From: a virus | Taxonomy: Duplodnaviria > Caudoviricetes | IMG/VR virus record: IMGVR_UViG_3300032218_003165 | Coordinates: 1-27,255 of that record | Length of the DNA: 27,255 nt | Reading direction: 5' to 3' (one strand) | Shown: in pieces, positions 1 to 27,255 of the stretch | How the letters are laid out: each line of letters begins with the position of its first letter | Position numbering within the stretch: the first letter of the stretch is position 1 | The notes under the pieces: model-generated | Told to the model about the DNA's origin: nothing | Databases searched by the model: none | Seen by the model: the letters and a program-made list of their open reading frames with translations, nothing else | Made by a program: the position numbers and the translations under genes

Positions 1-45
1 ACTACCTGACGATTTTGCTTTATGCGAACCACCCCACCCCCCCCG

Positions 46-342
46 TCAGATACGCCCCTTGCGCCTCTGCTCGCCGATGGTCTTCCTTGAGTGGCAAGAC
101 CTGCACAGGGTCTGCAAGTTGGCGTCGTTGTCTCCCCCGCCGTCATCGAGCGGGATGATGTGGTCGACGCTGGCTTCCGATCCGCTGACGACCAGGCCGC
201 AATCGGTGCAGACGTTGGCGTCTCGGATCAGGATTCTCGCCCGTCTGGCACGCCACTCGGGCGTCAGGTAGTGCCGCTGCTCGCGTGTCGATACTCGCTT
301 CGGCCGGTTCGGCTGCCATCGCGTGAGCTTGTCTGGCATCAT
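46..342 (-). CDS. HNH endonuclease (HK97 gp74-like, terminase-associated)
   Basis: CxxC...VDHIIPL..GG....NLQTLCRSCHSRKT motif; last gene before the expected cos/terminase region. Confidence 0.92.
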   Translation of the reverse strand: MMPDKLTRWQPNRPKRVSTREQRHYLTPEWRARRARILIRDANVCTDCGLVVSGSEASVDHIIPLDDGGGDNDANLQTLCRSCHSRKTIGEQRRKGRI

Positions 343-347
343 TCACC

Positions 348-665
348 TCACGCCATCGGCTCTTGTTGCGGCATCATGGCCACAGCTTCGCCCCACGCGA
401 TCACCTCGACGCTCGCCCCCAGGACGGCTTGATCGGCGTGCTGCCACATCGCGGCCAGGAGCCCGCCGGGCCTCACTTCCGTAAGAACGTCAGCACAAAG
501 CATCAGCCGCCCATCAACCAGCAATGACGGAACCGGAACGCAATTCGGCGAGCCGTATTGAGCATGCAGTTGGCCAAGCCTTGCGGCGAGGGCTGGCGAG
601 AACACAAGCGCCAGCGCTCTTGCGCTCTCAACCGGCAACGGCATTGGTACTTCGGCCAGGAGCAT
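348..665 (-). CDS. hypothetical protein, possible tail fibre assembly chaperone
   Basis: 105 aa, translationally coupled (TGATG) directly after the lectin-like gene; function inferred from position only. Confidence 0.6.
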   Translation of the reverse strand: MLLAEVPMPLPVESARALALVFSPALAARLGQLHAQYGSPNCVPVPSLLVDGRLMLCADVLTEVRPGGLLAAMWQHADQAVLGASVEVIAWGEAVAMMPQQEPMA

Positions 666-1546
666 CAGAGCCCTGCGATGGCGGCGGTCAAAGCAGTCAC
701 TCGTTCGTGGAGAGCCAGCGACGCTGTCATTGAAAGTCCGTCGCCAATCGAAAAGAAATGTAGCCGGGCGGCGGAATGAAACAGCGTGGTGTTATTATCG
801 TTCCGACCGAACACGCTGAACGCTAGCGTTGTCATGCTAGCAGTGTGCACTCCTGCTGTGGCGTATCCGCAAATGACGCCGTTTTGATAAAGTCGTACGT
901 CAACCGTGGAGGTCTTTGATACGCAGAGCGTCCCAGCCGTTATAGCGCTCGCAATTGGGATGTTAGCTGTATTCTGACCAAGTGCCGTTCCGGATCTCGC
1001 TTCACGGAGAGTGCCGGTGGAAAACGTCAGGTCTACTGTCGCAGAATAGTTTCCCTGATACACGCCACACGCAACGTTAAGTGCGCTTGGGCGAGGAAGA
1101 TTCGGTCCGCTGACAAACATATGGTATGAATTGCCGCTGAGCGTGTTGCCTACGAGCGATGTTCGCAAAGATTTGTTTGTTCCGTTGCCCTGAAGACCTG
1201 TTCGACGGTTGTAATCGGCACTTACAAAGTTTGCATTGGTAATCGAGCCGCCGACAAGCGGGACGAGCGCGCCGGAAAGAGTTTTTGCGCCGCTCAAAAT
1301 GCAGGTCGATTTCAAGAGTCTCCAGACATTGTCTTCCTTGAGACCGACAACAAACTGAAGGATTGCGGCCCGCACGCTTTGCTCAAGCTGCACGCCGTCT
1401 GCCGCCTCGACGGCTGCGATGTACGTTTCCGCATCGCGGTCTGATAGCGATAACGATTTTGGCGTCGGCACCGGCGTCGGCTTGCCGAGCAGCCCTCGCG
1501 GCATCTGCGCAAACTGCGACGAGAGTGGTCGAATGCCGTCGTTCAT
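665..1546 (-). CDS. putative receptor-binding / concanavalin-A(LamG)-like beta-sandwich virion protein
   Basis: Start re-called to MNDGIRP at 1546 (TGATG overlap). N-terminal DAETYIAAVEAADG..LE segment, then a S/T/G/N-rich beta region with VRLYQNG and FFSIGDGLS; visibly lower GC than flanks. Confidence 0.6.
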   Translation of the reverse strand: MNDGIRPLSSQFAQMPRGLLGKPTPVPTPKSLSLSDRDAETYIAAVEAADGVQLEQSVRAAILQFVVGLKEDNVWRLLKSTCILSGAKTLSGALVPLVGGSITNANFVSADYNRRTGLQGNGTNKSLRTSLVGNTLSGNSYHMFVSGPNLPRPSALNVACGVYQGNYSATVDLTFSTGTLREARSGTALGQNTANIPIASAITAGTLCVSKTSTVDVRLYQNGVICGYATAGVHTASMTTLAFSVFGRNDNNTTLFHSAARLHFFSIGDGLSMTASLALHERVTALTAAIAGL

Positions 1547-1932
1547 CAGAGGTCGGCACCAAACGCCGTAACGTGCGTTGCCTGAGCGACGCTCGTCGTG
1601 ACGCGAATTGACCATGAAGACGAAGGCAGAACAAGGTTTGAATAGGTCGTGCTAACGCGCGTCTGTAGAACTGTCGATGAGCCTGTCGCGGCGGCGATTG
1701 TGTATTCGTCGAAAAGGTAGTACGTCGTGCCGTCGTAGAGGAAAATCCTGACGATAGCTGCGGCCGAGGTCGCGGCGCACTTCACAACGATCTCAGCGAT
1801 CCTTGTGCCAGCCGCCACGCCAGTGATGAGCGTGCCGAAGTTCGTTGGCGCGGTGTAAGACGCCTCGGCGGTGGAAACGCTTACGGAACCGATGCGAGGC
1901 GTGACGGCATACGCGGCTTGATTGATTGCCAT
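1546..1932 (-). CDS. small beta-rich virion / tail fibre-associated protein
   Basis: Start re-called to MAINQAAY at 1932 (TAATG overlap); T/S/A/V-rich, alternating beta-strand pattern. Confidence 0.65.
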   Translation of the reverse strand: MAINQAAYAVTPRIGSVSVSTAEASYTAPTNFGTLITGVAAGTRIAEIVVKCAATSAAAIVRIFLYDGTTYYLFDEYTIAAATGSSTVLQTRVSTTYSNLVLPSSSWSIRVTTSVAQATHVTAFGADL

Positions 1933-3083
1933 TAGCGCGCGGAACTCCATTGGGAAAGAGTCAGGATTGAATTGACGCGGTCTGACAAGCGAGCGTCAGC
2001 GAGCGTGCCGGTGAGGTCTGAGGCGCTGCCGCTTGTCGCAGCGGCAGCGAGGCCGCTGACAGCAGACGCGGAGATCGACGCGGCCGTCGTGAGGACTCCG
2101 CTCGTCGTTGTCACCACGATCTGGCCGCTGGTCGAGCCGATGGCTCCAGCGTTGGTGATGTTGCCGTGAGTGTGCGTCGATGTCGCGGCGTCGGTGATCC
2201 CGTACCCGGTGAGCGTGGTCGGGGTGCTCGTGATCGTGGAAAACGCCTGCGTATGCGCCGTTGGCGTCCTCGCATCCGAAAGCCGAGCGTCGTTGCCGAC
2301 GCATGCCGTGCTCGAGCTCGTGCCGTAGCTCACCGAGATCGTTCCGCTGCTCACCGCCAGCCCGGTGCCGACGATCACGCCTCCAAGGGCCGAAACGGTC
2401 GCTGCCGGGAGCGTGTAGGTGCCTGCGGCGGTCACGACGCCGGATCCGTCGATCGACAGCCCGGAGCCGATCTTCACGCCGCCCAGAACGGAGGCCGTGG
2501 CCGTGGGGAGCGAGTAGGCTGCAGGAGCCCCTGAGAGATCGGCGTATGCCCCGGTCGTGGCAACGGTGGCGAGCCCCGTGATGGTCCCGACTGCCTGCGT
2601 GCCGGTGTGGTTTGCCCGCTGGATCGCGTGAGCCTGCACGGCGGCGTTGGCAGCCGCCTGAGCGGTGCTGACCGGCTTGGATGCGTCAGCCACGTTGTCC
2701 ACGGCAGAGAGCCCCACCATCGCCTTCGTAACGCCTGAGACGGTGCCGGTGAACGTCGGGCTCGCCAGCGGGGCTTTCGCGTCCAGAGCCGCCTGGAGGC
2801 CGGTCGTGTCGGCAATCGCGTGCGAGTGGGCCGACGGGGCGAACGTCGCCGGCTTTCCGGTGATGTCGGCCCAGGCGACAGCCCCGGCGGCTGTGACCGT
2901 CAGGGTGATCGTCGAGCCTGCCACGGCCCACGTCCCGCCGACTGCGGCGAGCGTCAGAGCCCCGGCGAGCCCCTGGAGCGTTGCCACGCCACCGGCCCCG
3001 GCGGGGCCGGCCGGGCCGACGCCTCCGCTGACGGTGACGTTGATCGCTGCGGCCGGCGTCAGTGACACATCGAAGTCGCTCAT
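1932..3083 (-). CDS. tail fibre protein
   Basis: G/A/T/S-rich with typical fibre motifs WADITGKP..FAPSAHSH, KAPLASPTFTG, RANHTGTQ, two YxLPxAT..LGGV.vG.GL repeats and HTHGNIT. Confidence 0.85.
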   Translation of the reverse strand: MSDFDVSLTPAAAINVTVSGGVGPAGPAGAGGVATLQGLAGALTLAAVGGTWAVAGSTITLTVTAAGAVAWADITGKPATFAPSAHSHAIADTTGLQAALDAKAPLASPTFTGTVSGVTKAMVGLSAVDNVADASKPVSTAQAAANAAVQAHAIQRANHTGTQAVGTITGLATVATTGAYADLSGAPAAYSLPTATASVLGGVKIGSGLSIDGSGVVTAAGTYTLPAATVSALGGVIVGTGLAVSSGTISVSYGTSSSTACVGNDARLSDARTPTAHTQAFSTITSTPTTLTGYGITDAATSTHTHGNITNAGAIGSTSGQIVVTTTSGVLTTAASISASAVSGLAAAATSGSASDLTGTLADARLSDRVNSILTLSQWSSAR

Positions 3084-3400
3084 GCCTTCACCTCGACGAG
3101 CCCTTCGGAAGCCCTCCGGATCACGCCGCCAGGGGCGGTCGCGGTGAGCCTCAGGCGGTAGGTGCCGGGAGCGATCAGGGCCGTCTGCGTGTCCGAGAGC
3201 GACACGGAGACCTGACCGAGTGCGGCGCTGATGACTGTGACCGTCGGCGTGACGATCACCGAGTCGTTAACGACCGAGAGAATCGACGCCGCCCACGTGT
3301 AGCTCGTGGTGGCGATGTCGAAATCGAACGTCGCGCCCCAGTCGTCACCGCGGACGAAGGACACGGACGCGATTCCGGGCAGTTGGGTAGCGAGTGCCAT
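3080..3400 (-). CDS. Ig-like (BppU-N-like) fibre anchor / virion protein
   Basis: 106 aa with RGDDW...LS..QT..I.PGTY.LRL pattern; ATGA overlap with the fibre gene. Confidence 0.65.
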   Translation of the reverse strand: MALATQLPGIASVSFVRGDDWGATFDFDIATTSYTWAASILSVVNDSVIVTPTVTVISAALGQVSVSLSDTQTALIAPGTYRLRLTATAPGGVIRRASEGLVEVKA

Positions 3401-3406
3401 GCTTCG

Positions 3407-3438
3407 ACCCTATTCAGGCGAGCCCGTTCCTGTGAAAT
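3407..3438 (-). promoter_or_regulatory. putative late promoter ATTTCACAG-N17-TAGGGT, probably leaderless
   Basis: Same 9-mer and spacing as at 25853-25884 and 22990-23021; ATG at 3400 lies 6 nt after the -10-like hexamer. Confidence 0.7.
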
Positions 3439-3820
3439 CGCCTGACTCCGCCGGGCTCATCACCTCGACTTCGTACGGGAGCCGTTTGCCGATCGCCCTG
3501 GCCCAGCGTTCTTCCGTCCATGTCTCCCGCAGCTCGGCAGCTCGAGCAGCGACCCAGGGAGCGAGAGCCAGCGAGGACGCGGATGCCTGCTCCTCGTCGC
3601 CGGTCGGCTCGACCCAGGCTTCGTCGCCGCGCGGCCTGCCGGCTCGGAGCCGGATACCGCCGAGCTGGTCCCGCAGACGCTGCGTCAGGACGTAGGGCGT
3701 AACGCCAGCAGCCGCGGCCACGTCGTCCCGAGTCGCGCCGGCGGCGATCTCCCGCAGGACGATCGCCACCTGGGCGGGAGTCAGCACCTGCTTCGTGGAT
3801 TCCGGCCGCGGTGTGACCAC
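3410..3820 (-). CDS. HTH DNA-binding protein, candidate late transcription regulator
   Basis: GATRDDVAAAAGVTPYVLTQRLR HTH; sits after rusA and before late genes, the position of Q-like regulators. Confidence 0.65.
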   Translation of the reverse strand: MVTPRPESTKQVLTPAQVAIVLREIAAGATRDDVAAAAGVTPYVLTQRLRDQLGGIRLRAGRPRGDEAWVEPTGDEEQASASSLALAPWVAARAAELRETWTEERWARAIGKRLPYEVEVMSPAESGDFTGTGSPE

Positions 3821-4234
3821 TCACAGCCTCCTCACCGCAATGACGGTGTGGGCCAGCTCGCCGGCCGCGGCGTAGCGCTTGGAGAGAACCCACCGGACAA
3901 CGTGCGTGTCCTCGGAGAACAGCGAGTCGGCGACACCCTTGGCGATGTTGTCACAGTCGCCGCATGAGTGCCCCGGATACTCCGGTGCCTTTTCCGTCAG
4001 CCCTGACTTCCGGAAGTGCGACTTCGGGCGAACGAAGACGGCCTCGACCGTCAGTTCGCACCAGCCGACAGACGGCGGCACTTGGGCCGCCTTGCCAAGC
4101 ATGGCCACCGCCTGGCGGTAGGCGTGGATCGGATGGGCGGAAGGCGTGTAGGCGCGGGCAAATCCGTTGCGAGCGGAGATCCGCTGCCGCGGCTGCGGCA
4201 CCGGCGTGCCAGGAACAGTAAAAGTCCACTCCAT
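3821..4234 (-). CDS. rusA: RusA-family Holliday junction resolvase
   Basis: PG.PVPQPRQR N-terminus, F.RPKSH, catalytic DCDNIAKGVADSL and EDTHVV. Confidence 0.9.
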   Translation of the reverse strand: MEWTFTVPGTPVPQPRQRISARNGFARAYTPSAHPIHAYRQAVAMLGKAAQVPPSVGWCELTVEAVFVRPKSHFRKSGLTEKAPEYPGHSCGDCDNIAKGVADSLFSEDTHVVRWVLSKRYAAAGELAHTVIAVRRL

Positions 4235-4261
4235 GCCGACCCCTCCTTGGGACGGCGGCGG

Positions 4262-4289
4262 AATGTAACACGTCGGGCAGCATCGACAA
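4262..4289 (-). promoter_or_regulatory. putative sigma70-like promoter for rusA
   Basis: TTGTCG-N16-TACATT in the intergenic gap. Confidence 0.4.
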
Positions 4290-4303
4290 CCGGATGGGCG
4301 GAG

Positions 4304-5446
4304 TTACTCCCCCTCCGGCCCCGGCGGCAGCGAGCGTGCGAGGAGCTGCTTCAGCACGCGAGCGATGAAGACGCATTCACTGTCGCCGTGGTCGTCGTCG
4401 TCGAAGTAATCGCGGGCCGCGTTCACAGCTTCCAGCTCCTCATCCGTCAGCCACCCGCACAGCTGCGGAGGTTGGCGGTAGAGGGGGACGACGGTGGATG
4501 ATAGCCACACCTCAGACGCTTTTTTCGCTTCGCGTTCATTCAGCCGCGCCGTGACAACGCTGCCAGACTGGACAACGCCCCACGCCACCGGCTCTTGCTC
4601 CCCGCCGCCGCTCGCGGCCTGCGCGGCGTGATTCGATACGCCGTCATCGTTCGCGCGTGGTGCGAGTTTCGCCTCCAGTTCGGCCACGCGGGCGCGAAGA
4701 CTGTCAGCCTCTGCCACAGCGGAAGCGAAACGGTCGGCCGTGAGCGACTGCGTGATTCTCGCGGCCTCAAGTTCAGCCACGCGGGCCTGGAGCTTGTCAG
4801 TCGCCTCAATGTAGCCGTCCATCGTTCCCGTGGAACCGCAGCCTTCACACGGCAGATTGATCCACTCACCGCTTGCGTCCATGCAACCTGAATCGTGGTG
4901 CCCTTCTCCGTTGCACTCAGGGCAGTGGTTCAGTTTGTCTTGCAACTCCTCCCGCTCGCGGATCGCGGCGTCACGCTCGGCGGTGAGCGCCGTGATGTAC
5001 TCGTCGTCCGTTGTGCTACACGGTCCACCAATCCAATCCTTATCGCGGCACTTCAAACACCGCTCCCCGTCGCGGTCCCATCGGTGCCGAAGATCCGAAG
5101 ACTCCCGCTCCGCGTCGCTGACGACGCGGACGGATTCGCCTTTCTGCGGCTCGATCCAAAGGCGATTGTCCCACCATCGCTGATCGTTGACTGAGGCAAT
5201 AGCACCGTGGACAACCTCAAGCGTGACCCGCTCCGTCCGCAGTCCGCTTTGCCCCTCGCCCGTTTCGCTCACCGTCGATGAGCGTTGCGCGGCGTCGGCA
5301 AAGGGGCGGGCAATCGCCTCTTCCAGCGTCGGCAGCGAGCCGCTCCTTCCGTCCTCGGCCGCTCGGACGGCGGCGTCTCTCGACGGGTCTGAACACCATG
5401 GGTGAATCGTCACGTTGACGCTGCATCGTGCTTCGTCCGGCATCAC
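4304..5446 (-). CDS. modular Ead/Ea22-like accessory protein with coiled coils and a zinc finger
   Basis: AERDAAIRE, duplicated L.ARVAELEA, CPECNGEG/CEGCGSTG, EPVAW...VVPLY modules. Confidence 0.65.
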   Translation of the reverse strand: MMPDEARCSVNVTIHPWCSDPSRDAAVRAAEDGRSGSLPTLEEAIARPFADAAQRSSTVSETGEGQSGLRTERVTLEVVHGAIASVNDQRWWDNRLWIEPQKGESVRVVSDAERESSDLRHRWDRDGERCLKCRDKDWIGGPCSTTDDEYITALTAERDAAIREREELQDKLNHCPECNGEGHHDSGCMDASGEWINLPCEGCGSTGTMDGYIEATDKLQARVAELEAARITQSLTADRFASAVAEADSLRARVAELEAKLAPRANDDGVSNHAAQAASGGGEQEPVAWGVVQSGSVVTARLNEREAKKASEVWLSSTVVPLYRQPPQLCGWLTDEELEAVNAARDYFDDDDHGDSECVFIARVLKQLLARSLPPGPEGE

Positions 5447-5727
5447 TGCACCTCTGCTTTCGGCTTTTCCTGAATCGCCGTGTAAGGGCCCTCAATCACA
5501 ACCCTCCGTCCGTCGGACCGCTTAAATCTCTGCCAGCCGTGCCCGCCTCCGTCGAACGTCACTCCGGTGATCGTCTGACCTTGCGGAGTGGTGACGGTGA
5601 AGATGCGAGGGTTTGCGGCGTTAAATGCTTCCTGCCTGTAGGCAGCGACGACCCCCGACAACATCACTGCGAAAAGCAGCACAATGGCTCCAGTCATGAG
5701 CCAATCGATCAGCTTGATGTTCCGCAT
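5443..5727 (-). CDS. small membrane-anchored hypothetical protein
   Basis: Start MRNIKL with GGAGGG RBS; single N-terminal hydrophobic helix. Confidence 0.65.
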   Translation of the reverse strand: MRNIKLIDWLMTGAIVLLFAVMLSGVVAAYRQEAFNAANPRIFTVTTPQGQTITGVTFDGGGHGWQRFKRSDGRRVVIEGPYTAIQEKPKAEVQ

Positions 5728-5804
5728 CACTCCACCCTCCCGCGGCGCTGCCGCCTTGAATAACGCCATTCGGTAAGAAAGTCTGGTGCCGATTTCTTAA
5801 ACAA

Positions 5805-5877
5805 TGGGGGAGGCCGGACTCGAACCGGCGACCTTCGGATTATGAGCCCGACGAGCTACCAACTGCTCCACTCCCCG
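5805..5877 (-). tRNA. tRNA-Met (CAT), initiator-type; CCA not encoded
   Basis: Full cloverleaf CGGGGAG-TG-GAGC-AGTTGGTA-GCTC-G-TCGGG-CTCATAA-TCCGA-AGGTC-GCCGG-TTCGAGT-CCGGC-CTCCCCC-A; C1xC72 mismatch and A11-U24. Confidence 0.95.
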
Positions 5878-5882
5878 CCTAG

Positions 5883-5947
5883 GACGCGATGAGGGAATCG
5901 AACCCTCGTTTTCCCATTGGGAGTCCTACCACTGGATGAATCGCGTC
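5883..5947 (-). ncRNA. tRNA-like RNA with collapsed anticodon arm (tRNA mimic or pseudo-tRNA)
   Basis: 8-bp acceptor GACGCGAT/ATCGCGTC, D-arm ATCC-AGTGGTA-GGAC, T-arm GAGGG-TTCGATT-CCCTC; anticodon arm is only TCCC-AAT-GGGA. Confidence 0.8.
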
Positions 5948-5996
5948 TTTGCCGCCAGCGTTCCTTCGCCAATGGCGAACTGGCGGGCTTTGTTTG

Positions 5997-6356
5997 TCAG
6001 CGGAGCGAATAGCGCCTCACGGCATACCAGCGGCCATCGCGCCCCTGAGCCGTTCCCTCCTCAAGCACCGCCCCGCCGTTGTTGCAACACGACGCCAACG
6101 CCGCGGCCGGACTGCCGCCGACGCCGACGCCCTCGTAGGTCGCGCCGTGGCTGGCGGCGTGGACCAGAGAGCCCGACGAGGCCATCGCCTCGGCATGGCC
6201 CTGAGCCCCGCGGCTCACCGTCCAAGTGCTCGCCGAGGAGCAGTTGCCGCCGGTGCAGATCGACGCCCTGGTCGTCGTCACCCGCCGCGAGAACGGGCCG
6301 GCGTGGGCCGACGCCGAAAGAAGAGCCACCGCCACCACTGCCATGAGAAAACGCAT
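5997..6356 (-). CDS. secreted protein with minimal CAP/SCP-like domain
   Basis: Start re-called to MRFLMAVV at 6356 (GGAGGT RBS); signal peptide ending AHA; AQGHAEAMA...H...YEGVGVG resembles the CAP signature. Confidence 0.7.
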   Translation of the reverse strand: MRFLMAVVAVALLSASAHAGPFSRRVTTTRASICTGGNCSSASTWTVSRGAQGHAEAMASSGSLVHAASHGATYEGVGVGGSPAAALASCCNNGGAVLEEGTAQGRDGRWYAVRRYSLR

Positions 6357-6400
6357 ATCCACCTCCGTGAGAAAGTCATCGATCCATCGATCCCCAAACA

Positions 6401-6667
6401 CTAACACGACCCGGACTTGTCTCCGGCGGCCTCGAGCAGAGCGCGGAGCCGGCGGATCTCCTCGGCGGCTTCGCAGCAGAGATCCTCGACGGTTGGGCAC
6501 CCGTAGTCGCCGCTGACGGTCTCCAGCCGTTCCACGATGTCCGGCTCCTGCGGTGCCGGCAGCCTCGCCAGCGGCTTGCCGTTCGTCGGCACGTGGCCGG
6601 CACAGAAGTGCCGGCCGTCGGCGTCTCGCCAGCGGGCCGGGGCGGGGCAGCGGGTGCAGGTGTTCAT
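6401..6667 (-). CDS. small zinc-finger hypothetical protein
   Basis: CTRC...FCAGH; C-terminal DIVERL...EAAEEIRRLR phage motif; ATGA overlap. Confidence 0.7.
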   Translation of the reverse strand: MNTCTRCPAPARWRDADGRHFCAGHVPTNGKPLARLPAPQEPDIVERLETVSGDYGCPTVEDLCCEAAEEIRRLRALLEAAGDKSGSC

Positions 6668-7515
6668 TTCGACTCCTTCGTGAGTGATTCCAAGAGCTTC
6701 CGCTTCGTCGCCTCAAACCGCTGGGCGTCGTCGCCCGTCCAGACCGCCGGCGGGGCCTTCTCCGGCTCCCTGCCGCCCCGCTTGGCCTTGGCGGCGTCGT
6801 ACTGCCCGCCGAGGCACAGCGTGACGAACTTCGGCCCCACGAACTGCGGCAGCGTCACCGGATCGGAAAAGAACTTGCACCGCGGCAGCCGTGCCACCGC
6901 TTCCCGAGCCTGCTCGAGCCAGCCCGGCTCGGCCAACCGTTCCGACCAGCCGTCCGGCGGTGCCCCAGGCTTCCACGCGCGGCCCGTGCCGGCGTTCCAC
7001 AGCGTGCGGAACGCCAGCCATCCGCCGTCGGTGGCTTCCGGTTCCACTTGCGCAGCTTCTCGCGGAGGAGGAGGAACTTCTCCTGTATCTCCTCTATCTC
7101 CTCTCCCGCGCTTGAGCGCCGGAGCTTCCGGCGCTTGAGCGCCGGGACTGCCGGCGCGTCGGCGTTTGTCCTCGTACGACGTTGCCCGGTCGGCCTGCTG
7201 GAGCCTCGACTTGGCCGCCTGGCTGAACCGGCGATCCCATCCGGGGATAGCAACGGTGGCGTCCGTCTCGTCGATTTCCAGCCACCCAACGGCGGCCACG
7301 TGATACCAAAAGGCTTGATCCTGGCCGCACGTCCGCACGAGCCGCGGAATGGTCATCCGTGCCCGGCCGTTAGCCGTGTTCATCGCCGCCCAGCCCCACA
7401 GCCGCAGCAGCGAGAAGACGATCTCCTCGACCGGCCGCCCGGTCGTGTCGATCAGCTCCTGCACCTCCGGCTTGTCAGGCAGGCCGATGTCGTAGGCAAT
7501 CCACTCACCAGCCAC
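6664..7515 (-). CDS. putative replication initiation protein (N-terminal winged HTH)
   Basis: MAGEWI...LPDKPEV...LLRLWGWA...VGWLE...IPGWDRRFSQAAKSR pattern typical of phage replisome organisers. Confidence 0.7.
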   Translation of the reverse strand: MAGEWIAYDIGLPDKPEVQELIDTTGRPVEEIVFSLLRLWGWAAMNTANGRARMTIPRLVRTCGQDQAFWYHVAAVGWLEIDETDATVAIPGWDRRFSQAAKSRLQQADRATSYEDKRRRAGSPGAQAPEAPALKRGRGDRGDTGEVPPPPREAAQVEPEATDGGWLAFRTLWNAGTGRAWKPGAPPDGWSERLAEPGWLEQAREAVARLPRCKFFSDPVTLPQFVGPKFVTLCLGGQYDAAKAKRGGREPEKAPPAVWTGDDAQRFEATKRKLLESLTKESK

Positions 7516-7765
7516 TCGCCACCTCCTCCCCGTCGTCCTCGAGCTCCACGTCGTCCGCCGCCGCCGGCGTCGCGTCCCACAGCTCCTGTAGCTTCCGCCG
7601 TTCCTCCGCCAACGCCTTCCGCCTCGTCGCCAACTCCTTCAGCAGCTCGAACGCCGCCACCGCCCCCAGCTCCTCGTTGCGGTCGAGGATCTGCTTCTTG
7701 ATGCCGTCCAGCTCGTGGGCCTGGGCGATGGCGATGAGGGCGGAGAAGTCGGAGGGGAGGGTCAT
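7505..7765 (-). CDS. hypothetical coiled-coil protein
   Basis: Start MTLPSDF at 7765 (ATGA overlap); helical with acidic tail. Confidence 0.65.
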   Translation of the reverse strand: MTLPSDFSALIAIAQAHELDGIKKQILDRNEELGAVAAFELLKELATRRKALAEERRKLQELWDATPAAADDVELEDDGEEVASGW

Positions 7766-8316
7766 ACGACCGACCCTTGGCTTCCGAACTCTTGCTCGAT
7801 CGCCTTCCACACGACCGACCGCGGGACGAAAACACACTCGCTTTGCCAAGTCGAAGCACCGCTACGGCTGTACTGCTTTTTCGGTTCGTAGGCGAGACAC
7901 CACGATTCCACGTTCCGGCGGAAGGTGTGACACAGCATCGGAAACGACATGAGGCAAAACCGCCCGGTGTCCTTCCAAAGCCAAACCACGAAGTCACACC
8001 GCTTCGTCTCGTCAAGAGTCCAGCCAATCTTCTTGCCAATGACAGACCACGTTTCCAACGCAAGGTCGTCGTAGCCACGTTTGGAATAGTCCATCTCGCG
8101 GACCTTAGCATCGACGGCAAGCCGATCTCCGCAAACCGTGTCTACCCACCAATCGATGCCTTGCTTGTCCTCTTCGGTAGAAGACTTGTTGACTTCCTTT
8201 GCTCCGGGAATCATCCGCTTGAGCACCTCCGAAATGTCGCACGTAGCAACGACGCCGTTAGACATCGCCATGCGTTCGCCGAAAGAAAACTGACACTGCG
8301 TCAACTGCGTGTTCAT
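7762..8316 (-). CDS. PD-(D/E)XK restriction-endonuclease-like protein
   Basis: EDKQGIDWWV...LAVDAKVR...DLALE fits the ID-Xn-DxK active-site pattern; GGAGG RBS before ATG at 8316. Confidence 0.7.
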   Translation of the reverse strand: MNTQLTQCQFSFGERMAMSNGVVATCDISEVLKRMIPGAKEVNKSSTEEDKQGIDWWVDTVCGDRLAVDAKVREMDYSKRGYDDLALETWSVIGKKIGWTLDETKRCDFVVWLWKDTGRFCLMSFPMLCHTFRRNVESWCLAYEPKKQYSRSGASTWQSECVFVPRSVVWKAIEQEFGSQGSVV

Positions 8317-8352
8317 CAACCAGCCTCCATGCGACCCTGTTATCAGCCAAAA

Positions 8353-9978
8353 TCACGCCCCAGCATCGTGTTGACTCAGCCTGGAGCATCCGGCCTTCCA
8401 GTAGTCCTCGTTGATCTCGCAAGCCCAATAGTGTCTGCCGATCGACTGAGCCGCCTCGCACGTGCTGCCGACACCGCCAAAAGGATCGGCTACGCGCTGT
8501 CCTTCAACGGACACAGCCTTAAGGATGTGGCACAGAAGATCGACGGGTTTTTCAGTCGGGTGCCTGTCTGCGTTCACGCGGTCAAACTCCATCACGTCCG
8601 CTTCTCGAGTGAAGAGGATCGGTGAACCCTTGACGGCGTGAATGATCCGCTCGTGCTTTGGTGCAAACGTGGTGTTGGGGTCACCCATGCCGGCGGCGTT
8701 CTTCACCCATACCAGCGAGCCGCGGATGGCGAGGCCGGCTTCTACGAGCGAGGCGCGCATGGCCTCCTCGTTTCGCCAGTTCGTGAAAACAAAAACGTGA
8801 GCGTCGGCAGTGAGCTTCGGCATAAAAGCCGTGACAAACTCCGCCACCTCGGCCGGGCCTTCGCCAGCTCCGTCGTTCTCGATCTTGTCGTGCCGCCGTT
8901 CCTTGCGGCGATCCACACGGTGATCGCTCTGGTATCCCATCCCATACGGCGGATCGGTCAGCAGCACCGACACCGATCCGTCGATGACCGAGTCCACGTG
9001 ATCCCGCCAATTGCCGTGCAACCACTGATTCGGACCGCTCTTGCGAATGCGCTCCTCGATCTCCAGGCGGTAGCCGATGATCTGGCGAACGTCCCACGAC
9101 TTGCCGCCTTGGTTGTCGATCAGCCAGCGTTCGACTTCGTCCATCCAACCTGCGGCCAGTTGGCCTGAACGCTCGATCTCTTCGCGGTGCTCGTGGATCA
9201 AGTCCATGATCGCGTTCCGCTCTTCGGCAAGCTTGCGGACGGTCTGAGCCGAAAACTCCTTCGTGTCAAGGAACCGCTCGACGATGCCGGCCAGCGGCAG
9301 CCACAGCGAACAGCCCTCCGGCTCTTGGAACTCGTTGACCTTTCCGACCCAGTGTTCCGTGTCGGCGACGGTCCAACCATTCAGCATGTGCGGAACGATC
9401 ACCGGCCACAGCGAAGAATCGGCAGAGTGGATGCAATACAGGTGCTTCGCTTTTTCCAGCAAATCGTTTACTTGAGTAAACGATTTCGCCACCTCTGCGG
9501 CCGCAACGAGTTGAGACAGATACGGAGCGCCCTTGCCAAGTTTTCGGGCGTAGTCAGCAAGGCCGCCCTTCTTTCCACGCCCGGCCGCCGCCTTCCCGAC
9601 ACGCTCCAAAGCATGCAGACCGATCTCGAGCGGTGCCAATTCGCCCTGATTGTTGCTCGTCGCCAGTGCCATGTACGCCTGCTCATCGTCCATCTCGACG
9701 ACCCAGCACGGCACCGACTCAAGCCCGCATTTCACGGCAGCGGCGTGCCGATGGTGTCCGCTGATGATCTCGTATTCATTGCCGACGAAGCGGACAGTGA
9801 TTGCGTGACGTGGTTCGATGGCCTTAAGTTCTTCGATGCCGTCCGCGATCGCATCGACAACGTCCTGACGAAGCGCCACGCGCGGATTCTTTGGGTGCGG
9901 TCGAAGTGCCTTGACCGAAATCATTCGTACCGTTTCTGACGCCGTTGACATCTGTGCCTCGTTGTTTGTCTGTGCCAT
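8353..9978 (-). CDS. ParB/Srx-domain fused beta-class N6/N4 DNA methyltransferase
   Basis: N-terminal PHPKNPR...IISGHHR (ParB); C-terminal TDPPYG (motif IV), HPTEKP and DPFGGVGST (motif I) in beta order. Confidence 0.92.
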   Translation of the reverse strand: MAQTNNEAQMSTASETVRMISVKALRPHPKNPRVALRQDVVDAIADGIEELKAIEPRHAITVRFVGNEYEIISGHHRHAAAVKCGLESVPCWVVEMDDEQAYMALATSNNQGELAPLEIGLHALERVGKAAAGRGKKGGLADYARKLGKGAPYLSQLVAAAEVAKSFTQVNDLLEKAKHLYCIHSADSSLWPVIVPHMLNGWTVADTEHWVGKVNEFQEPEGCSLWLPLAGIVERFLDTKEFSAQTVRKLAEERNAIMDLIHEHREEIERSGQLAAGWMDEVERWLIDNQGGKSWDVRQIIGYRLEIEERIRKSGPNQWLHGNWRDHVDSVIDGSVSVLLTDPPYGMGYQSDHRVDRRKERRHDKIENDGAGEGPAEVAEFVTAFMPKLTADAHVFVFTNWRNEEAMRASLVEAGLAIRGSLVWVKNAAGMGDPNTTFAPKHERIIHAVKGSPILFTREADVMEFDRVNADRHPTEKPVDLLCHILKAVSVEGQRVADPFGGVGSTCEAAQSIGRHYWACEINEDYWKAGCSRLSQHDAGA

Positions 9979-9980
9979 AG

Positions 9981-10289
9981 TCACACCCTCCCCCAAGTCA
10001 CCGCCCTCTTCCCGCCCTTCGTCCGCCCCTCGCCGGCCTGCCTGACCAGCCCATCGGCGACGAGCTTCACCCGCCGCGGCCGCACCGCGTTCAGATCGAT
10101 CCCGAGGGCCAGGCCGATCGCCTCGTCCGTCATCGCCCCGCGGGCGGCGAGTAGATCGAGGATGCGTTGCCGCTGACTCTCGGCCTTGGTCTTCGTCTGC
10201 CCCTTCGCCGCCGCCACGCTCGTCGGCGAGTGCTGCTGGGCCGGGGCGTCATCGAGCGGGAGATAGTGTTGTCCGTTGAATACGCTCAT
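9981..10289 (-). CDS. winged-HTH protein
   Basis: Start MSVFNG at 10289; TS.AAA...RILDLL..RGAMTDEAI..ALG...NAVRPRRVKLV..GLV. Confidence 0.8.
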   Translation of the reverse strand: MSVFNGQHYLPLDDAPAQQHSPTSVAAAKGQTKTKAESQRQRILDLLAARGAMTDEAIGLALGIDLNAVRPRRVKLVADGLVRQAGEGRTKGGKRAVTWGRV

Positions 10290-10672
10290 GTACTCACCAG
10301 CCCTTCCGCCTCGAGCAGCTGCCGGCACCGGAAGATCAGCGCCTCCCGTGCCCCGTCGCGATCCTCGGCGTCTTCGGCCTGGCGGTAGCGGTCGCAGGCC
10401 GCGGCCAGGAGGATGATGTACTGGTCGCGGCGCGTGGCGTACGTCTCGTCGCAGAAGTCGCCGCGGCTGTTCGTCTTCGCGTCCCGAAGGATGCTCTTGC
10501 CGAGACTCTTGTCAGTCCGGTGCGAGTCGCGCCGCTCTTTTAGGCACCAGCGGCACACATCCATCCTTCCGCCGAGAAGGCCGGTGCGAGCGGCAAACGC
10601 TCCAGGCGGCTTTGTCTCGCGGCACTCAGTGCAGCACTTCGGCCGCTCGCCGACTGTTGTCACTCCCCCCAT
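10286..10672 (-). CDS. zinc-finger hypothetical protein
   Basis: Start MGGVTT at 10672; KCCTECRETKP..AF...CRWC. Confidence 0.7.
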   Translation of the reverse strand: MGGVTTVGERPKCCTECRETKPPGAFAARTGLLGGRMDVCRWCLKERRDSHRTDKSLGKSILRDAKTNSRGDFCDETYATRRDQYIILLAAACDRYRQAEDAEDRDGAREALIFRCRQLLEAEGLVST

Positions 10673-10887
10673 CACTCTCCCCCCTGTTGCTTTCGTTTCG
10701 GCATCGGCACGGTCTGCACGTGCCGAAGTACCTTCCTCATCCGCGTCCCGGTCCAAATCTCGTCAAGCACGTGCTGATACAGGCGGCTGCCGTCCGTCCA
10801 GACCATGCAATCGACATCCGTGTCCCACAGCGGCTTGAGCCCGTCGAGCGGCCCGCCGAAGATCTGGATAGCGCGTAGGCGGGCCAT
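10672..10887 (-). CDS. hypothetical protein (GGPLDG motif)
   Basis: Start MARLRA at 10887 with GGAG RBS; GGPxDG motif common in small phage proteins. Confidence 0.7.
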   Translation of the reverse strand: MARLRAIQIFGGPLDGLKPLWDTDVDCMVWTDGSRLYQHVLDEIWTGTRMRKVLRHVQTVPMPKRKQQGGE

Positions 10888-10907
10888 AGTCACTCCGTTG
10901 TCTATCC

Positions 10908-11070
10908 CACTCCGGCCGCGTCGATCGGCCTCCGTGCCTATCACGAAAGTGGTTATTACGGCCGCAGGGAAAAGGTAGGAGAAAGCCCACGCCGTAACTG
11001 CCGGTGTTAAGCAGACCGCCGGCGGCTGCGCCCAATCCGCTACCGTGAGTTAGCGGGGCCAGGACGGGCC
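10908..11070 (-). ncRNA. candidate structured intergenic RNA (several consecutive hairpins)
   Basis: Inverted repeats at 11037-11042/11051-11056, 11000-11004/11019-11023, 10956-10962/10991-10997 and 10914-10918/10926-10930. Confidence 0.5.
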
Positions 11071-11076
11071 TGTATG

Positions 11077-11544
11077 TCAGAAGGGAATGTCGTCCCCGCC
11101 GCCGGCCTCTTCGCCCTTGGCGGATGCGACACGGGCCGCAGCGGTCTGCGGGCCGCGATCCGGCTTCGGCGTTGGTGCGGCGGCTCGCTCGACCGGCAGG
11201 AACTTGTCCACGCTCACCCGAGTCTTCGTGTCGTCTCCGACCCACTGGCGAGTCTCGACCCGCAGCTCAAGCCCCTTCAGTTCTGCTGGGCCGCAGTCAG
11301 CCCATTCGGCTGCCGACAGGCCGAGAGCAGAGGCCAGCGAGGCCGCTTTTGCCTTCCCCTTCTTGTCGCTCTTGATGTCGACGTAGAGCAGCCGATAGGC
11401 ACCGTTTGGCGCAAGGACAACCGTGTCGTGCGCCCCGTCAGTTTTGACTTCACGAATCGTCACGTTGTGCACACCGTCGGGGAGCATCTCTCGCTCTCCG
11501 CTGGCTGCATCCGGCACAAAGCCATCGTCAAAGGTAACCCTCAT
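11077..11544 (-). CDS. ssDNA-binding-like protein (DUF669/GP2.5-like)
   Basis: LPDGVH.V.I.EV N-terminus and acidic GDDIPF C-terminal tail; downstream of the annealase. Confidence 0.75.
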   Translation of the reverse strand: MRVTFDDGFVPDAASGEREMLPDGVHNVTIREVKTDGAHDTVVLAPNGAYRLLYVDIKSDKKGKAKAASLASALGLSAAEWADCGPAELKGLELRVETRQWVGDDTKTRVSVDKFLPVERAAAPTPKPDRGPQTAAARVASAKGEEAGGGDDIPF

Positions 11545-11780
11545 CGCGTCTCCCCCGTGTTCATGTCCGGCCTGTACTCCTCACCGACGCGGACGATCCG
11601 GTCGGCATCACCGTCAAGAATCTGTCGCGTGATCTGCAAAAACTTCGCGTAGCTCATCTGTCCAGTTCGCATGAATGGCACGAGATCTGCGATGCCCAAC
11701 GCCTTCCGCTCGTGGTCTGCCTCGCGGTCGTGCTGCCGCTTGGCCTGCAAGTCCCGTCGAATCCCGTCACGAAACGTCAT
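11541..11780 (-). CDS. hypothetical protein
   Basis: Start MTFRDG at 11780 with AGGAG RBS; ATGA overlaps on both sides. Confidence 0.65.
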   Translation of the reverse strand: MTFRDGIRRDLQAKRQHDREADHERKALGIADLVPFMRTGQMSYAKFLQITRQILDGDADRIVRVGEEYRPDMNTGETR

Positions 11781-12049
11781 GCCTTCTCCTCTCGTGCCGC
11801 GAAGATCAGACAATCGCGGATGTTGATGATGGTGTTCGACAGCGGCTGCGGTGTGGGCGAGCACTGATACCAGTCCTCAACCATCATTCGGCACAGTTCA
11901 ACGAGGTGCGGGGCAATCTCCCTGCCCTTCGCCTCGCTGATCTCCGGGCACACCGGCACGGAACGGTAAGCCGTCAGACGGTCGCGGACACGCTCAGCGT
12001 TGAGCAGAGCCTTTGCCGCTGGCGTGATCGGTGCGGGTGCGTCGGTCAT
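11777..12049 (-). CDS. hypothetical protein
   Basis: 90 aa, ATGA-coupled within the operon. Confidence 0.65.
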   Translation of the reverse strand: MTDAPAPITPAAKALLNAERVRDRLTAYRSVPVCPEISEAKGREIAPHLVELCRMMVEDWYQCSPTPQPLSNTIINIRDCLIFAAREEKA

Positions 12050-12780
12050 GCCACCACCTCCGTCTCGATCTCGGCGTGCCGGGCGTCGATCATGCCGTCG
12101 AGCTGCTCCCGCTGTTCCGGCGAGAGCTTGCCGCTGCTGACGGCGGCATCGGCGTCGTCGCCGATCCGGCCCAGCTCATCGACCGTCACCGCCTGGGCGA
12201 CGCGGTCACGCCAGCCGGGCCGCTTGGCCGGCTCGGCGGCCTTCGGCGTCGGCATCGCGTCCCGCAGCTCGTCCGGGTCGTAGTTCCCGACCGCACCGGC
12301 CCAGCCGATGCTCTTGAGCGCCGCCGTGATGCACCGGCTGCGGATCATCGCCCTCGGAAACTTGCTGTGGTTGCCGCCCGTGAGCCCGGCCTTCTTGGAG
12401 TCTTCGGCCGTCCATGTCTCGGAGTGCTTGTCCCCGTTCGGGTGCGTCAAGTGCAGCACGGCCCGCGTGTCGTCGAGCGTCTCAAACTCAGCCCGGCCGC
12501 CGGACTCCTTGAAACGGGCCAACTGGCTGTCGGCCTTCTCGACGACGTTGCCCTTGATGATCTGGAGCGAGCGGATCGCCCTCATCGGCGGGATGCCCAT
12601 ATCCCGGCCCGTCAGGACGATCGCGGCAAACTGCTCGCCTGTCCTGATGTGGTCGGGCAGAAATCCGGTCTTCACCATCTGCGAGCCGGCTTGCACCAGC
12701 TCAAAGAAGTTGAAGGACTCCGTCGCCTCGCGGACGGCAACTTCGCCGCCTCGCACTTCCGTCGTGATCTCATTCCCCAT
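12046..12780 (-). CDS. RecT/Red-beta-family single-strand annealing protein
   Basis: GFLPDHI...AIVLTGRDMGIPPMRAIRSLQIIKG...WTAEDSKKAGL...KFPRAMIRSRCI...YDPDEL; start re-called to 12780 (or 12786). Confidence 0.85.
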   Translation of the reverse strand: MGNEITTEVRGGEVAVREATESFNFFELVQAGSQMVKTGFLPDHIRTGEQFAAIVLTGRDMGIPPMRAIRSLQIIKGNVVEKADSQLARFKESGGRAEFETLDDTRAVLHLTHPNGDKHSETWTAEDSKKAGLTGGNHSKFPRAMIRSRCITAALKSIGWAGAVGNYDPDELRDAMPTPKAAEPAKRPGWRDRVAQAVTVDELGRIGDDADAAVSSGKLSPEQREQLDGMIDARHAEIETEVVA

Positions 12781-12905
12781 CGCCATCTCCCATGAATGTG
12801 TTGATCGTTCCCCGCCGCCGGCGTCTCCGACGCCGACGGCCCTCATCCATGACCACCCGCTCCGCGGGCTCCGTGCCGGTGGCGTCTTGCCACGGCCCGT
12901 CCTGT
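12781..12905 (-). ncRNA. CsrB/RsmZ-like GGA-hairpin array (sRNA or recT leader)
   Basis: Seven GGA motifs in 125 nt, at least four in apical loops: GGC-ACGGA-GCC, CGC-GGA-GCG, TCA-TGGA-TGA, GCCGTCGGCGTC-GGA-GACGCCGGCGGC. Confidence 0.65.
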
Positions 12906-13172
12906 TCAGCGAACCTCGCTCGGATCGGCAACGAGCACGTCCATCGGAACCGGCTCGTGGATGTCAGACGGACGGACAGCAATCCGCCCGCCGTCGATCT
13001 CCAGCGTCAGCCATCCAGCAGCAACTTCGACCACGCGGCCGGAGAACGCCTTCCCGTAGCACTCGCCAGAAACCCACTGGTCAACCTCGTATGCCGGTCG
13101 GCCGTAGGTCTCAACCATCCCCGCGATCGCGCCGGCAGCTTCCGCATCACCGGGCATGACATTCGTGTGCAT
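12906..13172 (-). CDS. small SH3-like beta-barrel hypothetical protein
   Basis: VDQWVSG...FSGRVVEV..GWLTLEIDGGRIAVRPSDI pattern; GGAG RBS. Confidence 0.65.
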   Translation of the reverse strand: MHTNVMPGDAEAAGAIAGMVETYGRPAYEVDQWVSGECYGKAFSGRVVEVAAGWLTLEIDGGRIAVRPSDIHEPVPMDVLVADPSEVR

Positions 13173-13662
13173 CGCTCATCTCCCTGGTCGTGTTGCTTGA
13201 GCAGCAGGAACCGCCCTGCCGCTCCCATCGCTCGATCCATCCCCTCCGCCACGCCACCGCCTCTTCGCGGGTGGCAAATGCCTTCCGCCGCCCGAAGTAG
13301 CTCCGCCGGCCACCCGGCAGACGCATCTCCCGGTTAAACCGGGCCTCCCACTTCAGGGGGCTCGCAATGTCCGGGTAGTGCCGGATGCTCTGCTGCTCCT
13401 CCGCCACCACGGGCCGGGCATGGCGGAGACGCTCCCGCCGTGCCTTGTGCCAGACCCTCCCGGCAGCCAGACGGCGCTGGGCCATCGGTGACGCCAGGGC
13501 GATCGGGCTCGATGCCCGAGGAAGCCCGTAGCGGGCGGCTTCCCGCTGTTCATCCGTCCATGACGCCTGGAAAGCCAGGCACGTCGTCTCGATCTCCTCC
13601 GGCCTTGGTGCGTACTCAATCACTGCCACCATCGTCTTGCTCTCCGCTTCCTGAGTGTTCAT
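13147..13662 (-). CDS. protein with C-terminal AP2-like DNA-binding domain
   Basis: KWEARF...GRR.YFG...FATREEAVAWR; first gene after the early promoter. Confidence 0.65.
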   Translation of the reverse strand: MNTQEAESKTMVAVIEYAPRPEEIETTCLAFQASWTDEQREAARYGLPRASSPIALASPMAQRRLAAGRVWHKARRERLRHARPVVAEEQQSIRHYPDIASPLKWEARFNREMRLPGGRRSYFGRRKAFATREEAVAWRRGWIERWERQGGSCCSSNTTREMSDAHECHAR

Positions 13663-13829
13663 CTGTTCACTTGTTTGGTGCGAAGATACCCGTCAGGAAA
13701 TGGGCATCAACGATCCCGAAAAAATGAAGTGTCCACCCCGAAGAATGAGCCAAAACGGACGTTTCCGTTGACTCCGAAAGCGACCTAAGCCGCAGTCGTG
13801 TTGCGCACGTTCGTGAGCAACGAGGGCGA

Positions 13830-13859
13830 AAGATATTCCAGCCCCTGCGGATCCGTCAA
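13830..13859 (-). promoter_or_regulatory. putative sigma70 early promoter
   Basis: TTGACG-N18-TATCTT in the ~250 bp intergenic gap upstream of the early operon. Confidence 0.55.
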
Positions 13860-13909
13860 GGGACGTTTTTTACGTTCGTGGAAAACGCTGTTTTCAGCAG
13901 GAAAACGCG

Positions 13910-14140
13910 CTAAGAAGCCCGCTTGGAGTAACCCTTGCGGGGCCGGCCTGTCGTTGGCGGCCGAGCGACGACGCGATCAACGTCTGCATCGAGAAAGGCA
14001 GAAGCACGGCCGAAACGATAGCGCTTCAACTGCTTCCGCCGCACCAGGGTGTGGACGCCGCCCGTCGTCATGCCCAGCCGCTTCGCGGCCTCATCGACGG
14101 TGATCCAATTTCCGATCGGTGCGGGAAGTGACACTGCCAT
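13910..14140 (-). CDS. HTH_17 (Xis/MerR-like) DNA-binding protein, excisionase or repressor
   Basis: WITVDEAAKRLGMTTGGVHTLVRRKQL...GRPR; divergent from the integrase. Confidence 0.85.
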   Translation of the reverse strand: MAVSLPAPIGNWITVDEAAKRLGMTTGGVHTLVRRKQLKRYRFGRASAFLDADVDRVVARPPTTGRPRKGYSKRAS

Positions 14141-14146
14141 GCCCCG

Positions 14147-14174
14147 AGGATATTCCCCCGGCGCGCGACATCAA
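14147..14174 (-). promoter_or_regulatory. putative leaderless promoter of the HTH gene
   Basis: TTGATG-N16-TATCCT, 6 nt before ATG 14140, no Shine-Dalgarno. Confidence 0.5.
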
Positions 14175-14202
14175 GTCTGCGTATCGTTCCCTTGTTCACG
14201 CG

Positions 14203-14253
14203 GCCCCTGTGTTTGCAGGGGCTTGAATGGAGGATAGTTCTCTCGATCCCCTG
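14203..14253. other. candidate attP: degenerate tRNA-Ala 3' end plus hairpin
   Basis: TGGAGGATAGttctCTCGAtCCCCTG (14228-14253) resembles the reverse complement of a tRNA T-arm and acceptor end; hairpin GCCCCTG/CAGGGGC at 14203-14222 follows it in tRNA sense. Confidence 0.5.
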
Positions 14254-14313
14254 GTGGACGACTGTTCACTGTCGGGTACCCTTGGCATGGACGCCTCAAA
14301 TGGAAACAAAGCC

Positions 14314-15213
14314 ATGCTACTCCGCACTCTCCTCAACGACGAATACGCCCCCCTGAGGGCCCTGAAACCGCGTGCACACCGGCAGTACGAACTGACGCTC
14401 GACCGTTGGGCGGAACACCTCGGCCGGGAGCCGGCCGTGGCCGATCTCTCCGGCCTGCCGGTGCAGGCGTTTCTACAGGCTCGCCGGAAGACCGTCTCCC
14501 AGGCGACGGCCGTCAAGGATAGGTGCCATATCGTGGCCTTATGGGGCTACTGCTTCAACGCTCGGATGGTCGAACGCCACCCCAAGGCAATGCTGCCACG
14601 CATGACGGCCCCACGTCGCATCCCCAAGGCGTACCGGATCGATGAGGTGTCATCGATGGTCCGTGTCGCCCGTGCCCTCCCTGGGTCCATCTGCGGCGTC
14701 CCTCGCGGGCTCTACATGTCCTCGCTGATCCGCATCGCCTGGGAGACTGCCGAGCGTGTCGGGGCGATCCGGCTCGTCGAGTGGTCCGATGTCGATCTTG
14801 ACGAGCGGGCGATCGTGTTTCGGGCTGAGAACAGGAAGGGCGGTTCCGCGGACAACAGGCGGGAGATCAGCGATGAGCTTGCCGGCTGGCTGAAAAAGAT
14901 GCGACAGCCTGGGCAGCGGCTCGTCTGGCCGTGGGACGGCAGCGAGACCGGCCTTTGGTACGAGTTCGGCAAGCTGACCACCGTCTGCGGCGTGACCGCA
15001 AGGGGCTTCCACGGTTTCCGCCGGTCCTCGGCGTCGTACCTTGCGGCCGCGGGCGGATCAGCACAAGAGCACCTGACGCACGACAGCCCGAGAACGACGC
15101 GGCTCCACTACCTTGACCCGTCGATCGTCCGGCCGCGGCTGTCGGCTGTGGAGATGCTGCCGGCCCTCGACCTGGGCGAGGCGGAGTTCGTCGAGGACGA
15201 AGACGCCGCCTAG
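14314..15213 (+). CDS. int: tyrosine recombinase / phage integrase
   Basis: Catalytic residues TAER, ENRKGG, FHGFRR, LTH, HY; probable start MLLRTLL at 14314 (ORF open from 14227). Confidence 0.93.
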   Translation: MLLRTLLNDEYAPLRALKPRAHRQYELTLDRWAEHLGREPAVADLSGLPVQAFLQARRKTVSQATAVKDRCHIVALWGYCFNARMVERHPKAMLPRMTAPRRIPKAYRIDEVSSMVRVARALPGSICGVPRGLYMSSLIRIAWETAERVGAIRLVEWSDVDLDERAIVFRAENRKGGSADNRREISDELAGWLKKMRQPGQRLVWPWDGSETGLWYEFGKLTTVCGVTARGFHGFRRSSASYLAAAGGSAQEHLTHDSPRTTRLHYLDPSIVRPRLSAVEMLPALDLGEAEFVEDEDAA

Positions 15214-15656
15214 CCCGCCGCCTCGCACTCCGCGAGACACGCCGCGTAGCCAGCAAGGTCGATCGGCGTGTCGGCGGTGCGGGCGGTGCCCATGTGCCGG
15301 GCCACCTTGTCGAGCAGCATGATCAGCGCCCAGTCGGCCGGCGTGAGCGGCCGTTTCAGGACGCCGGCGAACGCGGCGTTGACCATGCCGCAGGTCCGGC
15401 TGAAATGCTCGACGGGTGGCCCGTACTTCCCGTGCCGGTCGATCACCGCTTCGCGGGCCTGCTCGAGGAGCTGCACGGCGGCACAGGGTGTCTCGGATCG
15501 GAACTCGGCGTCATCGGGTGGCATGGGGGCTCTCCGGATCATGGTCAGCAGTCGCATCACGTCGGCGGCGAGGCTGCCGCTCGTGCCAGTGTACGCGCCT
15601 GAAAAGCGGCGCGCTCGTTGCTCGGCTTCTCGCAGATACTCTTCTGGGAGGTGCAT
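15210..15656 (-). CDS. DUF6378-like (dNTP diphosphohydrolase-related) protein
   Basis: LLEQA...DRHGKYGPPVEHF.R...MLLDKVAR...DTPIDLAGYAAC; start MHLPEE (TGATG overlap); stop overlaps the integrase stop (CTAG). Confidence 0.8.
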   Translation of the reverse strand: MHLPEEYLREAEQRARRFSGAYTGTSGSLAADVMRLLTMIRRAPMPPDDAEFRSETPCAAVQLLEQAREAVIDRHGKYGPPVEHFSRTCGMVNAAFAGVLKRPLTPADWALIMLLDKVARHMGTARTADTPIDLAGYAACLAECEAAG

Positions 15657-16678
15657 CAGGACTGCCTTACCTTGCCGCTGGTGATCCGCATGTTCTGCAC
15701 GTCGAACGAACGGTCGGCGTGAACGTCCACAACGGCAAAGCCGTGATTCCATTTGTTGAGGACGGCATAGGCGGGCCTCATATCGCACAGGCAGCCCGTC
15801 GAGAAACAGACCGTCTCGCGGCCCATCATGTCGGGCTCGCTGTGAGTGCTGGTGCGGTGCCCGTGCCCCTCGAGGACCGTGTGATGCAGCCGCATGAACG
15901 CGCCGCGGGCTTGGTTCACAGGCGAGCTGATCCCATTGCCTTTTTCGTGGCCGTGTAGGATCGGCAGTTCACCGGCGAGGATGATCCGCTTGTCCTTCAC
16001 GAGCGTCATGTCGAGAGCCGGCAGCCCGCACCAGTTGTCCAGCCCCATGATGGGATCGTCGCTGATTTCAGGGGCGTGCTCGTAAAGCCATCGCTCATAC
16101 CTTTCTTCATGGTTTCCGGTCTTCACCGTGATCGGGATGCCGGGAAACTCTTGCCTGATCCACTTCAGGAACTCCCGCACAGCCGCCAGCTCGTTGCGGA
16201 AGTTGCGGAGCCGTGGATTCTTCTCGTGCCGACTGATCGAGTAGAAGTCCGCCCAGTCGCCATTGAGGAGCAGAGCGTCGATCCGCTCCGCCTGGAGATG
16301 GTCGACCGCGGCCCGAAGTGCCGTCTCATCGTGATAGGGGACGTGGATGTCGCTGAGGATGCCGACCTTGCCCGTGATCCCGAGATCGAAAGGCAGCCAG
16401 GGCTCGGCCTGGGAGGGCGGCATCTGGTAGCGCGTGCCTGCTGGCCGCGGCTCTCGGAAGAGGTGTTTGGCCTTCGCTTCCTTCCGCTTTCCTTCGCCGC
16501 AGAGCCCGAGGGCCATCCGCACCCGCGTCCGGGCCTGCTCGATGGTCAGAGCCCCGTTCGTCTCCTCGACGATCCGCCGGGCAAGCGTACGGGCCGGGGC
16601 GTCAGGATGAGCCTCGACGATCCTGAGAACGATCGGCGTGATCGCGTCCCTTTGCAGGACGCTTTTTGCTTGTGCCAT
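15656..16678 (-). CDS. calcineurin-like metallophosphoesterase
   Basis: SDIH, NGDWAD, GNHE, HGHE and GHGH motifs in canonical order. Confidence 0.92.
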   Translation of the reverse strand: MAQAKSVLQRDAITPIVLRIVEAHPDAPARTLARRIVEETNGALTIEQARTRVRMALGLCGEGKRKEAKAKHLFREPRPAGTRYQMPPSQAEPWLPFDLGITGKVGILSDIHVPYHDETALRAAVDHLQAERIDALLLNGDWADFYSISRHEKNPRLRNFRNELAAVREFLKWIRQEFPGIPITVKTGNHEERYERWLYEHAPEISDDPIMGLDNWCGLPALDMTLVKDKRIILAGELPILHGHEKGNGISSPVNQARGAFMRLHHTVLEGHGHRTSTHSEPDMMGRETVCFSTGCLCDMRPAYAVLNKWNHGFAVVDVHADRSFDVQNMRITSGKVRQS

Positions 16679-16802
16679 CGCGGGCCTCCCGGTGTTCCAC
16701 GTCCATCAGTTCACCGTCGTGTTCGGTCTCGTCATCGAACGGGCTGCCCTCACCCGGATCCAGGCCGGGCCACGTGTGCTTCCGCTTCGGCTTGCGTGGC
16801 AT
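16602..16802 (-). CDS. small highly charged hypothetical protein
   Basis: AGGAG RBS before ATG; fills the gap between neighbours but overlaps both. Confidence 0.4.
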   Translation of the reverse strand: MPRKPKRKHTWPGLDPGEGSPFDDETEHDGELMDVEHREARDGTSKKRPAKGRDHADRSQDRRGSS

Positions 16803-17151
16803 CGGCGGTCTCCTTGCGTGCGGCCTCGATGGCTCGGGCTATCAAGATCCGTGCCGCGGTGGCAATGAATGGGAGGCCTTTGGTGGCGGCGGCCTCACGC
16901 AGGTGCTCGACGATTTCTTCCATGTGGTCCCAGCAACCTTGCCCCCAGGCGTCCATCTTCGCGGCGAAGGAATCGCAGCCACAGGAGCCGTCGTCGCGGA
17001 TTCCCAACCATGCCAGCGAGCGGCGGAGTTGGCAGCCGGGGCCGCAGGTCTCAGGCACCGGAACCGTGCATTGCCGGATCCCCCCGCGGATCTTCGACAC
17101 GAAGCCGCAGCGTGGACAGGTAGCGTTTGGGGCGGAGAGGTCGCAGTTCAC
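16750..17151 (-). CDS. Cys-rich hypothetical protein
   Basis: CPRCG, CGPGC, CGC motifs and MDAWG..CWD; GTGA overlap. Confidence 0.75.
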   Translation of the reverse strand: MNCDLSAPNATCPRCGFVSKIRGGIRQCTVPVPETCGPGCQLRRSLAWLGIRDDGSCGCDSFAAKMDAWGQGCWDHMEEIVEHLREAAATKGLPFIATAARILIARAIEAARKETADATQAEAEAHVARPGSG

Positions 17152-18173
17152 GCGCTGATCTCCCAGTCAAACGTCCCGGTTGTTCCGGCACCGTTGGCGA
17201 CAAGGATAGTGCCTCCCGTGCCGCTCTTGATGAGCCCCGTTCCGCAGATATGGACAGGAGTGGAATTAAACCAATACATGCTCAGTAAAGCGCACTCAGG
17301 CACGCCAGAGACGGTAAAGACTCTTCTCAGTGACTGCGACTGGCTGCGTACTGTCAGAGACGTGGCAGTGAGAACCTCCTGATACCCCCAGAAAAAGCCA
17401 ATAGAGCAGTTCAGGTCGCCACGGTACTCCCATAGATCGCAGTAATTTGGAACGCGCGTCATCACATAAGTACCGGCAAGACCAGCTACAGTTGCTCCAC
17501 CAGAAAGGGATACGTTCTTGATTGTCAGGTAGATCGTATTTGGCGGAGGGCTTCCGCTGCACACCGTCGCGCACGGCGTCCCGACCTCGTAGCACTCCCG
17601 CACTATGCCGTGTAGCACATGAACGCGCTCCGACGAAGTCCAGTCGATGCGTGCCGATACGGCGACCTGCGTGTTGTCGCACGTAGCAAATCCGCCGAAT
17701 GTCCCTGTCGATGAACGAGGATCGCCTGCCAAAAAACCGACCAGCGGGACTGCTGGCGAGAATGTGTAAGTGTCGCCTGGGTTGAGTGTCACACCATCAG
17801 ACTGAATGAAAAACTGTCCTGAAACACAAGTAAACGTCACGGTATTAGATGACAATGCCGTATCGGTCGTAGCGTCCGCTGGGAAGAGCGTTCGCCAAAA
17901 CGACACCGTCAGCGAACACGGAAACCGCGTCTGCGCGCTGCTCAAGTAAAACGACCCGCCAATCGCTTGGTGAAACGGCCCGCCACCAGAAATAAACGCG
18001 GGGTTGTCCTCGTCACCGGAGAACGTCAGGTAGCCGTCGGTTGCGAGTCCGTTCACGGCACCGAATGAATAACCGCGGTACACCTCTTGGAACGCTGCGC
18101 CGCTGTGCGGATTCTGGCACGTGCGGGTGCATTCCCCGCAAGTCCCGCAACACTGGCATCCTGGCAACAGCAT
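17148..18173 (-). CDS. Cys-rich beta-structured putative tail-tip / adsorption protein
   Basis: N-terminal GCQCCGTCGECTRTC; T/G/S/F-rich body, lower GC; third gene after tape measure. Confidence 0.65.
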   Translation of the reverse strand: MLLPGCQCCGTCGECTRTCQNPHSGAAFQEVYRGYSFGAVNGLATDGYLTFSGDEDNPAFISGGGPFHQAIGGSFYLSSAQTRFPCSLTVSFWRTLFPADATTDTALSSNTVTFTCVSGQFFIQSDGVTLNPGDTYTFSPAVPLVGFLAGDPRSSTGTFGGFATCDNTQVAVSARIDWTSSERVHVLHGIVRECYEVGTPCATVCSGSPPPNTIYLTIKNVSLSGGATVAGLAGTYVMTRVPNYCDLWEYRGDLNCSIGFFWGYQEVLTATSLTVRSQSQSLRRVFTVSGVPECALLSMYWFNSTPVHICGTGLIKSGTGGTILVANGAGTTGTFDWEISA

Positions 18174-18532
18174 CACGCACACTCCGCGGCGACGACGTAG
18201 TAATACCCGTGCCGGTGGAGCATCACCGTGCAGAACTTCCCTGTGGCGATCGCGGCGTATCGGTTGTATGCCGTGAGCGTCACGCCGGTATTTGTCTCGC
18301 TCCCCGGCGCGCCGGCCCAGATCTGGAGCGTGGCGGAGGAGCCTTTCGCCCAGGCGGCGGTTGTCTTGCAGAGGACGGCGTCGGAGTCGTCGGAGCCGAT
18401 GCGGTTGTGAACCGGCGGCGCTCGGCGGAATCCACCCTCAAACGCCAGGACGACGTTTGCGATACGGCGGGCCGCGCTTCGCGTGAAGCCGACACGCTCG
18501 CCGCGGCTGACTCCGGGGGGGCTCGTTTTCAC
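18173..18532 (-). CDS. putative minor tail protein
   Basis: 119 aa, coupled within the tail operon, ends YVVAAECA. Confidence 0.7.
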   Translation of the reverse strand: MKTSPPGVSRGERVGFTRSAARRIANVVLAFEGGFRRAPPVHNRIGSDDSDAVLCKTTAAWAKGSSATLQIWAGAPGSETNTGVTLTAYNRYAAIATGKFCTVMLHRHGYYYVVAAECA

Positions 18533-19413
18533 GCCGGGCTCCCGAAGTAGGTTGCAAAATCAACTTCCTTGTAGACGCGGAACGTCAGGTAGTTCAGCGT
18601 GGCCCCTGGCGAGAGGGCGATGCCGTTCCCGAGCGGAACAGGCTGCTTCACCGGCCTGCCCTCGACGCCGAGGATCGCGGCCCGGTAGGTGCCGGTGGAC
18701 GATGGTGCGCCGGAGCTCGTCACCCGCTGATTAAACCCAACGTCCCAGACTTGGAAGTCCCAGGATTCAGCGCGGTAGGCAAACTCCCAGACGGTCTCGG
18801 TGTACGGGATGGTGGTGTTGGCGCTTGAGCTCGAGTAGGCCAGCTCTTTCCGCTGGGCACTCTTGAAAGCGCATTTCACAGAGCGGACGGCGGCCCCGTC
18901 CCACGCAGCGGAGTTGACGGCTCCGCTGCACGTCCTGGCCGTCGTCTTCCACGAATCGTCGGTGTAGCTCTTCGTGAGCGTCCATGAGAACTCGGTGTAT
19001 TCCCGCTCCAGCCCCTCGAGCGGATCGCCGGCGGAGTTCACGACCCACTTCTGATCCTTGTCGAGCCACACCGGAGCCGTGGCGGTCGTGCCGTTGGCGT
19101 TCCAAACGTCCTTCGGGAGGTTGGTTGCGGTGTCCGGCGTGACGACTTTCGGCGGGATGTAGTACCGAACCGTCACCGTCCACCAGAGGCCAGATTCGTC
19201 GTCATCGGCCGCCTCAAACTCCATCGCCTTGTGATTGCCGAAGTCCGGGTGAGCGGTGCCGTAGCCTATGCCGGGAGCCCTGGCGATCAGCGTCTTGGAT
19301 GTGAAAGGATCATCGACACGGACTTTCCACTTCCTGACGAATACGAACGATTCACCGAAGCGCCCGGTGACGCCGGTGCCCTTGGTGGTCTCGACGTATG
19401 AGACGACAGCCAT
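18529..19413 (-). CDS. putative distal tail / hub protein
   Basis: Directly after tape measure (TGATG); aromatic and Thr-rich beta composition, G.AHPD and VNSAGDP motifs. Confidence 0.7.
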   Translation of the reverse strand: MAVVSYVETTKGTGVTGRFGESFVFVRKWKVRVDDPFTSKTLIARAPGIGYGTAHPDFGNHKAMEFEAADDDESGLWWTVTVRYYIPPKVVTPDTATNLPKDVWNANGTTATAPVWLDKDQKWVVNSAGDPLEGLEREYTEFSWTLTKSYTDDSWKTTARTCSGAVNSAAWDGAAVRSVKCAFKSAQRKELAYSSSSANTTIPYTETVWEFAYRAESWDFQVWDVGFNQRVTSSGAPSSTGTYRAAILGVEGRPVKQPVPLGNGIALSPGATLNYLTFRVYKEVDFATYFGSPA

Positions 19414-21002
19414 CAGTACCCTCCTGCAATCTCAAACGCGATGTCATCCTGCATCGCAGCCATCGCCGCGGTGTTCTTGGCGATCTCCTTGGACACGTCG
19501 AGCTGCTCATGGGCCACGTCGTCATTCGACGCGCCACGCATGAACCGCAGCATCTCTGCGATTCCTTCACGCGAGTTGATCGACGTAGCGCCGACGGCCT
19601 GTGTCGAAAGTCCTGGCGACAACTGCTGCATGGCAGCCATTCCGCCGCCGGCCCCGCCGGCGACGTTTAGCCGCGAGGCGAAGTCCGTCTGCCGGAATGA
19701 CTGCTGGGCACGGAAGAGGCCAGACCGCACGGCAGTTTCAAAGATCGTTGTCAGCGGCCGCTCCATCTGCCGGGCGACCTTGTCACCTGAGACGGTGCCA
19801 AAGACGTTGCCAAGCCCCGTGCCGGTGGAGTTCGCACCGGAGACCATTGAGGCATTGAGCGAGGCTGTGAACGCCTTCATCGCGGAGAGGCTGGCATCGA
19901 CAGACCGAGAAGACATCCCGACGGCCTGGAGCGTCGTCTGGACGCCCTGCAGGGCGACGGTGATCGCACCCGAAAGGACCGTGCCGATGGCAGCGATCAC
20001 GGTCTTCAGCGCCCCGGCCGCGGCGTCGAACATCCCCGCCGCCACCTTGCCGGCAGCGAACACCGTCTCCCACGATGTTCCGATGTCGGCGAGCGTCCCG
20101 AACACGTTCCGGAATCCCTCAATCGCGTGATCTCCAACCGAGGCGAGCGTGTACGCACCGGCCAGCAGCGCGTCGCCGATCCCGCGGCCGATCTGGAGCG
20201 TGCCGGCAGACGTGACGAAGTCCGTAAAGGTGTCGGTGATGTTGCGTATCGCAGGTGCCATGTAGGCCGTGACCTGTACGACGATCCCACGCACGGACGT
20301 TGCCGCCCGGGTGAATGCGTCGTTCATCGCCTCAACGTCTTTCCCCTGGGCGTTCGTCAGGGCGATGCCAAACAGGCGGGCCTCTTTCGTGGCCTCGCCG
20401 ATGCCTTTCGCACCGTCGGCGAACAGCGGAAGCAGCTCGATGCCTGCCTTGCCGAAGAGCCGGATGGCGGCGGCCGACCGCTCCGCCTCCGAAGGGATGG
20501 CGGCGATCGCGTCGGACAGCCTGGAGAACCGCTCCGCGGCGGTCAGGTTCTGGAGCGAGTCGAGGGCGATGCCAAGCCCGTCGAAGGCTTGCTTCGCCGT
20601 CTGCGACCCCTCGGCGGCGCGGACGAACGCCACGTCGGCCTTCGTCATTGCCTTGCCGATCGTCCCGAGGCTCACTCCGGCGAGATCAGCCGCCAGGCCG
20701 ATGCCGGCGAGTTCCTTGTAAGTCGTTCCCAATCTGGCAGCGAGCTTGCTCGTGGAGTCGATCACCTCGGACTCTTTCTTGCCCATGTCCACGAATCGAG
20801 TGGCAGCGAGAGACGCCGACGCGGCGAGGTCGGCCATGAAACGCGCACCGGAGATCGTCACCAGGGCGGACATGCCTGAACGAAGGGAGGCAAGCGAGTG
20901 CTCCACGCCAGCGAACGCCCGGACTGCTCGGTCGCATCCGGCCGTGAGCCCGGACGTGGATGCAGTGAAAACTGCCGCCACCTTTCCGATCGTTGCTGCC
21001 AT
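19413..21002 (-). CDS. tail tape measure protein
   Basis: 529 aa Ala/Gly-rich helical; AAAIRLFGKAG.ELLPLF..GA.GI motif; follows the tail chaperones. Confidence 0.9.
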   Translation of the reverse strand: MAATIGKVAAVFTASTSGLTAGCDRAVRAFAGVEHSLASLRSGMSALVTISGARFMADLAASASLAATRFVDMGKKESEVIDSTSKLAARLGTTYKELAGIGLAADLAGVSLGTIGKAMTKADVAFVRAAEGSQTAKQAFDGLGIALDSLQNLTAAERFSRLSDAIAAIPSEAERSAAAIRLFGKAGIELLPLFADGAKGIGEATKEARLFGIALTNAQGKDVEAMNDAFTRAATSVRGIVVQVTAYMAPAIRNITDTFTDFVTSAGTLQIGRGIGDALLAGAYTLASVGDHAIEGFRNVFGTLADIGTSWETVFAAGKVAAGMFDAAAGALKTVIAAIGTVLSGAITVALQGVQTTLQAVGMSSRSVDASLSAMKAFTASLNASMVSGANSTGTGLGNVFGTVSGDKVARQMERPLTTIFETAVRSGLFRAQQSFRQTDFASRLNVAGGAGGGMAAMQQLSPGLSTQAVGATSINSREGIAEMLRFMRGASNDDVAHEQLDVSKEIAKNTAAMAAMQDDIAFEIAGGY

Positions 21003-21003
21003 G

Positions 21004-21333
21004 TCAGAGCCCCTTCTCTTCCATTTGTGCCGCGAAGGCCGGGATCTTCCGCAACTGCTCGAGCATCTGCTGCTTGGTCTGGAGCTTCTCGCGGTACGTC
21101 GGCAAGAACTTTTCGACGAAGTCCGCCGGAACGTCGCTGCCTATCGCCGCGGCCATCGCCGTCGCCAGCTTGCCGCTTCGATGCCATTCGGCACCCCACG
21201 GCTCGCACTGCCAATACGCCATCCACCAGTTCACGACCCGTATCGGGATGCGGGCTGTAAAAGCCTCGATGTCCCATTCCCCACACGCGAGAGCCAGCCG
21301 GCCCAAGAACAACTGGAACGGCTGGCCTCTCAT
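21004..21333 (-). CDS. tail assembly chaperone, gpT-like (-1 frameshift extension)
   Basis: RLALACG...W.AYWQCEPWG motif; lies in the -1 frame of the upstream ORF. Confidence 0.8.
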   Translation of the reverse strand: MRGQPFQLFLGRLALACGEWDIEAFTARIPIRVVNWWMAYWQCEPWGAEWHRSGKLATAMAAAIGSDVPADFVEKFLPTYREKLQTKQQMLEQLRKIPAFAAQMEEKGL

Positions 21334-21677
21334 TTTTCCGCGAGTTCCTCAACCTCCCGATCAGTCATTCCGAGGAGCCGCGTTCCGCGGTCGAAGATCT
21401 CCGAGAGGATGTCGGCTCGCATTTCGCCGAGGGTCTCGGCGTCATCGACGGAGAACAGCCGTTCGCCCTTTTCGTCGCAGAGCAGGAGCGAGGCCACGAC
21501 ACCGCGGACGCCTGCGAGGTTGTCCTGCCGATTGCGTGCCCACATGTCGAACTCGTCACGCACATCGGCCGCAGGGTCGAGGAGGAACACCTCTTCGCCG
21601 CACGAGCGGAGCTTCAGCCGGACGGGTTCGCCGCGGCCAGCAGCCTTCAGGAAGCCGTCTTTCGTGGTCAGTGCCAT
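21330..21677 (-). CDS. tail assembly chaperone, gpG-like
   Basis: LLLCDEKGERLFS.DD...L motif, ends EELAEK. Confidence 0.85.
   Translation of the reverse strand: MALTTKDGFLKAAGRGEPVRLKLRSCGEEVFLLDPAADVRDEFDMWARNRQDNLAGVRGVVASLLLCDEKGERLFSVDDAETLGEMRADILSEIFDRGTRLLGMTDREVEELAEK
21333..21339 (-). other. programmed -1 frameshift slippery site G GAA AAA
   Basis: GCG GAA AAA TGA at the end of the gpG-like ORF; -1 slip reads AAA ATG AGA GGC into the next ORF. Confidence 0.75.
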
Positions 21678-22063
21678 CAGTTGTCTCCGGTGAATTGGAA
21701 CGAGTAGAAGGACTCCAGCAGCTCGCCGCGCGTGCCTTCAAGCCGGTAGTCGGCCAGGAACGCGGTGACGGACAGCGTGGCCCCGTCGAGGTAGAAGGAC
21801 AGCGTCGCCTTGCGGCCGATGTCGGAGCGGGAAAGGGCGGCGTTCCCTTGGGCTCGGAACTCCATCGTGCCAGGGTCCACCATCGTCGGATCGAGCTTTC
21901 GCGTGATCCTAGAATTGCCGGCGGTCCCAGTGATCGTCGCGCCGTAGCCGGTCGCGTCGTAAACGGAAGTGACGGCGTAGCGGCCAGTGAATCCGATCAC
22001 GTTTCCGAGCGTGGTGCCGCCGAACGACACGGCAACGTCCTGAGCAGATGGGATCGCGGTCAT
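21677..22063 (-). CDS. tail tube-like protein 2
   Basis: Start re-called to MTAIPSAQ at 22063; VDPGTMEF...GELLESFYSFQFTG tail-tube-like pattern. Confidence 0.7.
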   Translation of the reverse strand: MTAIPSAQDVAVSFGGTTLGNVIGFTGRYAVTSVYDATGYGATITGTAGNSRITRKLDPTMVDPGTMEFRAQGNAALSRSDIGRKATLSFYLDGATLSVTAFLADYRLEGTRGELLESFYSFQFTGDN

Positions 22064-22077
22064 GGACCGTCCCCCAT

Positions 22078-22434
22078 TCAGCCAGTGACCCGGAAGGTGG
22101 CCGTGCCTTGTACGAAATCGCCGGCCTTGCCGCCCTCTTCGTCGTCTTCGCAGATCGCGTTGACGGCCGTCAGCCCGAGCCCCGTGAGGGCCAGGGAGTA
22201 CGCGGTATCCTGGGCCGGGGCGTTCTTGCCCCAGTAAGTGATCGTGACCACTTCGCCGGGCTTCAGCGGCTTCACCTGGAGCTTTCGCTTCGATCCCGCC
22301 GTCAGCGAGCAGTCCGACACGTCCTCGATCTCGACGGCCCGCTTCACCTTGATATCGACGGCGCGGTACTCGATTGAATTGAAGCTGAAGACGATGCCCT
22401 GCATCGTGTCGATCGTGGCGGGCGAGACTGCCAT
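22078..22434 (-). CDS. tail tube (major tail) protein 1
   Basis: QG..FSFN...EDVSD...GDFVQGTATFRVTG; follows tail completion gene; AGGAG RBS. Confidence 0.75.
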   Translation of the reverse strand: MAVSPATIDTMQGIVFSFNSIEYRAVDIKVKRAVEIEDVSDCSLTAGSKRKLQVKPLKPGEVVTITYWGKNAPAQDTAYSLALTGLGLTAVNAICEDDEEGGKAGDFVQGTATFRVTG

Positions 22435-22437
22435 CGG

Positions 22438-22827
22438 TTACTCCTGCCAACGGATAGAGATATTCATCTCGACGACGAACGTCGGAACGTCACGCCCCTC
22501 GAGAAAAACGGGCGTTCCGTCCTTCTCGTCGGTCACGTGGACATGGTCGATAGTCGCACCCGACCACGACCCTGTGAAATTGTGGAGAGCCGCGCGGATC
22601 GCATCGGCCGCCGCCCTGACGAGCGTGTAGCCGTCGGCGTACACGTCGAGCGTGAATTCGCCATCGCAGAATCCAGTCAGCCCGCTCGTCTGAAGTGGCC
22701 TGCCGGTCGAGTCGCGGGCGTAGACCGCGAACGGCGGCGAGGTGCCTTCAGCCGGCACCAGCGGCCAGGCCGTGCAACTGCCGGCCGTCTCGATCGCCGC
22801 CTTGAGCCAGGCCTCTGGACTGCTCAC
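22438..22827 (-). CDS. tail completion / terminator protein (DUF3168-like)
   Basis: WP..PAEG..PPFAVY.R...F.LDVYA..Y.......AIRAAL; canonical position. Confidence 0.8.
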   Translation of the reverse strand: MSSPEAWLKAAIETAGSCTAWPLVPAEGTSPPFAVYARDSTGRPLQTSGLTGFCDGEFTLDVYADGYTLVRAAADAIRAALHNFTGSWSGATIDHVHVTDEKDGTPVFLEGRDVPTFVVEMNISIRWQE

Positions 22828-22967
22828 TTGCCACCGGCCTTTGCGGGCGGCTCATCGGCCTCGATCACGCCGGCCTTCCGCAGCTCGGCGAGCGTGTCGG
22901 CGTCGGCATAGATCGAGTCGCCGGGCCGATATGGGCCGTGGGGCTTGGAGAAGATCACGAGCGTCAT
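22824..22967 (-). CDS. small 47-aa virion-associated protein
   Basis: MTLVIFSKPHGPYRPGD...LRKAGVIE; GGAGG RBS and its own late promoter motif. Confidence 0.7.
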   Translation of the reverse strand: MTLVIFSKPHGPYRPGDSIYADADTLAELRKAGVIEADEPPAKAGGK

Positions 22968-22989
22968 GGGAGCCTCCGGGGATGCTTCC

Positions 22990-23021
22990 GTTCTGCGGGA
23001 CTGGGCGGCGGTCTGTGAAAT
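22990..23021 (-). promoter_or_regulatory. putative late promoter ATTTCACAG-N17-CAGAAC
   Basis: Same 9-mer and spacing, in the intergenic gap before the tail genes; weaker -10. Confidence 0.6.
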
Positions 23022-23548
23022 CACCGCTTCCGGCGGTAGTCGGAGCCAACGGCCTTGCCGCTGTTCAACTCGGTGGCGGCCTTCTCGAGGGCGGCGGCCA
23101 TCTCCTTCGTAAGGGCCGCGGCTGCCTGCGGCTTGAAGCCACGCATGACACCCTGGACAATCGGCCGCTTTGCCATCCGATTCGTGCCGTACTCGACCCA
23201 GATGGCCTTCCGCGATTCGGGGCCGTACTTGTAGCCCAGGGTGCCGACTGCGACCCCGTCGCGGTTGTTGCCGATGTAACGCGACTTTGCGGTAGCCGAT
23301 CTGCGGAGTTCCCCGCTGCGGCGTAGCTTCACCACGCCCTTCTTGTTCGCCTTCATCACCATGCCGACCGGCGTGGCTGCCTTGAGTGCCGGAACGCCTG
23401 GGCGAAGAGCCCGCTTCATCGCCGCGCCCAGGTGCTTCTTGGCAATGTGCCGCGGCAGCTCCTTGAATCGCTGCATCAGCGCCCCGATCTCTCCGGAGAC
23501 CTGATCCCAGTTGGCCCAGATGAGTGCGTCGGTTTGCATGTCGCTCAT
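23021..23548 (-). CDS. HK97 gp10-like neck/tail component
   Basis: Basic; RSGELRRS and WVEYGT.RMAKRP motifs; start MSDMQ at 23548. Confidence 0.85.
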   Translation of the reverse strand: MSDMQTDALIWANWDQVSGEIGALMQRFKELPRHIAKKHLGAAMKRALRPGVPALKAATPVGMVMKANKKGVVKLRRSGELRRSATAKSRYIGNNRDGVAVGTLGYKYGPESRKAIWVEYGTNRMAKRPIVQGVMRGFKPQAAAALTKEMAAALEKAATELNSGKAVGSDYRRKR

Positions 23549-23871
23549 GTGGCCTGCTCCTCGCACCCGAGCTCGAGCTCGTCGCGGAAGCCACGCTCAA
23601 CGACGGAGGCGATGTAGAGGAGCCGGCCGCCGCGGCTAGTCCACCGGAATCGCATCTTCCCGGTGACGCCGGCGACGTAGCGGAGCATCACCGTGTGCGA
23701 GATCGTGCCGCCCACCTGCTGCCGGCGCTGCTGCTCGGAGTAAGACGATTCCTCGACGGAAGCCCGCACCCTGGCAAACGTCGTCCACGTCTGGATCGTC
23801 TCGCCGAGGGCGTTCCGCGTCTCGGCCGGGTACTCGATGACGCCGGACTCGCGGTAGTTGACCGTGGCCAT
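23545..23871 (-). CDS. head-tail adaptor (head closure) protein
   Basis: RNALGE.IQTW..FA.V.ASV...H.V.LRY..GVT.KMR motif (SPP1 gp16-like). Confidence 0.9.
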   Translation of the reverse strand: MATVNYRESGVIEYPAETRNALGETIQTWTTFARVRASVEESSYSEQQRRQQVGGTISHTVMLRYVAGVTGKMRFRWTSRGGRLLYIASVVERGFRDELELGCEEQAT

Positions 23872-24497
23872 CAGAACCTCCCGTCGATCGACTCGCTCGC
23901 CAGGAGCGTTTCCACGGCCATCGGAAGGACGATCGCCGACACGTCGGTCGGCACCGCTGATCGGTTGTCGTAGAGGTGCCGGATGATGAGGAGCATCGCC
24001 GAGCGGATCTGCGGGGCGATCTGCTGCCCCGGCGCGACACCGGCCCAGTAGGTTGCCGTCAGCTCACCGCCGGCCCAGCCGAGCCCAGGGCGAAGGTTGA
24101 ATCGGATCAGAGCCGGCCGGCAGTCGGCGTCGATGGCGTAGGATCCGGCGTCCATCGCCGTGCCGTCGACCGTCAGCGAGATCGGGTAGGAGTCGCTGAT
24201 GAGCAGCGGCGGATTCGGCAACTCGACCCCGTTCGGCCAGGCGGTCGACTCGTCGGCAAACGCTCCCATCGCGTTGGCGTTGAAGCCCCACTTCGCCCGG
24301 TACTGCGTGGCCACGAGTGCAACGCCGAGCCGGCGTTCACAGAGCCGGCGTGCCGTGGCGATGAGCGTCAGCAGGATCTCGTCATCGTCCTGCTGTTCGG
24401 GGACGAGGCCGCACTGCGACTTGGCGAGATCGAGCGGCACCGGCTCGACCACCGGCGGCGTGACCACCACGACCGACCGGGGGCGGGGGAACCGCAT
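23871..24497 (-). CDS. head-tail connector protein (HK97 gp6-like)
   Basis: PP.VEPV.L..AK...DD..L..LI.TAR..CE and AMLLIIRHLYDNRSAV; start MRFPRP at 24497. Confidence 0.9.
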   Translation of the reverse strand: MRFPRPRSVVVVTPPVVEPVPLDLAKSQCGLVPEQQDDDEILLTLIATARRLCERRLGVALVATQYRAKWGFNANAMGAFADESTAWPNGVELPNPPLLISDSYPISLTVDGTAMDAGSYAIDADCRPALIRFNLRPGLGWAGGELTATYWAGVAPGQQIAPQIRSAMLLIIRHLYDNRSAVPTDVSAIVLPMAVETLLASESIDGRF

Positions 24498-24525
24498 GGC
24501 GTGATCCTCGCTGGGAAAGAACGAG

Positions 24526-24565
24526 GAGGCCGGCGGGGGGCTGGGGAGCGCCACCCGCCGGCCTC
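24526..24565 (-). terminator. hairpin after the capsid gene (terminator or mRNA-stabilising stem)
   Basis: 12-bp perfect stem GAGGCCGGCGGG/CCCGCCGGCCTC followed by CTCGTTCTTT on the minus strand. Confidence 0.7.
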
Positions 24566-24583
24566 ACTTCGGGGGAAACAGGA

Positions 24584-25807
24584 TCAAGACGTGGCCTTGG
24601 CGAGACGGCCGACGAACTCGGGGCCGTGGTTCAGGACGCCGAGCCGGCTGGACGCGACGAAGAGCGTCTGCCGGTTGCGGACGAGCAGCTCACGAGCCAC
24701 GTCGAACTTGATGCCCTCGGCAGCGAGCCCGACCGCGGTCGACTTGGAGAAGTCGCCGTAGAGGGCCAGCGTGGTCGCTGGCATGCCCTTGCAGAGGTAG
24801 ACCGGGGCACCGTAGACCGTCGGCACGACGCGGCCGCCGCCAACCGTCATGGTGGTCTGCTGGGCCGACCAGAGCTTCATCAGGTCGACGTACCCGGCCT
24901 TGGAGCAGACCCAGGCACCCGTACCCATGACCGTTTCGTCCACCTTTCCGACAACGTCGGCGAGGTTGGCGTTGCTGGTCGAGGAAGAGAGAGCCACGGT
25001 GACCGTGTTGGGATTGCTCGAGATCGCGGCGACCGCGGCCGGGAGGCCGGAGATCGTCGGAGCCGAGCTGTTCCCGGCGAGCCACTTCGTGTCGTACCAG
25101 ACCGCGAAGGCGTAGCTGACGCGGTCGACGATCAGACCGGCCACGTCGATCGGCGAGTCGTTCAGGAGGGCGTTCGACACCGCGACCGAGCCGCCGGCCT
25201 CGTAGAGGGTGAGCGTCGGGCCGCTGGTCGAGATGTCCTGATCGGAAAACGCCGCGTGTTCCGCGGCGAAGCCGACGGTGAACTCACCGCTCTTCGGGAG
25301 GTTGATCGACTGGCCCATCGGCCGGTAGAGCGATGCGAGCTGGAGCGCCACCGACTGGTACTGGAGCCGGTTGATGACCGCGTTGAACAGCTCGGTGACG
25401 ACGTAGGAATCGCCGTACCCGGAGGTCGTCTCGCCCATCGCCCGCTTCTCGCCTGCGGCGAGCCGCTGGAGGAAGTCGCCGACATCGGCGGCCACCTTGG
25501 CCGATCGGAAGCCGCGGGTGCCGCCGAGAGCCGGCGTGCCGCGGTCCTCTTGCTCGTTGTCCGTCACCGCGGCGCGGTTCTCGCTGGTGCTGGTGATGCC
25601 CTGGCGGAGCGCGAGGAGCTTGGCGTCGAGGGCGTTCTCGGCGGCGAGCTTCGGGGCGATCTCATCGGCGCGGGTGGCGAGCTCGCCGAGACGCAGCTCG
25701 ACCGTCGCGCACTCCTCGGGAGTGTCGGGGGAAAGAGCGCGGAGGCTCTCGATCTCGCTCGAGATCTTCGCGGCCTCGTCCTGAAGAAGCTGGCGGCGGG
25801 CGGACAT
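24584..25807 (-). CDS. HK97-family major capsid protein
   Basis: Start MSARRQ at 25807 (GAGGT RBS); N-terminal coiled-coil delta domain, VSNALLNDSPID, YGAPV and LYGDFS motifs. Confidence 0.93.
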   Translation of the reverse strand: MSARRQLLQDEAAKISSEIESLRALSPDTPEECATVELRLGELATRADEIAPKLAAENALDAKLLALRQGITSTSENRAAVTDNEQEDRGTPALGGTRGFRSAKVAADVGDFLQRLAAGEKRAMGETTSGYGDSYVVTELFNAVINRLQYQSVALQLASLYRPMGQSINLPKSGEFTVGFAAEHAAFSDQDISTSGPTLTLYEAGGSVAVSNALLNDSPIDVAGLIVDRVSYAFAVWYDTKWLAGNSSAPTISGLPAAVAAISSNPNTVTVALSSSTSNANLADVVGKVDETVMGTGAWVCSKAGYVDLMKLWSAQQTTMTVGGGRVVPTVYGAPVYLCKGMPATTLALYGDFSKSTAVGLAAEGIKFDVARELLVRNRQTLFVASSRLGVLNHGPEFVGRLAKATS

Positions 25808-25852
25808 GGGATACCTCGTTTGTCGGTGGACGTGCGATGACTGCACGCCTCG

Positions 25853-25884
25853 ACACTACGAATGGCCGCCGAGCCCTGTGAAAT
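25853..25884 (-). promoter_or_regulatory. putative late promoter ATTTCACAG-N17-TAGTGT
   Basis: Intergenic, upstream of the capsid gene; same motif as at 3407-3438 and 22990-23021. Confidence 0.7.
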
Positions 25885-25947
25885 GGGTGGTGCTATCGAA
25901 GCGCAAGACGCCGGCCCCGCGCGAGGGCAGCCCGCGGGCGTTACCTC

Positions 25948-26223
25948 TCAGCGAACGGGGCCGGCGCTTTTGCGACAGCCACACGGGCATCCCGACTCGC
26001 ACTTCATTTCGATGCGGCCGTCCGGTCGATAGATGCCCCCCTGGCACTTCCCACCGCAGCCGCACTTCGCCGGAGCCGGGGGCGGAGTCGGTGCCACCTC
26101 CGTGGCGAGGCTCGCGTAGGCCGCGGCGACGGCCGCGGCGGCGCGTGGGGGCTCGCGGTCGATCTCCTGCGGGTCGGCGGAGAGCGAGGCGAGGAAGGCG
26201 ATGAGGGAGCGGTAGATGGTCAT
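25948..26223 (-). CDS. small protein with Pro linker and Cys-rich C-terminus
   Basis: Start MTIYRS at 26223 (TGATG overlap); CGCGGKC...CESGCPCGC. Confidence 0.7.
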   Translation of the reverse strand: MTIYRSLIAFLASLSADPQEIDREPPRAAAAVAAAYASLATEVAPTPPPAPAKCGCGGKCQGGIYRPDGRIEMKCESGCPCGCRKSAGPVR

Positions 26224-26501
26224 CACCAGCCCTCCCCGTGATCGACCACGCGGTGCCCGGCGGCATCGACCGCCGGCGAGCGGACGAGTTGTTGCGGATT
26301 CGGCAACAACTGCGGCGCGGGTTCGGCGGCCATCGCGGCCCACAGTCCGAGCCGGGCCGCGATCCTGGCCAGCCGGCCGACGGCCTGGAGGACCGGCCGT
26401 TGCGGCGTCGGGTTGATCGGTGATGCCGGAGACGATCCCAGCCACCAGCCGGCGGCAAGGCAGACGAGGACGATGGCGACGAGCTTGCGGTCGATCAGCA
26501 T
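26223..26501 (-). CDS. small membrane protein
   Basis: Start MLIDRK; N-terminal TM helix, amphipathic helix and second hydrophobic stretch. Confidence 0.75.
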   Translation of the reverse strand: MLIDRKLVAIVLVCLAAGWWLGSSPASPINPTPQRPVLQAVGRLARIAARLGLWAAMAAEPAPQLLPNPQQLVRSPAVDAAGHRVVDHGEGW

Positions 26502-26508
26502 GGCGGCC

Positions 26509-27255
26509 TCACGGGGCAAGGGAATAGGTGTCAGCGATCAAGCGGGCGGGCTGCGGGCGGGCGGCGGCGGGGGCGGGCTCGAGCCAAGCGCCGTTGTCGA
26601 GGTCGCGGGCCTCAAACCCGTTTGCTCCGGCGATGACGAACGAATCCCCCTGGGCCAGCATGGCTTCAACGTCGCGGCGGGCAGCCCAAAAGGAACCGTC
26701 TGGCTGGTCTTCCGGCCACTTCGGCCCCTTCACCCAATTCGGCCCCCACGAGTTGAGAATCAGGACGCCGTCGCGCTTTCCGGGGCCGGTTGCATATCGC
26801 ACCGAGATTGCCACGAGGCAATGCCCCCACTGCCCTCCGCGTGGCAGGAAACCGTCGGAGTCTCTGACGTTGGTCGCGGCGTAGCCGACGTTGGAGCAGA
26901 TGGGAACACACAGGCCGTTCTCGATCGCGGCGCAGAGGGCCTCGTAGGAGTCGCAGAGGGCTACGCCTTGCGCGGTGTGCTTGGTGGCTTCCTTGCCGAG
27001 AGCCAGGGGAACGCCCCGCGCCCCCCACTCCTTCGCCCTGGCGATGTCGTAGTTGGTTAGGTCGATGTCGCCGTACTTCTCGCGGAACAGAATCCCGCCG
27101 ACGCCAGCCTTCGTGCCGACGATCCACCGGGCGGCGGCGGCCCCATACGATCCGTCGGAGTACCCCGCGAAATCGATCGGCGGGAGCCTCCCGGCTGTTC
27201 TCGATCCGCCGTAGATCGCTTCCGGGCTGACAAGTTTCGGTGGCTCTGCCCGCTC
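26509..27255 (-). CDS. papain-like (C1A) cysteine peptidase, 5'-truncated by the window edge
   Basis: Frame open from 27255: SPEAIYGGSR...DGSYG...QWGHCL (His) ...LILNSWG (Asn); the catalytic Cys would lie outside the window. Confidence 0.8.
   Translation of the reverse strand, partial: ERAEPPKLVSPEAIYGGSRTAGRLPPIDFAGYSDGSYGAAAARWIVGTKAGVGGILFREKYGDIDLTNYDIARAKEWGARGVPLALGKEATKHTAQGVALCDSYEALCAAIENGLCVPICSNVGYAATNVRDSDGFLPRGGQWGHCLVAISVRYATGPGKRDGVLILNSWGPNWVKGPKWPEDQPDGSFWAARRDVEAMLAQGDSFVIAGANGFEARDLDNGAWLEPAPAAARPQPARLIADTYSLAP

Follow-up and report, generated by a model that had tools for sequence, protein, structure and literature searches.

Between two genes of a leftward phage operon, the viral DNA studied here carries a conserved array of covarying GGA hairpins and GGA-containing linkers that recurs in a family of uncultured phages and whose ligand is probably CsrA, judging from its motifs, their conservation and the linkage of the array to phage csrA genes. 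The window, by which we mean the whole stretch of 27,255 nucleotides that was analysed, is one virus record with a completeness of 84% (CheckV).

Genomic context of the array

The array occupies a gap of 125 nt on the minus strand (12781..12905), whose letters match those transcribed in an earlier sequence-only reading; the stop codon of ORF 12906-13172 lies on its 5' side and the start of a recT-like gene on its 3' side. The recT-like gene (12046..12780, minus strand) encodes a RecT-like ssDNA-annealing protein (PHROG 4171, E 2.7e-11; Pfam RecT weak, E 0.034), and its start is likely at 12780 and possibly at 12786. The upstream ORF (12906..13172, minus strand) encodes 88 amino acids predicted to form an SH3-like beta-barrel (structure model pLDDT 64.6); its matches to Tudor/KOW-type folds were weak (E>=0.02), and the fold search gave no match at E<=0.001. 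This ORF is the most frequent upstream neighbour of the array, and csrA stands directly before it in many relatives. Its family keeps an N-terminal GDxEAAGAIAGM segment and differs in the C-termini, including 46-aa forms without the barrel. A further ORF of 171 amino acids (13147..13662, minus strand) shares homology with the gene that opens the operon in relatives; it matched neither a Pfam nor a PHROG family, and in gene maps its C-terminal part stands where relatives have csrA.

A promoter-like site at 13830..13859 (minus strand) is a candidate start of the operon transcript by consensus match, one such site being found vs 0.3 expected in shuffles. Near it lie two hairpins, at 13731-13760 (minus strand) and 13864-13887 (plus strand), which are terminator-like by consensus and as numerous as expected by chance. 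Elsewhere in the window, positions 8353-9996 encode an N6/N4 DNA methyltransferase that carries a ParB N-terminal domain as a fusion.

Architecture of the array

The conserved structured element itself spans 12799..12906 on the minus strand, as defined by the alignment of 49 distinct homologs and their covariation, and a scan of the window with a model of the element (R1) found one copy, at 99.8 bits, the next best hit scoring 16.5. Minus-strand GGA motifs start at 12902, 12872, 12863, 12848, 12828, 12811 and 12790, so that the sequence and the count of seven GGAs in 125 nt were correct as first written. It is important to note that this number is ordinary: dinucleotide shuffles of the gap hold 5.2 on average (P(>=7)=0.19), many other windows in the 27 kb hold 7-12, and the raw count was dropped as evidence for an array. 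GGAs able to sit in a hairpin loop are enriched in the same comparison, with 5 found vs 0.93 expected (P=0.002, 5000 shuffles, uncorrected), a value that is the highest in the 27 kb on either strand and is reached nowhere else. The folding stability of the gap is modest (z -1.6 and -2.1).

From its 5' end, the element begins with a single-stranded site, CAGGACG (12898..12904, minus strand), right after the upstream stop codon. The site is a form of the CsrB repeat CAGGA(U/A/C)G given in the consulted part of PMC7652899; its GGA was fixed by our search pattern. Hairpin 1 (12875..12896, minus strand) has an internal loop and a 5-nt NNGAN loop; it is paired in 100% of the homologs, with compensatory changes in two of its three inner pairs. 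Its loop reads AAGAC in the window, contains GGA in 28 of the 49 homologs and lacks it in the other 21. Next comes the site ACGGA (12870..12874, minus strand; an ANGGA form), which pairing in the homologs identifies as a linker, not as the loop of a supported hairpin, and whose GA has an unpaired probability of 0.85-0.99. The hairpin GGC[ACGGA]GCC drawn here by the sequence-only reading shows no compensatory change, and it is disrupted in the five homologs in which the neighbouring stem covaries or mismatches. Hairpin 2 (12856..12868, minus strand) has 5 bp and a GGA loop and is likewise 100% paired, with a C-G pair replaced by A-U in four homologs and by U-A in one. A second linker site (12843..12852, minus strand) matches CANGGANG, a consensus taken from the available text of PMC4894983, and its GGA is present in 49/49 homologs while N varies. 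The hairpin TCA[TGGA]TGA, proposed in the sequence-only reading, is only 60% paired in the homologs.

Hairpin 3 (12814..12840, minus strand) has 12 bp, nine of them with compensatory changes, and a loop that holds GGA in 47/49 homologs; no U-run follows its stem. The remaining segment (12787..12813, minus strand) comprises the sixth GGA, an A/C-rich spacer and the Shine-Dalgarno sequence of the recT-like gene, which contains the seventh GGA, with spacings of 17 and 21 nt. All hairpin loops of the array have the form NNGAN, and loop 1 is invariant only in GA. Two of the seven GGA sites in the window cap supported stems, four lie in linkers and one belongs to the Shine-Dalgarno sequence; the element is real, and the sequence-only reading had drawn part of it wrongly. 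Among the 49 homologs, an array of 108 nt holds 6-11 GGAs (median 7), the GGA of the Shine-Dalgarno region is kept in 44, a site of the CANGGANG type lies over the Shine-Dalgarno sequence in 34, and a distance of 40-110 nt separates the most strongly conserved sites from the ribosome-binding site.

Conservation and covariation of the fold

A query with recT gave seven loci, in only some of which the element adjoined recT; it followed the upstream ORF. Pattern scans of viral, genome and metagenome collections yielded 57 distinct element contexts; 33 of the 35 genome-collection matches and many of the viral ones were due to chance. Annotated phages gave one distant recT match, and the gap upstream of it holds no array. 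Forty-nine homologs were aligned (alignment A2), leaving out one chance match, one sequence that was too short and those identical over the core; their pairwise identity is 61-99% (median 79%). The homolog filter fixed three GGAs, and conservation was judged on the GGA sites outside those patterns; likewise, the presence of the loop-1 GA in 49/49 homologs was partly fixed by one search pattern.

A fold of three hairpins is common to the 49 distinct homologs. Over its 24 pairs, 94.6% of the alignment cells can pair vs 88.4% in shuffles, and compensatory changes on both sides occur in 14 of the 24 pairs vs 4.8 in shuffles and 2-6 in slid controls, the structure having been drawn from the same alignment and related sequences inflating such counts. 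The stem of hairpin 3 is wholly rewritten in four loci (L157, L219, L220 and L234). Over 21 pairs (three weak ones left out), G:U cells number 41 and A:C cells 2, an excess indicating that the transcribed strand is the array strand, that is, the minus strand. Among the findings that would speak against it, the sequence-only reading had named stems lacking covariation in relatives and a conserved coding signal in the overlapping ORF 12770-12982. Three stems covary; the frame of that ORF is interrupted in all but 13 of 52 loci, and the alignment contains indels that break it. A coding role of this ORF, or read-through of the stop codon, was rejected because the frame is not kept across loci.

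Arrays in independently selected loci

We selected 79 loci by the upstream SH3-ORF protein alone, independently of the array. Strong matches to model R1 were present in 26 of them, and many others carry arrays whose stems are unrelated but whose loops show GGA, either at this junction or one gene farther on. With a GGA site score that was written after the arrays had been seen, and on loci that are redundant, at least four sites in the 130 nt downstream were found in 57/75 loci, compared with 5/75 upstream (near-identical contigs) and 0/75 on the opposite strand. A recombination-type gene is in view in 68 of the protein-selected loci. The top GGA cluster falls between the SH3 ORF and this gene in 64 of them (with a score of at least 4 in 52), follows the PHROG 3657 gene in two and is absent downstream in two. 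The first or second gene behind the array is RecT-, Bet- or Sak4-like or belongs to PHROG 1366; the immediately following gene varies widely, and flanking genes are exchanged freely at this junction. The array stands after, not before, a putative annealing gene in L062, L101 and L224, and it stays with the downstream gene in L083 and L089, where genes have been inserted upstream. Arrays without the SH3 ORF occur in distant csrA phages, and arrays persist where the ORF has lost its barrel.

Several further observations concern this junction. Methyltransferase-like or other genes lie between the SH3-barrel ORF and the array in L083, L089, L232 and L233, and in L254, which shares its contig with L083, the beginning of the array seems to be present twice where the insertion lies. 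A second conserved structure, with a long stem and two inner hairpins and without GGA, follows the SH3-barrel ORF in L301 (4210-4290), L314 (566-650) and L316 (2565-2645).

The sequence context of the GGAs was compared in 36 hand-picked arrays (39 tried). Sites of the CANGGANG form account for 33/268 array GGAs vs 197/5340 in the background, and CAGGAYG for 28/268 vs 49/5340; these are the published RsmE and CsrB forms, respectively, in the consulted text of PMC4894983 and PMC7652899. In 8 of 31 representative arrays, a run of at least four U stands before the next gene.

Linkage to phage csrA

Of the 32 virus records that bear the element, 19 have a csrA gene above the Pfam cut-off. This gene shares the strand of the array in 28 of 57 contexts (many of the others being truncated); its usual place is some 400 nt upstream, which gives the order csrA, SH3-barrel ORF, array, next gene. 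The phage CsrA proteins keep positions equivalent to L4 and R44, which are RNA-binding residues of CsrA (PMC7652899, consulted in part). The link is not obligate: csrA is present on 0/3 records at least 90% complete in the 32-record set and, in a second set (50 of the 79 protein-selected loci), on 2/6 such records and on 5/49 overall, and records without csrA still keep arrays. The window itself has no csrA, as had been stated and as a CsrA search confirmed, and the suggestion that the partner would be the host protein is plausible, relatives at least 90% complete and without csrA keeping the array.

Loci were also chosen by the CsrA protein, 80 of 175 being examined. In the close ones, the array lies 413-1679 nt downstream of csrA in 19/20. 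Among the 60 distant loci, sense-strand arrays score in 11 and an antisense one in 1; four of the 11 look like chance, and seven lie at most 130 nt before the csrA start. The array is thus the csrA leader in 7/60 distant csrA loci, and also in L363, L247 and L261, so that two csrA arrangements are seen, one with csrA upstream of the array and one with the array as csrA leader. By eye, the order array, csrA, Sak4-like gene occurs in L349, L352, L356, L361 and L363. In L349, L350, L351, L352, L356, L357, L361 and L363, arrays of GGA hairpins with ANGGAU hexaloops lie about 130 nt before csrA as its leader, in several followed by a Sak4-like gene. The leaders in L247 (1455-1621) and L261 (819-985) carry several GGA hairpins. 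Immediately ahead of the start codon of csrA they close with a stem of 11 bp, whose loop reads ACGGAC, and six U; their terminator-like end gives them an attenuator-like appearance. Conserved GGA sites in a covarying fold, CsrA-type contexts and the linkage to phage csrA together support the proposal, already made from the letters alone, that CsrA is the probable ligand.

Probable host

The host is probably a planctomycete, as suggested by two short phage-like contigs in Planctomycetota bins, which is weak evidence: the two true elements among the 35 genome-collection matches lie on contigs of 3.0 and 4.6 kb, in bins titled Pirellulales and Planctomycetaceae. Model R1, run on 151 genomes with 25 candidates scored per genome, matched four, of which only a phage-like contig in one (G001) was convincing and three looked like chance. 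The SH3 ORF was found in 1 of 401 genomes of the host class, and no integrated prophage copy was found among them. CsrA occurs in 61/61 sampled genomes of the probable host class, with 2-17 matches each, in agreement with PMC13443453.

Relation to known CsrA-binding RNAs

The sequence-only reading had described the gap as a CsrB/RsmZ-like array. Several GGAs placed in hairpin loops or unpaired linkers, the recurrence of CAGGAYG and CANGGANG sites there and a frame that is mostly closed do liken the element to CsrB/CsrC and RsmX/RsmY/RsmZ, small RNAs described for Gammaproteobacteria under BarA-UvrY/GacS-GacA control. In contrast to them, it has no Rfam match: the CsrB, CsrC, RsmX, RsmY and RsmZ models gave none at E<=10 within 12000-14300, which was the search the reading had proposed, and none at gathering score in 14 related loci, and the TwoAYGGAY motif model matched neither the window region nor the related loci. 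It also lacks a promoter or terminator consensus of its own in the window (sigma-70 type only for the promoter), and a U4 run after the last hairpin occurs in 1/49 close homologs and is absent in the window. The element spans the distance from the upstream stop codon to a ribosome-binding site; membership in the CsrB/RsmZ family, and with it the idea of a free-standing sRNA, is not supported.

RsmW of Pseudomonas aeruginosa, derived from a 3'-UTR, has about 120 nt and seven GGAs (PMC4950607, consulted in part). The array resembles it in size (about 110 nt), in GGA number (median 7) and in beginning at the end of the upstream gene; unlike RsmW, it is phage-borne and is directly followed by another gene, the sequence comparison having been made via Rfam. 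The CsrA-repressed leaders of E. coli glgC, pgaA and csrA, as described in part in PMC7652899, also have hairpin GGA sites upstream of a Shine-Dalgarno GGA, although the Shine-Dalgarno GGA behind the arrays does not clearly exceed what other genes show (p=0.10), and in some relatives the array stands directly before the csrA start, as in the autoregulation of E. coli csrA. The array differs from glgC-type leaders in being intercistronic and phage-borne, with 6-11 sites, a covarying fold and interchangeable recombination genes behind it. The flaA mRNA of Campylobacter jejuni has two CsrA sites (PMC4894983, available text), whereas the viral array has about seven. Overall, the array would work like known CsrA-binding RNAs but is phage-borne and intercistronic and stands outside the CsrB/RsmZ family by the searches above.

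Relatives of the window encode a phage CsrA above the Pfam cut-off. Phage-encoded CsrA/RsmA proteins are known from PMC8450108, PMC7366521 and PMC11879866, where they are described as host-manipulation factors; the consulted parts of these three papers name no cognate phage RNA for them. No phage-encoded CsrA-binding array was found in searches of the open-access literature, although supplementary motif tables could hold one, and no RNA antagonist for the CsrA paralogs of Planctomycetota was found in the literature searched. The motif name 'GGAM' was found neither in the literature search nor in the main text of PMC8632094 and was dropped.

Possible functions of the array

The explanation we put first, with close to an even chance of being right, is that the array is an intercistronic CsrA operator, or multi-site docking platform, for early recombination genes, and would couple their expression to how much CsrA is free. 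The array would be transcribed with the leftward operon; CsrA dimers, supplied here by the host and in relatives by phage or host, would occupy the sites in hairpins and linkers and from there reach over to the GGA of the Shine-Dalgarno sequence, in the manner of E. coli glgC. Bound CsrA would then repress translation or read-through until the accumulating transcript titrates it, which would set a threshold or delay for the recombination genes (here recT) and, where csrA itself follows the array, would create a negative feedback; the consulted text of PMC7652899 describes the mechanism on glgC and the repression by CsrA of its own translation in E. coli. A role in cis is favoured by the constant position of the array before a gene start, by its staying with the downstream gene after insertions, by the CANGGANG site on the Shine-Dalgarno sequence in 34 of 49 homologs and by its abutting csrA. 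Several findings count against an operator, however. Ribosome-binding sites behind the arrays do not clearly surpass those of other genes in their likeness to CsrA sites (ANGGA in 21/31 vs 48/98, p=0.10), the next gene varies and the array follows the annealing gene in the three loci mentioned above, a median of seven GGAs is more than an operator needs, and 21 of the 49 first loops are without GGA. Moreover, two GGAs in the window lie in 3-nt loops on stems of 5 and 12 bp, which is not the SELEX optimum, CsrA ligands from SELEX favouring hexaloops on short stems (PMC7652899, in the part available).

Less likely than not is an array that acts mainly in trans, as an mRNA tail or as a processed RNA some 110 nt long; by titrating the CsrA paralogs of the host at an early stage of infection, it would lift the repression of phage and host mRNAs. 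The RsmW-like number of GGAs per 108 nt, the start at the upstream stop codon whichever gene that is, the distance of the best-kept sites from the ribosome-binding site, the retention in complete genomes without csrA, the U-runs before the next gene in about a quarter of the representative arrays, the terminator-like hairpin ending the L247/L261 leader and the 2-17 CsrA matches of probable hosts all speak for such a sponge. A sponge would, however, require neither one fixed place ahead of recombination genes nor direct contact with the start codon of csrA, and the window element has neither promoter nor terminator consensus, with U4 after the last hairpin almost absent in the close homologs. 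Operator and mRNA-borne sponge may coexist, the sponge being a close rival, and the flaA mRNA of Campylobacter offers a precedent for a CsrA target that is also a titrator (PMC4894983, consulted in part). Doubtful to a similar degree is a self-contained phage Csr circuit composed of the array, in many phages csrA and in some a GGA-capped terminator between them, in which excess array RNA would sponge host and phage CsrA while read-through would set the CsrA dose and gate the recombination genes.

The remaining explanations dispense with CsrA. It is improbable that the hairpins bind another protein, such as the SH3-barrel protein or a host termination factor, and serve as an antitermination or processing signal, as lambda nut and HK022 put reportedly do. 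Such a signal would suit the NNGAN form of all loops with only GA invariant in loop 1, the weak KOW/Tudor likeness of the most frequent neighbour and a position fit for early-operon read-through; against it, some distant csrA phages have arrays but no SH3 ORF, arrays outlast the loss of the barrel, and the linker sites match the published CsrA consensus. Still less probable is a conserved module boundary or a set of ssDNA hairpins used in recombination. GGA triloops form stable GNA mini-hairpins in DNA, the fold is stable as DNA (z -3.4), two loops read C-GGA-G and flanking genes are exchanged freely at the junction; yet a homology boundary needs sequence identity, while in distant phages these loops recur on unrelated stems, the G:U excess marks the transcribed strand, and linker GGAs outside stems are invariant. 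That the array is a chance structure in GC-rich DNA or part of coding sequence 12770-12982 is scarcely credible: the ordinary GGA count and modest folding z-scores would allow it, but the covariation, the frame-breaking indels and the closure of the frame in most loci contradict it.

According to the consulted part of PMC11879866, no test had been made of what phage csrA does during the life cycle of the phage, and a conserved phage RNA that travels with csrA is a concrete candidate target for phage CsrA. If the circuit reading were true, the array would serve as a CsrA sponge encoded by the phage itself and as the cognate RNA that partners phage CsrA. In Planctomycetota, whose sampled genomes carry many CsrA matches, the array may open a first way to study the use of CsrA or its counteraction.

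What the first reader, a model, noticed from the sequence alone, without database searches (positions are those of the whole stretch)
14226..14313. Integrase leader carries CsrA-type sites instead of a clear RBS: host carbon-state input into lysogeny?
Seen: upstream of the probable integrase start (14314) are GGC[ATGGAC]GCC (14284-14295, a hairpin with an ANGGAN hexaloop) and AATGGAAA at the position of the RBS, plus further GGA motifs near 14229 and 14256. Established: CsrA represses translation by binding two GGA sites, one overlapping the RBS. Inference: integrase translation may be blocked when CsrA is free and released when it is titrated by starvation or by the phage's own GGA array, giving a post-transcriptional lysis-lysogeny switch.
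Basis: partly seen in the sequence, partly recalled or inferred. Interest (0 to 1): 0.75.

Follow-up and report, generated by a model that had tools for sequence, protein, structure and literature searches.

The report
CsrA-gated switch on phage integrase leader
The integrase message of this phage and of about two in five of its relatives carries a conserved match to the docking loop of the bacterial regulator CsrA, overlapping a predicted fold that hides the start codon, so CsrA binding would likely switch integrase on rather than off and may help the virus choose between dormancy and killing its probable planctomycete host.

Summary
One alone is chance-level, but CANGGANG recurs 20-55 nt before the start in 22 of 54 integrase clusters (8 of 26 in a second set), never antisense, versus 7 of 366 other phage leaders. 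The hairpin is not the predicted resting fold: its arm pairs with the start codon (14283-90 with 14312-19), and relatives keep such a helix with changed letters. Masking the site frees the ribosome-binding region by about 4 kcal/mol (1.3 in motif-free leaders). Phage-borne csrA is enriched with the motif (20 of 43 versus 6 of 57 records, few clades); candidate Pirellulales hosts hold 2-13 csrA. The GGAs at 14229 and 14256 are attP (tRNA-Ala end) and a LexA-like box. A covarying CsrB-like GGA array precedes the RecT-like gene. Untested: binding, sign, transcript start (a -10-like hexamer may cut the hairpin), any carbon signal. The scan noted a similar integrase hairpin and a phage csrA-plus-array on other DNA.

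The parts
14314..15213 (+). Tyrosine integrase, 299 aa; start at 14314
   Evidence: Pfam PF00589, phrog_1; most of 50 homologues begin at the same Met, invariant R148, K175, H233, R236, H256, Y266
14284..14295 (+). CsrA-type hairpin, ANGGAN loop closed by C-G (predicted protein-bound state)
14283..14319 (+). Alternative 8-bp helix, 14283-14290 with 14312-14319, that buries the AUG and the GG of the loop (predicted resting state)
   Evidence: MFE and centroid; pairing probability; equivalent helices in relatives
14300..14305 (+). Weak Shine-Dalgarno (GGA) that is also a possible second CsrA site, 10 nt after the first GGA
14228..14253 (-). attP: 10-nt exact match (14228-14237) and 20 of 26 nt overall to the 3' end of tRNA-Ala(GGC) of Pirellulales; explains the GGAs at 14229 and 14232
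   Evidence: core word in 51 of 54 clusters; tRNA end in 44 of 251 genomes; ARAGORN tRNA-Ala(GGC) in 6 of 8 loci
14256..14267 (.). LexA-like operator GWAC-N4-GTWC (one mismatch); contains the GGA at 14256
   Evidence: 39 of 54 leaders with at most one mismatch against 9.5% of random windows; in 5 of 10 host lexA/recA upstream stretches
14277..14282 (+). -10-like hexamer TACCCT of a possible inner promoter; its transcript could start inside the hairpin
   Evidence: pattern only; 6 of 22 motif leaders have TAnnnT 3-4 nt before the loop
14182..14187 (+). -10-like hexamer TATCGT of a possible outer promoter that would read through attP only in the unintegrated phage
   Evidence: by eye (TTGCC..17-18..TAnnnT left of the core in many relatives); no -35 match in the window; not found by the scan
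14203..14222 (.). GC-rich hairpin beside the att core; possible terminator for the restored tRNA
   Evidence: inference
13910..14140 (-). Excisionase-like HTH gene, divergent from int
   Evidence: HTH_17, phrog_66
12771..12910 (-). GGA array (8 GGA in 140 nt, several in hairpin loops) before the RecT-like gene; counterpart by position of a covarying CsrB-like element in relatives
   Evidence: relatives
12046..12786 (-). RecT-like annealing protein of the early operon (start likely 12786 or 12780)
   Evidence: phrog_4171

Best explanation
The integrase leader is likely a two-state RNA switch: alone it is predicted to fold so that the arm and loop of a conserved CsrA-type site pair with the start codon, and CsrA binding would capture the small ANGGAN hairpin, break that helix and turn integrase translation on. 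Shown by calls: the motif, its fixed distance from the start, its sense-strand bias and its spread over several clades. Predicted by folding: the two exclusive structures and the gain in ribosome access. Inferred: CsrA is the ligand (host paralogues for this phage, which has no csrA in the 84% held; a phage-borne copy in several relatives); the GGA array in the early operon binds the same protein, as a sponge or as a repressive leader of the RecT-like gene, so that free CsrA would favour integration and heavy early transcription would disfavour it. Weakly inferred: the full switch sits on a transcript that crosses attP, while a LexA-like-box promoter inside the leader may give a shorter, switch-free message for excision.
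For: Motif 22 of 54 clusters and 8 of 26 new clusters, 0 antisense, 7 of 366 other leaders, random 1.9%. It keeps its distance to the start (20 of 22 at -38..-27) while the att core lies -67 to -180 away. Stem: 80.7% of cells paired, 3 of 4 pairs with changes on both sides, G-U accepted. Opening energy of SD-AUG, same span: 11.1 vs 6.8 kcal/mol in motif-bearing vs motif-free leaders (p 2e-4); drop on masking the site 4.0 vs 1.3 (p 3e-4); real site beats its own shuffles in 18 of 22; second set drop 4.9 vs 1.6 (p 0.047). Own motif pairs with own start region better than swapped partners (3 of 20000 permutations); the helix is rebuilt with other letters and from either arm (L018 11 bp, L040 8, L022 9, L080 9, L306 8). 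6 of 7 leaders with two upstream sites have no GGA in the SD zone, so CsrA could not sit on their SD; in one-site leaders the gap to the SD GGA is mostly 9-15 nt, under the >18 nt optimum for bridging (PMC7652899, passages). Phage csrA in 7 of 24 vs 0 of 26 and 13 of 19 vs 6 of 31 records; L4 and R44 positions kept in the L155-L158 proteins. 43 of 43 genomes with the tRNA target hold 2-13 csrA.
Against: No binding, expression or start-site data. In the window the effect is modest (7.5-7.7 to 4.2-5.4 kcal/mol) and vanishes for a 5' end at 14260 (5.4 vs 5.5); its leader fold is not significant (z -1.5) and its own duplex ranks 15 of 22. 5 of 22 leaders drop by less than 1 kcal/mol or rise, including csrA-bearing L072; csrA-bearing L069 stays at 13.1. 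Motif leaders are richer in GC (0.55 vs 0.51); free opening energy was not significant in the second set (p 0.31). A TAnnnT 3-4 nt before the loop in 6 of 22, the window included, could put the transcript start inside the hairpin. All 15 one-site leaders keep a GGA in the SD zone, as repression would need (also 25 of 32 motif-free ones). 32 of 54 clusters lack the motif; csrA occurs without it in 6 records and the association rests on three or four clades; the array occurs with and without the switch. ATG in the loop and CCATG start contexts can pair by chance.
Confidence: 0.5

Rival explanations
1. glgC-type repression: CsrA anchors on the hairpin and bridges to the GGA of the SD; titration by the early-operon array after induction frees integrase for excision.
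For: Hairpin plus SD GGA in 15 of 15 one-site leaders, gap 10 nt in the window, inside the 10-63 nt bridging range; loss of rsmA raises prophage excision 17-fold in Serratia (PMC4046660, passages).
Against: The unbound leader already buries the AUG and the GG of the site, so both states would be off; 6 of 7 two-site leaders lack an SD GGA; SD GGA is common without the motif (25 of 32).
Confidence: 0.2
2. A promoter or DNA feature: TAnnnT followed by GGC and a purine start, or a palindromic operator GGC-N6-GCC, with the AUG helix a constitutive brake and no CsrA role.
For: TAnnnT directly before the motif in 6 of 22; a look-alike TGGCATGAT is an extended -10-like word in motif-free relatives; one bin contig (L172) has the motif upstream of a second box and -10; a shortened transcript loses most of the helix.
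Against: 16 of 22 have no such hexamer; asymmetric loop always on the sense strand; position follows the start codon, not the att core; two copies deep in long leaders in 7 clusters; G-U pairs; enrichment of phage csrA.
Confidence: 0.15
3. CsrA (or another GGA-loop reader) binds but acts on RNA lifetime or termination, as a 5'-end shield like flhDC, with translation effects secondary.
For: The hairpin would lie at the very 5' end of an inner-promoter transcript; flhDC and pgaA precedents (PMC7652899, passages).
Against: Fixed spacing to the start codon and site-specific pairing with the SD-AUG zone.
Confidence: 0.12
4. Chance or neutral inheritance.
For: 24 CANGGANG words in the window; related leaders are not independent.
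Against: Present in clades from 100% to 30% identity whose flanks do not align; label needs 10 changes (at least 6) on the quick tree; replicated in 8 of 26 new clusters.
Confidence: 0.03

Closest known systems
CsrA-activated ymdA leader of E. coli (PMC7492729; abstract and Discussion read)
   Same: A hairpin that hides the initiation region overlaps a CsrA site; binding would undo it and allow 30S entry.
   Different: Here the gene is a phage integrase, the site is itself a mutually exclusive ANGGAN hairpin, the helix often covers the AUG rather than the SD, the host is probably a planctomycete with many csrA paralogues, and nothing is tested.
CsrA-repressed glgC leader (PMC7652899, passages)
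   Same: Upstream hairpin site plus a GGA in the SD.
   Different: Competing anti-start helix; short intersite gap; two-site clades without SD GGA.
CsrB/CsrC/RsmZ sponge RNAs (PMC7652899 passages; PMC4005645 abstract)
   Same: The early-operon array has repeated CAGGA-type words in covarying hairpin loops.
   Different: Sits between two genes of a phage operon and runs into an SD; no own promoter or terminator shown; no Rfam match.
Phage-borne csrA/rsmM alleles (PMC7366521, passages: 30 of 2517 phages, function untested) and RsmA control of prophage excision in Serratia (PMC4046660, passages)
   Same: CsrA proteins tied to phage biology.
   Different: No direct phage mRNA target or mechanism was named in the passages read.
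Lambda CII activation and sib retroregulation of int (recalled, no call)
   Same: Integrase output gated apart from excisionase by an early, dose-sensitive factor and by the attP/prophage arrangement.
   Different: Here the gate would be an RNA-binding protein acting on initiation.

Membership tests
CsrA/RsmA binding site | ANGGAN hexaloop on a short stem | tested here: met
   consensus from PMC7652899
CsrA/RsmA binding site | On the sense strand, near the initiation region, conserved | tested here: met
CsrA/RsmA binding site | Whole site lies in the transcript | tested here: inconclusive
   -10-like hexamer 4 nt before the loop in the window; no RNA data
CsrA/RsmA binding site | CsrA present in the infected cell | tested here: met
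   43 of 43 candidate hosts; host assignment itself is inferred; none in the window
CsrA/RsmA binding site | Direct binding, lost on GGA mutation | not testable with these tools
   needs gel shift or footprint
ymdA-type activated leader | Resting structure that hides SD or AUG and overlaps the site | tested here: met
   predicted only; drop over 1 kcal/mol in 17 of 22
ymdA-type activated leader | CsrA raises 30S binding and translation | not testable with these tools
   toeprint, reporter
glgC-type repressed leader | Second GGA in the SD within bridging range | tested here: inconclusive
   met in 15 one-site leaders at short gaps, not met in 6 of 7 two-site leaders
glgC-type repressed leader | Initiation region open without CsrA | tested here: not met
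   AUG paired 0.94-0.99 for 5' ends up to 14284; predicted only
CsrB/RsmZ-type sponge (early-operon array) | Many GGA in covarying hairpin loops | tested here: met
   6-13 GGA; 6 of 11 pairs change on both sides, 28 cells, 0 of 500 shuffles
CsrB/RsmZ-type sponge (early-operon array) | Stand-alone small RNA with own promoter and terminator | not tested
   lies between two ORFs and ends at an SD
CsrB/RsmZ-type sponge (early-operon array) | Match to Rfam Csr/Rsm families | tested here: not met
Tyrosine integrase with tRNA attP | R-K-H-R-H-Y residues and a tRNA 3' end beside the gene | tested here: met
   (residue roles recalled)

The most novel reading that the evidence does not exclude
A family of freshwater planctomycete phages runs its lysis-lysogeny choice through a complete Csr circuit of its own: a CsrA-opened integrase leader, a CsrB-like array in the early operon and, in several clades, a phage-encoded CsrA that acts as a post-transcriptional counterpart of lambda CII, counting co-infecting genomes against a built-in sponge.
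Probability: 0.3. Interest if true: 0.88.

Novelty: new variant of a known kind. Interest (0 to 1): 0.72.

Why it matters
Phage csrA genes are known but had no named target in the papers read, and translational activation by CsrA has few worked-out cases. If the reading holds, it gives a direct phage target, ties an RNA-binding global regulator to the integrate-or-lyse decision, and offers a first testable job for the expanded CsrA families of Pirellulales. The test is cheap: a 60-nt leader in a reporter with and without csrA.

Tried and rejected
Starts at 14227 or 14287: rejected (homologues begin at the 14314 Met; loop ATG out of frame in the nearest relative; in frame in 6 of 22). GGAs at 14229 and 14256 as CsrA sites: reassigned to attP and a LexA-like box. 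Sigma-54 promoter for TGGCA(C/T)G: rejected by eye, no GC ten bases on (recalled consensus). csrA in the window: none (host-built HMM). A phage-wide CsrA regulon: first suggested by 27 of 220 leaders but it vanished when the SD zone was excluded (7 of 366). The densest GGA stretch of the window (about 7625, minus) is coding. nhmmer with the relatives' array did not find the window's array; homology rests on position and on L086. Integrated prophages in Pirellulales: 38 of 401 genomes hold a related integrase, but none of the 25 loci read showed a tRNA junction with this leader. Sequencing runs: no RNA holder listed. The careful tree did not finish; the quick tree was used. Paper searches (listings and abstracts starts) showed no report of CsrA acting on a phage integrase leader or of the LexA box of Planctomycetes; the library lacks most subscription journals, and the supplementary phage table of PMC7366521 was not opened.

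Full report
Setting. The window is a 27-kb linear virus record, about 84% complete, 64.6% GC. ORF 14314-15213 is a tyrosine integrase, divergent from an excisionase-like HTH gene and an early operon with a RecT-like gene. The best genome match is a Pirellulaceae bin (38%); 38 of 401 genomes of that order hold a related integrase. The host is therefore probably a planctomycete; other orders were not tested for the attachment site.

Observation. All motifs are at the stated places. Alone they are unremarkable: 11 such hairpins and 24 CANGGANG words in the window. The start is 14314: most of 50 homologues begin at that Met, and in the 89% relative the upstream ATG is 29 nt away, out of frame.

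Conservation. Of 134 loci that matched, 115 had a usable leader and start and fell into 54 clusters at 90% identity. Over -75..-1, 24 had CANGGANG and 15 an ANGGAN loop on 3 or more pairs; the antisense strand had 0 and 0, random windows 2.8% and 1.6%, shuffles means of 2.6 and 1.3. Leaving out the SD zone, 22 of 54 carry the word at -55..-20, 20 at -38..-27, against 7 of 366 other SD-led ORFs of the same loci and 1.9% of random windows. The stem shows G-U pairs and changes on both sides in 3 of 4 pairs (80.7% paired, 0 of 500 shuffles; the closing C-G pair is fixed by the search word). On the quick tree the label needs 10 changes, at least 6 (that label included two SD overlaps). In a second harvest (119 loci, 16 dropped for lack of a called start or leader, 71 not within 90% of the first set, 26 clusters) 8 had the motif at -28..-44 and none antisense. 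Seven distant clusters carry a second CANGGA site at -65..-79.

What the other GGAs are. The GGAs at 14229 and 14232 lie in a word found upstream of 51 of 54 integrases; read on the minus strand it is the 3' end of tRNA-Ala(GGC), present in 44 of 251 Pirellulales genomes; other clades use other tRNA-like ends. This is attP. The GGA at 14256 opens a GWAC-N4-GTWC box (39 of 54 leaders within one mismatch, random 9.5%) that also occurs before 5 of 10 host lexA and recA genes (some upstream stretches were cut short by N-terminal extensions). The LexA label is recalled from Gram-positive boxes; the searches found no planctomycete reference.

Fold. The named hairpin is rare in the free RNA; instead 14283-14290 pairs with 14312-14319 and hides the AUG. 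Relatives rebuild such a helix with other letters, from the 5' arm or the 3' arm, and own partners pair better than swapped ones (3 of 20000; clades share both halves, so this shows clade-level fit). With equal spans, opening SD-to-AUG costs 11.1 kcal/mol in motif leaders and 6.8 in motif-free ones; masking a 14-nt footprint lowers it by 4.0 and 1.3; motif leaders are also richer in GC. The second set repeated the drop (4.9 vs 1.6, p 0.047) but not the free difference (p 0.31). Five of 22 leaders gain under 1 kcal/mol. In the window the gain is 2-3.5 kcal/mol and depends on the 5' end (none for 14260). This is the layout described for CsrA-activated ymdA (PMC7492729, abstract and Discussion), not for repressed glgC (PMC7652899, passages). 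Six of seven two-site leaders have no GGA in the SD zone; all 15 one-site leaders do, mostly 9-15 nt from the hairpin GGA, so repression or a two-phase response stays possible.

The protein. The window has no csrA. Candidate hosts do: 43 of 43 genomes with the tRNA target, 2-13 copies each, against 58 of 151 across the phylum. Related phages often carry their own: 7 of 24 motif records against 0 of 26 and 13 of 19 against 6 of 31 (five motif records with TTG starts were scored by eye). Records are partial and fall into three or four clades, so the Fisher values overstate the case. A survey found csrA in 30 of 2517 phages with no function tested (PMC7366521, passages); an rsmA mutant of Serratia excises a prophage 17-fold more (PMC4046660, passages).

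The array. Thirty integrase clusters, with and without the switch, have a 100-170-nt intergenic element with 6-13 GGA in the early operon; in 18 aligned copies 6 of 11 pairs change on both sides around GGA loops; Rfam has no match. The window's counterpart, 12771-12910 on the minus strand, has 8 GGA (top 0.9% of windows), folds at z -2.45 and is kept with altered stems in L086, but the profile did not detect it. It ends at the SD of the RecT-like gene, so it may be a sponge, a repressive leader, or both.

Main doubt. A -10-like hexamer lies 3-4 nt before the loop in 6 of 22 leaders, the window included. A transcript from it would start within the hairpin and largely escape the helix (5.3-5.4 kcal/mol). 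Either the motif is then partly a promoter feature, or two messages exist: one crossing attP with the switch and one from the inner, SOS-like promoter without it. No RNA data were available to decide.

Verdict. The CsrA-type site is very likely real (about 0.8); activation is the best single mechanism (0.5), repression 0.2, DNA or promoter feature 0.15, RNA stability 0.12. A carbon or starvation input has no support here. Ten paper searches showed no report of CsrA on a phage integrase leader. Earlier AI notes of this scan saw a similar integrase hairpin, judged untied to CsrA, and a phage csrA with a GGA array on other DNA; they are leads, not support. New variant of a known kind; interest 0.72.

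Noticed in passing
window 12771-12910 (-); L022 190-294, L077 578-695, L084 537-650 and others (-): Conserved, covarying GGA-loop array between two early genes in 30 integrase clusters, no Rfam family; worth its own report as a phage CsrB-like element or multi-site leader.
   Followed up: partly
L069 709-930 (-), L155-L161, records G602-G622, G651: Phage-encoded csrA in the early region of several clades; the L160/L161 copies are divergent.
   Followed up: partly
G001, G004, G044, G071, G096, G119, G138; 43 genomes: Some Planctomycetota carry 8-17 csrA paralogues while most positives have one.
   Followed up: no
window 14238-14253: The attP match to tRNA-Ala is decayed in the T arm (20 of 26 nt) in this clade, leaving a 10-nt exact core; relatives keep more of it.
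   Followed up: partly
window 13835-13848 and 14215-14228: A 14-nt word (93% alike) occurs in the spacer of the leftward promoter-like site 13859-13830 and beside attP; kept in L001; possible operator or arm site.
   Followed up: no
window 14140-14175 (-): The HTH gene looks leaderless: TATCCT six bases before its ATG.
   Followed up: no
window 5805-5877 and 5883-5946 (-): tRNA-Met(CAT) followed upstream by a second, degenerate tRNA-like match (Rfam 38.5 bits).
   Followed up: no
window 8353-9996 (-): ParB N-terminal domain fused to an N6/N4 DNA methylase.
   Followed up: no
L122, L103, L012, L098 leaders: In motif-free relatives a near-identical word, TGGCATGATGCC or TGGCACAATGCC, reads as an extended -10 box, one base away from the CsrA-type hairpin: a possible route of gain or loss.
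   Followed up: no
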